Positions 1 to 64,000 of a DNA stretch of 64,000 bases are shown piece by piece (within the stretch, counting starts at the first letter, position 1; every line of letters begins with the position of its first letter). Under the pieces are notes generated by a model. That model did not search any database. It was not told where the DNA came from and saw only the letters and a program-made list of their open reading frames with translations. This DNA is from Escherichia coli (GTDB lineage Bacteria > Pseudomonadota > Gammaproteobacteria > Enterobacterales > Enterobacteriaceae). A program made the position numbers and the translations under genes. Location of the stretch: the NCBI RefSeq assembly GCF_030013205.1, contig NZ_CP122648.1. One strand, 5' to 3'.

Positions 1-1
1 T

Positions 2-1288
2 AGCGCCACACTCAAGCGCGTTCTTAATCATCCCGAAGAGACACAAGCCCGACGCTTAATGACGCTGGAAGATATCGTCAGTGGTTATTCCAATGTGTTG
101 ATTTCCCTGGCAGATAGCCAGGGTAAAACGGTGTATCACTCCCCCGGTGCGCCGGATATCCGCGAGTTTACGCGTGACGCCATACCCGATAAAGACACGC
201 GGGGCGGCGAGGTGTATCTCCTTTCCGGCCCGACGATTATGATGCCGGGCCACGGTCACGGGCATATGGAACACAGCAACTGGCGGATGATTAACTTGCC
301 GGTTGGCCCGTTGGTGGACGGCAAACCGATTTATACGCTCTACATCGCGCTTTCGATCGATTTTCATCTTCATTACATAAATGATTTGATGAATAAACTT
401 ATTATGACCGCATCGATCATCAGCATCCTGATCGTCTTTATCGTGCTGTTGGCGGTACATAAAGGTCACGCACCGATCCGCAGCGTCAGCCGTCAAATCC
501 AGAACATTACCTCGAAAGATCTCGACGTTCGCCTTGACCCGCAGACCGTGCCGATTGAGCTGGAACAGCTGGTACTGTCGTTCAACCATATGATCGAGCG
601 TATTGAGGATGTCTTTACTCGCCAGTCCAATTTCTCAGCGGATATCGCTCACGAAATTCGTACACCAATTACGAATCTCATAACGCAAACCGAAATCGCC
701 CTCAGCCAGTCACGCAGCCAGAAGGAGCTGGAAGATGTGCTCTACTCTAATCTCGAAGAGCTGACGCGAATGGCGAAAATGGTCAGCGATATGCTGTTTC
801 TCGCCCAGGCCGATAACAACCAGCTAATCCCCGAAAAGAAAATGCTCAACCTGGCGGATGAAATCGGCAAAGTGTTCGATTTTTTCGAGGCGCTAGCGGA
901 AGATCGCGGCGTGGAACTGCGGTTTGTTGGTGACGAGTGTCAGGTTGCGGGCGATCCGCTGATGCTGCGTCGGGCGTTAAGCAACCTGCTTTCGAACGCC
1001 CTGCGTTATACGCCGCCCGGAGAGGCGATTGTAGTGCGCTGCCAGACGGTCGATCACCAGGTGCAAGTTTCCGTCGAAAACCCCGGTACGCCCATTGCGC
1101 CCGAGCACTTACCGCGATTGTTTGACCGTTTCTACCGCGTTGACCCCTCCCGCCAGCGAAAAGGCGAAGGTAGCGGTATTGGGCTGGCGATAGTGAAATC
1201 GATTGTTGTCGCGCATAAAGGCACGGTTGCAGTAACGTCAGATGCTCGGGGGACAAGGTTTGTGATTATGCTGCCGGAGAGAGAGTGA
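2..1288 (+). CDS. cusS: Copper/silver-responsive sensor histidine kinase, 3' portion (5' end lies outside the window)
   Basis: Frame open from position 2 with no upstream stop; translation shows a TM segment, a HAMP-like linker, an H-box (SADIAHEIRTP) and an ATPase domain (GSGIGLAIVKS); position next to nfrB matches the K-12 map. Confidence 0.85.
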   Translation, partial: SATLKRVLNHPEETQARRLMTLEDIVSGYSNVLISLADSQGKTVYHSPGAPDIREFTRDAIPDKDTRGGEVYLLSGPTIMMPGHGHGHMEHSNWRMINLPVGPLVDGKPIYTLYIALSIDFHLHYINDLMNKLIMTASIISILIVFIVLLAVHKGHAPIRSVSRQIQNITSKDLDVRLDPQTVPIELEQLVLSFNHMIERIEDVFTRQSNFSADIAHEIRTPITNLITQTEIALSQSRSQKELEDVLYSNLEELTRMAKMVSDMLFLAQADNNQLIPEKKMLNLADEIGKVFDFFEALAEDRGVELRFVGDECQVAGDPLMLRRALSNLLSNALRYTPPGEAIVVRCQTVDHQVQVSVENPGTPIAPEHLPRLFDRFYRVDPSRQRKGEGSGIGLAIVKSIVVAHKGTVAVTSDARGTRFVIMLPERE

Positions 1289-1644
1289 TTATTAAGTTCA
1301 AATTCAGGGCGTGGTGCATCACCTCCTGGTATTGTTGATCAACAAATTAGAGAAAAACTTATTAAACATATGAAATATCGAAGGCTTTTATTTTTCAAAG
1401 TTTCACGAGATGTTTGTATATGAAACTTAGTTAAATCTGTGTTTCTTCCAATTGTAGATCACAATGCCCTTTCTAAATTTTCATCGTTATAAACAAGCCA
1501 TCTATCATATAAAGCAATGAATAATTTAATCGCGATTAATCATCATTAATTGTTATATTATTCACTCAATCTATTTATCAAGTGAATTTGATAAATTCCT
1601 AATTTAAAATATCCACTATTGAGCCAGTATTTAACAACGTTAAG

Positions 1645-1672
1645 ATGTGCAATGTGCAATGTGCAATGTGCA
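1645..1672. repeat. Perfect tandem heptanucleotide repeat (ATGTGCA) x4
   Basis: Read directly: atgtgca repeated four times inside the AT-rich 750-bp leader upstream of vgrG. Confidence 0.9.
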
Positions 1673-2038
1673 GATCATGTTATCAGGGTGGAGCGGTAGC
1701 ATATATTTCTTATGCAATCATTCATTTTAATAATGTTAATTGGATTATTTATTGCTGTGAATAAAAATATATTATGAATATTGGTTTAACTTTGCGTTTT
1801 TGTTACTCGTTGTGATATGCGTACCTGTCCTGAATAACGCCAAGAAACAAGAGGTTGAGCTTGTGATTATTTTTTTGACTGAACAGACACCCGTTTCTGT
1901 AAAGTAATATTTAAACAAAATTCTCACATAACCATAGCATTTTCTGTTCCTTCCCTAATAACGTCTGAAGTCGTCCCGCTTATCACATTATCCGCAGTTG
2001 TACGGTACGGATCATTATTCATTTTACTGGAGGTTGCT

Positions 2039-3925
2039 ATGTCAACCGGATTACGTTTCACACTGGAAGTGGACGGCCTGCCGCCGGATGCTTTTGCGGT
2101 GGTTTCCTTTCATCTGAACCAGTCACTCTCTTCGCTCTTTTCCCTCGATCTCTCCCTGGTCAGCCAGCAGTTTCTCTCCCTTGAATTTGCGCAGGTGCTG
2201 GACAAAATGGCCTACCTGACGATATGGCAGGGCGATGAAGTACAGCGCCGGGTGAAAGGCGTGGTGACCTGGTTTGAACTCGGGGAGAACGACAAAAACC
2301 AGATGCTGTACAGCATGAAGGTGCACCCGCCGCTGTGGCGTGCCGGTCTGCGCCAGAACTTCCGTATCTTCCAGAACGAGGACATCAAAAGCATCCTCGG
2401 CACGATGTTGCAGGAAAACGGGGTGACCGAATGGAGTCCGCTGTTCAGCGAGCCGCATCCTTCCCGTGAGTTTTGTGTCCAGTACGGTGAGACTGATTAC
2501 GATTTCCTGTGCCGGATGGCGGCGGAGGAAGGCATCTTCTTTTATGAGGAGCATGCTTACAAAAGTACCGACCAGAGCCTGGTGCTGTGCGACACAGTCC
2601 GCCATCTGCCCGAATCTTTTGAAATCCCATGGAACCCGAACACCCGTACCGAGGTGAGCACCCTCTGCATCAGCCAGTTCCGCTACAGCGCACAAATCCG
2701 CCCTTCTTCCGTGGTGACCAAAGACTACACCTTTAAACGCCCCGGCTGGGCCGGACGTTTTGAACAGGAAGGCCAGCACCAGGACTACCAGCGCACGCAG
2801 TATGAAGTGTATGACTACCCCGGACGTTTCAAGGGTGCCCACGGGCAGAACTTTGCCCGCTGGCAGATGGACGGCTGGCGAAACAATGCAGAAACCGCGC
2901 GGGGAATGAGTCGTTCGCCGGAGATATGGCCGGGACGACGAATTGTGCTGACGGGGCATCCGCAGGCGAACCTGAACCGGGAATGGCAGGTGGTGGCAAG
3001 TGAACTGCACGGCGAACAGCCACAGGCGGTGCCAGGACGGCAGGGAGCGGGGACGGCGCTGGAGAACCATTTTGCGGTGATCCCGGCAGACAGAACATGG
3101 CGACCACAGCCGTTGCTGAAACCGCTGGTCGACGGCCCGCAGAGCGCTGTCGTGACAGGACCGGCAGGCGAGGAAATCTTCTGCGACGAACATGGTCGCG
3201 TGCGGGTGAAGTTCAACTGGGACCGTTATAACCCGGCAGACCAAGACAGTTCGTGCTGGATCCGTGTGGCACAGGCGTGGGCAGGCACCGGTTTTGGCCA
3301 CCTGGCGATACCACGTGTGGGTCAGGAAGTCATTGTGGACTTCCTCAACGGCGATCCGGACCAGCCGATCATTATGGGGCGCACCTACCACCAGGAAAAC
3401 CGCCCCCCCGGCAGCCTGCCGGGAACAAAGACGCAGATGACCATCCGCTCCAAAACGTACATGGGCAGCGGATTTAATGAGCTGAAGTTTGATGATGCGA
3501 CAGGGAGAGAACAGGTCTACATCCACGCGCAGAAGAACATGGATACCGAAGTGCTCAACGACCGTACCACCACCGTAAAACACGATCACCGCGAAACCGT
3601 AAAAAATGACCAGACGGTCACGATCCAGGAAGGTAACCGCCTTCTTACGGTGGAAAAAGGCCACAAGATCACCGGAGTACTGAAAGGGTCTTTATCTGAG
3701 GATGTCTTTCAGGACAGAGGCACGATTGCCGGTTCGGTGCATGTTGACGCTGTAAACAATGGTGGCGAAGGCGACGGTATACAGGCTTATACGGCGATTA
3801 AGGAAATTTTGCTGGCCGTGGAGGAAAGCAAAATTGCGCTGACGCCGGATGGCATTCAGCTACAGGTCGGGGAATCGACGGTACCGGATCACAGGTGTCA
3901 GTCACACCGACGGGATCCGGCTTAA
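2039..3925 (+). CDS. vgrG: VgrG-family type VI secretion spike protein, apparently C-terminally truncated
   Basis: 628-aa ORF with a GGAGG ribosome-binding site; N-terminus MSTGLRFTLEVDGLPPDAF typical of E. coli VgrG; gp27-like and gp5 OB-fold regions recognisable; ORF ends shortly after the start of the beta-helix repeat region and overlaps the Rhs ORF in another frame. Confidence 0.85.
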   Translation: MSTGLRFTLEVDGLPPDAFAVVSFHLNQSLSSLFSLDLSLVSQQFLSLEFAQVLDKMAYLTIWQGDEVQRRVKGVVTWFELGENDKNQMLYSMKVHPPLWRAGLRQNFRIFQNEDIKSILGTMLQENGVTEWSPLFSEPHPSREFCVQYGETDYDFLCRMAAEEGIFFYEEHAYKSTDQSLVLCDTVRHLPESFEIPWNPNTRTEVSTLCISQFRYSAQIRPSSVVTKDYTFKRPGWAGRFEQEGQHQDYQRTQYEVYDYPGRFKGAHGQNFARWQMDGWRNNAETARGMSRSPEIWPGRRIVLTGHPQANLNREWQVVASELHGEQPQAVPGRQGAGTALENHFAVIPADRTWRPQPLLKPLVDGPQSAVVTGPAGEEIFCDEHGRVRVKFNWDRYNPADQDSSCWIRVAQAWAGTGFGHLAIPRVGQEVIVDFLNGDPDQPIIMGRTYHQENRPPGSLPGTKTQMTIRSKTYMGSGFNELKFDDATGREQVYIHAQKNMDTEVLNDRTTTVKHDHRETVKNDQTVTIQEGNRLLTVEKGHKITGVLKGSLSEDVFQDRGTIAGSVHVDAVNNGGEGDGIQAYTAIKEILLAVEESKIALTPDGIQLQVGESTVPDHRCQSHRRDPA

Positions 3926-6900
3926 ACTGACGTACCACGCCAGCGGCTACCTGAAAGCCATTCACCGCACGGATAACGGCATACAGACGCTGGCGACCTA
4001 CGAACAGGATGCGCGGGGGCGGCTGACAGAAGCGGATGCGCGGCTGGACTACCACCTGTTTTATGAGTACGACGCTGCGGACCGGATCATCCGCTGGTCC
4101 GATAACGACCAGACGTGGAGCCGTTTCACCTACGATGAACAGGGCCGGTGCGTGAATGTCACCGGGGCGGAGGGCTATTACAACGCCACGCTGGACTATG
4201 GTGACGGCTGCACCACCGTGACGGACGGCAAGGGCATTCACCGTTATTACTATGATCCTGACGGCAATATTCTGCGGGAAGCAGCGCCGGACGGCAGCAC
4301 CACCATGTATGAATGGGATGAATTCCATCACCTGCTGGCCCGTCACTCCCCTGCCGGGCGGGTGGAGAAATTTGAATACAACGCCGCACACGGTCAGTTA
4401 AGCCGTTACACGGCGGCAGACGGCGCGGAGTGGCAGTACCGCTATGATGAGCGCGGCCTGCTCAGCAACATCACCGACCCTGCCGGGCAGACGTGGACAC
4501 AGCAGTGTGATGAACGCGGCCTGCCGGTAAGTCTGGTGTCGCCACAGGGCGAAGAGACCCGGCTGGCATACACCGCTCAGGGGCTGCTGTCGGGAATATT
4601 CCGCCAGGATGAACGGCGTCTGGGCATAGAGTACGACCACCACAACCGGCCGGAAACACTCACCGACGTGATGGGCCGTGAACACCACACCGAATACAGC
4701 GGTCACGACCTGCCGGTGAAGATGCGCGGCCCCGGCGGTCAGTCAGTGCGGTTACAGTGGCAGCAGCACCATAAACTGAGCGGCATTGAACGTGCTGGAA
4801 CCGGCGCGGAAGGATTCCGCTACGACCGCCACGGCAACCTGCTGGCCTGGACGGACGGCAACGGCGTTGTCTGGACAATGGAATACGGCCCGTTTGATTT
4901 GCCGGTGGCGCGAACGGACGGTGAAGGCCACCGCTGGCAGTACCGCTACGATAAAGACACGCTGCAACTGACAGAAGTCATTAACCCGCAGGGTGAGTCA
5001 TATCTTTATGTTCTGGATAACTGCGGCCGGGTGACGGAAGAGCATGACTGGGGCGGCGTGGTCTGGCGTTACCGCTATGACGCCGATGGCCTGTGTACCG
5101 CCAGGGTCAACGGCCTGGAGGAAACCATCCTCTACAGCCGGGACGCCGCAGGCCGCCTGGCAGAAGTCATCACGCCGGAAGGCAAAACGCAGTATGCGTA
5201 TGACAAATCCGGCAGGCTTACGGGTATCTTCAGCCCGGACGGCACATCACAGCGCACCGGCTATGACGAACGCGGGCGGGTGAATGTCACCACTCAGGGC
5301 CGACGGGCCATTGAATACCACCACCCCGATGAACACACCGTCATCCGCTGTATCCTGCCACCGGAAGATGAACGCGACAGACACCCCGGTGAATCCCTGC
5401 TGAAAACCACGTACCGCTACAACGCCGCCGGAGAACTGACGGAGGTTATCCTGCCGGGGGATGAGACGCTGACGTTCAGCCGTGATGAGGCAGGACGTGA
5501 AGTGCTCCGGCACAGTAACCGGGGTTTTGCCTGTGAACAGGGCTGGAATGCAGCCGGCCAGTCTGTCAGCCAGCGCGCCGGATTTTTCCCGGAAGAAGCC
5601 ACATGGGGCGGGCTGGTTCCGTCACTGGCGCGGGAATACCGTTATGACAGCGCGGGCAATGTGTCGGCTGTCACCAGCCGGGAAGATTACGGACGGGAAA
5701 CACGGCGGGAATACCGGCTGGACCGGAACGGCCAGGTCACGGCGGTGACAGCCTCAGGCACCGGGCTGGGCTATGGCGAAGGCGATGAGTCCTATGGCTA
5801 TGACAGCTGCGGCTACCTGAAGGCGCAGTCTGCGGGCTGGCACCGGATAAGTGAAGAGACTGACCAGTATGCCGGAGGCCACCGGCTGAAACAGGCCGGA
5901 AACACGCAGTATGACTATGACGCCGCAGGCCGGATGGTCAGCCGCACCAGACACCGTGACGGCTATCGCCCGGAAACAGAGCGGTTCCGGTGGGACAGCC
6001 GTGACCAGCTGACCGGGTATTGCAGCGCACAGGGTGAGCAGTGGGAATACCGCCACGACGCCAGCGGCAGACGAACAGAGAAACGCTGCGACCGGAAGAA
6101 AATCCGCTTCACGTATCTGTGGGACGGCGACAGTATTGCGGAAATCCGGGAATACCGCGATGATAAACTGTACAGCGTACGGCACCTGGTGTTTAACGGC
6201 TTTGAGCTGATAAGCCAGCAGTTCAGCCGGGTACGGCAGGCGCATCCGTCGGTGGCCCCGCAGTGGGTGACACGGACGAATCATGCGGTGAGCGACCTGA
6301 CGGGCCGTCCGCTGATGCTCTTTAACAGTGAAGGTAAAACCGTCTGGCGACCGGGACAGACCAGCCTGTGGGGGCTGGCACTCAGCCTGCCCGCAGACAC
6401 CGGCTACCCGGACCCGCGCGGGGAACTGGACCCGGAAGCCGACCCCGGCCTGCTGTATGCGGGACAGTGGCAGGATGCAGAATCCGGGCTGTGCTATAAC
6501 CGGTTCCGGTATTACGAGCCGGAAACCGGGATGTACCTGGTGAGTGATCCGCTGGGGTTGCTGGGGGGTGAGCAGACTTACCGGTATGTGCCAAATCCGT
6601 GTGGGTGGGTTGATCCGCTGGGATTGGCTGCAAGTTCTAAAATCAGCAGTTTGATGGACTATATTGGCGATGGTCGTCGTGTTAGTGGGCATACGGGTTT
6701 CCTGGATGGGGTTCGTTTATCACGTAGTCAAATAAACAATATTGCTAAAGAAATGGAGAAGCTAGGAATTAAAGTAATAAGGAAAGCAGATAAATATTTG
6801 CCACCAAATGCTAGGGCAGCTTTTGATTATGGCCTTCGCAATATTTATCTTAGGAAAAATGCCACCTTATATGAGGTGTATCATGAAGTGATTCATGCTA

Positions 6901-7079
6901 AGCAATTTGCGAAAATTGGACGAGAAGCATACGAAGCACTAGGACGTTTATCTAGGGAGGAACACGTTCTAAATGAAATATTAAAAAGTAAAAATTTATT
7001 CAATGAAGCGGAAATAGCTCATGCCATAAAATATGTTGAGGGATTGAGAGAAAAATTCATGATGGGACTAATAAATTGA
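3849..7079 (+). CDS. Rhs-family YD-repeat protein lacking the usual N-terminal region, with a C-terminal HExxH-containing tip
   Basis: 1076-aa ORF full of YD repeats (e.g. RYDxxGRL, YxYDxxG); core ends in the hallmark PNPCGWVDPLGL motif (~6590-6630), followed by a ~149-aa AT-rich tip containing HEVIH (6882-6896). The first ATG is inside the repeat region and no PAAR-like N-terminus is present, so this may be a fragment or pseudogene. Confidence 0.8.
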   Translation: MAFSYRSGNRRYRITGVSHTDGIRLKLTYHASGYLKAIHRTDNGIQTLATYEQDARGRLTEADARLDYHLFYEYDAADRIIRWSDNDQTWSRFTYDEQGRCVNVTGAEGYYNATLDYGDGCTTVTDGKGIHRYYYDPDGNILREAAPDGSTTMYEWDEFHHLLARHSPAGRVEKFEYNAAHGQLSRYTAADGAEWQYRYDERGLLSNITDPAGQTWTQQCDERGLPVSLVSPQGEETRLAYTAQGLLSGIFRQDERRLGIEYDHHNRPETLTDVMGREHHTEYSGHDLPVKMRGPGGQSVRLQWQQHHKLSGIERAGTGAEGFRYDRHGNLLAWTDGNGVVWTMEYGPFDLPVARTDGEGHRWQYRYDKDTLQLTEVINPQGESYLYVLDNCGRVTEEHDWGGVVWRYRYDADGLCTARVNGLEETILYSRDAAGRLAEVITPEGKTQYAYDKSGRLTGIFSPDGTSQRTGYDERGRVNVTTQGRRAIEYHHPDEHTVIRCILPPEDERDRHPGESLLKTTYRYNAAGELTEVILPGDETLTFSRDEAGREVLRHSNRGFACEQGWNAAGQSVSQRAGFFPEEATWGGLVPSLAREYRYDSAGNVSAVTSREDYGRETRREYRLDRNGQVTAVTASGTGLGYGEGDESYGYDSCGYLKAQSAGWHRISEETDQYAGGHRLKQAGNTQYDYDAAGRMVSRTRHRDGYRPETERFRWDSRDQLTGYCSAQGEQWEYRHDASGRRTEKRCDRKKIRFTYLWDGDSIAEIREYRDDKLYSVRHLVFNGFELISQQFSRVRQAHPSVAPQWVTRTNHAVSDLTGRPLMLFNSEGKTVWRPGQTSLWGLALSLPADTGYPDPRGELDPEADPGLLYAGQWQDAESGLCYNRFRYYEPETGMYLVSDPLGLLGGEQTYRYVPNPCGWVDPLGLAASSKISSLMDYIGDGRRVSGHTGFLDGVRLSRSQINNIAKEMEKLGIKVIRKADKYLPPNARAAFDYGLRNIYLRKNATLYEVYHEVIHAKQFAKIGREAYEALGRLSREEHVLNEILKSKNLFNEAEIAHAIKYVEGLREKFMMGLIN

Positions 7080-7327
7080 TAAAACATAACAAAATAACTA
7101 TCGAAATGGCTCTTGACTTGGCTCGGCGTGAGTTAGAGTTAAGGGAAATTCCTTATATTAAAAATAGTCTACATGCCAATTACAGCTATAAATCTATTAG
7201 TATTGGTTCTAAGCAAGGTTGGTTAATTTCAGCGAAATTAAAAGTCCCTGAAACTTTTGAGCCTGATATGATATTTATTGAGATATCTGACCCAGAAGGT
7301 TTTATTAATATTCCTGATGTATTATAA
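7076..7327 (+). CDS. Small ORF immediately downstream of the Rhs tip; candidate cognate immunity protein
   Basis: 83-aa ORF with a TTG start overlapping the Rhs stop (alternative ATG at 7106); AT-rich like the toxin tip; position is the classic rhs-immunity arrangement. Function inferred from context only. Confidence 0.45.
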   Translation: MIKHNKITIEMALDLARRELELREIPYIKNSLHANYSYKSISIGSKQGWLISAKLKVPETFEPDMIFIEISDPEGFINIPDVL

Positions 7328-7441
7328 ACTACGTTAGAGGTTTTGTTATAAGGTAATCGGTTTCTTTACAGACCGCTGGCGTACATCGCACAGAGGCTGC
7401 TAACAGGGATATTCCTGCCTGGATGAACGCAAGGCAAGATC

Positions 7442-7753
7442 ATGGAAATAGTGATATACATCACTATTTCCATCCTGATTTTAGCTATCGCATTAATAAA
7501 ACAGCGGATGTTAGCCAATATCGAAACCAGTAACCCGTATCACGCCCAGTACATCCTGCGCCGCCGCGATGATTACCTGGTGCTGTTCGACCGTGATGCC
7601 CTGAGCTGCCGCTTCTTTTATGACGCCTTTCCGGGAATGCGTCTGCGCCACCAGGTGACCGGCGATACCGACGATGACCGCCTGGCACACAGCCCCGCAG
7701 ACCGGATGTATACAGGGAAAGATCATCAGAAGTACACTTTTTGTACTAAATAA
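7442..7753 (+). CDS. Hypothetical 103-aa ORF with hydrophobic N-terminus; possible orphan fragment
   Basis: ORF track; N-terminal 30 codons AT-rich and hydrophobic, remainder GC-rich; no recognisable motif. Confidence 0.25.
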   Translation: MEIVIYITISILILAIALIKQRMLANIETSNPYHAQYILRRRDDYLVLFDRDALSCRFFYDAFPGMRLRHQVTGDTDDDRLAHSPADRMYTGKDHQKYTFCTK

Positions 7754-7789
7754 TTCACATTTTATGTTTAAAAATTGAGATATTCCTCA

Positions 7790-9010
7790 TTACCTGAAGC
7801 TGTTTTTTATTGCTTATACATGATCAAATACTCCTTACATAATTAAGGAGAACAAAATGGAACTTAAAAAATTGATGGAACATATTTCTATTATTCCCGA
7901 TTACAGACAAGCCTGGAAAGTGGAACATAAATTATCGGATATTCTATTGTTGACTATTTGTGCCGTTATTTCTGGTGCGGAAGATTGGGAAGATATAGAG
8001 GATTTTGGGGAAACACATCTCGATTTTTTGAAGCAATATGGTGATTTTGAAAATGGTATTCCTGTTCACGATACCATTGCCAGAGTTGTATCCTGTATCA
8101 GTCCTGCAAAATTTCACGAGTGCTTTATTAACTGGATGCGTGACTGCCATTCTTCAGATGATAAAGACGTCATTGCAATTGATGGAAAAACGCTCCGGCA
8201 CTCTTATGACAAGAGTCGCCGCAGGGGAGCGATTCATGTCATTAGTGCGTTCTCAACAATGCACAGTCTGGTCATCGGACAGATCAGGACGGATGAGAAA
8301 TCCAATGAGATTACAGCTATCCCAGAACTTCTTAACATGCTGGATATTAAAGGAAAAATCATCACAACTGATGCGATGGGTTGCCAGAAAGATATTGCAG
8401 AGAAGATACAAAAACAGGGAGGTGATTATTTATTCGCGGTAAAAGGAAACCAGGGGCGGCTAAATAAAGCCTTCGAGGAAAAATTTCCGCTGAAAGAATT
8501 AAATAATCCAGAGCATGACAGTTACGCAATGAGTGAAAAGAGTCACGGCAGAGAAGAAATCCGTCTTCACATTGTTTGCGATGTCCCTGATGAACTTATT
8601 GATTTCACGTTTGAATGGAAAGGTCTGAAGAAATTATGCGTGGCAGTCTCCTTTCGGTCAATAATAGCAGAACAAAAGAAAGAGCCAGAAATGACGGTCA
8701 GATATTATATTAGTTCTGCTGATTTAACCGCAGAGAAGTTCGCCACAGCAATCCGAAACCACTGGCACGTGGAGAATAAGCTGCACTGGCGTCTGGACGT
8801 GGTAATGAATGAAGACGACTGCAAAATAAGAAGAGGAAATGCAGCAGAATTATTTTCAGGGATACGGCACATCGCTATTAATATTTTGACGAATGATAAG
8901 GTATTCAAGGCAGGGTTAAGACGTAAGATGCGAAAAGCAGCCATGGACAGAAACTATCTGGCGTCAGTCCTTGCGGGGAGCGGGCTTTCGTAATCTTGCC
9001 CTGCCTGCTC
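7790..9010. mobile_element. H-repeat (ISAs1-family) element; boundaries approximate
   Basis: Contains the 378-aa H-repeat transposase gene; this type of element is known to accompany Rhs elements. Ends were not mapped. Confidence 0.6.
7857..8993 (+). CDS. ISAs1-family (H-repeat-associated) transposase
   Basis: 378-aa ORF with AAGGAG ribosome-binding site; sequence [32 protein letters not shown] matches the YhhI/YdcC H-rpt protein family as I recall it. Confidence 0.85.
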
Positions 9011-9263
9011 ACCTCCTCCAGGCACTTCCACTACATGATGACCTGCTCGGTGCCACCGCTCCTTTTCACTATGACGTTAACCTCCCTGTCCCAGGACACC
9101 ATGCTTTTGTCTACATTCTACGCAAACGGCAACTTTTATAACCAGTGTAAAAATAACGTGCCGCAATAGTCATACCTATTAATGGTAAAAAGCTGTCACA
9201 ATTCATAAAAAACCTTAATATACGCCACCCTAAACATAACCAGCGTTAATGTAAGGTTTTTGT

Positions 9264-11501
9264 GTGGACTGGCTTCTTGATGTTTTTGCTACCTGGCTCT
9301 ACGGCTTAAAAGTAATCGCGATAACGTTAGCGGTCATCATGTTCATCAGCGGGCTGGACGATTTTTTTATTGATGTCGTCTACTGGGTACGCCGCATTAA
9401 ACGCAAGTTGAGTGTTTATCGCCGCTACCCGCGAATGAGTTACCGCGAACTGTATAAACCAGATGAAAAACCGTTAGCGATTATGGTTCCGGCGTGGAAT
9501 GAAACGGGCGTCATCGGCAATATGGCCGAGCTGGCGGCGACCACGCTCGACTATGAAAACTATCATATCTTTGTTGGCACCTACCCCAACGACCCCGATA
9601 CTCAGCGTGATGTTGACGAAGTGTGCGCTCGCTTCCCGAATGTGCATAAGGTAGTCTGCGCGCGACCTGGCCCCACCAGCAAAGCCGACTGCCTGAACAA
9701 CGTGCTGGACGCCATCACCCAGTTTGAGCGTAGCGCCAATTTCGCTTTTGCTGGTTTTATTCTGCATGACGCCGAAGATGTGATTTCACCGATGGAATTG
9801 CGTCTGTTCAACTATCTGGTCGAGCGTAAAGATCTGATTCAGATCCCGGTGTATCCGTTCGAACGCGAATGGACGCACTTCACCAGCATGACTTACATTG
9901 ATGAGTTTTCAGAACTGCATGGCAAAGATGTTCCGGTGCGTGAAGCCCTCGCCGGACAAGTGCCCAGCGCAGGCGTCGGTACCTGTTTCAGCCGCCGCGC
10001 CGTGACCGCACTGTTAGCTGACGGTGACGGTATTGCTTTCGACGTGCAGAGTCTTACTGAAGATTACGACATTGGTTTCCGCCTGAAAGAAAAAGGTATG
10101 ACGGAAATTTTTGTCCGTTTTCCGGTGGTGGACGAAGCCAAAGAACGCGAGCAGCGTAAATTTTTACAGCACGCGCGGACGTCAAACATGATCTGCGTGC
10201 GCGAATATTTCCCCGATACCTTTTCGACTGCGGTTCGACAAAAATCTCGCTGGATCATCGGCATTGTTTTCCAGGGCTTTAAAACCCACAAATGGACCTC
10301 CAGCCTGACGCTGAACTACTTTCTCTGGCGCGACCGCAAAGGGGCAATCAGTAACTTTGTCAGCTTCCTCGCGATGCTGGTGATGATCCAGCTTTTGCTG
10401 TTACTGGCGTATGAAAGTTTGTGGCCCGATGCCTGGCATTTCCTTTCTATTTTCAGCGGCAGCGCATGGTTAATGACCCTGCTGTGGCTAAACTTTGGTT
10501 TAATGGTTAACCGCATCGTGCAGCGGGTGATTTTTGTCACTGGCTACTACGGTCTGACGCAGGGGCTGCTATCTGTCCTGCGTCTTTTCTGGGGCAACCT
10601 GATTAACTTCATGGCCAACTGGCGCGCGTTAAAACAGGTACTTCAACACGGCGATCCACGTCGCGTCGCGTGGGATAAAACAACGCATGACTTCCCCAGC
10701 GTGACTGGCGATACCCGCTCGTTGCGTCCGTTAGGTCAAATCCTGCTGGAAAATCAGGTCATCACTGAAGAACAACTCGATACAGCACTGCGTAATCGCG
10801 TCGAAGGTCTACGCCTGGGCGGTTCAATGCTGATGCAGGGGCTGATTAGCGCCGAACAGCTGGCACAGGCGCTGGCAGAGCAAAACAGCGTGGCGTGGGA
10901 GTCGATCGACGCCTGGCAGATCCCTTCATCACTGATTGCCGAAATGCCGGCCTCCGTGGCGCTGCATTATGCAGTGCTGCCGCTGCGTCTGGAAAATGAT
11001 GAGTTAATTGTCGGCAGTGAAGATGGTATTGACCCGGTTTCGCTGGCAGCCCTGACGCGTAAAGTCGGACGCAAAGTGCGTTACGTCATTGTTCTGCGGG
11101 GACAAATTGTCACGGGGTTACGCCACTGGTATGCGCGCCGACGCGGTCACGATCCGCGGGCAATGTTGTACAATGCGGTTCAGCATCAGTGGCTCACGGA
11201 ACAGCAGGCCGGTGAAATCTGGCGGCAATATGTGCCGCATCAGTTCCTGTTCGCCGAAATACTGACCACGCTCGGTCATATTAATCGTTCAGCAATTAAC
11301 GTGTTGTTATTGCGCCATGAACGTAGTTCTCTGCCGCTCGGCAAGTTTTTGGTCACCGAAGGCGTTATCAGCCAGGAAACGTTGGATCGCGTCCTGACAA
11401 TTCAACGCGAATTACAAGTTTCGATGCAATCACTATTACTCAAAGCAGGTTTAAACACAGAACAGGTTGCGCAACTGGAGTCCGAAAATGAAGGAGAATA
11501 A
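9264..11501 (+). CDS. nfrB: Bacteriophage N4 adsorption protein B (inner-membrane glycosyltransferase family 2)
   Basis: 745-aa ORF with GTG start, N-terminal TM helices; length and neighbourhood (nfrA immediately downstream) match K-12 NfrB. Confidence 0.85.
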   Translation: MDWLLDVFATWLYGLKVIAITLAVIMFISGLDDFFIDVVYWVRRIKRKLSVYRRYPRMSYRELYKPDEKPLAIMVPAWNETGVIGNMAELAATTLDYENYHIFVGTYPNDPDTQRDVDEVCARFPNVHKVVCARPGPTSKADCLNNVLDAITQFERSANFAFAGFILHDAEDVISPMELRLFNYLVERKDLIQIPVYPFEREWTHFTSMTYIDEFSELHGKDVPVREALAGQVPSAGVGTCFSRRAVTALLADGDGIAFDVQSLTEDYDIGFRLKEKGMTEIFVRFPVVDEAKEREQRKFLQHARTSNMICVREYFPDTFSTAVRQKSRWIIGIVFQGFKTHKWTSSLTLNYFLWRDRKGAISNFVSFLAMLVMIQLLLLLAYESLWPDAWHFLSIFSGSAWLMTLLWLNFGLMVNRIVQRVIFVTGYYGLTQGLLSVLRLFWGNLINFMANWRALKQVLQHGDPRRVAWDKTTHDFPSVTGDTRSLRPLGQILLENQVITEEQLDTALRNRVEGLRLGGSMLMQGLISAEQLAQALAEQNSVAWESIDAWQIPSSLIAEMPASVALHYAVLPLRLENDELIVGSEDGIDPVSLAALTRKVGRKVRYVIVLRGQIVTGLRHWYARRRGHDPRAMLYNAVQHQWLTEQQAGEIWRQYVPHQFLFAEILTTLGHINRSAINVLLLRHERSSLPLGKFLVTEGVISQETLDRVLTIQRELQVSMQSLLLKAGLNTEQVAQLESENEGE

Positions 11502-14460
11502 CCTTAATCGCGTCATCGGATGGTCTGGTTTACTGCTGACGTCTTTATTGAGTACCAGCGCACTCGCAGACAATATCGGCACCAGCGCAGAAGAGCTGGG
11601 GCTGAGCGATTATCGCCATTTTGTTATTTATCCCCGTCTCGATAAGGCGCTGAAGGCACAAAAAAATAACGACGAAGCAACCGCCATCCGCGAATTTGAA
11701 TATATACACCAACAGGTGCCGGATAATATTCCGCTAACTTTATACCTTGCGGAAGCCTATCGCCATTTTGGTCATGATGACTGGGCGCGGCTGTTGCTTG
11801 AGGATCAACTGAAACGTCACCCAGGAGATGCCCGACTTGAGCGCAGTCTGGCGGCTATTCCAGTTGAAGTGAAAAGCGTTACGACTGTTGAAGAACTGCT
11901 TGCCCAGCAAAAAGCATGCGATGCTGCGCCGACCCTGCGTTGTCGCAGTGAAGTTGGGCAGAATGCCCTGCGGCTGGCACAATTACCTGTCGCCAGAGCG
12001 CAACTGAACGATGCGACGTTTGCTGCATCGCCGAAAGGAAAAACGCTGCGAACCGATCTGCTGCAACGGGCAATCTACCTGAAGCAATGGTCCCAGGCAG
12101 ATACGCTATACAATGAAGCACGCCAGCAGAACACATTAAGCGCGGCAGAACGCCGCCAGTGGTTTGATGTGCTTCTTGCCGGGCAGCTGGACGATCGGAT
12201 CCTGGCGCTGCAATCACAGGGGATCTTCACCGATCCGCAGTCATATATTACTTACGCGACCGCGCTGGCTTATCGTGACAAAAAAGCACGCCTCCAGCGT
12301 TATCTCATTGAAAATACGCCGCTATTTACCACGGACGCACAAGAGAAAAGTTGGCTCTATCTGTTATCTAAATACAGCGGCAACCCCGTTCAGGCGTTGG
12401 CGAATTATACGGTACAGTTTGCCGACAACCGCCAGTATGTTGTTGGCGCGACGCTACCGGTGCTGTTAAAAGAAGGTCAGTACGACGCAGCGCAAAAACT
12501 GCTCGCCACCCTCCCCGCCAATGAAATGCTTGAGGAGCGTTATACCGTTAGCGTAGCGACCCATAACAAGGCTGAAGCTCTGCGTCTGGCACGATTGCTG
12601 TATCAGCAAGAACCGGCAAATCTTACCCGCCTGGATCAACTGACCTGGCAACTGATGCAGAACGAGCAGTCACGCGAAGCTGCCGATTTATTGCTGCAAC
12701 GCTATCCTTTCCAGGGCGATGCGCGTGTCAGCCAGACTTTAATGGCGCGACTGGCGTCTCTGCTGGAAAGTCATCCTTACCTGGCAACTCCGGCGAAGGT
12801 GGCGATTTTATCGAAACCCTTACCGCTGGCGGAGCAACGTCAGTGGCAAAGTCAGTTGCCGGGTATTGCAGATAATTGCCCGGCAATAGTTCGCTTGCTG
12901 GGCGATATGTCGCCTTCCTACGATGCCGCCGCCTGGAACCGTCTGGCAAAGTGTTATCGGGACACGCTACCCGGTGTGGCGTTGTATGCATGGCTTCAGG
13001 CCGAACAACGACAACCGAACGCCTGGCAACATCGTGCGGTAGCCTATCAGGCGTATCAGGTTGAGGACTACGCCACCGCACTGGCGGCCTGGCAGAAAAT
13101 CAGTCTTCACGACATGAGCAATGAGGATCTGCTTGCTGCTGCCAATACCGCCCAGGCGGCAGGAAATGGTGCGGCTCGCGATCGCTGGCTTCAGCAGGCA
13201 GAACAACGTGGGCTGGGAAACAATGCCCTCTACTGGTGGCTGCATGCGCAACGTTACATTCCTGGTCAGCCGGAACTCGCACTGAACGATCTCACGCGCT
13301 CAATCAATATTGCGCCTTCTGCCAACGCTTACGTTGCGCGGGCGACAATTTATCGCCAACGTCATAATGTCCCAGCGGCGGTGAGTGATTTGCGCGCCGC
13401 GCTGGAACTGGAACCGAATAATAGCAACACCCAGGCAGCGCTCGGTTACGCCTTGTGGGATAGCGGTGATATCGCACAGTCGCGGGAAATGCTCGAACAG
13501 GCGCATAAAGGGCTACCAGACGATCCGGCACTTATCCGACAACTGGCCTACGTGAACCAGCGTCTGGATGACATGCCTGCGACGCAGCACTACGCCCGGC
13601 TGGTGATTGATGACATTGATAATCAGGCGCTGATAACCCCACTGACCCCAGAGCAAAATCAGCAACGCTTCAATTTCCGCCGTCTGCATGAGGAGGTCGG
13701 TCGCCGCTGGACGTTCAGTTTCGATTCTTCCATCGGCTTGCGTTCCGGCGCGATGAGTACCGCTAACAATAATGTCGGCGGCGCAGCGCCAGGGAAAAGC
13801 TATCGTAGCTACGGGCAACTGGAAGCCGAGTACCGCATCGGACGCAATATGCTGCTGGAAGGCGACCTGCTCTCGGTTTACAGCCGTGTATTTGCCGATA
13901 CCGGAGAAAACGGGGTGATGATGCCGGTGAAAAATCCGATGTCCGGCACCGGTCTGCGCTGGAAGCCGCTGCGCGATCAGATCTTTTTCCTCGCCGTCGA
14001 ACAGCAGTTGCCGCTGAACGGGCAAAATGGCGCATCCGATACCATGCTGCGCGCCAGCGCCTCATTCTTTAATGGCGGCAAATACAGCGATGAATGGCAC
14101 CCGAACGGTTCAGGCTGGTTTGCCCAAAACCTGTACCTCGATGCGGCGCAATATGTCCGCCAGGATATTCAGGCGTGGACGGCAGATTATCGCGTCAGCT
14201 GGCATCAGAAGGTGGCGAACGGACAGACTATTGAGCCTTACGCTCACGTTCAGGACAACGGTTATCGTGATAAAGGCACTCAGGGCGCGCAGCTTGGCGG
14301 TGTCGGGGTCCGCTGGAATATCTGGACCGGCGAGACGCACTACGACGCCTGGCCGCACAAAGTCAGTCTCGGCGTCGAGTATCAACATACCTTTAAGGCA
14401 ATTAATCAACGTAACGGAGAGCGCAACAACGCGTTTCTCACCATTGGAGTGCACTGGTAA
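11488..14460 (+). CDS. nfrA: Bacteriophage N4 adsorption protein A (outer-membrane TPR protein)
   Basis: 990-aa product from MKENNLNRVIGWSGLLL (signal peptide); overlaps the nfrB stop; C-terminal beta-rich region. Confidence 0.85.
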   Translation: MKENNLNRVIGWSGLLLTSLLSTSALADNIGTSAEELGLSDYRHFVIYPRLDKALKAQKNNDEATAIREFEYIHQQVPDNIPLTLYLAEAYRHFGHDDWARLLLEDQLKRHPGDARLERSLAAIPVEVKSVTTVEELLAQQKACDAAPTLRCRSEVGQNALRLAQLPVARAQLNDATFAASPKGKTLRTDLLQRAIYLKQWSQADTLYNEARQQNTLSAAERRQWFDVLLAGQLDDRILALQSQGIFTDPQSYITYATALAYRDKKARLQRYLIENTPLFTTDAQEKSWLYLLSKYSGNPVQALANYTVQFADNRQYVVGATLPVLLKEGQYDAAQKLLATLPANEMLEERYTVSVATHNKAEALRLARLLYQQEPANLTRLDQLTWQLMQNEQSREAADLLLQRYPFQGDARVSQTLMARLASLLESHPYLATPAKVAILSKPLPLAEQRQWQSQLPGIADNCPAIVRLLGDMSPSYDAAAWNRLAKCYRDTLPGVALYAWLQAEQRQPNAWQHRAVAYQAYQVEDYATALAAWQKISLHDMSNEDLLAAANTAQAAGNGAARDRWLQQAEQRGLGNNALYWWLHAQRYIPGQPELALNDLTRSINIAPSANAYVARATIYRQRHNVPAAVSDLRAALELEPNNSNTQAALGYALWDSGDIAQSREMLEQAHKGLPDDPALIRQLAYVNQRLDDMPATQHYARLVIDDIDNQALITPLTPEQNQQRFNFRRLHEEVGRRWTFSFDSSIGLRSGAMSTANNNVGGAAPGKSYRSYGQLEAEYRIGRNMLLEGDLLSVYSRVFADTGENGVMMPVKNPMSGTGLRWKPLRDQIFFLAVEQQLPLNGQNGASDTMLRASASFFNGGKYSDEWHPNGSGWFAQNLYLDAAQYVRQDIQAWTADYRVSWHQKVANGQTIEPYAHVQDNGYRDKGTQGAQLGGVGVRWNIWTGETHYDAWPHKVSLGVEYQHTFKAINQRNGERNNAFLTIGVHW

Positions 14461-15351
14461 ATGCGTAAGTTCATTTTCGTATTGCTGACACTGCTTTTGG
14501 TCAGCCCTTTTTCCTTTGCGATGAAAGGTATTATCTGGCAACCACAAAACCGTGATAGTCAGGTTACCGATACCCAGTGGCAGGGGCTGATGAGTCAGTT
14601 ACGTTTGCAAGGCTTCGATACCCTGGTTTTGCAATGGACCCGTTACGGCGATGCATTCACCCAGCCAGAACAGCGCGCGTTATTGTTTAAGCGTGCAGCA
14701 GCTGCGCAACAGGCTGGCCTGAAGCTGATTGTCGGGCTGAATGCCGATCCGGAATTTTTTATGCACCAGAAACAGTCATCCGCGGCGCTGGAAAGCTATC
14801 TTAATCGCCTGCTGGCTGCCGATCTCCAGCAAGCCAGATTATGGAGCGCCGCGCCTGGCGTAACGCCGGATGGCTGGTACATCAGCGCGGAAATTGACGA
14901 CCTGAACTGGCGCAGCGAAGCCGCCCGTCAACCGTTGCTGACATGGTTAAACAACGCGCAGCGGTTGATTAGCGATGTTTCAGCAAAACCGGTTTATATC
15001 AGTAGTTTTTTCGCCGGAAACATGTCGCCCGATGGCTATCGCCAACTGCTGGAACAAGTTAAAACAACCGGCGTTAATGTCTGGGTACAGGATGGCAGCG
15101 GCGTGAATAAACTTACCGCTGAACAGCGTGAACGTTATCTACAGGCCAGCGCCGATTGCCAAAGTTCCGCCCCTGCCAGCGGCATTGTTTATGAACTGTT
15201 TGTCGCCGGCAAAGGTAAAACCTTTACAGCGAAACCGAAACCGGATGCAGAGATCGCCTCGCTGTTAGCGAAACGTTCCTCTTGCGGTAAAGACACGCTC
15301 TATTTCTCTCTGCGCTATTTGCCCGTTGCGCACGGCATTCTCGAGTATTAA
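14461..15351 (+). CDS. ybcH: Uncharacterised periplasmic protein YbcH
   Basis: 296-aa ORF with signal peptide, immediately after nfrA as in K-12. Confidence 0.75.
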   Translation: MRKFIFVLLTLLLVSPFSFAMKGIIWQPQNRDSQVTDTQWQGLMSQLRLQGFDTLVLQWTRYGDAFTQPEQRALLFKRAAAAQQAGLKLIVGLNADPEFFMHQKQSSAALESYLNRLLAADLQQARLWSAAPGVTPDGWYISAEIDDLNWRSEAARQPLLTWLNNAQRLISDVSAKPVYISSFFAGNMSPDGYRQLLEQVKTTGVNVWVQDGSGVNKLTAEQRERYLQASADCQSSAPASGIVYELFVAGKGKTFTAKPKPDAEIASLLAKRSSCGKDTLYFSLRYLPVAHGILEY

Positions 15352-15533
15352 ATCTCCTCCAGGTAAGTCGGGTACGACCTGGCTTACCTCTTTCGCTCTC
15401 GTCAGAATTCCATCAAGATTAATTGCTAAAAAGCGTGCTAAAGAAAGAAGATCGTTATCGGCGAACGGGCCGATCACTCATGCAGGAAGCATAGATCCTT
15501 TGAGCGGAGTTTCTGATATCTGAGGAGTGCGAA

Positions 15534-16295
15534 ATGCAATTGAGCAGCAGTGAACCTTGCGTGGTGATCCTGACCGAAAAAGAGGTAGAGGTAAGCGTCA
15601 ATAACCATGCCACGTTTACCCTTCCGAAAAATTACCTGGCCGCCTTCGCGTGCAACAATAACGTCATTGAACTCTCAACGTTAAATCACGTATTAATCAC
15701 CCACATCAACCGCAACATCATCAACGATTATCTGTTGTTTTTAAATAAGAACTTAACCTGTGTAAAGCCCTGGTCGCGGCTGGCAACCCCGGTTATCGCT
15801 TGTCATAGCCGTACACCGGAAGTGTTCCGGCTAGCCGCCAACCACAGCAAGCAGCAACCCAGCAAACCCTGCGAAGCGGAGTTGACGCGCGCATTGCTTT
15901 TTACCGTATTGTCTAACTTTCTGGAGCAATCGCGGTTTATTGCCCTACTGATGTATATCTTACGCAGCAGCGTCCGCGACAGCGTCTGCCGCATTATTCA
16001 AAGCGATATTCAGCATTACTGGAATCTGCGAATTGTCGCCAGTTCGCTATGTTTAAGCCCCAGCCTGCTCAAAAAGAAATTAAAAAACGAAAATACCAGC
16101 TATAGCCAGATTGTCACAGAGTGTCGTATGCGTTACGCCGTACAGATGTTATTGATGGATAACAAAAATATCACTCAGGTAGCGCAATTATGTGGCTATA
16201 GCAGCACGTCGTACTTTATCTCTGTTTTTAAGGCGTTTTACGGCCTGACACCGTTGAATTATCTCGCCAAACAGCGACAAAAAGTGATGTGGTGA
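15534..16295 (+). CDS. envY: AraC-family transcriptional regulator (porin thermoregulation)
   Basis: 253-aa ORF with C-terminal AraC-type HTH; sits between ybcH and the prophage boundary as in K-12. Confidence 0.75.
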   Translation: MQLSSSEPCVVILTEKEVEVSVNNHATFTLPKNYLAAFACNNNVIELSTLNHVLITHINRNIINDYLLFLNKNLTCVKPWSRLATPVIACHSRTPEVFRLAANHSKQQPSKPCEAELTRALLFTVLSNFLEQSRFIALLMYILRSSVRDSVCRIIQSDIQHYWNLRIVASSLCLSPSLLKKKLKNENTSYSQIVTECRMRYAVQMLLMDNKNITQVAQLCGYSSTSYFISVFKAFYGLTPLNYLAKQRQKVMW

Positions 16296-16340
16296 AGGAC
16301 AAAGCGGAAACGGATAAGACGGGGATAAATGAAGAAGAAA

Positions 16341-16385
16341 TGGCGCGCCCTGCAGGATTCGAACCTGCGGCCCACGACTTAGAAG
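16341..16385. repeat. Direct repeat of the tRNA-Arg 3' end (distal att site of the argU island)
   Basis: 45 nt identical to 26672-26716 (the 3' part of argU). Confidence 0.9.
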
Positions 16386-16808
16386 TTCCTAGAACGACAT
16401 TTTAAGTCAACAACTTACCACGCCATCTCTGCGCTCACACGTCCCACTACCTCAAAACATGTAAAGCCTTGCAAGCCATTGTGAGGCCTTATGTGTCTCA
16501 GTTTTGTCCCTCTTTTTTGTACTAAAAAACATAGTAATTGAGGATAAACCTCATGCTATTTTCGCTTATATGCCTCTAAAGGCATGGCACTTAAATAGAT
16601 AAAAGCACCACAAAAGCATAAAAAAACCACACAGTAAAACCACAATATGAAACAATAACAGATAATTAAACTAAAAACAGATAGCGCATTGTGATAATCA
16701 TTCAATACTAAACAAAATATAAACAGTGGAGCAATATGTAATTGACTCATTAAGTTAGATATAAAAAATACATATTCAATCATTAAAACGATTGAATGGA
16801 GAACTTTT

Positions 16809-17762
16809 ATGCGGGCGAAACTTCTGGGAATAGTCCTGACAACCCCTATTGCGATCAGCTCTTTTGCTTCTACCGAGACTTTATCGTTTACTCCTGACAA
16901 CATAAATGCGGACATTAGTCTTGGAACTCTGAGCGGAAAAACAAAAGAGCGTGTTTATCTAGCCGAAGAAGGAGGCCGAAAAGTCAGTCAACTCGACTGG
17001 AAATTCAATAACGCTGCAATTATTAAAGGTGCAATTAATTGGGATTTGATGCCCCAGATATCTATCGGGGCTGCTGGCTGGACAACTCTCGGCAGCCGAG
17101 GTGGCAATATGGTCGATCAGGACTGGATGGATTCCAGTAACCCCGGAACCTGGACGGATGAAAGTAGACACCCTGATACACAACTCAATTATGCCAACGA
17201 ATTTGATCTGAATATCAAAGGCTGGCTCCTCAACGAACCCAATTACCGCCTGGGACTCATGGCCGGATATCAGGAAAGCCGTTATAGCTTTACAGCCAGA
17301 GGTGGTTCCTATATCTACAGTTCTGAGGAGGGATTCAGAGATGATATCGGCTCCTTCCCGAATGGAGAAAGAGCAATCGGCTACAAACAACGTTTTAAAA
17401 TGCCCTACATTGGCTTGACTGGAAGTTATCGTTATGAAGATTTTGAGCTAGGTGGCACATTTAAATACAGCGGCTGGGTGGAAGCATCTGATAACGATGA
17501 GCACTATGACCCAGGAAAAAGAATCACTTATCGCAGTAAAGTCAAAGACCAAAATTACTATTTTGTTGCAGTCAATGCAGGTTATTACGTAACACCTAAC
17601 GCAAAAGTTTATGTTGAAGGCGCATGGAATCGGGTTACGAATAAAAAAGGTAATACTTCACTTTATGATCACAATGATAACACTTCAGACTACAGCAAAA
17701 ATGGTGCAGGCATAGAAAACTATAACTTCATCACTACTGCTGGTCTTAAGTACATCTTTTAA
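16809..17762 (+). CDS. ompT: Outer-membrane protease VII (omptin)
   Basis: 317-aa ORF with signal peptide and omptin beta-barrel sequence; location inside the argU prophage next to envY as in K-12 DLP12. Confidence 0.9.
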   Translation: MRAKLLGIVLTTPIAISSFASTETLSFTPDNINADISLGTLSGKTKERVYLAEEGGRKVSQLDWKFNNAAIIKGAINWDLMPQISIGAAGWTTLGSRGGNMVDQDWMDSSNPGTWTDESRHPDTQLNYANEFDLNIKGWLLNEPNYRLGLMAGYQESRYSFTARGGSYIYSSEEGFRDDIGSFPNGERAIGYKQRFKMPYIGLTGSYRYEDFELGGTFKYSGWVEASDNDEHYDPGKRITYRSKVKDQNYYFVAVNAGYYVTPNAKVYVEGAWNRVTNKKGNTSLYDHNDNTSDYSKNGAGIENYNFITTAGLKYIF

Positions 17763-17948
17763 CGAAGTTAACCAGATTCTCTCCCCGGTGGTATTGTATA
17801 ACCCCGGGGAATTTGTTTACAGTTACAAGTAGACAATATCCACTAATTTTGTAAGTATTTAACCTATGTCATAACGTGTAATCTCTTGCCGCAACACAAG
17901 ACCTCAATATATTCAAATTTTATCTTTATTCCGATATTCAGAGACACA

Positions 17949-19433
17949 ATGCGAAAAATAATTACTCATTTCAAAGTTGTTTTAACGTTACTTCTACCAG
18001 TAACCGTATCTGCCCAGCAGATACAGTGGCAATCCTGTATGGCCAGTCAATTCAACCACTGGTTTGGTGAGGAAAAACCGTCTCCTGACTTACTATGTGG
18101 TTATTTGTCTGTTCCATTAAAATATACAGACACAGGCGGAGATGCTTCTTATGAAAAAAAATCACAAGTCAAACTAGCGTTGACAAAATTGCCGGCAAAA
18201 AGCAAGCATAAAGGAAGTATCCTGATAATAAGTGGTGGTCCCGGGTTACCAGGCATAAATCCTTATATTAACTTTGACTGGCCAGTCACAAATCTTCGTG
18301 AGTCATGGGATATTATTGGATTTGATCCTCGAGGCGTCGGACAGTCCACTCCGACAATAAACTGCCGGCAATCAGATACAGAGACTCAGGAAAACATAAC
18401 CGAAAAGCAACAAGTATTAAATAAAATTAATGCCTGTATCCATAATACCGGAGCCGAAGTCATTCGCCATATCGGCTCTAACGAGGCTGTGTACGATATT
18501 GATCGTATTAGGCAAGCCTTGGGGGATAAACAACTGACAGCCGTGGCGTATTCGTATGGAACTCAAATTGCAGCCTTATATGCAGAACGTTTTCCCTACA
18601 ACGTAAGATCTATCGTTCTTGATGGAGTCGTCGATATCGATGACCTGGAGGACAACTTCACATGGCAACTCAAACAGGCACAGAGTTATCAGGAAACGTT
18701 TGATCGCTTTGCATCCTGGTGTGCGCGTACAAAAAGTTGCCCGCTTTCTTCAGACAGAGATAAGGCAATAACTCAGTTCCATGAGCTATTATCAAAATTA
18801 CATCACAAACCTTTATTAGACAGTAAGGGAGAAAATATATCTTCAGATGAACTCATATCATTAACAACAGACCTTCTGCTATGGCGTTCATCATGGCCAA
18901 CCCTTGCAACTGCCATACGCCAGTTCTCTCAGGGGATTGTCAGTAATGAAATTGAAACTGCGCTCAGTGCTCCGATAGCCTCAGAAGAGTCAAGCGATGC
19001 TTCGGGGGTAATCCTCTGTGTAGATCAGGGGGATGAGCAATTAACACCAGAAGAGCGAAAATCCCGAAAAGACGCTCTTGCGAATGCCTTCCCGGCTATT
19101 AACTTTGACAATGGACGTTCCGATTCACCTGATTTTTGTGAATTATGGCCAATACATAGCGACCTGAACAAAACTCGCCTGAAAAATATTGTTCTGCCCT
19201 CTGGTTTACTGTTTGTAGCACACAAATACGACCCAACAACGCCCTGGATTAATGCCCGTAAGATGGCAGAGAAATTTTCCAGCCCGTTACTAACAATAAA
19301 TGGTGATGGGCATACATTAGCTCTCACCGGAGTTAATTTATGTGTAGATAAAGCAGTTGTACATCACCTGATCACTCCACAAAAAATAGAAAATATATAC
19401 TGCCCAGGAAATTCTGAAGCAGAAATACAATAA
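17949..19433 (+). CDS. Secreted alpha/beta-hydrolase, S33/TAP-like peptidase family (putative)
   Basis: ATG at 17949 gives MRKIITHFKVVLTLLLPVTVSAQQ (signal peptide); nucleophile elbow VAYSYGTQ; size (~494 aa) and layout resemble proline iminopeptidase / tripeptidyl aminopeptidase-type hydrolases. Confidence 0.6.
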   Translation: MRKIITHFKVVLTLLLPVTVSAQQIQWQSCMASQFNHWFGEEKPSPDLLCGYLSVPLKYTDTGGDASYEKKSQVKLALTKLPAKSKHKGSILIISGGPGLPGINPYINFDWPVTNLRESWDIIGFDPRGVGQSTPTINCRQSDTETQENITEKQQVLNKINACIHNTGAEVIRHIGSNEAVYDIDRIRQALGDKQLTAVAYSYGTQIAALYAERFPYNVRSIVLDGVVDIDDLEDNFTWQLKQAQSYQETFDRFASWCARTKSCPLSSDRDKAITQFHELLSKLHHKPLLDSKGENISSDELISLTTDLLLWRSSWPTLATAIRQFSQGIVSNEIETALSAPIASEESSDASGVILCVDQGDEQLTPEERKSRKDALANAFPAINFDNGRSDSPDFCELWPIHSDLNKTRLKNIVLPSGLLFVAHKYDPTTPWINARKMAEKFSSPLLTINGDGHTLALTGVNLCVDKAVVHHLITPQKIENIYCPGNSEAEIQ

Positions 19434-19455
19434 TTTCAAAATATTCCGCTATTTG

Positions 19456-19495
19456 CTCCCAATGCAAAACATATATTGCATTGGGAGCATATTCA
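19456..19495 (+). terminator. Rho-independent terminator after the hydrolase gene
   Basis: Perfect 12-bp inverted repeat ctcccaatgcaa/ttgcattgggag with 9-nt loop, followed by a T-rich run. Confidence 0.7.
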
Positions 19496-19616
19496 TATTT
19501 TTGTTATTCTTGTATGAAATCGTCTCATGTACACGGTCCTTTTTTCGCCGAAAACTGATATTACTTTAATCAAAAGTTGACGTGCCAGATTCGAAGTAAA
19601 TTTATAAAATATCAAA

Positions 19617-19922
19617 TCAATATACATTTTGCACCTTCGAGATAGTAATGAATGTTACTGTAACATGAGTTACAAACAGCTTCATACCCAGAGCTACTGA
19701 TGTATCAACACGATTCAACAATACCCGATATTTATTCCATGCCTCCAGCAACGATCTTTCTTCCTCCGTTGCGATTTCCAGATCTACAGCATCCTGCAGT
19801 GGCGCAATATACTCACTGAATTCCTGGATGTAGAACTGTGTGGTGACGGTCTTCCAGCCATTCGGCTCCTGCTGTATCGAAGCATACCAGGCTATTTCAA
19901 TATCGCTATGCTGCGGCAGCAT
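19617..19922 (-). CDS. Hypothetical phage protein sharing a ~37-aa segment with the gene remnant at 20700-20867
   Basis: 101-aa ORF; the central segment [34 protein letters not shown] is encoded by one copy of the ~120-bp direct repeat. Confidence 0.4.
19699..19818. repeat. Direct repeat copy A (~120 bp, ~88% identical to copy B)
   Basis: Hand alignment to 20748-20867. Confidence 0.8.
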
Positions 19923-19978
19923 TTAACCCCTTGTAATTCATCGCCATAATTGATTTAATTCACAAATAAAACTATAAC

Positions 19979-20647
19979 ATGGTGAAATTAATGAAAAAAA
20001 ACACAGATGATGGGGCTAAAATTTACACACCACTTACCCTAAAGCTTTATGACTGGTGGGTTTTGGGAGTATCAAATCGGCTTGCATGGGGATGTACTAC
20101 AAAGGAACACCTTCTTCCACACTTTCTGGAACATTTAGGTAACAACCATCTGGATATTGGTGTTGGAACTGGGTTTTACCTTACTCACGTACCTGAGAGT
20201 AGTCTGATATCTTTAATGGATTTGAACGAAGCTAGCCTGAACGCGGCATCTACAAGGGCTGGGGAATCAAAAATTAAACATAAAATTAGCCATGATGTTT
20301 TTGAACCTTATCCCGCGGCGTTACATGGTCAATTTGATTCCATTTCCATGTTTTACCTTCTTCACTGCCTGCCTGGAAATATATCTACAAAAAGCTGTGT
20401 AATACGCAATGCGGCGCAGGCCTTAACTGACGATGGAACTCTATACGGAGCCACAATTCTTGGCGATGGAGTTGTGCACAATAGCTTCGGTCAAAAACTG
20501 ATGCGCATTTACAATCAGAAAGGCATCTTTTCAAACACAAAAGATTCCGAAGAAGGCTTAACACATATACTCTCAGAGCATTTCGAGAATGTTAAAACCA
20601 AGGTTCAAGGTACTGTAGTAATGTTTTCCGCTTCAGGGAAAAAATAG
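19979..20647 (+). CDS. Class I SAM-dependent methyltransferase (putative)
   Basis: 222-aa ORF with Rossmann motif I (LDIGVGTGFY); sits between the two direct repeats, opposite in orientation to neighbouring phage genes. Confidence 0.65.
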   Translation: MVKLMKKNTDDGAKIYTPLTLKLYDWWVLGVSNRLAWGCTTKEHLLPHFLEHLGNNHLDIGVGTGFYLTHVPESSLISLMDLNEASLNAASTRAGESKIKHKISHDVFEPYPAALHGQFDSISMFYLLHCLPGNISTKSCVIRNAAQALTDDGTLYGATILGDGVVHNSFGQKLMRIYNQKGIFSNTKDSEEGLTHILSEHFENVKTKVQGTVVMFSASGKK

Positions 20648-20654
20648 CATCCAA

Positions 20655-20687
20655 CCGCAGCACGTTCTTGCTTAAGACGTGCTGCGG
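20655..20687. terminator. Hairpin (11-bp perfect stem) between the methyltransferase gene and the gene remnant; likely bidirectional terminator
   Basis: ccgcagcacgt / acgtgctgcgg with 11-nt loop; T-run follows on the minus strand. Confidence 0.5.
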
Positions 20688-20747
20688 CATAATCCCAATG
20701 ATTACTCCCTGACAGGGTTCGTAGGCCACTCAATATCAGGTGCAGTT

Positions 20748-20867
20748 GATGTATCAACACGGTTCAGCAACACCCGATACTTTTTCCAGGCTTCCAGCAA
20801 TGAGGTTTCTTCCTCCGTTGCGATTTCCAGATCCACAGCATCCTGAAGTGGCGCAATATGCTCACTG
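20748..20867. repeat. Direct repeat copy B (~120 bp)
   Basis: Hand alignment to 19699-19818. Confidence 0.8.
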
Positions 20868-21104
20868 GCTACCCTGGCGACGCGCCTTACGCGTTAACCA
20901 GCCTTCTGCTTCCAGCCGTGCGATAGCCGTTCTGACGGTACTCATCCCCGCGCCAATCTGGCGTGCAATGGTTTCAATTGATGGCCAGCACACACCTTCG
21001 TCATTACTGAAATCAGCCAGGCGGGCCATAATTGCCACGCTGGATAACTTCATGCCTGACGCAGCGCAACCATCCCATACATAGCCGGTTAATTTAGTGC
21101 TCAT
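20862..21104 (-). pseudogene. Phage HTH protein (replication-initiator-like N-terminus), truncated / frameshifted
   Basis: 80-aa ORF with HTH (SIETIARQIGAGMSTVRTAIARLE); the homologous continuation ([20 protein letters not shown]...) is in another frame immediately downstream. Confidence 0.5.
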
Positions 21105-21113
21105 GACCGACCT

Positions 21114-21452
21114 CTATTTCCCTGAATTTACGACGAAACTGTTCGAGCGGGCTGAAGCACTCATGCTCATAGCCTTCGCGGAGGTAGATAACCCGTTGTG
21201 TTTCCGGCTCCCAACGAATGACTCTGACGGGTACTCCGTAGTGATCTTTGAACCAGCGGTTAACTTGTCGCAAAGGACTGTCTCCTTCTGCCGGTTGAAA
21301 TCACCCACAGCCCACTCTGCAAAGCTGTGGGTTACAATTTCCCTGTCACCTGGTACATTCACTGCATAGCAATATTCCACCTTCGCTTTTCCACCCGGTA
21401 CAGGAAGCGCAATCAGTTGCGAGCGACGGTAGTGTGTTGTTAAACTGTTCAT
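21114..21452 (-). CDS. Hypothetical phage protein
   Basis: 112-aa ORF; ATGA overlap with the upstream CII-like gene suggests translational coupling. Confidence 0.4.
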
Positions 21453-22018
21453 GCGTTAGTTTCTCCACAACCAGAAGCAATCGACGCCACGACGCCCGGA
21501 GCTGCACACTCGCGGGCGTCATTACTTTCTGAAATGCAAAAAATTTTGTAGACAAGTGCTGCATGCTCCTGCAGCTTCGAAATTGAGAGATACAGCTCGT
21601 CGTTAATTGCTGTCTTCTCATGCGGTTCCACTACACCGTCTTCGATTGCTGAACGAATCTGTTTTGAATAACTGCCGATCTGTTCAATGACTTCCAGCAG
21701 ACGCTGGTTAATATCGGCGTTGTCCACATCCTCGACGTCAGGAAGAGACACAAAGACGCCATTTGCAGACTGCGCCACAGCATCAGCAATGAAGTGAGTG
21801 CCACCAGCACGCTGTAAAACCATTGCCCATCCCAGCGGGAAAATCTGATCGCCATCTGCACGAAGGCGGTTGAATAAAGCGTTTTCTGTTACATCGAGCC
21901 AGTCAGCCGCTTCAGCGTAACCACCCGGCAACGCCGCGATAGTTTTTCTGACAGCTTTCACGTACCACTCAGGCTGTTTTTCTATTTTCCAGTGATGCTT
22001 ACCCACGATTAGCCTCAT
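21449..22018 (-). CDS. Phage CII-like / YdaT-family regulatory protein (putative)
   Basis: 189-aa ORF directly downstream of the cro-like gene in the rightward early operon; assignment by position and general resemblance. Confidence 0.45.
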
Positions 22019-22049
22019 CGTTCTGTGGTTAAAAATTGAAAGTGTTCTG

Positions 22050-22274
22050 CTAATCTTTCGGATAGATATCCGGTCTTAAGTCAGATTTCGTAATTGCACC
22101 TGACGTGCATTGCTCAAGTTTTTTAGCCAGCACAAAACTGGCTTTTTTATAGCCATTGAAAACCAGCCGTAAGTAGCCAGGTGTTGAGCCAACTTTTCCG
22201 GCCAACTCGCCCTGCTGTTCTTTGGTTAAAGAGTCCCAATACGCTTTCATACAATATGTACCTCCGATGTACAT
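22050..22274 (-). CDS. Cro-like / YdaS-family HTH regulator
   Basis: Small ORF divergent from the cI-like repressor; likely true start at MKAYWDSL (22250); HTH-like GSTPGYLRLVFNG segment. Confidence 0.6.
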   Translation of the reverse strand: MYIGGTYCMKAYWDSLTKEQQGELAGKVGSTPGYLRLVFNGYKKASFVLAKKLEQCTSGAITKSDLRPDIYPKD

Positions 22275-22325
22275 ATCACATGATTAAAATGAACCTTCAA
22301 GATACTTGTACCTTAACGGTACAAG
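22258..22325. promoter_or_regulatory. Divergent cI/cro control region with palindromic operator-like sites
   Basis: Perfect palindrome cttgtacc-ttaac-ggtacaag (22305-22325) and tgtacc...gtaca (22258-22274) between the divergent repressor genes. Confidence 0.6.
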
Positions 22326-22340
22326 GGTTTTAATTTCGTT

Positions 22341-23015
22341 ATGAAAACAATCCATGACATCCGGCGGTCTAACGCCAGAAAACTGAGAGATGGTGTTGGC
22401 GGGAATTCTTCCTTTGCCACTATGATTGATCGCGAGCCAACCCAGACCAGCAGGTTTATGGGAGATGGTGCTACTAAAAATATCGGTGACAGCATGGCAC
22501 GACACATCGAAAAATGTTTCGACCTGCCTGTCGGATGGCTCGATCAAGAACACCAGACAACGAACATCACAAAAAAACCTGATGTTTCAATCACTAATAA
22601 ACAAATCACATTAGTCCCTGTCATATCATGGGTACAGGCCGGAGCATGGAAAGAAGTTGGATATTCTGAGGTTGATTTGAGCACAGCAGAAACGTATCCC
22701 TGCCCTGTACCCTGTGGGGAAATGACTTATATCCTGCGGGTGATAGGTGATTCAATGATTGATGAGTACCGCCCGGGAGACATGATTTTTGTCGATCCTG
22801 AAGTACCTGCCTGCCACGGTGACGACGTTATTGCATTGATGCACGATACAGGTGAAACCACCTTCAAAAGGTTGATAGAAGATGGGACACAGCGTTATCT
22901 CAAAGCGTTAAACCCAAACTGGCCTGAGCCTTACATTAAGATCAACGGTAATTGCTCTATAATTGGAACTGTGATTTTCTCAGGAAAACCAAGAAGATAC
23001 AAAATCAAAGCCTAA
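22341..23015 (+). CDS. CI-like phage repressor with LexA/S24 autopeptidase domain
   Basis: 224-aa ORF; N-terminal HTH region and C-terminal S24 domain (GDSM..., TFKRL). Confidence 0.8.
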   Translation: MKTIHDIRRSNARKLRDGVGGNSSFATMIDREPTQTSRFMGDGATKNIGDSMARHIEKCFDLPVGWLDQEHQTTNITKKPDVSITNKQITLVPVISWVQAGAWKEVGYSEVDLSTAETYPCPVPCGEMTYILRVIGDSMIDEYRPGDMIFVDPEVPACHGDDVIALMHDTGETTFKRLIEDGTQRYLKALNPNWPEPYIKINGNCSIIGTVIFSGKPRRYKIKA

Positions 23016-23027
23016 TCAATGTTTATG

Positions 23028-23052
23028 AACCTGCTTCGGCAGGTTTTTTTAT
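23028..23052 (+). terminator. Rho-independent terminator after the cI-like gene
   Basis: aacctgc-ttcg-gcaggtt stem-loop followed by ttttttt. Confidence 0.7.
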
Positions 23053-23054
23053 AC

Positions 23055-23082
23055 TTGACAATGTACCTTTGAGATACATAAT
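23055..23082 (+). promoter_or_regulatory. Candidate early-left (pL-like) sigma70 promoter overlapping tgtacc operator half-sites
   Basis: TTGACA (23055-23060), 16-bp spacer, CATAAT (23077-23082); two atgtacc motifs resembling the cI/cro operator half-sites. Confidence 0.5.
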
Positions 23083-23192
23083 GTACCCAAGAGAAACAAC
23101 AAACAGGCAGGACCCCCACGAAGTATCCGCCTGGGGCATATGAAGTTCAGGATGATTCGTTAGCAACAAAAAAGCGCCCTACAGGACGCTTA

Positions 23193-23204
23193 GCTCTTTA
23201 ACAA
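23193..23204 (+). promoter_or_regulatory. boxA-like element (GCTCTTTAACAA)
   Basis: 12-nt match to the rrn boxA consensus (TGCTCTTTAACAA) about 110 nt downstream of the candidate pL-like promoter. Confidence 0.35.
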
Positions 23205-23229
23205 TCTGGATATCCACAACAGTAGTAAT

Positions 23230-23721
23230 CTACAGATTGCCGTTAAGTTTTCTGGACAACTCCTCAATGGATGGAGGCGATACGTAATCCGGATTTTTAT
23301 TCATCAGAAACTTATTTTCACAGTGGAGGCACCTGCTTTTATGAAAAAGCTCATCTTCGCTAACCGGGAATGGTTGAAGTATCGATACTATCTTTTGTCC
23401 AAAACATTTTGGGCAAAGATGCATGGTTATGCTGCCACCGTTCACGATTACCTCCTTCGAGTATACAAAAGTACCCGACTCAAGTTGGTTAAGGATATAG
23501 CCTTCCGTCTGAGCCTCAAAGTTTTCGAATTCTGCAATTTTAGCTTTGAGAGAAGCATTTATTTCTTGATAAGAGCCCACCAGTTCAACGAGAGACACGC
23601 ATTCGCGCTGAATAGACGCAAGCTTTGAGTTCAGCTCACCAATAGCCGCATTTACTTCAGCTTGAGTTTTTGCCTCGTTCATTAGTTTTGCAATCTGGGC
23701 TGTTTCACGAATAGCCGTCAT
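23230..23721 (-). CDS. Hypothetical coiled-coil protein with C-terminal CxxC...HC zinc-ribbon-like motif
   Basis: ORF 23230-24009; the N-terminal 96 codons look like non-coding read-through, so the probable start is MTAIRETAQ (23721); C-terminus has CPKCFGQ...CLHCEN; oriented antisense to the predicted early-left transcript. Confidence 0.5.
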   Translation of the reverse strand: MTAIRETAQIAKLMNEAKTQAEVNAAIGELNSKLASIQRECVSLVELVGSYQEINASLKAKIAEFENFEAQTEGYILNQLESGTFVYSKEVIVNGGSITMHLCPKCFGQKIVSILQPFPVSEDELFHKSRCLHCENKFLMNKNPDYVSPPSIEELSRKLNGNL

Positions 23722-24030
23722 TGCTGCCGTTAATTCAGCGATCACATTGAATACTCTTATTGTTGTTGGGGATATCCAGATTAACCGAATCCTTGTTGTT
23801 GGGGAATAACCAGGTCCACCTCGCCTGATGTGGCTAAAAGCAGGCACATAACAGCTAAGTATTTTCAACCAGAGAGAATCCTTAGCGTTGTGGTGAATGC
23901 GGCTCAGCGCACGCGGGTTAAGGTTGAGGCTGACAGTCGACCTTCTGTGGATACCCACCCGCCTGGTGTGCAACCTTCGCCAGGCACCGGGAGGCACCCG
24001 GCACCACAACTTTATGCTGTGTGTAGTCCT

Positions 24031-24166
24031 GGCGGTACCAGCTTGTACCCTTGCTTCCGGCTGGTACCGTCCTTTTTACAAAACAGAGAAGAGCATCACC
24101 GGACGACGGGCTCATAACCCAATCCATCCGGGCGGCGGCCACCACAGGTGTTCTTCTCTGTTTTGT
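24031..24166 (+). other. Structured GC-rich non-coding segment: terminator-like hairpin plus U-run followed by a long imperfect hairpin (candidate regulatory RNA or leader)
   Basis: 12-bp stem 24031-24042/24060-24071 followed by ttttt (24073-24077); 16-bp stem 24078-24093/24151-24166 enclosing a GC-rich apical region; no credible ORF. Confidence 0.4.
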
Positions 24167-24214
24167 GGAGAAACTAATCGGCCTTGCAGGGTCGATATGA
24201 TGAGGAGCAGCAAA

Positions 24215-24577
24215 ATGGCTAGCGAACGCAGTACTGATGTGCAGGCATTTATCGGGGAGCTGGACGGCGGCGTATTTGAAACCAAAATCGGCGCAGTTCT
24301 CAGTGAAGTCGCTTCCGGTGTGATGAACACGAAAACCAAAGGTAAGGTCTCACTCAACCTGGAAATCGAACCATTTGATGAGAACCGTGTGAAAATCAAA
24401 CACAAACTCTCATATATTCGCCCGACTAACCGCGGGAAAATTTCCGAAGAAGACACCACCGAAACGCCGATGTATGTCAATCGCGGTGGTCGCCTGACTA
24501 TTCTGCAGGAAGACCAGGGACAATTACTGACTCTTGCCGGTGAACCTGACGGAAAACTCCGCGCAGCAGGTCGTTAA
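24215..24577 (+). CDS. YfdP-like phage protein
   Basis: 120-aa product from MASERSTDVQ with GAGGAG ribosome-binding site; matches the size and sequence I recall for K-12 CPS-53 YfdP. Confidence 0.7.
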   Translation: MASERSTDVQAFIGELDGGVFETKIGAVLSEVASGVMNTKTKGKVSLNLEIEPFDENRVKIKHKLSYIRPTNRGKISEEDTTETPMYVNRGGRLTILQEDQGQLLTLAGEPDGKLRAAGR

Positions 24578-24642
24578 TATCGTTCGTAATAAACTGATTA
24601 TTTATCTCATCACTGAATATCTTTATATAGTGAGGACTTATT

Positions 24643-25467
24643 ATGTCTCAGAACTTAGACGCAACCGCAATTAATCAAATCCATGCCCTTATTTCTGCTC
24701 AGGGTGTTAATGAAATTATCAGTAAGATTGGTGCCGATGCTGTGGCATTGCCTGAGAATTTCCGCATTCATGATCTGGAAAAATTTAATTTAAATCGCTT
24801 CCGTTTCCGTGGTGCACTTTCCACTGCCAGCATCGATGATTTTACCCGTTATTCTAAAGATCTTGCAGATGAAGGCACCCGCTGCTTTATCGATGCCGAT
24901 AATATGCGTGCCGTCAGTGTGCTTAACCTGGGTACTATTGATGAGCCAGGTCACGCAGATAACACTGCCACTCTCAAACTGAAAAAGACAGCACCGTTCT
25001 CTGCTCTGTTGTCTGTTAACGGCGAGCGTAACTCCCAGAAGTCACTGGCAGAATGGATCGAAGACTGGGCCGACTACCTTGTGGGCTTTGATGCTAATGG
25101 TGACGCCATTCAAGCAACAAAAGCGGCTGCGGCAGTCCGTAAAATCACGATTGAAGCAAACCAGACCGCTGATTTTGAAGATAATGACTTCAGCGGCAAA
25201 CGCTCCCTGATGGAGTCTGTCGAAGCGAAGACCAAAGACATTATGCCAGTGGCATTTGAATTTAAATGCGTTCCGTTTGAAGGTCTGAAAGAACGTCCGT
25301 TTAAATTACGCCTCAGCATTATCACTGGCGATCGTCCTGTACTGGTTCTGCGCATTATTCAGCTGGAAGCGGTGCAGGAAGAAATGGCTAACGAATTTCG
25401 TGATCTGCTTGTTGAGAAATTCAAAGACAGCAAAGTAGAAACCTTTATTGGTACTTTCACCGCCTGA
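24643..25467 (+). CDS. YfdQ-like phage protein (DUF2303 family)
   Basis: 274-aa ORF, same length as K-12 YfdQ, directly after the yfdP-like gene. Confidence 0.7.
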
Positions 25468-25594
25468 TTTCATTACTGCAAATGCCCCTGCGGGGGCATT
25501 TATGGAAACGTAATTAACTCAATAATCACCGGATGGTGAGGGCTTCCTTTTACCAGAATTCAGCGCGGTGCAGTGCATATACGTGGAGAACAAA

Positions 25595-26656
25595 ATGTCA
25601 TTTATTAAAACTTTTTCCGGGAAGCATTTTTATTATGACAAGATAAATAAAGACGACATCGATATTAACGATATCGCGGTTTCCCTTTCAAATATCTGTC
25701 GCTTTGCCGGTCATCTTTCGCACTTCTACAGCGTCGCCCAACATGCGGTTCTTTGCAGCCAGCTGGTGCCGCAGGAATTTGCTTTTGAAGCGTTAATGCA
25801 TGATGCAACAGAAGCGTATTGCCAGGACATTCCCGCACCACTGAAACGCCTTCTTCCTGACTATAAACGGATGGAAGAAAAAATAGACGCCGTAATCCGT
25901 GAGAAATACGGGTTATCAACTCAGACAAAGGCAAAGCATCTTGCCATGATAAAGGCCATTCTCCGTGCTGCAGAACGCGACTGGAAGTGGCTGGAAAAAG
26001 CGCCTGTCATCAAGATACCAGCGGTCAGAAACAAGCGAGTCAGATGGCTGGAAAAGGAGGAAGCAAAACGCCTTATTGATGAGTGCCCCGAACCACTGAA
26101 ATCTGTCGTCAAGTTTGCGCTGGCAACTGGTCTGAGAAAGTCGAACATCATAAATCTGGAATGGCAACAAATCGACATGCAGCGACGAGTTGCCTGGGTG
26201 AATCCAGAAGAGAGCAAATCAAACCGCGCCATTGGTGTGGCGCTGAACGATACCGCCTGTAAAGTGTTGCGTGATCAAATAGGCAAGCATCACAAATGGG
26301 TGTTTGTACATACCAAGGCGGCTAAGCGAGCAGATGGAACATCAACGCCTGCGGTCAGGAAGATGCGCATCGACAGCAAGACATCATGGCTATCAGCTTG
26401 TCGTCGTGCAGGAATTGAAGATTTCCGTTTCCATGACCTCAGACACACCTGGGCAAGCTGGCTGATCCAGTCAGGCGTCCCATTATCTGTGCTTCAGGAA
26501 ATGGGCGGATGGGAGTCCATAGAAATGGTTCGTAGGTATGCTCACCTTGCGCCTAATCATTTGACAGAGCATGCAAGGAAAATAGACGACATTTTTGGTG
26601 ATAATGTCCCAAATATGTCCCACTGTGGAATTATGGAGGATATAAAGAAGGCGTAA
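25595..26656 (+). CDS. Chimeric ORF: YfdR-like HD-domain N-terminus fused in frame to a tyrosine-integrase catalytic domain (likely inactive integrase remnant)
   Basis: N-terminal ~105 aa [14 protein letters not shown]...[10 protein letters not shown] (HD motif); C-terminal ~240 aa with integrase signature [11 protein letters not shown]...VRRYAHL, ending 16 nt from the tRNA 3' end; the integrase arm/core-binding N-terminus is absent. Confidence 0.7.
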
Positions 26657-26671
26657 CTGATTGAATTGTAA

Positions 26672-26748
26672 TGGCGCGCCCTGCAGGATTCGAACCTGCG
26701 GCCCACGACTTAGAAGGTCGTTGCTCTATCCAACTGAGCTAAGGGCGC
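26672..26748 (-). tRNA. argU: tRNA-Arg (anticodon UCU)
   Basis: 77-nt sequence whose reverse complement is GCGCCCTTAGCTCAGTTGGATAGAGCAACGACCTTCTAAGTCGTGGGCCGCAGGTTCGAATCCTGCAGGGCGCGCCA; cloverleaf and UCU anticodon readable by eye. Confidence 0.93.
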
Positions 26749-26990
26749 GTTGATACCGCAATGCGGTGTAATCGCGTGAATTATACGGTCAACCCTTGCT
26801 GAGTCAATGGCTTTTGATCTGGTTGCTGAACAAGTGAACGACCGCGTCTGATTTTCTGATTTATTTCGCTATAGCGGCAAACAAACGCACATCGCTGCGC
26901 GTCTGAATCAAGAAAACCCGTATTTTCATGTATCAAAGTACAATTTCCCGCCCTAACGGAAAATTGTCCGATCCAATGAGACTGGTAACT

Positions 26991-27623
26991 ATGAAACCAA
27001 CGTCGGTGATCATTATGGATACTCATCCTATCATCAGAATGTCTATTGAAGTTCTGTTGCAAAAAAACAATGAATTGCAAATTGTCCTGAAAACGGATGA
27101 TTATCGCATAACCATCGATTATCTCCGAACCCGTCCTGTTGATTTAATCATTATGGATATAGACTTGCCCGGAACAGACGGTTTTACCTTCCTGAAAAGG
27201 ATCAAACAAATCCAGAGCACAGTGAAAGTATTATTTTTATCATCGAAATCAGAATGCTTTTATGCTGGCAGAGCGATACAAGCTGGTGCTAACGGTTTTG
27301 TCAGTAAATGCAATGATCAAAATGATATTTTTCACGCCGTTCAGATGATCCTCTCCGGATACACTTTTTTCCCCAGCGAAACGCTCAACTATATAAAAAG
27401 CAATAAATGCAGTACGAATAGTTCAACGGTCACGGTGCTATCTAATCGTGAAGTGACCATATTACGTTATCTGGTTAGCGGATTATCCAATAAAGAAATT
27501 GCCGATAAGTTATTACTTAGCAATAAAACAGTTAGTGCGCATAAATCTAATATTTATGGCAAGCTAGGTTTGCATTCAATTGTAGAGCTTATCGACTATG
27601 CCAAATTATATGAATTAATATAA
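26991..27623 (+). CDS. fimZ: LuxR-type response regulator of fimbrial expression
   Basis: 210-aa product from MKPTSVIIMD; receiver domain plus C-terminal LuxR HTH; next to argU and the sfm operon as in K-12. Confidence 0.85.
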   Translation: MKPTSVIIMDTHPIIRMSIEVLLQKNNELQIVLKTDDYRITIDYLRTRPVDLIIMDIDLPGTDGFTFLKRIKQIQSTVKVLFLSSKSECFYAGRAIQAGANGFVSKCNDQNDIFHAVQMILSGYTFFPSETLNYIKSNKCSTNSSTVTVLSNREVTILRYLVSGLSNKEIADKLLLSNKTVSAHKSNIYGKLGLHSIVELIDYAKLYELI

Positions 27624-27625
27624 TA

Positions 27626-28141
27626 TTAATTATAATTGATCATAAATATCGCATCCGCTTTCGCCACACCTGGCTGAACACCGCTGGCTAACGCTCGATA
27701 ATTGGCAAAAAAGTTTAGTGTGACATTGCCATTTGCATCTACTTCCTCAGTCGGGCTCGCCTCCCCCAGTGCGAGCCGGGAGCGATCGCTATTACGTAAT
27801 TCGATGGCGACGGTTTGTGCCATTGCGGGATCATCCAGAGCCAGCAGGTTGGCATCAGATGCCGGCGTTCCCGTAAATAAAATCGCAACTGAACCCGGAG
27901 GACATCCCTCCAGCCGCAGGCTAAAAGGGACGAGTGCCGTGGTATCGCCAGCGCTCAGTAATTGTGTCGTAGGCCATCTGCCTAAATCTACCGTCTTATC
28001 CTTATCCGCTGTGTTTACGGTACAGGAGAAATCAACAACGTTACCGTGCAAATTGATATTAATCGTTCCTAAAGGGTCAACTGCCCATCCACTGGAACTC
28101 CACAGTAGCCCGCAGAAACAGCTAAAGAGTACTCTTCTCAT
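27626..28141 (-). CDS. sfmF: Fimbrial subunit-like protein
   Basis: 171-aa product from MRRVLFSCFCGLL (signal peptide); last gene of the sfm operon. Confidence 0.8.
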   Translation of the reverse strand: MRRVLFSCFCGLLWSSSGWAVDPLGTININLHGNVVDFSCTVNTADKDKTVDLGRWPTTQLLSAGDTTALVPFSLRLEGCPPGSVAILFTGTPASDANLLALDDPAMAQTVAIELRNSDRSRLALGEASPTEEVDANGNVTLNFFANYRALASGVQPGVAKADAIFMINYN

Positions 28142-28151
28142 TCTCCGTACC

Positions 28152-29159
28152 TCATTGATAATCGACGCGTAAATACCCCAGCGCGCTAAACGGCCCTTCG
28201 GTCGGTTTTTGACCGGTAATACTGATAGGCCAGGCGCGAAGTGTGACATTGGCTGCCGCAGCTGCATCCAGACGGAAAGGAATAACGCTATTGAGATCGT
28301 TAGGCGTGATCGGCGTATCGTTCTGATCGGCCACAATAAAACCTAAATCCTGATTGTCCGACACCATCGCCTGACCAGAAACGGCACTGGCTTCCAGACG
28401 CATTGTTAAATAAGCCTGCGCAGCAACATTCGTACATTTGATCGCAATGCTCTTGGTTTGCGGCATGACACCAGCTGGTCGATTCCCCGGCCCTGCCGCA
28501 CTAAATAACGATGCGCCGATATCACCAAAATCAAATTCAACAATTTGCCCGGCATTTAATTCGCAGTTTTGCGGTACTTCAACCCGGCCACCAAAACTAA
28601 TGGTATAAACAGGTGTAACCAACGGATCGTTAGGCGTTGATGTCACATACACGGTAAACATCACCTGTCTGGGGATCTCCACCATGTTAATAAAGGGACG
28701 AATAACCTTTAAACGAAATATCAAACGAGAATCCATAACCCCGAACGGAAGGTTTTGCGAAACGTTAGGATCTGTTCCCATACGAATATAATTTTGCGGA
28801 GGGAATTGAATATCCATCACGCTATCAACCAGACTCATCGCACCTAATAGATAATCATTTAATTGCATATATTTATAATTATCGATAGTTTCCTGAACAA
28901 TAAAGTTGGTGACATAACTACGGTATGTATAATTCACCAGCGTGCCGGGTGGACAAATTGCTGACACACCTACCCAGCCGGATTTTTCCGGTAAAACAAC
29001 AATCTGCCCTGGCTGGTTATTGGTGCTATTAAAGACATTTGAGAGATCATAGTGTTCATCTTCTGCTACGCCAGTACTATTTGCACAAACAGTAGCCCAG
29101 GATATGTTTGCCAGACACAAACATGCCATTGCCAATAATAATCTGCAGATTATCTTCAT
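28152..29159 (-). CDS. sfmH: Fimbrial adhesin-like protein
   Basis: 335-aa ORF with signal peptide; position in sfm operon. Confidence 0.8.
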   Translation of the reverse strand: MKIICRLLLAMACLCLANISWATVCANSTGVAEDEHYDLSNVFNSTNNQPGQIVVLPEKSGWVGVSAICPPGTLVNYTYRSYVTNFIVQETIDNYKYMQLNDYLLGAMSLVDSVMDIQFPPQNYIRMGTDPNVSQNLPFGVMDSRLIFRLKVIRPFINMVEIPRQVMFTVYVTSTPNDPLVTPVYTISFGGRVEVPQNCELNAGQIVEFDFGDIGASLFSAAGPGNRPAGVMPQTKSIAIKCTNVAAQAYLTMRLEASAVSGQAMVSDNQDLGFIVADQNDTPITPNDLNSVIPFRLDAAAAANVTLRAWPISITGQKPTEGPFSALGYLRVDYQ

Positions 29160-29171
29160 TGATAATTTCCT

Positions 29172-31781
29172 TTATGAGCCAGGATGTGTGCAAACTGCCG
29201 AAATAACAGTGACGGCTTGCTGTAAGCTTTGCTTCGGCAATACATAGTGCGCAATGCAGCGTGAGTTCGCGCCGTCTCCCCACTGAACAAGCAATTCACC
29301 AGACAATGGCGCACCGCTTAAATAAACTTGCCCGTCATCACCCACCATACTGGTTATTCCGGTACTGTTTTCCCGTACCAGTGATCCAAACGGCACCGGT
29401 TTTCCGCCCTGGGTAACGGTAATGAGCGCCCGCACGCCTATGCGGGTATCAAAATTGGCACGAACCAACGCGCCTTGCGTCGGCACAACGCTGCTAATAT
29501 TTTTTTCAACATCGATGGAATTCCCCATCGTATTGGTATCAAGCGCGATACGGTTATACCGATAAACCGTGGCATACGGCATCACCGCATAGCCGCGCCA
29601 GTCGGTTAAAATGCCAGTTTGATTTTCAATGCGTACACCGCCTGCGCCAGGCGCTTTAATCAAAACATTGGTATCCCCTAAAGGCTGGCTCAGCGTTATA
29701 CCATTTTCATGCCCGACCACACCGCCAGACAGCTGCCAGTTAACGTCATGTTGATCGCGGTCGTAGTTATACCCGACCCCCAGCGTACCGTAAGCGGCCT
29801 GCCAGTTTGCCGTGGCGCTGCCCGTATACCCATTATTCGAGGTATCGCCCTGGCTTACGTGATAACTCAGGTTGTGGCCTTCCAGTAAGGTCCCACCAAC
29901 GCCTGCCAGCCAGCTATTTTGCCCGTTGCTGTTACGGTTGGCGTTAAAGGAGGCATAAGCGCGGTCGAGCGCATTTTCCCGGGTGTAGCGACGTTTGGTC
30001 AGAACATTGAAAGGCACTGAAACATTAAGTCCGACAATACGTTCGTTATCGGGGATCCCTACAGATTCATTCCACGAAAATGAGAGTGAATAACTGATGC
30101 CAACCCAGCTGCTGGTATACCCCACCTGATACCAGGTATCTGAATCCGAAGTATTCCAGTATTTTTGATGGGTACCAGAGATATAAAGCGAGCCAAAGTC
30201 ATTAAGTGATTGTGAAATATTTAACTGCAAACGGTCTTTACGGCTAAAGCGTAAATTGTGGTAATTCACGATTATCGGTTCATCGCGATGCTCACCGTCA
30301 TAATCGTAATCATATTCGTACCCCTCCATTCGACGATACGCAACATCATCAAGGGTATAAAAACCTTGTGTCGAATAGCGGTAACCCATTAACTGAAAAT
30401 TGGTGCCGAAAGTGTTCATTGATTTCGCATAGAGGAAGCGAATGGAATCCCCCTCATGACGACTGTCGTCGGCTAACTGACTGCGCGCATGCGTTACATC
30501 CAGCGACACTGCGCCCCAGTTCCCGAGATTGCGCCCCAGCCCTAATAAAAAGGCGGTGTAATTGGCAGATAATTGCGTCCCGCCGTAGGCAGTAAATTCC
30601 TGTGGTAAACCGCCGAGTGCCGTGCCCTGAAAAAAGAAAGGCGACGATTGCTGACTATTACCGCTACGAAAATCGCCCGCCGTCAGGTCAAATTTGAAAC
30701 GCCCTTCGCGTTGTAAAATCGGCACTGTTGAATACGGAATTGTGTAATTCTGCTGATTGCCATCGCGCTCGTCGATGGTGACATCCAGATCGCCATTTGA
30801 AGATGTCGGGTGCAAATCTGTAATTTCAAAAGCGCCGGGGGAAACATAGCTTTGATAGATAATAAAACCATTTTGCCGAATCGTTAGCTGGGCCGCCGTA
30901 CGGGCAATCCCACGTACCGTTGGGGCAAACCCTTGCTGGCTATCAGGATACATATTATCGGAAGAGTAAAGCCGTACACCACGAAATCCAACGCCATCGA
31001 AAATATCACTTCCTGTATTGCCGTCTCCCATTACCAGTTCACTTTTCAGCGGAATAATGGCGCGCTGTACCCAGGTGCCAATATTATTCCACTGTTCTGA
31101 ATGATATCCATTTCCGCGAAAATAGTTCCAGGAACCATTGTTGCGTAAACGCCACGGGCCAATATTAATCCCGCTGAGCTCACTAAAAAAATAGCTATCG
31201 TTACCATTACCTCTGTTACCGGTGAAATTATAATTCAGGAGTAAAGCAGGAATACCTTCATCCCACTCTTCAGGCGGAATGTAACCGTGAGCGCTACTCA
31301 ACAACGCTATCTGAGGAATAGTGATGTTCAGGCGCATCGCTGCAAAATCAAAGTTAATTGTGGCATCAGGTACAGCTTTCAGTAAATTAATGCATTTATT
31401 ATTTTGCTGCTGGGCTAACTCGGGGAATGCACTGCTATTAAGGCCAATTCGTTCAAGGAGTGCCTGGTTAAAACAAGGCATTAACCCACCTGATTTATCA
31501 CCTGTATTTACTGTCGTCGATTCAAATACGATATCCTGTGAACCAATGAACTCATCATTACGCCAGAGATCCACCCGATACACGCCCGCAGGTTGATGAT
31601 TACCTCTCTCAAAGCGCGATAAATCAGCAACGGATGTGCCATTCTCTAATAAAAATGCCGGGTTGAAATAACTTTCCGCATAGCTTAAAAAGGAGGGTAA
31701 AATGGCAAGAGATGAATAACAAATTCCGGCCAGACACCAGCTATACCTCTGCGGAATATCCGTAGTAGTGGGTATTTTCAT
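29172..31781 (-). CDS. sfmD: Fimbrial outer-membrane usher
   Basis: 869-aa ORF; usher size and position. Confidence 0.85.
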
Positions 31782-31811
31782 AATTAGCTCTGATATTGTC
31801 AGATGATTCGG

Positions 31812-32504
31812 TTAGTTTAAGTTCACTTCTCTGACCGGGGTTACTGAACCATAATCATTAACGGTCTGAAATTTCAGCTTTCCCTGCACTCCTGAGGGTA
31901 AGGGAATTTGTGAATTAACTCTGGGTGCAACCATAGCATTCCCCAGTTTTTGGCTGCCCACTTGCAGGTTAACCAGGGTGACATAAAAAGGTGATGGATT
32001 ATGAACATTGATATAGTTACCGGATCGCGAAAACTTGAGTGTGTCCGGCGCTTCTGCGGGTAATTCTTGTAGTTGAATTGGACGGAGAAATAACTTCATG
32101 CGCGATAAAATCGCCAGTTGCAAAACATTCCTGCCGTTCAATGCATTTTTATCTACCGAAGGGATCGTCTTAACATTCATCCAGAACAGAGACTCACGAT
32201 CTGCCGCCAGCGGTGGACCGGTGTAAATAATACGCAAGGTATTTTCGCTTTTGGGTTCACTAACAAACAGTGGCGGTGTAATGATGAATGACTTTTCTTT
32301 TACACCGCTGCTGTTTTCAATCCACGAATTGACCAGAAAGCGCTCATTGGTATGGCTATTTCTAATCCATACCGCAGTCTGTTTAGCATCAGCGGGATAA
32401 ATAATACGCGTGGCACCTAATGCGATCCCTCCGGCAGCATGGGCGCTGGTCGAAATGATTAAATAAAATATAATGAGCATCAATAACTTTATTTTAGTCA
32501 TCAT
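31812..32504 (-). CDS. sfmC: Periplasmic fimbrial chaperone
   Basis: 230-aa product from [23 protein letters not shown]; PapD-like chaperone position. Confidence 0.85.
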
Positions 32505-32722
32505 AGTTAATACGCCTTGTGTATTCCTGACGGCAAAAATAAGGAGTATAAAGAAATGATTGCTTTGGTTTCTTACACACATCATTCCCTTTTCATTTAA
32601 TAAAGCGGCATGATACAAAGTGAACGTGATTTCGATTTACATTGCCACCATACCGCTTCAGACAACCGGTACATTACTTTGTTATAAGACGTGATATATA
32701 ATTCAAAACAACGTGGTTTTGA

Positions 32723-33265
32723 TTATTCGTATCTCATAATAAAAGTCGCGTCAGCATTTGCTTGCCCTGCTGATGCACTTGTACCGGTGCCTTTATAACG
32801 TGCAGAAAAATGAAGAACGTTGGTCCCGGGGATCAAGTTCTGGTTGGTTGAGAAGCTATTCCCATCAGGTTTGAGAATTGCGGATGTATTATCAAGTATT
32901 TCAATACCGACACCCGTTGCTGTTGTTGTATTGGTACTGGATGCAATGGCCAATAAATTATCATTGATTGCATCAGCCTGACCAGAAAATGCAACGGCAG
33001 CATTAGCGGCAACAACAGGATCGCAGTCGTTCAACTGAATGGTGAATGGAATTAATGCAGAGGTATTACCAACAGCATTGAAAATATCGGTACGATATTG
33101 ACCGAGTGTGACAACCTGGTCTGCCGAGTCAGTATTCACTGAACAGGCAGCATTCACCAGTTCGCCTTCAAAGTGAATTGTACCGCCATCTACAATGGCA
33201 GCATAACTACCCGTAGCGGCGAATAGTGCGGCAGCCAGCGCAGACGAAATAAATCTTAATTTCAT
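32723..33265 (-). CDS. sfmA: Type 1-like major fimbrial subunit
   Basis: 180-aa product from [23 protein letters not shown]; first gene of the operon. Confidence 0.85.
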
Positions 33266-33735
33266 ATATATTCCTTCAATCTCATTTATCGACTCCACAT
33301 CCGTATATAACCGATTACTTTATTTAAGACACTGATAGTAGTAAATTCCTTTTTATCCTCTAAGAATGTCTTAATTGAAAATATGCACTCTATTCTAAAA
33401 AATAGAGAGCCCCGTTAGATGAATACTTCCGCGCAAAATATATTCAACACAAATATAGACCTGAAGCGGTAAATTACCAGGCTGAAAATTCTTTTTATAT
33501 TGTCAGGTATTTCTTAAATTATCTTAATCCTTAAACAAGGAAATAAATCAGTTCCAGATTTACAACGCCATCATGGACGAAAAATGAAGCTTTCAATCTC
33601 AGCGACAGTGCGCCTCACCTTCGCAAGAGGTCGCTTCACGCGATAAATCTGAAACGAAACCTGACAGCGCGCCCCGCTTCTGACAAAATAGGCGCATCCC
33701 CTTCGACCTACGTAACAGATGGAATCCTCTCTCTG

Positions 33736-34602
33736 ATGGCAGCAAAGATTATTGACGGTAAAACGATTGCGCAGCAGGTGCGCTCTGAAGTTGCTCAAAA
33801 AGTTCAGGCGCGTATTGCAGCCGGACTGCGGGCACCAGGACTGGCCGTTGTGCTGGTGGGTAGTAACCCTGCATCGCAAATTTATGTCGCAAGTAAACGC
33901 AAGGCTTGTGAAGAAGTCGGGTTCGTCTCCCGCTCTTATGACCTCCCGGAAACCACCAGCGAAGCGGAGCTGTTGGAGCTTATCGATGCGCTGAATGCCG
34001 ACAACACCATCGATGGCATTCTGGTTCAACTGCCGTTACCGGCGGGTATTGATAACGTCAAAGTGCTGGAACGTATTCATCCGGACAAAGACGTAGACGG
34101 TTTCCATCCTTATAACGTCGGTCGCCTGTGCCAGCGCGCGCCGCGTCTGCGTCCCTGCACCCCGCGCGGTATTGTCACGCTGCTTGAGCGTTACAACATT
34201 GATACCTTCGGCCTCAACGCCGTGGTGATTGGCGCATCGAATATCGTTGGCCGCCCGATGAGCATGGAACTGCTACTGGCAGGTTGCACCACCACCGTGA
34301 CTCACCGTTTCACTAAAAATCTGCGTCACCACGTAGAAAATGCCGATCTATTGATCGTTGCCGTCGGTAAGCCAGGCTTTATTCCCGGTGACTGGATCAA
34401 AGAAGGCGCAATTGTGATTGATGTCGGCATCAACCGTCTGGAAAATGGCAAAGTTGTGGGCGACGTCGTGTTTGAAGACGCGGCTAAACGCGCCTCATAC
34501 ATTACGCCTGTTCCCGGCGGCGTTGGCCCGATGACGGTTGCCACGCTGATTGAAAACACGCTACAGGCGTGCGTTGAATATCATGATCCACAGGGTGAGT
34601 AA
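33736..34602 (+). CDS. folD: Bifunctional methylenetetrahydrofolate dehydrogenase / methenyl-THF cyclohydrolase
   Basis: 288-aa [26 protein letters not shown]; full-length match to FolD as I recall it. Confidence 0.93.
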
Positions 34603-34603
34603 C

Positions 34604-34816
34604 ATGGCGACATTTTCTTTAGGTAAACATCCGCACGTTGAGCTGTGCGACTTGCTGAAACTGGAAGGCTGGAGCGAAAGCGGCGCGCAGGCGAAAATCG
34701 CGATTGCCGAAGGCCAGGTGAAAGTCGACGGTGCGGTTGAAACGCGCAAACGCTGCAAAATCGTTGCCGGGCAGACAGTGAGTTTTGCCGGTCACAGCGT
34801 ACAGATTGTTGCCTGA
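34604..34816 (+). CDS. ybcJ: S4-domain RNA-binding protein YbcJ
   Basis: 70-aa product from MATFSLGKHPHVEL directly after folD. Confidence 0.8.
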   Translation: MATFSLGKHPHVELCDLLKLEGWSESGAQAKIAIAEGQVKVDGAVETRKRCKIVAGQTVSFAGHSVQIVA

Positions 34817-34824
34817 TCCCTTTC

Positions 34825-34856
34825 CCGGCCTGTAACAACAGGCCGGTTCTCTTTTC
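34825..34856 (+). terminator. Rho-independent terminator after ybcJ
   Basis: ccggcctgt-aaca-acaggccgg stem-loop followed by a T-rich run. Confidence 0.7.
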
Positions 34857-34923
34857 AGACTTTTGCCCTCTACGCCCCGTTCATCCATGCTGATAGCATC
34901 GACATTTTGCCGAAGCGACCATC

Positions 34924-35445
34924 ATGCCAACCATTATTACGCACGCAGCCGTTCCCCTTTGCATTGCTTTAGGGTTGGGTTCGAAAGTCATCCCTCCGCG
35001 CCTGTTATTTGCCGGAATCATCCTGGCGATGCTGCCCGATGCCGACGTCTTGTCGTTTAAATTTGGCGTTGCTTACGGCAATGTTTTTGGTCATCGCGGG
35101 TTTACCCATTCGCTGGTGTTTGCGTTTGTTGTCCCGCTGTTATGTGTGCTGATTGGACGCCGATGGTTCAGGGCTGGGCTGATTCGCTGCTGGCTGTTTT
35201 TAACCGTCTCGTTGCTATCGCACAGCTTGCTGGATGCGGTAACCACTGGTGGTAAAGGCGTTGGCTGGCTATGGCCGTGGTCAGATGAACGCTTTTTCGC
35301 TCCCTGGCAGGTGATTAAAGTCGCGCCGTTTGCATTGTCTCGTTACAGCACGCCGTACGGGCATCAGGTGATTATTTCTGAATTGATGTGGGTGTGGTTG
35401 CCGGGGATGCTACTGATGGGAATGTTGTGGTGGCGCAGACGATAA
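34924..35445 (+). CDS. ybcI: Inner-membrane metal-dependent hydrolase-like protein YbcI
   Basis: 173-aa polytopic membrane ORF. Confidence 0.8.
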   Translation: MPTIITHAAVPLCIALGLGSKVIPPRLLFAGIILAMLPDADVLSFKFGVAYGNVFGHRGFTHSLVFAFVVPLLCVLIGRRWFRAGLIRCWLFLTVSLLSHSLLDAVTTGGKGVGWLWPWSDERFFAPWQVIKVAPFALSRYSTPYGHQVIISELMWVWLPGMLLMGMLWWRRR

Positions 35446-35446
35446 C

Positions 35447-35470
35447 CGGATGCGAAAACTCGCATCCGGC
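35447..35470. terminator. Perfect 10-bp hairpin between convergent ybcI and cysS (likely bidirectional terminator)
   Basis: ccggatgcga-aaac-tcgcatccgg. Confidence 0.5.
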
Positions 35471-35480
35471 AATAGCGCAA

Positions 35481-36866
35481 TTACTTACGACGCCAGGTGG
35501 TCCCTTGCGGGCCATCTTCCAGCACGATCCCCATCTCGTTAAGACGGTCACGCGCCGCATCTGCCGCCGCCCAGTCTTTCGCTTTACGGGCATCCAGACG
35601 CTGTTGAATTAACGCTTCAATCTCAGCCACTTCGCTGTCGTCTGCCTGCGCACCGCTTTGCAGGAACGCTTCCGGTTCTTGCTCCAGCAGGCCCAATACG
35701 GCGGAAAGTTTACGCAGATGAGACGCCATCGCGTTTGCCGCTACCATATCTTCTGCTTTCAGACGGTTTACTTCACGCGCCATATCAAACAGCACGGAAT
35801 AGGCTTCCGGGGTGTTGAAATCGTCGTCCATCGCTTCAATAAAGCGCGCTTCAAACGCTTCGCCACCGGCAGGCGCAACGGTTTTGTCTGTGCCGCGCAG
35901 GGCAGTGTAGAGACGCTCCAGCGCCGCACGCGCCTGCTTCAGGTTCTCTTCGCTGTAGTTCAGCTGGCTGCGATAGTGTCCCGACATCAGGAAGTAACGC
36001 ACGGTTTCCGCGTCGTAGTATTTCAGCACATCGCGCACGGTAAAGAAGTTACCCAGCGATTTGGACATCTTCTCGCGGTCAACCATCACCATTCCGGAGT
36101 GCATCCAGTAGTTCACATACTGGCCATCATGGGCACAGGTGGACTGCGCGATTTCATTCTCGTGGTGCGGGAACATCAGGTCAGAACCGCCGCCGTGGAT
36201 ATCAAAGTGGTTACCCAGCTGCTTGCAGTTCATTGCCGAACATTCAATGTGCCAGCCAGGACGGCCCGCGCCCCACGGAGACGGCCAGCTCGGTTCGCCC
36301 TCTTTCGACATCTTCCACAGAACGAAGTCCATCGGGTTGCGTTTGTCATCGACCACGTCAACGCGCGCGCCTGCCTGCAGCTGGTCGAGATCCTGACGCG
36401 ACAGCACGCCATAAGTCGGATCGGTCGGGACGTCGAACATCACGTCGCCATTGTCCGCCACATAAGCGTGACCTTTGGCGATCAGTTGTTCAGTGAGTTC
36501 AATAATTTCTGCGATATGGTGCGTCGCGCGCGGCTCCATATCCGGACGCAAAATGTTCAAAGCATCAAAATCTTTGTGCATTTCGGCGATCATGCGATCC
36601 ACCAGCGCCACAAAGCTTTCGCCATTTTCATTGGCGCGTTTGATGATTTTGTCATCGATATCGGTAATGTTACGCACATACTTCAGCTTATAGCCGAGGA
36701 AACGCAGGTAACGCGCAACCACGTCAAAGGCAACAAAGGTACGCCCGTGACCGATATGACAAAGATCGTAAACGGTGATTCCACACACGTACATGCCGAC
36801 TTCCCCGGCGTGAATAGGCTTAAATTCCTCTTTTTGGCGTGTCAGAGTATTGAAGATTTTTAGCAT
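35481..36866 (-). CDS. cysS: Cysteine--tRNA ligase
   Basis: 461-aa ORF with HIGH (CHIGHGRT) and KMSKS motifs. Confidence 0.95.
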
Positions 36867-37039
36867 CGAAGATTCCGTTTAGACATGTGTGGGTAATTGA
36901 GTTGCGTATAATACCCATATTTCCCGCGCGAATCAGCATACATTGCGTGATGATCCGATCGTGCGGTTATGCTATAACACCACCCTATATATGACCCGAA
37001 CCGGGTTGAAGCACCAATCAAACGGAACAGGATGCAAAA

Positions 37040-37534
37040 ATGGTTACTTTCCACACCAATCACGGCGATATTGTCATCAAAACTTTTGACGATAAAGCAC
37101 CTGAAACAGTTAAAAACTTCCTGGACTACTGCCGCGAAGGTTTTTACAACAACACCATTTTCCACCGTGTAATCAACGGCTTTATGATTCAGGGCGGCGG
37201 TTTTGAGCCGGGCATGAAGCAAAAAACCACCAAAGACCCGATCAAAAACGAAGCCAACAACGGTCTGAAAAATACCCGTGGTACGCTGGCAATGGCCCGT
37301 ACTCAGGCACCGCACTCTGCAACTGCACAGTTCTTCATCAACGTGGTTGATAACGACTTCCTGAACTTCTCCGGCGAAAGCCTGCAAGGTTGGGGCTACT
37401 GCGTATTTGCTGAAGTGGTTGACGGCATGGACGTGGTAGACAAAATCAAAGGTGTGGCAACCGGTCGTAGCGGTATGCACCAGGACGTGCCAAAAGAAGA
37501 CGTTATCATTGAAAGCGTGACCGTTAGCGAGTAA
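37040..37534 (+). CDS. ppiB: Peptidyl-prolyl cis-trans isomerase B (cyclophilin)
   Basis: 164-aa ORF with cyclophilin fold sequence. Confidence 0.93.
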
Positions 37535-37536
37535 TC

Positions 37537-38259
37537 GTGGCGACACTCTTTATTGCAGATCTTCATCTCTGCGTGGAAGAACCGGCGATCACCGCCGGTT
37601 TTCTGCGTTTTTTAGCGGGGGAAGCCTGCAAGGCCGACGCGCTGTATATTCTTGGCGATCTGTTTGAAGCGTGGATTGGCGACGACGATCCCAACCCACT
37701 CCATCGCCAGATAGCGGCAGCGATCAAAGCGGTGTCCGATTCCGGCGTTCCCTGTTATTTCATTCATGGCAACCGTGATTTTCTGCTCGGCAAACGCTTT
37801 GCCCGTGAAAGCGGCATGACGTTATTGCCGGAAGAAAAGGTGCTCGAACTTTATGGTCGTCGGGTGTTGATTATGCATGGCGACACGCTGTGCACCGATG
37901 ACGCGGGTTATCAGGCTTTTCGCGCCAAAGTCCACAAACCCTGGCTGCAGACGCTATTCCTCGCTCTGCCATTGTTTGTGCGCAAACGCATTGCCGCGCG
38001 AATGCGCGCGAACAGCAAAGAAGCCAACAGCAGTAAATCGCTGGCGATCATGGACGTTAACCAAAACGCGGTGGTCAGTGCGATGGAAAAACATCAGGTG
38101 CAATGGCTGATTCACGGGCATACCCATCGCCCGGCGGTACATGAACTTATCGCCAACCAGCAACCTGCTTTTCGCGTGGTACTGGGTGCCTGGCATACGG
38201 AAGGTTCGATGGTGAAAGTCACGGCGGATGACGTTGAGCTGATTCATTTTCCGTTTTAA
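37537..38259 (+). CDS. lpxH: UDP-2,3-diacylglucosamine diphosphatase
   Basis: 240-aa ORF with calcineurin-like metallophosphoesterase motifs (GDLFEAW, GNRDF). Confidence 0.9.
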
Positions 38260-38376
38260 AAAACCCGCAACTTTGCTGATTTCACAGCCACGCAACCGTT
38301 TTCCTTGCTCTCTTTCCGTGCTATTCTCTGTGCCCTCTAAAGCCGAGAGTTGTGCACCACAGGAGTTTTAAGACGC

Positions 38377-38886
38377 ATGTCTTCCCGCAATAATCCGGCG
38401 CGTGTCGCCATCGTGATGGGGTCCAAAAGCGACTGGGCTACCATGCAGTTCGCCGCCGAAATCTTCGAAATCCTGAATGTCCCGCACCACGTTGAAGTGG
38501 TTTCTGCTCACCGCACCCCCGATAAACTGTTCAGCTTCGCCGAAAGTGCCGAAGAGAACGGTTATCAGGTGATTATTGCGGGCGCAGGCGGCGCAGCGCA
38601 CCTGCCGGGCATGATTGCCGCCAAAACGTTAGTGCCAGTACTGGGCGTGCCAGTACAGAGCGCCGCACTGAGCGGTGTCGATAGCCTCTACTCCATCGTA
38701 CAAATGCCGCGCGGCATTCCGGTGGGTACGCTGGCGATTGGTAAAGCTGGCGCGGCAAACGCGGCGTTACTGGCAGCACAAATTCTTGCGACTCATGATA
38801 AAGAACTGCACCAGCGTCTGAATGACTGGCGCAAAGCCCAGACTGACGAAGTGCTGGAAAACCCGGACCCGCGAGGTGCGGCATGA
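38377..38886 (+). CDS. purE: N5-carboxyaminoimidazole ribonucleotide mutase
   Basis: 169-aa product from [20 protein letters not shown] with AGGAG ribosome-binding site. Confidence 0.93.
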
Positions 38887-39950
38887 AACAGGTTTGCGTC
38901 CTCGGTAACGGGCAGTTAGGCCGTATGCTGCGTCAGGCAGGCGAACCGTTAGGCATTGCTGTCTGGCCAGTCGGGCTGGACGCTGAACCGGCGGCGGTGC
39001 CTTTTCAACAAAGTGTGATTACCGCTGAGATCGAACGCTGGCCGGAAACCGCATTAACCCGCGAGCTGGCGCGCCATCCGGCCTTTGTGAACCGCGATGT
39101 ATTCCCGATTATTGCTGACCGTCTGACTCAGAAGCAGCTTTTCGACAAGCTTCACCTACCGACCGCACCGTGGCAGTTACTTGCCGATCGCAGCGAGTGG
39201 CCTGCGGTGTTTGATCGTTTAGGTGAGCTGGCGATTGTTAAGCGTCGCACTGGTGGCTATGACGGACGCGGTCAATGGCGTTTACGCGCCGATGAAACCG
39301 AACAGTTACCGGCTGAATGCTACGGCGAATGTATTGTCGAGCAGGGCATAAACTTCTCTGGCGAAGTGTCGCTGGTTGGCGCGCGCGGCTTTGATGGTAG
39401 CACCGTGTTTTATCCGCTGACGCATAACCTGCATCAGGACGGTATTTTGCGCACCAGCGTCGCTTTCCCGCAGGCCAACGCGCAGCAGCAGGCGCAGGCC
39501 GAAGAGATGCTGTCGGCGATTATGCAGGAGCTGGGCTATGTGGGCGTGATGGCGATGGAGTGTTTTGTCACCCCGCAAGGTCTGCTGATCAACGAACTGG
39601 CTCCGCGTGTGCATAACAGTGGTCACTGGACGCAAAACGGTGCCAGCATCAGCCAGTTTGAGCTGCATCTGCGGGCGATTACCGATCTGCCGTTACCGCA
39701 ACCGGTAGTGAATAGTCCGTCGGTGATGATCAACCTGATTGGTAGCGATGTGAATTATGACTGGCTGAAATTGCCGCTGGTGCATCTGCACTGGTACGAC
39801 AAAGAAGTCCGTCCGGGGCGTAAAGTGGGGCATCTGAATTTAACCGACAGCGACACATCGCGTCTGACCGCGACGCTGGAAGCCTTAATCCCGCTGCTGC
39901 CGCCGGAGTATGCCAGCGGCGTGATGTGGGCGCAGAGTAAGTTCAGTTAA
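38883..39950 (+). CDS. purK: N5-carboxyaminoimidazole ribonucleotide synthetase
   Basis: 355-aa ATP-grasp ORF overlapping the purE stop. Confidence 0.93.
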
Positions 39951-39969
39951 CCTGGTGCTCATATTCTTA

Positions 39970-40056
39970 CCGGATTCGGCGTGAACGCCTTATCCGGCTT
40001 AACGCTCCGGTACCCATTGTAGGCCTGATAAGACGCGTCAAGCGTCGCATCAGGCA
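39970..40056. repeat. REP/BIME palindromic units
   Basis: Two imperfect palindromes of the gccggataag / gcctgataagacgcg...cgcatcaggc type between convergent purK and ybcF. Confidence 0.75.
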
Positions 40057-40076
40057 CAAATGTCTAATGCCTACGA

Positions 40077-40970
40077 CTACAGCGAAATACAGGTCCCCGC
40101 TTCGCCCGCCAGCGTCTCTTCAATCCGCGATAACGCCCCAATCCACGCAGGTTTGCCACGGCTTCTGACATAGCCACTCACCGCCGTTACCTTCGGCCCC
40201 ATCGAACCATCGGCTTTGGCAAATGGCGCTAACTCATCCGGTGTGGCACGGCGAATGGCGCGTTGCTGCGGCGTTCCCCAGTTTTCATAAACCGCGTCAG
40301 CATCGGTGAGGATCACCAGCCCATCGGCGTTAATCTGCGCAGCGAGCAACGCAGCGGCGAGATCTTTATCAATCACTGCTTCACTCCCTGCCCCGTCTTT
40401 CGTCACAGGCACACCGCCGCCGCCACTGCAAATCACCACATGCCCCTCTTTGAGCAACAACTCAATGGCTTCGCTGTCGAGAATTTTACGCGGTTGCGGA
40501 GACGCCACCACCCGGCGCAAATATTTACCATCACGTTTCATCTGCCAGCCATAAGCCGCTTCCAGTGCCTCTTGTTCTTCTGGCTGATAAACCGGACCGA
40601 TAAACTTCTCTGGCTGCAAAAACGCCGGATCATCAGGCGAAACCTCAATGCGCGTCAGCACCGTCGTGACAGGCGGCATCTGCGGCTGTGCGCTCAAGCT
40701 CTGCGCCAGCATATAGCCAATCATCCCCTGGCTTTCCGCTACCAGCACATCCAGCGGATACGGTTCTACCTCTTTCCACGCCAGATTCTGTAACGCCAGC
40801 AGCCCCACCTGCGGCCCGTTGCCGTGAACAATCGCCAGCCGATAAGAACGGGCCAGGCGCGTCAACGCGGGTACAGCACTGGCAATATTGCGAGATTGAT
40901 TTTCTGCCGTCAGCGCTTCGCCGCGCTGGAGTAAGGCGTTGCCCCCAAGAGCCACAACCAGTGTTTTCAT
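40077..40970 (-). CDS. ybcF: Carbamate kinase-like protein
   Basis: 297-aa [21 protein letters not shown], amino-acid kinase family. Confidence 0.85.
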
Positions 40971-41782
40971 GGTTTTCCTTGTAATAATTGTTGACCAAGC
41001 CAGAACCCCAGCAGCGTATCTGCCCCTGACGTATGCCCCAGCGCCAGCAGCGAATCAATCGCAACAGCGGTACGTTTCGGGCAACTCAGAGCATGGACAA
41101 AGTGCAGGAGTGGCGAGGCGAAATATCCTTGCGCGGCATAACGTAAATAACTGACGCTCACCGCTGTGGTAACGAGTTGAAGATTGTCGGAACAGGCAAA
41201 AAACTGGCGACCGGAGCGCGTATCTAAAGCGCCATAATACCAGGCCGCCAGCAGCATTCCGCTCAGCGTGTCATCATGACTCGGCGTTAATCCCGGACCT
41301 TTGCCCAGCCAGTGCCGCCAGTCGGTCTTCACGCCATTGAGCGCGGCCTGAAAACAGTGGCGAAACTGGCGTAATTCAGCAGGAAGCGGATCGCCTGCCG
41401 CCAACGCCAGTGGCCCGAAAAGCCCGGTTTCCTCCGCGCGTTGCATCCATGCAGCTGCAAGCGGTTGAGGATGCGCAGGCGGCGTAATACGCAGCAAACA
41501 ATAACGCTGTGGCTGTTTAACCGTGAAACGTCCGAGGCGAATCCCTTGTGCCACAACCTGCGGTTGTTCATTGCCGCATAATCCACCGCATAACGCATCG
41601 AATTGCGCGCGGCGAAGCACCCATCCTCCGGGGCCGAAACCACTACCCTGACGATGCAGTGTTAACAATTCACCGCTTTCCGTCATCAGGTTAATCGCCC
41701 GCCGCCACACGCCCGCTAACCGCCAGGACTGGCGATAATTCGGTGCACTACGGCTGGCAAGCAGAGGATGGATGATCGTCAT
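40967..41782 (-). CDS. ylbF: DUF2877 protein; proposed in the literature as an oxamate carbamoyltransferase component
   Basis: 271-aa product from [11 protein letters not shown]; part of the fdrA-ylbE-ylbF-ybcF cluster. Confidence 0.7.
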
Positions 41783-41792
41783 TGTGCGTTCC

Positions 41793-43052
41793 TCAACCAA
41801 TCCCCATGCTTTCAGCCAGTGCTTCCAGCGCCTGTTCAAAGCACGCCAGCGGTGCCCGCACAGTGCCTGCGCCAATCTGCCCGATCCCCGCCTCTTTATG
41901 GGCGATACCGGTATTGATGAGTGGCGTAATGCCGGTTTCTACCACGCGACGAATATCCAGCCCCAGGCACGCGCCCTGAAAATCCCAGCCGGGGATCTGC
42001 AACTGCATATTGCGTTCAAGGAAGATTTCCGCCATCTCTTCAGATACCGCTCTGGCCGCTTCCATGCCACCCGCACCGACAAAGCGCGTTACGCCAGGCG
42101 CTGCGATCATCGCCGCACCTCCGATACCAAAGGTTTCGGTAATTGCGCTATCGCCCATATCCGGGTTCGCCTGCTCCTGCGAGAAACCGGTGAAAAACAG
42201 ACCTTGGGGAGTGTTTACAGGCGCAGTAAACCAGCGTTCGCCCAGCCCGCTGACCCGAATCCCGAACATATTGCCGTTGCGGGTCATAGCCGTGACGATG
42301 CTGCCTGAGCGGATCATCGCGCCAGCATCCATCGCCGCCTTGCAGTAGGCCATCGCGAGGTTGAGGAAGAACTGATCGGTCACGCTGAGGAAATCCATCA
42401 CTTCCGCAATGTGCTGTTTATCATGATCGAGGCGAGCAATTTGTGGGGCCAGCGTACGCATTAACAGTGCTGAGGAAGCAATATTGCGTTGATGGAACTC
42501 ATCGCCCATGGTAATGCCCTGCGCCATCATCGCGGTGAGATCGATACCGCGCTCCATGCGCCCCAGCGCCGCGCTTAATACTGGCATTAACACATCGCGC
42601 ATCCAGCGATGGCGAGTCAGGACATCTTCGCCGTAAGCGCCAAAACGCATCACTTTGCCGATACCTTCGTTGAGGTTGCAGTACGCCCGGTTGCCGTCGG
42701 TCACGTTCTCGACCACCAGCATCGGCATACTGGCAGAAGTAATGCCGCCCATTGGCCCGACGGCATTCACATGGTGACAAGGAATGAAGTTCACTTCCCC
42801 CTGATCCAGCATTGCCAGCGCCTGCGCTTCATCTTTCGCCCAGCCTTCAAACAGACATGCGCCCACACATGCCCCTTTCATGGGTCCGGTCATCTCCTGC
42901 CAGCACATTGGCGGCCCGGCGTGAAGCAGTGTTTTGCCCTCGTTTAGTTCGCTGATAAGTGAAGAAGCCGGTTGCACATCCAGCCAGTGTGGACGAGCAC
43001 GACGAATTTGTTCGATAACCGCAGCATTGGCTTGCGCCACTGATGTAAACAT
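41793..43052 (-). CDS. ylbE: DUF1116 protein YlbE (single intact ORF here)
   Basis: 419-aa ORF between fdrA and ylbF. Confidence 0.75.
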
Positions 43053-43061
43053 GGGAACCCC

Positions 43062-44729
43062 TTATTGCAAACGTTCTAATAAACGAGCCAGTTTTTTATT
43101 GCCGCCGGCGACTGGCGACCATTGGTAATGCACAACCGGTTTGCTGGCGCTTTGTAGCGCCAGCGCAAAGCTGCGTAATCCGATGTTAATCACGGCGACG
43201 TTTTCCAGTAATGACGGTGTGTGTTGCTGTGTGGCAGGCGAGAGCGGATGAATTAACGCTGCCGCCAGCAAGGTGGCTTCCGGCAGCGAACTCACGACCG
43301 CGATCCCCGCATCTTCCAGCGTGGCGATTTGTTGCGAGCGGCATTGCGGGTCACGTTCGGTGCCTGTCACCGTGGCAATGGCATACAGTGGTTGATTGTC
43401 TGGACGCGCGGCACAGGCTTTTTGCCAGGCGCTCACCAGCGAGGCGGCAGGATCGGCAGTCGCACCGAAGCCAATCACGACATCAAGCAGCAACACGCGC
43501 ACTTGCGGTTTAGCGCCGAGATCGGCAATTAACAGGTTGCGTAAGGTCGGGTCGATCATCGGATGGGGACGCCCGACGGTGTAAAAATCATCGCCCAGGT
43601 CGAGGATCTGATGTCCGTCGGCGTCGAGCATCATGCCATGTTGATGGGTATCGTCGGCTTCCACGCCAAGGTGTCCGGCAAGTAATCCCGCCGCTTCAGC
43701 AGCCAGCGTACCGCCGGTATACAAACCGCAAATAAATCCGCTGCTGACAGGTGCTATTGCGTTACGTCGCGCCGTGACGCGTGAAAGCAGGCAAGCCAGG
43801 CGTGCGGCCTCATCAAGCGAGGAGGCAAACCAGACATTCTCGTCGCGGGCCACCGCCGGGGTATAACCTAAAAACAGCGCCACCGTCGGTTTGCCAGTTG
43901 CTTTCATGGCATTAACAATTTTCAGACGCACAGCTTCGGCAGGTGGTTTTGAAACAAATGCCAGCACTTCGCTTTTCTCGTCTGCGCTGAGCATTTCCAG
44001 CGCCGTTAGCGCACTGATGCCGCCCACTTCACGGCTGAGGTCGCGCCCGCCAAGACCAATCGCGTGGGTAATTCCCTCCCCTGCCAGCGCAATCTGTGAG
44101 CACACCTCCTGAATCCCGGTACCGGAAGCGCCAATGACGCCAATGTTGCCTTCCGGCATCACGTTAGCAAAAGCCAGCGGCGTGCCGGCAATCATCGACG
44201 TACCGCAGTCCGGCCCCATCACCAGCAAGCCTTTTTCCCGCGCGCGGGTTTTAAGTTGGATTTCATCTTCCAGCGTGACGTTATCAGAGAACATCATCAC
44301 GTTGAGGTTGCGATCCAGCGCCTGATTCGCCAGCTCCGCCGCATACTCGCCAGCCACTGAAATCAGCGCCAGACTGGCGTCGGGTAATTTCTGACAGGCA
44401 CTGTCCCAGCGACGCACCTGCGTCAACGCCTGGCTGCTGCCTGAACCCTGCGCCAGTTGTTTTAGCGCCTCTTCAAGCTGTTGCATAATCGCCTGCGCGA
44501 TCCCCGCATCCGCCGCTTCGCTACGAATTGCCACGCAAATATCGTTCGGCGTGGCGTTATTAAAATCGTCATGCCAGAAACCTGTGGTATCTAATAACGC
44601 TTTATTGGCGGGCGTACCCATCATTACGGAAACATCATCAACATTTTCTGATTCGCTGAGTTTTCGTGAAATAATCATTAAACTGACCGAATCCTGAAAA
44701 CACCCTTTTTTAATAAAGGCGTGGATCAT
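43062..44729 (-). CDS. fdrA: FdrA (succinyl-CoA synthetase-like fold; proposed oxamate carbamoyltransferase component)
   Basis: 555-aa ORF; CoA-ligase-like fold; conserved position. Confidence 0.8.
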   Translation of the reverse strand: MIHAFIKKGCFQDSVSLMIISRKLSESENVDDVSVMMGTPANKALLDTTGFWHDDFNNATPNDICVAIRSEAADAGIAQAIMQQLEEALKQLAQGSGSSQALTQVRRWDSACQKLPDASLALISVAGEYAAELANQALDRNLNVMMFSDNVTLEDEIQLKTRAREKGLLVMGPDCGTSMIAGTPLAFANVMPEGNIGVIGASGTGIQEVCSQIALAGEGITHAIGLGGRDLSREVGGISALTALEMLSADEKSEVLAFVSKPPAEAVRLKIVNAMKATGKPTVALFLGYTPAVARDENVWFASSLDEAARLACLLSRVTARRNAIAPVSSGFICGLYTGGTLAAEAAGLLAGHLGVEADDTHQHGMMLDADGHQILDLGDDFYTVGRPHPMIDPTLRNLLIADLGAKPQVRVLLLDVVIGFGATADPAASLVSAWQKACAARPDNQPLYAIATVTGTERDPQCRSQQIATLEDAGIAVVSSLPEATLLAAALIHPLSPATQQHTPSLLENVAVINIGLRSFALALQSASKPVVHYQWSPVAGGNKKLARLLERLQ

Positions 44730-45045
44730 AACAACTCCTTAAAAATTGCACCCATGGCAATTGCACGAGCAGTGTTAATGTGGCGATTACGGTATCGATG
44801 ACAACGAGTAAATAAGGTGATGAATATCACACAGGGATTATTAACAAAAGAATTCAAATAACCGCCAGGCTATTACGTGTTATTTTTTAATAAGCGTGGT
44901 TGTTTTAAAAACCAGGTTAAAAGCGAGCGGATTATCAAATAAATTCTAACTATATTTTTTTGCCTGTCTGGATCACATAATCCAGATATTTTCCCTGTAT
45001 GTTAATTGCAGTCATGCTTCACACCGTCGTTAAAAAGGAAGACAG

Positions 45046-46095
45046 ATGAAAATCAGTCGGGAAACACTCCACCAGCTAATCGAGAATAAACTCTGCCAGG
45101 CTGGGTTAAAACGTGAGCACGCTGCAACCGTGGCTGAAGTATTGGTTTACGCCGATGCCAGAGGGATCCACTCTCATGGCGCGGTGCGCGTGGAATACTA
45201 CGCGGAACGCATTTCAAAAGGCGGCACCAACCGCGAACCGGAGTTTCGTCTTGAGGAAACCGGGCCGTGTTCGGCAATTTTACATGCCGACAATGCTGCC
45301 GGACAGGTCGCGGCGAAAATGGGTATGGAACATGCCATCAAAACCGCCCAGCAAAAAGGCGTTGCGGTGGTCGGTATCAGCCGGATGGGTCACAGCGGCG
45401 CAATCTCTTATTTTGTACAGCAGGCAGCTCGCGCCGGGTTAATTGGCATTTCGATGTGCCAGTCCGATCCAATGGTGGTGCCGTTTGGCGGCGCGGAAAT
45501 TTACTACGGTACTAACCCACTGGCCTTTGCCGCGCCGGGAGAAGGCGACGAGATCCTTACCTTTGATATGGCGACTACCGTACAGGCATGGGGAAAAGTG
45601 CTCGACGCCCGCTCGCGTAATATGTCTATCCCGGATACCTGGGCGGTCGATAAAAACGGAGCACCAACAACCGATCCATTTGCAGTTAACGCCCTGCTCC
45701 CTGCCGCCGGACCGAAAGGGTATGGCCTGATGATGATGATTGACGTCCTCTCAGGCGTCTTACTCGGTTTACCGTTCGGGCGACAGGTTAGTTCGATGTA
45801 TGACGATTTACACGCCGGGCGTAATTTGGGGCAATTACATATCGTTATTAACCCGAACTTTTTCTCCTCCAGCGAACTATTCCGTCAACATCTTAGCCAG
45901 ACCATGCGCGAATTAAATGCCATAACCCCCGCGCCCGGTTTTAACCAGGTTTATTATCCCGGACAGGATCAGGATATTAAACAACGCAAAGCCGCCGTCG
46001 AAGGCATCGAAATTGTTGATGATATTTACCAGTATTTAATTTCTGACGCGCTTTATAACACGTCATACGAAACGAAAAATCCCTTTGCGCAATAA
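45046..46095 (+). CDS. allD: Ureidoglycolate dehydrogenase
   Basis: 349-aa Ldh_2-family ORF at the head of allDCE. Confidence 0.88.
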   Translation: MKISRETLHQLIENKLCQAGLKREHAATVAEVLVYADARGIHSHGAVRVEYYAERISKGGTNREPEFRLEETGPCSAILHADNAAGQVAAKMGMEHAIKTAQQKGVAVVGISRMGHSGAISYFVQQAARAGLIGISMCQSDPMVVPFGGAEIYYGTNPLAFAAPGEGDEILTFDMATTVQAWGKVLDARSRNMSIPDTWAVDKNGAPTTDPFAVNALLPAAGPKGYGLMMMIDVLSGVLLGLPFGRQVSSMYDDLHAGRNLGQLHIVINPNFFSSSELFRQHLSQTMRELNAITPAPGFNQVYYPGQDQDIKQRKAAVEGIEIVDDIYQYLISDALYNTSYETKNPFAQ

Positions 46096-46116
46096 TTATT
46101 GAGACAGGACTTTCTT

Positions 46117-47352
46117 ATGATTACACATTTCCGTCAAGCCATAGAAGAAACGCTGCCCTGGCTTTCCTCTTTTGGCGCTGACCCAACGGGTGGGATGACC
46201 CGTTTACTTTATTCGCCGGAATGGCTGGAAACTCAGCAGCAATTTAAAAAAAGAATGGCAGCAAGCGGGCTGGAAACACGTTTCGATGAAGTGGGGAATT
46301 TATATGGTCGCCTGAGTGGCACCGAATATCCACAAGAAGTGGTTCTGAGCGGTTCGCATATCGATACCGTGGTTAACGGCGGTAACCTCGACGGGCAATT
46401 CGGCGCGCTGGCGGCGTGGCTGGCAATTGACTGGCTGAAAACGCAATACGGCGCGCCGTTACGTACGGTCGAAGTGGTGGCGATGGCAGAAGAAGAAGGC
46501 AGCCGCTTCCCGTATGTCTTCTGGGGCAGTAAAAATATCTTTGGGCTGGCGAATCCTGACGACGTGCGGAATATCTGTGATGCCAAAGGAAATAGTTTTG
46601 TCGATGCGATGAAGGCTTGCGGATTTACTCTGCCGAACGCCCCACTAACTCCGCGTCAGGATATTAAAGCCTTTGTTGAACTGCATATTGAACAGGGCTG
46701 TGTGCTGGAAAGCAATGGGCAGTCAATTGGCGTGGTGAATGCAATTGTCGGGCAGCGTCGTTATACGGTGACGCTGAACGGCGAATCAAACCATGCAGGC
46801 ACCACGCCGATGGGTTATCGTCGTGATACGGTTTACGCTTTCAGTCGCATTTGCCATCAGTCTGTCGAAAAAGCGAAAAAGATGGGCGATCCGCTGGTTC
46901 TGACCTTTGGCAAAGTAGAGCCGCGCCCGAATACGGTGAATGTGGTGCCGGGTAAAACCACGTTCACCATTGATTGTCGCCATACCGATGCTGCCGTGCT
47001 GCGCGATTTCACCCAACAGTTAGAAAACGACATGCGGGCGATTTGCGATGAAATGGACATTGGTATTGATATCGATTTATGGATGGACGAAGAACCCGTG
47101 CCGATGAACAAGGAACTGGTCGCCACCCTGACAGAATTGTGTGAACGCGAAAAACTGAATTACCGGGTGATGCACAGTGGTGCCGGGCACGACGCACAAA
47201 TTTTCGCGCCGCGCGTGCCGACCTGCATGATTTTTATCCCCAGCATCAACGGGATCAGCCATAACCCGGCAGAACGCACCAATATTACCGACCTTGCCGA
47301 AGGGGTCAAAACGTTGGCACTCATGCTTTATCAACTTGCCTGGCAGAAATAA
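46117..47352 (+). CDS. allC: Allantoate amidohydrolase
   Basis: 411-aa product from MITHFRQAIEETL; M20 peptidase-family motifs. Confidence 0.88.
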   Translation: MITHFRQAIEETLPWLSSFGADPTGGMTRLLYSPEWLETQQQFKKRMAASGLETRFDEVGNLYGRLSGTEYPQEVVLSGSHIDTVVNGGNLDGQFGALAAWLAIDWLKTQYGAPLRTVEVVAMAEEEGSRFPYVFWGSKNIFGLANPDDVRNICDAKGNSFVDAMKACGFTLPNAPLTPRQDIKAFVELHIEQGCVLESNGQSIGVVNAIVGQRRYTVTLNGESNHAGTTPMGYRRDTVYAFSRICHQSVEKAKKMGDPLVLTFGKVEPRPNTVNVVPGKTTFTIDCRHTDAAVLRDFTQQLENDMRAICDEMDIGIDIDLWMDEEPVPMNKELVATLTELCEREKLNYRVMHSGAGHDAQIFAPRVPTCMIFIPSINGISHNPAERTNITDLAEGVKTLALMLYQLAWQK

Positions 47353-47362
47353 GGAGTTATAA

Positions 47363-48148
47363 ATGGGATATTTAAATAACGTCACCGGTTACCGCGATGA
47401 TTTACTGGCTAACCGTGCGATTGTGAAACACGGTAATTTCGCGCTGCTAACCCCGGACGGTCTGGTAAAAAATATTATTCCGGGCTTTGAAAATTGTGAC
47501 GCGACAATCCTCTCCACGCCAAAGCTGGGTGCCTCTTTTGTTGATTATCTGGTCACACTGCATCAAAACGGTGGCAACCAACAGGGCTTCGGGGGCGAAG
47601 GCATTGAAACGTTCCTGTATGTGATCTCTGGAAATATCACTGCCAAAGCCGAAGGTAAAACATTTGCCTTAAGCGAAGGTGGCTATCTTTATTGCCCACC
47701 AGGCTCCTTAATGACGTTTGTTAACGCCCAGGCCGAAGACAGCCAAATCTTTTTATATAAGCGTCGCTATGTTCCGGTAGAAGGTCATGCGCCGTGGCTG
47801 GTTTCTGGCAATGCCAGCGAACTCGAACGCATTCATTATGAAGGCATGGACGATGTTATTCTGCTGGATTTTCTGCCCAAAGAGTTAGGTTTTGATATGA
47901 ACATGCATATCCTCTCTTTTGCGCCAGGTGCCAGCCACGGTTATATCGAAACTCACGTCCAGGAACACGGTGCCTATATTCTTTCCGGTCAGGGGGTTTA
48001 TAACCTCGACAATAACTGGATCCCGGTGAAAAAAGGCGATTACATCTTTATGGGCGCTTATTCCTTACAGGCCGGTTATGGCGTAGGGCGTGGTGAAGCG
48101 TTTAGTTATATTTACTCAAAAGATTGCAACCGCGACGTTGAGATTTAA
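47363..48148 (+). CDS. allE: (S)-ureidoglycine aminohydrolase (cupin)
   Basis: 261-aa cupin ORF, third gene of allDCE; terminator hairpin at 48193-48219. Confidence 0.85.
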   Translation: MGYLNNVTGYRDDLLANRAIVKHGNFALLTPDGLVKNIIPGFENCDATILSTPKLGASFVDYLVTLHQNGGNQQGFGGEGIETFLYVISGNITAKAEGKTFALSEGGYLYCPPGSLMTFVNAQAEDSQIFLYKRRYVPVEGHAPWLVSGNASELERIHYEGMDDVILLDFLPKELGFDMNMHILSFAPGASHGYIETHVQEHGAYILSGQGVYNLDNNWIPVKKGDYIFMGAYSLQAGYGVGRGEAFSYIYSKDCNRDVEI

Positions 48149-48277
48149 GTCATACCACTCGCCTGATTATTTTTAGCTATGTTGGATTTTGCCACGGTTT
48201 ATACCGTGGCTTTTTTTGCGGTAAATTCAGGTAAAAAACGGATGCGGGATAAAATGCATCCGCTCTAATGGCAAGAG

Positions 48278-49423
48278 TCAGTTTTTAATTCCCTGACCTA
48301 TTTTAATGGCGCAGGCAATATTTCGTGCGCTGTTGAAGAGATTGGTTTCACCGCTGGCGAGCACTTCGGCTAAAGGTGCCAGACGTGGCAAAATGCTGAA
48401 CACCGCGTCAATGCCGTACTGGTGCACCACTTCCACGCCATCACCCAATACGCCAGCAATCCCAATCACCGGGACATTAAACTGCTTCGCCACCGACGCC
48501 ACGCCCAGCGGTGCTTTACCACCTGCCGTTTGCGAATCGATGCGCCCTTCCCCGGTGATCACCAGCGCTGCACCCTGCACCGCCTGCTCCAGGTTGACCG
48601 CCCGCAGTACAATCTCAATACCCGGTTTAATATCCGCATTGAGGAATACCGCCGCCGCAATGCCCATCCCGCCCGCCGCGCCGCCGCCCGCCATCTGGCA
48701 GACGTTGATTTCAGTTTGCTGTTGTAAAACACGGGCGTAATTTTGCAGCCCCTGCTCCAGCTCTTCGACCATTTCCGGCGTTGCCCCTTTTTGCGGACCA
48801 AACACCGCCGCCGCACCGCGTGGCCCCACCAGCGGGTTATCAACATCACACGCCACTTCGATATGACAATTTGCCAGACGCGGATCGCATTCATCCATCT
48901 CAATACTTGCCACGCGTGCTAAATTGCCGCCGTTAGCCGCCAGCACCTGACCGTCGGCATCAAGGAAACGCACACCAAGCGCCTGCGCCATGCCCATACC
49001 GCCGTCGACCGTCGCACTGCCGCCAATGCCGAGAATAATATGGCGAATGCCGTTATCCAGCGCATGACGAATCAGCTCTCCGGTGCCAAAACTCGAGGCC
49101 AGCAACGGATTACGCTTTTCAGGCGCGACCAGCATCAGGCCACTTGCTGCCGCCATCTCAATCACCGCCGTTTTCCCGTCGCCGGTAAGGCCATAAAAAG
49201 CATTCACTGTTTCGCCCATCGGCCCGCAGACTTCAAGCGTCACGATGTTGCCGCCCGTCGCGGCGACCATCGCATCCACCGTCCCTTCGCCGCCATCCGC
49301 TATCGGCAAACAGATATAGTGCGCATCGGGAAAGAGGGTCGAAAACCCGGCTTTAATTGCCTGACAACATTTTTCTGCACTTAAGCTCTCTTTAAACGAG
49401 TCTGGCGCAATGACAATCTTCAT
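48278..49423 (-). CDS. glxK: Glycerate 2-kinase
   Basis: 381-aa product from [18 protein letters not shown]. Confidence 0.9.
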
Positions 49424-49444
49424 TATCAATCCTTTTTCAACAAA

Positions 49445-50752
49445 TTATTCGATGCGTTCCCACGGAATAAGATTATCCATAAGAACAGCCAGTAAAATCC
49501 CGACCAGTAAGCCGTTACTGAGCAGAGGACGCAGCGTTAATGGAAGGTCTTGCAGATACACAGGCGGTAATGCCATTAAAAATATGCCGACAAATAACGG
49601 CAATGCGAGTCGATAAATATTGCGAGCGGTAAACGTGATTTGCTGGCTAAACACCAGCGCGGAAAAGAGTAAAGGCAGATAAGAAACCAGCATGACCGCG
49701 CTACTCACGGGTAAAGGGATACTGCAAAACAGTCGTGTGAGTGCCGGAACCAGCGCCACCAGCAGGCAAATAACGCTGCCATAAATAAACGAATGCCGCG
49801 TGTAATCGCCAGTCTGGGTTAATAAACCAATGGATGAAACAAACGGTGAAAATGGAATTACCGCCAGCGGTACGGTTATCAGCGTCATAAATCCGGTCGC
49901 CACAAAGCTGCGACGATAACGCGTATTCCCCGCGCCCTGCTGCGGATAAAAAACATCCGTGCCACGAATCGCACCGTAGGTATTGCTGATATTAACCAGA
50001 CCTGTAATCACCGCCGTCAGAATAATCCCCGGCGACAAAGCACCTCCACTGCCCAGCGGGAACCACTGCCAGTGCAACTCACCGGAGAGCGAATGCGAAG
50101 AAGGAAAGCAAAAGTACCACAACAACCAGCCGGTTATCGTACCGACCAGCAGGCCATAACGGGCAAAACGTTGCGGCAGAAAGATAATCATCGCCAATAC
50201 CAGGCACATCACCGCGACCGAAAGCGCGAACGGCGGTAACTGAATTTTAAAATTCGGGTCGGCTATGCCAAACGGCAGCCCGAGCATACCTTTGAAAAAG
50301 ATAGTGGTCAGCTGCGCGCCCAGCATCAACATAAACAAGACCATCACCGACGGCGTAAATAACCGCGCCAGACGATGACCTAATCCGCTAAAACCAATCA
50401 ACATCGTCAGCACGCCAGAGAGCGCAATTCCCACAGCCAGGCTGGTAGCGATATCGTTGATCGGTGTCCCGCGCGATGCTTCGCCAAGGGTGATAGTAAG
50501 GATGGTTCCCCACCACAGGCCGCCTGGCCCTTCCATAATAGCGCGACGATGACCGCAGAACGCCTGAGCGAAGCAGGCCAGTGCGGTAGCAAGAAAAGCA
50601 TATTGCGTGAGCGTAAGCAGGCTACTTTGCGGCAACTGAAAAGCAGAAAGTAGCGTAGGAGGAACCACAACCGTGTTGCAAAAAATAAAGAAAAACCACT
50701 GAAATCCTGATAACAGGCTTTCGCGGCTGACTGCAAAATTGAACATAAACAC
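49445..50752 (-). CDS. ybbY: Putative purine/uracil permease (NCS2 family)
   Basis: 435-aa polytopic ORF; start may be two codons downstream. Confidence 0.8.
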   Translation of the reverse strand: MFMFNFAVSRESLLSGFQWFFFIFCNTVVVPPTLLSAFQLPQSSLLTLTQYAFLATALACFAQAFCGHRRAIMEGPGGLWWGTILTITLGEASRGTPINDIATSLAVGIALSGVLTMLIGFSGLGHRLARLFTPSVMVLFMLMLGAQLTTIFFKGMLGLPFGIADPNFKIQLPPFALSVAVMCLVLAMIIFLPQRFARYGLLVGTITGWLLWYFCFPSSHSLSGELHWQWFPLGSGGALSPGIILTAVITGLVNISNTYGAIRGTDVFYPQQGAGNTRYRRSFVATGFMTLITVPLAVIPFSPFVSSIGLLTQTGDYTRHSFIYGSVICLLVALVPALTRLFCSIPLPVSSAVMLVSYLPLLFSALVFSQQITFTARNIYRLALPLFVGIFLMALPPVYLQDLPLTLRPLLSNGLLVGILLAVLMDNLIPWERIE

Positions 50753-50802
50753 ACCTTAACCGGAGAATGCCCGCCGCAAGGACGGGCATTGCAGGGGCCA
50801 GA

Positions 50803-52164
50803 TTACTGCTGATGTTTAAGGATAAATTGACCTTTCGGCGCAACAGGGAAGCCCTGTTCGATGTCGTAAATCACATCACCACGTAAGATGGTTTTCGTGA
50901 TACGCGCGCCAATGGTACGGCCAACATACGGGCTGACTTTGTGGCGATATTCCAGATCGTCATTGGTAAGAACATAGCTGCTATTCGGCTGAATGAAGAC
51001 GAAGTCGGCATCTTTTCCTGGGGCGATACGGCCTTTTTGCTGCAGACCGAAAATATCTGCTGCGTTAGTCGCCATTAATTTGCCGAACATTGGCAGAGAC
51101 ATTCCGCGTTTCTGTACCGCTTCATCGAACATCACGTCCATACAGTTTTGCAGACCGGCAATACCGCCCCATGCTTCCATGATGTTGCCGGCTTTCATTT
51201 CCGGAGGGCATGGTGAGTGGTCGGAAACCAGGCAGTCGATTTCACCGTTAAATAGTTTTTCCCACATGCCTTTCTGGTTTTCCAGATCGCGGATCGGCGG
51301 TGAACACTTCGCCAGAGTACCGATTTCTTCGAACTGATCGGTATCCAGTACAAAGTAATGCGGGCAGGATTCACAGGTAACATCCTGACCTTCCTGACGT
51401 GCACGAGTCACTTCCTCAACACCTTCCGGGCTGCTGATATGGCAAACGTGCAGACGGCAACCAGCAACTTTCGCCAGGTACAGCACGCGGCGAATCGCTT
51501 CCACTTCGGTAAATACCGGACGCGAAGCCACATAGTCATGTGCGGTTACGCGACCTTCACGTTTCGCTTCTTCGCCAAGTTCGTCACAGATCAGCGCGTT
51601 TTCGCAGTGCACCAGCACCGGCTGTCCCAGTTCGCCCAGCTTCTGCGCACCTTTGAAGAACTGCCAGTCATTGACGTCACGGAAGTCGTTGTCGATACCG
51701 CGATCACCACAGGTTGCGACGAAGCATTTGAAGCCGACAACGCCCACTTCATCCAGCTCATGCAGACGGTCGATGTTGTAAGACACCAGGCCACCGAGTT
51801 GCGCCGCATCGATAGTCAGCTTGCCTTTAGCGGCATCAAACTTCAGTTCAATTGAAGCGCGGTCAACCGTTGCAGGCAGCTGGTTGAGCGGCATTTCGAT
51901 CATGGTGGTGATACCACCTTTTGCCGCTGCGCGAGTGCCAGTTTCATAACCTTCCCAGTGGCTACGACCCGGCTCAGAAATATGGGTGTGCGCATCAACC
52001 ATGCCTGGAGAAACCACCAGACCAGACGCATCCATCACTTCTTTTGCATCGCCCAGATCCTGACCGATAGCAGCAATTTTTCCGCCTTTAACGGCGATAT
52101 CTACAACGCGAGCTTCGTTTTCTAAAATAACAGTGCCGTTTTTAATGATTAAATCAAAAGACAT
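50803..52164 (-). CDS. allB: Allantoinase
   Basis: 453-aa product from [14 protein letters not shown]; amidohydrolase metal-binding motifs. Confidence 0.9.
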
Positions 52165-52224
52165 AACAAACTCCTTGTAAAATACAGATTGGTTTTTTAA
52201 CTCAATGTTCAATATCGGGATTAA

Positions 52225-53679
52225 TTAACCTGTGACTTTTTGTTCTCCTGTTTTTTCTGCTGTAGTACGTTTCTTTAATAAGGCGTAGGCCGCAAAGGCG
52301 ACGATGACGCCGACAAACCATGAAACACGAGATAACGGTTCCATAAAGGGAATAAACTTACCGCCAAGAGATAAAATAACGGCCACCAGAGTTACTGAAA
52401 ACGCAGTGAGGTTAAAACCGTTATCGTAATATTTATAATCGCCAGGTGCGGTGTACAGTTCATCAAGATTAATTTGCCCACGCATCACCACAAAATAATG
52501 CGCCATCATGACACCAATTACCGGACCCAGCATTCCGCCGATAATATCGAGGAACAGATAAATACTGTCCTGATTTTCCATTAATTTCCACGGGCAGATC
52601 AGCAGGCTGATAATACTGGCAATCAGTACGCCGTTTTTATAGGTCAGTTTCGTCGGTGCAATAGCGGCAATCTGATAACCAGCCGGAATAATATTACCGG
52701 TGGCGTTAGTGGAGATAGTCGTCATCAGAATAACCAGTACCGCAAAGAACGAGGCAAACAGGCTATCCCAACGCTGAACAATATCCAGCACGTTCCAGGT
52801 GTCAGCGCCGTAGTGAATACTGGCTCCGGCAATAATACATACCCCGGCGACCGCAAACAGAATATAGGCCACAACTAAACCGAGCGTTTGCCCCAGCGCC
52901 TGCTCACGAAACGAGTGGGCGTTTTGCGTAAAGTCGGATGCGCTCACCGCCGGTGCCGCCCAGACCGCAACTACCGCGTTAATCACCACCAGGAACAAGA
53001 ATCCACTGTTTTCTGCTTTCTGAATACCGCTCGGAATGTAGTCAAAGATTGGACCGAGCCCGACCAGCGAAATCGCCCAAATCGCCATACCGCCGAAAAC
53101 GATATAGATGCACGGGTTAAGAATGGCAGTGAATTTATTTAAAACTTTGCCACCGCCAAAACCTATACCAACGTTGACCAGCCAGAAGAGTAAGAAAGTG
53201 ATTAAGCCCGGTAGAGAAAGGCCTAACAGGGTAAAATCACCACCGAGAGTTAAAAATCCCGGCCAGATTTTGCCAATCAGGATCAAGCAGGCCAGCGATC
53301 CGGCGTAACATTGCAGGCCAAACCACATAATGGCAGCAATCCCGCCTCTTAATAATCCGGGAAACAGTGCACCACGTACGCCATAAGAAGCACGCAGGAT
53401 CATGGCAAAAGGCACTCCGTATTTACTGCCCGCAGCACCGTTTAATACCATTACCGCGGCAATGAAAAAGGCGCTGAGGATAATTGCCAGCATAATACTA
53501 AAGGTAGACAAGCCGAGAATAAAAAAGCCACCGACCATCACATAATTGGGAACGTTATGAACCGAACCCATCCATAAGGTAAAATAGTTAAATGTTTTCC
53601 AGGTCCGCTGGCTTTGCGTTTTCGGCAATAGATCTTCGCTATAGCCGCGTTGCTGGAATAGTTTTCTCTGATGTTCCAT
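52225..53679 (-). CDS. ybbW: Allantoin permease (NCS1 family)
   Basis: 484-aa polytopic ORF upstream of allB. Confidence 0.85.
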   Translation of the reverse strand: MEHQRKLFQQRGYSEDLLPKTQSQRTWKTFNYFTLWMGSVHNVPNYVMVGGFFILGLSTFSIMLAIILSAFFIAAVMVLNGAAGSKYGVPFAMILRASYGVRGALFPGLLRGGIAAIMWFGLQCYAGSLACLILIGKIWPGFLTLGGDFTLLGLSLPGLITFLLFWLVNVGIGFGGGKVLNKFTAILNPCIYIVFGGMAIWAISLVGLGPIFDYIPSGIQKAENSGFLFLVVINAVVAVWAAPAVSASDFTQNAHSFREQALGQTLGLVVAYILFAVAGVCIIAGASIHYGADTWNVLDIVQRWDSLFASFFAVLVILMTTISTNATGNIIPAGYQIAAIAPTKLTYKNGVLIASIISLLICPWKLMENQDSIYLFLDIIGGMLGPVIGVMMAHYFVVMRGQINLDELYTAPGDYKYYDNGFNLTAFSVTLVAVILSLGGKFIPFMEPLSRVSWFVGVIVAFAAYALLKKRTTAEKTGEQKVTG

Positions 53680-53848
53680 AAATCCCTCTTAATTTCACGT
53701 ATCGAATAACGTTGTTTTAATCTAGCTATGAGGAACAAATAAAATAAAAATATTATTTTTAATACTGAAGCAACATCTTTGGCTGCTTTCTTTTTTTAAT
53801 ATTGCTGGCCGATTCATTTTCTGATATCGGCCATTTTTATTGCGGGTA

Positions 53849-54727
53849 TCAGGCCAGTTTATGGTTAGCCATTAATTCCAGCGCCTGCACTAACGCAGAG
53901 TGATCCAACTGGCTGCCACCGTTTGCCGCACAGGTATTAAACAATTCCTGGCAGGTCGCGGTGTTTGGCAGGTTCAGCGCCAGTGCTTTCGCACTTTGCA
54001 GTGCCAGGTTGAGATCTTTCTGGTGCAGCGCAATTTTGAAACCTGGATTAAAGGTGCGTTTAATCATGCGCTCACCGTGAACTTCCAGAATACGTGAGGA
54101 AGCAAAGCCGCCCATCAGCGCCTGGCGCACACGTACCGGGTCCGCACCGGCTTTTGAAGCAAACAACAAGGCTTCAGAAACCGCTTCAATATTGAGCGCC
54201 ACGATAATCTGATTTGCCACTTTGCAGGTTTGACCGTCGCCGTTACCGCCGACGAGGGTGATATTTTTACCGAGCAATTCAAACAGCGGTTTAACACGTT
54301 CAAATACCGCTTCGTCACCGCCAACCATAATCGACAACGTCCCTTCACGCGCGCCGATTTCACCGCCGGAGACGGGCGCATCGAGATAATCGCCGCCCAG
54401 TTCATTCACCTGACGAGCGAAACGTTTAGTTTCGATCGGGGAAATGGAGCTCATATCAACAATGGTTTTGCCCTTCAGCGAGGCTTTGGTACAACCATTT
54501 TCACCAAACAGAACTTCTTCAACCTGTGGTGTGTCCGGCACCATAATAAAAATGATGTCCGCTGCTTCCGTTACCTGGCGCGCAGTTTCAACACTGACGG
54601 CACCCAGTGACAGTAATTCATCAGCAACCGGACCAATGGTTGTGACATGCAGTTGATGACCGGCTCGCGCCAGATTAATGGCCATCGGTGTACCCATAAT
54701 GCCTAAGCCAATAAATCCCAGTTTCAT
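53849..54727 (-). CDS. glxR: Tartronate semialdehyde reductase 2
   Basis: 292-aa ORF with N-terminal NAD-binding GxGxxG (GLGIMG). Confidence 0.9.
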   Translation of the reverse strand: MKLGFIGLGIMGTPMAINLARAGHQLHVTTIGPVADELLSLGAVSVETARQVTEAADIIFIMVPDTPQVEEVLFGENGCTKASLKGKTIVDMSSISPIETKRFARQVNELGGDYLDAPVSGGEIGAREGTLSIMVGGDEAVFERVKPLFELLGKNITLVGGNGDGQTCKVANQIIVALNIEAVSEALLFASKAGADPVRVRQALMGGFASSRILEVHGERMIKRTFNPGFKIALHQKDLNLALQSAKALALNLPNTATCQELFNTCAANGGSQLDHSALVQALELMANHKLA

Positions 54728-54826
54728 AATTAACCTCTTTTAAATTTCGCTTTTCCTGAATTCAGACAACACGATCCCCTGCCAACTTAGCGGCCTAAAA
54801 AAGCATTGTCTGAATAGCGTTACGTT

Positions 54827-55603
54827 TTAACGGTACGGATCCATCCAGCGTAAACCGGCTTCCGTGGTGGTTTGGGGTTTATATTCACACCCAACCCAAC
54901 CGTTGTAGTCAGAATTTTCGATTACCTTAAAGAGATAATCATAATTAATTTCTCCGGTTCCCGGTTCGCCGCGATGCGGATTATCAGCAATTTGCAGGTG
55001 ACCAATTTTATCGGCCCACTGAGTCATGGTATTAGTTAATTCACCTTCCATCCGCTGCATGTGATAAATGTCATACTGAATTTTCAAATTGCAGCAACCA
55101 ACATCGTCAATCAGTTTCAGTGCCTGCCGAGTTCCGGTGAGATGGAAACCAGGAATATCAAAATGGTTGATAGGTTCAATCAGTAATAAAATATCTTCTT
55201 TCATCAGCATATTCGCGGCATAACGCAGGTTTTCTACAAGCGTTGTGTGAATCTGTTCACTGCTGAAACCAGCCGGCGTTTTACCGACTAGACAGTTAAT
55301 TTTTTTATTACCCAGCGCACGAGCATAACGAATCGCTGCTGCTACGCCATCCCGAAACTCTTCTTCACGACCAGGAATACAAGCAATACCCCGCTCGCCC
55401 GCCGCCCAGTCACCTGCCGGTAAATTGTGCAACGTATGTTCGAGTTTATTACTCGCCAGCACCTGTTTTAATTCTTCAATGTCATAGTCATAAGGGAACA
55501 TAAATTCAACGCCGCGAAAACCACACTGCGCAGCTTTCTCAAAACGGGCGAGAAAATCATATTCACCAAATAACATCGATAAATTAGCAGAGAAACGTAA
55601 CAT
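54827..55603 (-). CDS. hyi: Hydroxypyruvate isomerase
   Basis: 258-aa TIM-barrel xylose-isomerase-like ORF. Confidence 0.9.
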   Translation of the reverse strand: MLRFSANLSMLFGEYDFLARFEKAAQCGFRGVEFMFPYDYDIEELKQVLASNKLEHTLHNLPAGDWAAGERGIACIPGREEEFRDGVAAAIRYARALGNKKINCLVGKTPAGFSSEQIHTTLVENLRYAANMLMKEDILLLIEPINHFDIPGFHLTGTRQALKLIDDVGCCNLKIQYDIYHMQRMEGELTNTMTQWADKIGHLQIADNPHRGEPGTGEINYDYLFKVIENSDYNGWVGCEYKPQTTTEAGLRWMDPYR

Positions 55604-55615
55604 TATTTATCTCCC

Positions 55616-57397
55616 TTATTCATAGTGCATGAAGCAGGTTTCAGTCGGTGCGTCCACTGCATTATCGGCGATATCTTCATTTTCCATGACGTTATCCAGT
55701 TCGCTGCCCATCGAAATATTGGTCACACGCTCGAGAATAACTTCCACGACTACCGGTACCCGATATTGCGCCATTAAGGCTTTCGCCTGTTCAAAGGCTG
55801 GTGCAATATCTTCCGGTTTGAAAACGCGAATCGCTTTACAACCTAAACCTTCCGCTACTTTTACGTGGTCGACGCCGTAACCGTTCACTTCACTGGAGTT
55901 AATATTTTCGAACGCGAGCTGTACGCAGTAATCCATATCAAACGCGCGCTGCGACTGGCGAATCAGCCCCAGATAGGCGTTATTGACCAGTACATGGATG
56001 TACGGAATGTTGAACTGTGCGCCAACGGCCAATTCTTCAATCAGGAACTGGAAGTCGAAGTCACCGGAAATCGCCACCACTTTGCGCTCTGGATCAGCGG
56101 CACAAACCCCCAGCGCCGCCGGAATGGTCCAGCCCAGCGGGCCTGCCTGCCCACAGTTGATCCAGTGGCGGTCTTTAAAGACATGCAGCATTTGTGCCGC
56201 AGCGATTTGTGACAGGCCAATGGTGGTGACATAACAAACATCGCGACCAAAGGCTTTGTTCATCTCTTCATACACGCGCTGCGGTTTCACCGGCACGTTG
56301 TCGAAGTGGGTTTTGCGCAGCAAAGTGCGTTTGCGCTGCTGGCAGTCGGCGACCCATTCTTTACGACACGGCAGACGACCCGCTTTTTGCATCTCCTGCG
56401 CCACTTCAACCAGCAGCGTCAGCGCCGCTTTAGCATCAGAGACAATGCCGAGATCCGGACACAGCACGCGGCCAATTTGCGTCGGCTCAATATCGATATG
56501 AACGATTTTGCGCCCTTCGGTGTATTTCTCTACCGAACCGGTATGACGGTTCGCAAAACGGTTACCGATACCAAACACCATGTCGGACGCCAGTAGCGTT
56601 GCGTTACCGTAACGATGCGCGGTTTGCAGACCCACCATCCCGGCCATCAGTTCATGATCGTCCGGGATACAGCCCCAGCCCATCAGCGTTGGGATCACCG
56701 GAACGCTGGTCAGTTCAGCAAACTGTTGTAACAGTGCAGCTGCGTCAGCATTGATTACCCCGCCCCCGGCAACAATCACCGGACGTTCGGCCTGGATTAA
56801 CATTTCTACCGCTTTTTCGATCTGCATACGGCTGGCAGCAGGTTTGTAGACCGGCAGCGGTTCGTACATGTCAGGATCAAACTCGATTTCCGCAACCTGA
56901 ACGTCGAACGGTAAATCCACCAGTACCGGACCCGGACGACCAGAACGCATCAGGTGAAATGCCTGTTGCAGCACGCGAGGCACCAGCGCCGCTTCACGAA
57001 CTGTAACCGCCATTTTGCTGACCGGCTTGGCGATAGCTTCGATATCAACAGCCTGGAAATCTTCTTTATGCAGACGGGCGCGCGGTGCCTGGCCGGTAAT
57101 GCACAGAATAGGAATGGAATCAGCAGAAGCGGAATAGAGCGCGGTGATCATGTCCGTGCCCGCAGGACCGGAAGTCCCCAGACATACGCCGATATTCCCT
57201 GCCGTTGCGCGGGTATAACCTTCCGCCATGTGCGAAGCACCTTCCACATGACGCGCCAGAATGTGACGAATACCGCCGTGCTTACGCATCGCTGAGTAGA
57301 ACGGATTGATTGCAGCTCCCGGAACGCCGAAGGCGGTGGTGATACCTTCTTTCTCCAGCACATACATTGCCGCGTCAACGGCTCTCATTTTTGCCAT
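55616..57397 (-). CDS. gcl: Glyoxylate carboligase (tartronate-semialdehyde synthase)
   Basis: 593-aa product from [19 protein letters not shown]; ThDP-enzyme family. Confidence 0.9.
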
Positions 57398-57417
57398 TTT
57401 ATTCCTACCTCTATTAA

Positions 57418-57434
57418 TTGGAAAAATTTTCCAA
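57418..57434. promoter_or_regulatory. AllR operator in the gcl promoter region
   Basis: Palindrome TTGGAAAAATTTTCCAA upstream of gcl; matches the AllR box type as I recall it. Confidence 0.7.
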
Positions 57435-57486
57435 CTTTCAAATTTTGTCAAAAAAACCCGCTCCGCAGAGCGGGATGCGACAGACA

Positions 57487-58302
57487 CTATGGATGTGCTT
57501 TCAGTCCCAACGCCGTGCTGATATCGCGGGCGGTGTCTCTGACCAGCTCACCCTGACTGACAAAACGATCTTCTGTCAGTCTTGATGAAGGCCCGGAGAT
57601 GGAGATAGCGGCAACAACGCTACCTACATCATCGTAAATTGCTGAAGCTATGCAATTCAGACCGACAACATGCTCTTCTTTATCTACGGTATAGCCCAGT
57701 TCACGCGCTTGTTCCAGGTCCTTCAGCAAGGTGGGCATATCCACAAGCGTCGTTGGCGTAAACTGCTGCAAACCGGTTTGCAGAATGATGCTCATCAACT
57801 CCTCTTCCGCCAGCGGATAAAGCAGCGCCTTGCCCGCACCGGAAGCATGCAGCGGCAGACGACTGCCCAGCGGCGCACACATCCTGACCATCGATTTACA
57901 CTCCAACTGACCAATTAATACTGCTTCATTGCCGTTACGAATCGCGACATTGACCGTTTCGCCGGAAAGTAACATCAGGCGGCGCATAAACGGCCCGGCG
58001 ACGGAGAGGACATCGCGGTTATGGATGTACGCCGCACCGACGTTAAAGACACCTAATCCTATATGCCACCAGCCTAACTGACTGTCCTGATAGACAAAAT
58101 CCGCTGCCTGTAAAACCTTCAGCAAGCGAAAGGTCGTGGAGAGCGGCAAATCCAGATTGAGAGAAATATCGCTAACCGACGAACTTCCCCCACTTTTTTC
58201 CAGATATTGCAGAATCGCAATTCCCCGCTCTAATGCCTGTGCGCCCTTCTGTGCCACAGGCTCCGCCTGTCCTGGCCTGCCGCGCCGTCTAACTTCCGTC
58301 AT
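57487..58302 (-). CDS. allR: IclR-family repressor of the allantoin regulon
   Basis: 271-aa IclR-type ORF; terminator hairpin plus T-run at 57452-57478. Confidence 0.9.
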
Positions 58303-58379
58303 ACCTACGTTAACTCCGACCTACAAGTGAGCATAAACAATGAACAATTAGTTTATCTTATGCAAGTCGGTTGCAGGCG

Positions 58380-58862
58380 TCACGCAAAACAGAGTTCCTG
58401 TTCAGGAATACTTTCAACATCACAGTTGTCACTGCCGCCGCGATCGATGGTCAGAAAATCGGTGACGCGCTGCCAGGCGAAAAGTGGGTGATGCCAGACG
58501 TTACGATGGTAATTCACCCCCTGTTCACCGTTGGTGATAAACGCCCGCAGCGTTGACAGGTCTGGTTTGTCGTCACCTAACGCCACGACCACCACAAACA
58601 CTTCACCTTTCATCGGGATAAAGGCCTGAGTACCCAGCGGATGACGTTCGAGTTCGTGAATGGTCAGCGGCAGATTCGCCGGTTGCGCGCGGTTAATGCT
58701 GATAAGCGTACGGTCTTGTTCAAGAATCTCAACCAGCGCCAAATCGTGGTAACGCTCCACCAGGCCATTGTTAATATGGAAAAAATCCCGTTGCTGCGTT
58801 TCGATTACGTCGCCATAAGCACTAAAGGCTTCCTGACTTAACGGTAATACCTGAAGTTTCAT
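58380..58862 (-). CDS. allA: Ureidoglycolate lyase
   Basis: 160-aa ORF in conserved position. Confidence 0.88.
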
Positions 58863-58967
58863 CTCTTTGTCCTTGTAACATAATTCCGTTCAACCACCGC
58901 CGACCGGTCAGCTTGGTTTCAATAACAGGCAATCTAAAACCTTAAGAGAACAACATCAATACAAAAG

Positions 58968-58984
58968 TTGGAATATTTTTCCAA
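58968..58984. promoter_or_regulatory. AllR operator in the allA/allS divergent region
   Basis: TTGGAATATTTTTCCAA, a near-perfect palindrome related to the gcl site. Confidence 0.65.
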
Positions 58985-59091
58985 AACTAGATTTAGTCCA
59001 CAAATTGAACAGGGTTATCATGTAAAAATACTGATAAATCAGAGGATAAGAAAATCACGCAACTTGCGGATTTAAAAGGGGATACCTGAAG

Positions 59092-60018
59092 ATGTTCGAT
59101 CCAGAAACCTTGCGGACTTTCATTGCGGTTGCTGAAACAGGAAGTTTTTCAAAAGCGGCAGAACGATTATGTAAAACCACGGCGACAATCAGTTATCGCA
59201 TTAAACTTCTGGAAGAGAATACCGGAGTGGCGCTGTTTTTCCGCACGACTCGCAGCGTGACGTTGACAGCGGCTGGTGAGCATCTACTTTCTCAGGCCAG
59301 AGACTGGCTGAGCTGGCTGGAAAGTATGCCCAGCGAGCTGCAACAGGTGAATGATGGCGTGGAACGCCAGGTGAATATTGTCATCAACAACCTGCTCTAC
59401 AACCCCCAAGCCGTCGCCCAGCTGCTGGCGTGGCTGAATGAACGTTACCCCTTTACCCAGTTTCACATCTCCCGACAAATCTATATGGGCGTCTGGGACT
59501 CGCTATTGTACGAAGGCTTTTCACTGGCTATCGGCGTCACGGGAACCGAGGCGCTGGCAAATACCTTTAGTCTTGATCCCTTAGGATCGGTGCAATGGCG
59601 CTTTGTCATGGCGGCGGATCATCCGCTGGCGAACGTTGAAGAGCCGCTAACAGAAGCGCAGTTGCGGCGCTTTCCGGCGGTTAATATTGAAGACAGCGCC
59701 CGCACCTTAACCAAACGCGTCGCCTGGCGATTGCCAGGGCAAAAAGAGATTATTGTTCCTGATATGGAAACGAAAATCGCCGCCCATCTGGCGGGCGTTG
59801 GCATTGGTTTTTTGCCAAAATCGCTTTGCCAGTCAATGATCGATAATCAACAACTGGTCAGCCGGGTAATCCCAACGATGCGCCCTCCTTCACCATTGAG
59901 TCTGGCATGGCGCAAATTTGGCAGCGGCAAAGCGGTAGAAGATATTGTGACCTTGTTTACTCAGCGCAGGCCGGAAATCAGCGGATTTTTAGAAATTTTC
60001 GGCAACCCACGCAGTTAA
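59092..60018 (+). CDS. allS: LysR-family activator of allDCE
   Basis: 308-aa LysR-type ORF divergent from allA. Confidence 0.88.
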
Positions 60019-60071
60019 AAATCAAGTTTCCTTGCGCGTTGGCGCGTAAAATAGCGCGCAAGCTGATTTGA

Positions 60072-61181
<1,110 letters not shown>

Positions 61182-61260
61182 TGAGGGACGTATTTGTATT
61201 AGTCGCGACTTGATCTGACACATGGCCTTGAAAGGTTGAGAGTTACCGGTTTTGATATGA

Positions 61261-61668
61261 GTGTCGAATCCTTATCCAAAACAAGAGGTAACTCTCATGC
61301 TTCATACTGCCAATCCCGTCATCAAACACAAAGCCGGTTTGCTCAATCTGGCTGAAGAACTCAGCAACGTATCAAAAGCCTGTAAAATCATGGGCGTTTC
61401 GCGTGAAACGTTTTATCGTTACCGCGAACTGGCCGCTGAAGGCGGTGTGGATGCGCAGATTAATCGTAGTCGCCGCGCTCCTAACCTTAAGAACCGTACC
61501 GATGAGGCAACTGAACAGGCTGTTGTTGATTACACCGTCGCTTTCCCGACACATGGTCAGCACCGGGCCAGCAACGAGCTGCGTAAACAGGGGGTTTTTA
61601 TCTCCGACAGTGGTGTCCGTTCTGTCTGGTTACTCCATAACCTTGAGAATCTCAAAAGACGATACTGA
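61261..61668 (+). pseudogene. ylbG: IS481-like transposase N-terminal HTH fragment (ylbG-like)
   Basis: 135-aa ORF with HTH (CKIMGVSRETFYRYRE) typical of IS481-family transposase N-termini but no catalytic domain; perfect 10-bp inverted repeat (61238-61247 / 61287-61296) flanks the probable ATG at 61297. Confidence 0.55.
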
Positions 61669-62182
61669 ACAAATTTTATCAGGTGACGTTCCGTAAAAAG
61701 TTGTATGGAGTTCTCGATGCAGTCGGCGCGACTATCAGTACCCCCGCTGAACCCTGGACTATCGGGCCGCCGTACTGGAGCATGTCACCCTGGCGTGCCG
61801 CTGGTTTTCCGCTAATGGTTTATTTCCTCTTTCTTTCCCGGCGAGAATTTATTTTAATCCGGAAGGATTATTTATTTTCAGATAGGGACTCACATTAAAC
61901 ACGAAACATTTTAATTAATGCATGGCTGAATATGTATTACACAATGTCAGATATCGTAAAAGACCAGTGCAATTCTATGTAAACTCTCTGACTGTTCATT
62001 TTATTTGTTGTTTCAGGGTCGGAACTCACCCTCAATAAACAACTGAATACGAGTAGATATTCATCGTCTGAGCTATATGGCTTTACACAATAGCCGACAT
62101 GTCTTTTCTCAGTCAGGGATTTTACTTTTCCTCACTACGAAGTTGACGACTTCGATATGGGATAGACTCTTAATTCAAGCAA

Positions 62183-62674
62183 TTACTCTGCACAAGCATC
62201 AGGCAATCCAGCTCCAATATTTGTTATAAAATAATGCGTAACATTAATTTCACCAACAAAAAAAAGGTTTACGCTATCCCCTTGCCCTGGTATTTTACCA
62301 TATTTACACCACACTTTTTTTGTATCTGGATCATTCTCTGATACGATTTTCGCCACTTGTTCCCTGGCCCTCACCGTCAATGTTTTCTTAAACCTCCCCC
62401 CATCATCGATTGTTAGGGAAAAATAAGAAAAAAAATAATCATCTTCTACATTTGTGGATATTGATATATCCACCGCTACATGCGAAAAAAAATCTGGGAG
62501 CCATGTAAAAACCCCATCACTTTCTGGTATTGCCATATAGTTTATGTAATGCTTACTTACAAGAGATTCATCTTTGTGTAAATAAAGATAAGTAGTCACG
62601 CATAAAAAAACAACGATTATAATAGCAAAAATAAATATTACCATCTTTGAGATGTTACTTGAGATAGCCAGCAT
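62183..62674 (-). CDS. Membrane-anchored small protein downstream of the Rhs toxin tip; candidate immunity protein
   Basis: 163-aa ORF overlapping the Rhs stop by 20 nt (or starting at 62644); N-terminal TM helix; AT-rich; position equivalent to ybbC in K-12. Confidence 0.5.
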
Positions 62675-64000
62675 CTTGTAAAGCCTTTATCGTTTTTTTA
62701 TGCTCTGGATTAATATAATCAATACATCTATTTGAGCAATCTTGTGTTAATGGACATGTCAACCCATGTTCATTAACAGCCAAGTCTTTTTTATTATCTT
62801 CAATCATCTCAGAATGGGATAACTTTACTTTTCTGCCGTACATACCGAACATATTTAACCCGTAATCTCTAATCTCTTTTTCATAACCCAGCCCTTTCGC
62901 TGATCGGCTAACACCAGCGTCATTTAATTTAGACACTCGACAAAATGCCATACAATGGAAAAATTGATCAGTCCCACCTAAATTTAATCTCTTCATATCA
63001 TCATAAGTATCAGATAATATATCCCATGCTCTTTGATGGTTTAGTTGTTCTTTTTTTCGCATTAACGCTACATCTGCAGGACTTAACCCTAATGGATCAA
63101 TACCATTCACCGGATTCAGCGGATACGCATACAGACTCCATCCCCCCGCCAGCCCAATCGGGTCCTGAGTAATATATCGTCCCAGCAACGGATTGTAGTA
63201 CCGGTTCCGGTTATAATACAGCCCTGACTCCTCATCGTGTTGCTGCCCTGGCAGACGGTACGGCTGGTGCAGGTGATGCGGGTTTTCCTCATTCAGCAGG
63301 TTTCCCCACTCATCATACTCCCCGCTCCACGCCGTATTGCCGTCTTCGCTGATGAGCGCCAGCGGCAGCCCCCGGTGGTCACAGTGATAAAGATGAATTT
63401 TTCGCTCAGGTAAATAAACCGGCTCTATCTGTGCCGCCAGCCGCTCCACCGTCAGCCCGCACTGTGCCAGCCACTGGCGGCTTTCACTGCTCACGCGGTC
63501 TGCCCGGATTTCCCCCTCCAGCCTGTCCAGCAGCCGCACCAGTTCAGCCGGGAACACCACGCCGTGTCCGTCCTCGCTCCCTTCCTGCTGGAGCTTCTCC
63601 GCCAGGCTCCGCCGCTGCGTTTTCTCCCGCTCGCCGTTGTCTGTTTCGATGCGGATGAGCGGTGTGAAGCTTCCCGGCTCGTATACCGTCTGGATACGTG
63701 TGCTGTCGGTCTGCACCGTCGTCAGGTGGTCGCCGTCCCAGCCGTACCACGTCACCTCCGGTTTACGCGACAGCGACATCCACCCCGTCAGGTCACGCTC
63801 CCGCCGCCATACCCGTTTCGCCATTCGCCGTCCCAGCGGGTCGTAAAGGTAGCGGCTCTCGACCAGTGGCTCGCCATGCTGTATCCGCGTATAGAACACC
63901 AGGCGGTGCTGGCTGTCGTAGTGGTAGTGGTGGGTCCGCTCGTCGTCCGTCCGTATCACACCCGCCGGGATGCGGTCCGTCTTCTCCGTCAGTCTGCCGT
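62655..64000 (-). CDS. rhsD: Rhs-family protein, C-terminal part with polymorphic toxin tip (N-terminus lies beyond the window); rhsD locus
   Basis: Open frame to the window edge; canonical main-family core end ([23 protein letters not shown]...[11 protein letters not shown]) followed by a ~143-aa AT-rich tip; position next to ylbG/selU matches rhsD in K-12. Confidence 0.8.

What the first reader, a model, noticed from the sequence alone, without database searches (positions are those of the whole stretch)
61182..62182. Transposase fragment with flanking inverted repeat and degenerate repeats beside the Rhs immunity gene
The ylbG-like ORF encodes only an IS481-type HTH N-terminus and is bracketed by a perfect 10-bp inverted repeat (gagagttacc / ggtaactctc). 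The following ~500 bp is AT-rich with partially repeated motifs (e.g. tattacacaatgtcagatatcg vs ctttacacaatagccgacatgtc). This is likely a graveyard of IS or orphan-module remnants that may supply promoters for the immunity gene.
Basis: seen in the sequence. Interest (0 to 1): 0.25.

Follow-up and report, generated by a model that had tools for sequence, protein, structure and literature searches.

The report
Dead IS481 element beside Rhs stub
This stretch is the well-conserved junkyard at the far edge of the E. coli RhsD toxin island: a broken IS481-family insertion sequence (ylbG) fused to the first 32 codons of a lost Rhs gene (ylbI) and its old upstream spacer; it is ordinary and already annotated in K-12.

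Summary
The window is the E. coli mnmH(selU)-ylbG-ylbI-ybbD-rhsD locus. Positions 61195-61721 are a dead ISVvu4/ISSod13-like IS481-family element. It keeps the left terminal repeat (61195-61220), the 5' leader and transposase codons 1-120 (ylbG, HTH only). A ~466-bp internal deletion removed the catalytic core, about 60 bp of the C-terminal region follow, and the right end is missing.

It does not bracket the ORF and is not a terminal repeat. It is the outer stem of a leader hairpin that covers the Shine-Dalgarno spacer up to the AUG, and it is kept by compensatory changes in divergent copies.

Positions 61721-61816 (minus strand) are ylbI, the first 32 codons of an Rhs gene with ATG mutated to ATT, joined directly to the IS fragment. 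Positions 61817-62182 are its AT-rich former upstream spacer.

The "degenerate repeats" are at chance level. The region lies 3' of the immunity gene, so it cannot supply that gene's promoter. All parts are known kinds, and K-12 already annotates ylbG and ylbI. Interest is low.

The parts
61182..61194 (.). Spacer between the mnmH stop codon (61179-61181) and the IS end. Homology to the island-free mnmH-ybbP allele stops at about 61188.
   Evidence: In the empty-site strain 400625 (L017), mnmH is followed by a 127-bp REP-containing spacer and then ybbP. Homology to the window ends at 61188.
61195..61220 (+). Left terminal inverted repeat (IRL) of an ISVvu4/ISSod13-like IS481-family insertion sequence: TGTATTAGTCGCGACTTGATCTGACA.
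   Evidence: Identical or nearly identical IRLs start full copies of about 1200 bp that carry a 19-21/26 matching IRR and 7-bp target duplications. The window has no convincing IRR.
61237..61297 (+). Conserved leader stem-loop of the IS. The inner stems are 61249-61263 / 61270-61282. The 3' arm covers half of the Shine-Dalgarno GAGG (61285-61288), the whole spacer and the A of the AUG.
   Evidence: MFE -31.2 kcal/mol, z=-4.1; pair list; 97.7% of cells paired, 4 of 10 pairs with compensatory double changes, 0/500 shuffles as good; the Rfam psRNA2 consensus structure contains the same stems.
61297..61668 (+). ylbG (K-12 b0502). Transposase codons 1-120 (winged HTH only) plus 3 out-of-frame codons (RRY after K120) and a stop created by the internal deletion.
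61657..61662 (+). Internal deletion junction. IS positions ~464-930 of ~1201 are missing (transposase residues ~121-276, i.e. the whole rve/DDE core). The junction lies in a short A-rich / CTGAA-type microhomology.
   Evidence: BLAST segments 61195-61661 = IS 1-468 and 61662-61721 = IS 930-989. (rve match at residues 162-267 of the intact protein).
61662..61721 (+). About 60 bp from the C-terminal region of the transposase gene (…NEFYQVTFRKKLYG…), out of frame with ylbG. The IS stops here, and its last ~205 bp including the IRR are absent.
61721..61816 (-). ylbI (K-12 b4632). The first 32 codons of an Rhs core gene (PAAR-like N-terminus) with the start codon mutated from ATG to ATT. It is joined directly to the IS fragment, and GCAGTCGG at 61719-61726 is compatible with both parent sequences.
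   Evidence: 78% DNA identity and 28/32 aa identity to the start of the adjacent full-length Rhs gene. (74-81% to many Rhs starts). (PAAR_motif E=3e-4).. GC is 63%, like the Rhs core.
61817..61836 (-). Former translation-initiation region (AGAGGAAATAAACC + start codon) of the lost Rhs gene.
   Evidence: Similarity to other Rhs starts extends 15-20 nt upstream of the start codon. L004 6336-6369 matches 61800-61834.
61837..62182 (-). AT-rich (36% GC) spacer between the immunity gene stop and ylbI. It is most likely the former upstream/promoter region of the lost Rhs gene.
   Evidence: No similarity to IS elements or to coding sequence was found.
61865..62047 (-). 183-bp segment shared at 85% with a second Rhs/vgrG island (strain Ecol_881-type, about 90 genomes). 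There it also follows a small immunity-like ORF and is cut off by an ISEc1 (H-rpt) end.
62119..62149 (-). TCGTCA-19-TAAAAT, the sigma-70 promoter motif reported for the ybbD>ylbI spacer from genomic SELEX with RpoD holoenzyme. It points towards ylbI.
   Evidence: PMC3946193, table; single exact match in the window. The consensus scan did not call it.
62183..62674 (-). Context only: the ybbD-type immunity gene (163 aa). Its 3' end faces the finding.
   Evidence: (NF011298, 369.8 bits, full length).

Best explanation
The finding is the distal scar of the RhsD island, which sits between mnmH (selU) and ybbP in about half of E. coli genomes. It has three parts.

(1) An ISVvu4/ISSod13-like IS481-family insertion sequence lies 13 nt after mnmH and is now dead. 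A ~466-bp internal deletion removed the DDE core. A second deletion removed the last ~205 bp with the right terminal repeat. What remains is the IRL, the leader and an HTH-only ORF (ylbG).

(2) That second deletion fused the IS interior to codon 32 of an Rhs gene that once lay downstream of the ybbD immunity gene, in the same orientation as rhsD. Only the Rhs gene's start region (ylbI, ATG now ATT) and its AT-rich upstream spacer survive.

(3) The 10-bp inverted repeat is the outer stem of a leader hairpin that belongs to the IS family. In RNA it pairs the Shine-Dalgarno/spacer/AUG region with an upstream complement. The inferred function is to keep transposase translation low, especially on transcripts that read in from outside, as in the fold-back inhibition of IS10 and IS50.

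In this locus the remnants are inert and neutral. They are conserved because they are inherited vertically with the island, not because they act on the immunity gene.

Shown: the anatomy, the homologies, the junction positions, the conservation and covariation of the hairpin, and the orientation relative to the immunity gene. Inferred: the order of the deletions, the former existence of a full second Rhs gene, and the translational role of the hairpin.
For: IS identity and truncation. 61195-61661 is 94% identical to positions 1-466 of a near-full copy, and 61653-61721 is 81% identical to its positions 930-997 (refined). Intact relatives are about 1200 bp with 26-bp inverted repeats and 7-bp target duplications. 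The intact transposase passes NF033577 IS481 (286 bits, cutoff 224) and has HTH_29 plus rve. ylbG matches only its first third. No right repeat is present in the window. PGAP names an 82%-identical Vibrio protein 'IS481-like element ISVvu4', and one submitter named ylbG 'ISSod13 transposase'.

Rhs stub. DNA identity is 78% and 28/32 aa are identical to the start of the neighbouring Rhs gene. The same is seen against many Rhs starts. A PAAR motif is detected. MG1655 annotates ylbI as a pseudogene at exactly these bases.

Hairpin. z=-4.1. The same two-tier fold occurs in E. coli, Salmonella, Yersinia, Vibrio, Arsenophonus, Aquicella and Burkholderia copies. The outer stem is 97.7% paired, with 4 of 10 pairs changed on both sides, 0/500 shuffles as good, and slid controls 25-49% paired. 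More distant relatives with non-homologous leaders still pair the Shine-Dalgarno sequence with an upstream anti-SD.

Neutrality. All 4 ylbG differences to a 96.6%-identical contig are non-synonymous. The ybbD-ylbG spacer tolerates 7-kb insertions and is used as a neutral landing pad.

Island context. Empty, dinQ-containing and Hcp-effector alleles of the same mnmH-ybbP site exist.
Against: No genome among 5,426 shows the postulated intact second Rhs gene or an intact IS at this site. The deletion history is therefore reconstructed, not observed.

The AT-rich spacer has no homologue upstream of any intact Rhs gene. Its only paralogue follows an immunity-like ORF. It could equally be the trailing end of the ybbD module.

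No promoter for the IS was found by the consensus scan. The idea that native transcripts escape the hairpin is therefore untested.

All compensatory changes are G-C<->A-T with no informative G-U pair. The covariation does not say which strand folds, nor whether the folded molecule is RNA or DNA.

MG1655 RefSeq currently lists ylbG as a CDS ('putative DNA-binding transcriptional regulator'), not a pseudogene.
Confidence: 0.85

Rival explanations
1. ylbG is a domesticated HTH protein. It would be a truncated transposase kept as a regulator or as an inhibitor of incoming ISVvu4-like elements (as with IS50 Inh, IS1 InsA or the P-element KP repressor). It would bind IRL-type sequences through its intact winged-HTH domain.
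For: The ORF is intact and its native leader and IRL are retained in more than 2,700 genomes. Closely related active copies (86-94% identity) circulate on Enterobacterales plasmids. MG1655 RefSeq calls it a putative DNA-binding regulator.
Against: All 4 substitutions seen in ylbG are non-synonymous, and divergence is no lower than in the adjacent non-coding remnants. The flanking junk is equally conserved, so intactness is explained by youth and vertical descent. The leader hairpin occludes its ribosome-binding site. PGAP treats it as a pseudogene. No experimental paper on YlbG function was found.
Confidence: 0.08
2. One reading: the 10-bp inverted repeat marks the ends of a small mobile element or MITE that carries the HTH ORF.
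For: A perfect 10-bp inverted repeat is present.
Against: Both arms lie within 61 nt, upstream of the ATG, and inside the IS, 17 nt or more from the true 26-bp IRL. The same repeat sits at the same internal position in every full-length copy.
Confidence: 0.01
3. The leader inverted repeat works at the DNA level, as a palindromic operator for the transposase HTH or a host factor, or as part of the IS promoter, rather than as an RNA hairpin.
For: The palindrome lies between the IRL and the start codon, where IS promoters and transposase autoregulatory sites often sit. Symmetric half-site changes would also look like covariation. No G-U pairs discriminate the two readings.
Against: The pairing extends through three stacked stems with different sequences in different lineages. 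Distant relatives with unrelated leaders still pair the Shine-Dalgarno sequence with an upstream anti-SD, which fits RNA-level occlusion. An Rfam covariance model (psRNA2) captures the same stems.
Confidence: 0.15
4. The AT-rich 61837-62182 is simply the 3' trailer of the ybbD orphan toxin/immunity module (terminator or spacer), not the upstream region of the lost Rhs gene.
For: Its only paralogue (85%, 183 bp) also lies directly downstream of a small immunity-like ORF in another Rhs/vgrG island. GC content (36%) equals that of the immunity gene (35%).
Against: It is contiguous with the Rhs ribosome-binding site and start codon. A sigma-70 holoenzyme SELEX site in it is oriented towards ylbI. 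No terminator-like hairpin is found on the minus strand after the immunity gene. The two readings are not exclusive, because a spacer between tandem modules is both.
Confidence: 0.3

Closest known systems
E. coli K-12 ylbG (b0502) and ylbI (b4632) in the rhsD-ybbC-ylbH-ybbD-ylbI-ylbG-selU region
   Same: The sequence is the same (99.3% over the 1001 bp) with the same coordinates relative to selU/mnmH. ylbI is the 96-nt pseudogene and ylbG the 372-nt ORF.
   Different: In the window strain the ybbD-type toxin tip and immunity gene are attached to the main Rhs gene. In K-12 they form an orphan module behind rhsD-ybbC. The finding's 1 kb itself does not differ.
IS481-family insertion sequences of the ISVvu4 / ISSod13 type
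   Same: The 26-bp IRL beginning with TGT, the leader hairpin, and the winged-HTH N-terminus are shared. Identity is 86-94% to enterobacterial plasmid copies and 82% (aa, measured on the intact reference) to ISVvu4.
   Different: The catalytic core, C-terminus, IRR and target duplication are missing, so the element cannot transpose. An exact ISfinder name could not be checked.
Fold-back inhibition of transposase translation in IS10 / IS50 (from established knowledge; not tested here)
   Same: An upstream complement inside the element pairs with the ribosome-binding region, so read-through transcripts are poorly translated. Here mnmH is transcribed towards the IS from 13 nt away.
   Different: This is a different IS family and sequence. 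The native promoter position is unknown, and no experiment exists for this IS.
Rfam RF02349 psRNA2 ('Proteobacterial sRNA')
   Same: The model consensus is the reverse complement of this IS group's left end (IRL plus the same two-tier hairpin). The Burkholderia glumae copy scores 138.8 bits, above the gathering score of 65.
   Different: The window scores 31.1 bits, below gathering. The family is annotated on the strand antisense to the transposase leader, and part of the model covers non-IS flank.
Rhs orphan toxin/immunity modules (C-terminal core fragment + toxin tip + immunity)
   Same: They lie in the same island, downstream of the main rhs gene, and are AT-rich.
   Different: The fragment inside the finding is the N-terminal start of an Rhs gene, not a C-terminal orphan. 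It has no toxin tip or immunity gene of its own.

Membership tests
IS481-family insertion sequence (intact member) | DDE (rve) transposase passing the NCBIfam NF033577 cutoff | tested here: not met
   ylbG scores 88.3 bits against a cutoff of 224 and covers profile positions 2-112 of 284. It has no rve domain. The intact relative scores 286 bits with rve/rve_3.
IS481-family insertion sequence (intact member) | Two terminal inverted repeats | tested here: not met
   The IRL is present at 61195-61220. The best IRR-like site is 17/26 at 61876, which is at the background level for the window.
IS481-family insertion sequence (intact member) | Direct target-site duplication (7 bp in this subgroup) | not testable with these tools
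   The right end is deleted. Five relatives show 7-bp duplications.
IS481-family insertion sequence (derived remnant) | Nucleotide homology to full copies from the IRL inward | tested here: met
   94% identity over 467 bp from the first base of the IRL, plus a 60-69-bp C-terminal piece.
Rhs core protein gene | PAAR-like N-terminus homologous to Rhs starts | tested here: met
   28/32 aa and 78% DNA identity to the adjacent Rhs start. PAAR_motif E=3e-4, which is below the Pfam cutoff because only 32 aa remain.
Rhs core protein gene | YD-repeat shell, RHS core domain and C-terminal toxin | tested here: not met
   The fragment ends at codon 32 against IS sequence.
Rhs orphan module | C-terminal core fragment + toxin tip + cognate immunity gene | tested here: not met
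   No Rhs C-terminal or toxin similarity in 61182-62182. The only Rhs similarity is N-terminal.
Rfam psRNA2 (RF02349) | Score at or above the gathering threshold (65 bits) | tested here: not met
   31.1 bits, E=2.6e-5, full-length model alignment on the minus strand at 61123-61294.
Promoter for the Rhs immunity gene | Located upstream (5') of the gene on its strand | tested here: not met
   The immunity ORF runs 62674->62183 on the minus strand, so the finding lies beyond its stop codon.

The most novel reading that the evidence does not exclude
YlbG could be a domesticated, HTH-only transposase derivative whose translation is gated by the retained leader hairpin. It would bind the terminal repeats of incoming ISVvu4-like elements (common on Enterobacterales plasmids) and damp their transposition in the roughly half of E. 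coli that carry it. In addition, the psRNA2-type antisense strand of the leader could be a real regulatory RNA of this IS group.
Probability: 0.06. Interest if true: 0.35.

Novelty: already known. Interest (0 to 1): 0.1.

Why it matters
It matters little. The value lies in correct bookkeeping.

- ylbG should be read as the N-terminal stub of an ISVvu4/ISSod13-like IS481 transposase, and ylbI as the start of a lost Rhs gene. Neither is a regulator, and neither is a promoter source for the immunity gene.
- The locus records how IS-associated deletions trim Rhs islands.
- It shows that the mnmH-ybbP site is a swap point for different type VI effector cargo.
- A small by-product is that the Rfam 'sRNA' family psRNA2 is in fact the left end (terminal repeat plus leader hairpin) of this IS group. 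That is useful for avoiding false sRNA annotations.

Tried and rejected
- My first family scans of ylbG used 61298 as the start and were out of frame, so they gave no hits. They were repeated in frame.
- I looked for the right end of the IS. The best site is 17/26 at 61876-61901, at the start of the 183-bp shared segment. Two sites of 17/26 and thirteen of 16/26 occur in the 128 kb of window strands, and no target duplication follows it. I rejected it as probably chance and kept it as a note.
- I tested the 'degenerate repeats' and the second inverted pair (61979/62110) as a repeated unit. The spacing is inconsistent and the matches are at shuffle level.
- I searched for the origin of the AT-rich spacer. 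E. coli genomes gave only this locus and the Ecol_881-type island. Plasmids gave only E. coli-derived copies. One exact 22-mer scan of 100,044 species' genomes found only a single E. coli-like contig mis-binned as Alistipes. No ancestral intact state was found.
- The Rfam gathering-level, promoter and terminator scans gave nothing functional in 61817-62182.
- A literature search for psRNA2's origin and for YlbG function found nothing informative.

Full report
**Locus.** The ORF map and similarity searches place the window in the E. coli hyi-gcl-allR-allA-allS-mnmH(selU) region. This is followed by ylbG, a short spacer, a 163-aa immunity gene on the minus strand (62674->62183) and the 3' part of an Rhs core gene. 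The 1001 bases of the finding are present at >=80% coverage in 2,726 of 5,426 complete E. coli genomes, nearly all at >=99% identity, including K-12 (99.3%). In MG1655 the same bases carry ylbG (b0502, 372 nt) and the pseudogene ylbI (b4632, 96 nt), between ybbD and selU.

**The transposase fragment.**
- The ORF starts at ATG 61297 and ends at 61668 (123 aa). My first scans used 61298 and were out of frame.
- In frame it gives Pfam HTH_29 (E=3.6e-19) and no integrase core.
- It gives NCBIfam IS481 at 88 bits against a cutoff of 224, covering only profile positions 2-112 of 284.
- It is 86% identical to residues 1-122 of an intact 346-aa transposase from a Salmonella plasmid. That protein itself passes the IS481 model (286 bits) and carries HTH_29 plus rve/rve_3.
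- PGAP names an 82%-identical Vibrio vulnificus protein 'IS481-like element ISVvu4 family transposase'. One submitter labelled ylbG 'ISSod13 transposase'.

**Extent of the IS.**
- Full copies in E. coli, Salmonella, Yersinia, Vibrio and Aquicella are about 1200 bp. They have 26-bp imperfect terminal repeats (TGTATTAG…TCTGACA). In the five copies where it could be read, they have 7-bp target duplications.
- The window has the left repeat at 61195-61220, only 13 nt after the mnmH stop.
- Homology runs from the first base of the IRL to about 61661 (IS positions 1-468; 94% to the closest copies). It then jumps to IS positions ~930-995 for 61662-61721, and then stops.
- So about 466 bp are deleted internally. 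These are transposase residues ~121-276, which include the whole rve match at 162-267. The deletion creates the ylbG stop codon.
- The last ~205 bp with the right repeat are also gone. The best right-repeat-like site in the window is 17/26 at 61876, which is no better than background.
- An independent 804-bp internal-deletion derivative that still has both repeats and a target duplication sits on Salmonella IncX1 plasmids.

**The inverted repeat.**
- gagagttacc (61238-47) and ggtaactctc (61287-96) are both upstream of the ATG. They therefore do not bracket the ORF, and they are not the terminal repeats.
- On its own a perfect repeat of this length is only marginally unusual (>=10 bp in 6.5% of shuffles).
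- It is, however, the outer stem of a 61-nt two-tier hairpin (61237-61297) with MFE -31.2 kcal/mol for the 100-nt context and z=-4.1.
- The 3' arm comprises the second half of the Shine-Dalgarno GAGG, the entire 8-nt spacer and the A of the AUG.
- The same hairpin is predicted in every copy examined. Sequences differ but remain complementary: GAAAATTACC/GGTAATTTT in Arsenophonus, TAAGGTTACC/GGTAACCTTA in Aquicella, GGGGTTAC/GTAACCCC in Burkholderia. The inner stems also differ in Vibrio.
- On a nine-sequence alignment the outer stem is 97.7% paired. Four of its ten pairs change on both sides, no shuffle in 500 does as well, and slid controls pair at 25-49%.
- More distant relatives (Piscirickettsia, Bradyrhizobium, Leptospira) have unrelated leaders but still pair the Shine-Dalgarno sequence with an upstream anti-SD.
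- Rfam's psRNA2 (RF02349) matches the antisense strand of this left end in all copies. The score is 31 bits in the window (below the gathering score of 65) and 138.8 bits in the Burkholderia glumae copy. Its consensus structure contains the same stems.
- I infer RNA-level occlusion of the ribosome-binding site, in the manner of IS10/IS50 fold-back inhibition (established knowledge, not tested here). This is relevant because mnmH is transcribed into the element with no terminator predicted in between.
- A DNA-level operator role is not excluded, because no G-U pairs discriminate the two readings.

**The sequence after the IS.**
- 61721-61816 on the minus strand translates to ISGKPAARQGDMLQYGGPIVQGSAGVLIVAPT. 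The adjacent full-length Rhs protein begins MSGKPAARQGDMTQYGGPIVQGSAGVRIGAPT. That is 28/32 identical residues and 78% DNA identity.
- Other Rhs starts match at 74-81%, and the similarity extends 15-20 nt upstream of the start codon into the ribosome-binding region.
- Pfam sees a PAAR motif. GC is 63%, like the Rhs core.
- This is ylbI: an Rhs N-terminal stub whose ATG has become ATT, abutting the IS fragment at 61721/61722. A few bases (GCAGTCGG) are compatible with both parents.
- It is not an orphan C-terminal toxin module.

**The AT-rich spacer, 61817-62182 (36% GC).**
- It has no IS or coding similarity.
- Its central 183 bp (61865-62047) recur at 85% in about 90 genomes in a vgrG/Rhs island next to pptA-ydcC. 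There they also follow a small, unrelated immunity-like ORF and are cut off by the end of a 1292-bp ISEc1/H-rpt copy. The same island keeps only five codons of its Rhs gene, against a second ISEc1 copy.
- Genomic SELEX with RpoD holoenzyme reported a constitutive promoter in the ybbD>ylbI spacer, TCGTCA-19-TAAAAT (PMC3946193). That motif occurs once in the window, at 62149->62119 on the minus strand, pointing to ylbI.
- I therefore read the spacer as the former upstream region of the lost Rhs gene. The alternative, which is not exclusive, is that it is the trailer of the ybbD module.

**The 'degenerate repeats'.** The two motifs at 61935 and 62081 share 14 of 22 positions. The best 18-mer match (14/18) is reached in 22% of shuffles. 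This is chance.

**Relation to the immunity gene.** The immunity ORF is on the minus strand and its stop codon is at 62183. The whole finding is therefore downstream of it and cannot provide its promoter.

**Context and history.**
- Genomes lacking the island have mnmH followed by a 127-bp REP-containing spacer and ybbP. Other alleles at the same site carry a dinQ-like toxin gene, or an Hcp-effector gene with three DUF2931 genes.
- Homology to the empty site ends at 61188, 6 nt before the IRL. It resumes 6 nt before the ybbP stop. The IS remnant therefore marks the distal edge of the RhsD island.
- The simplest history, which is inferred, has three steps. An ISVvu4-like element inserted at the island edge, beyond a second Rhs gene. 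One illegitimate deletion removed its catalytic core. Another joined its interior to codon 32 of that Rhs gene.

**No sign of function.** Against a 96.6%-identical contig and against K-12, the remnants differ at about 0.8% of positions. All four ylbG differences are non-synonymous. The ybbD-ylbG spacer accepts 7-kb insertions and is used as a neutral landing pad (PMC2847246 and bioRxiv 10.1101/2020.01.04.894907). No paper on YlbG function was found.

**Verdict.** This is a correctly spotted but ordinary pseudogene junction. The IS stub and the Rhs stub are both already annotated in K-12. The inverted repeat is a conserved IS leader hairpin, the repeats are chance, and the promoter idea is excluded by orientation.

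Noticed in passing
window 61123-61294 (-); L021 110-278 (-): The Rfam 'sRNA' family psRNA2 (RF02349) is the antisense of the left end (terminal repeat plus leader hairpin) of this IS481 subgroup. A Burkholderia glumae IS copy scores 138.8 bits (gathering score 65). All enterobacterial copies score 31-58 bits at the same position.
   Followed up: partly
window 62101-64000 vs L003 (K-12) 5920-9015: The window strain's main Rhs gene carries the toxin tip and immunity gene that K-12 holds as the orphan ylbH-ybbD module (97% identity over 62101-63363). The K-12 rhsD tip and ybbC are absent. This looks like recombination between the orphan and main core repeats, i.e. C-terminal displacement.
   Followed up: partly
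L016, L017, L018 (mnmH-ybbP interval in other E. coli): The mnmH-ybbP site is a swap point. Four states were seen: empty (127-bp REP spacer), a dinQ-like type I toxin gene, an Hcp(TssD)-effector gene with three DUF2931 genes, or the RhsD island.
   Followed up: partly
L012 268-1071 (Salmonella Heidelberg IncX1 plasmid): An 804-bp internal-deletion derivative of the same IS (IS positions ~491-888 missing) keeps both terminal repeats and a 7-bp target duplication (ACTAAAG). It may be a non-autonomous element. It is present on several 37-kb Salmonella plasmids.
   Followed up: partly
window 61876-61901: TTTCAGATAGGGACTCACATTAAACA matches the IS right-repeat consensus at 17/26, in the right orientation, and lies at the start of the 183-bp shared segment. 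Two such scores occur in the 128 kb of window strands and no target duplication follows. It is probably chance but is not fully excluded as a relic.
   Followed up: partly
window 61865-62047 vs L004 4001-4185: The shared 183-bp segment is about 97% identical over its first ~100 nt (61865-61963) but only about 75% over the rest. The break is sharp. It could be a gene-conversion tract or a constrained element, and remains unexplained.
   Followed up: no
window 60548-61181 vs 61182-62182: The pseudogene remnants differ from K-12 at about 0.7% of positions, while the adjacent functional mnmH 3' end differs at 3.3%. This suggests a recombination boundary near the mnmH stop codon.
   Followed up: no
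window 62655-63100 (-): The Rhs C-terminal toxin tip has only a weak, sub-threshold Pfam similarity (SAA, E=9e-4), so its activity is unassigned. The immunity protein matches only the uncharacterised NCBIfam model PRK14710.1-3.
   Followed up: no
L014 (CASFSC010000074.1): A 3,995-bp contig binned as 'uncultured Alistipes sp.' is 96.6% identical to window 60548-63363. This is Escherichia DNA mis-binned into a Bacteroidota MAG.
   Followed up: yes
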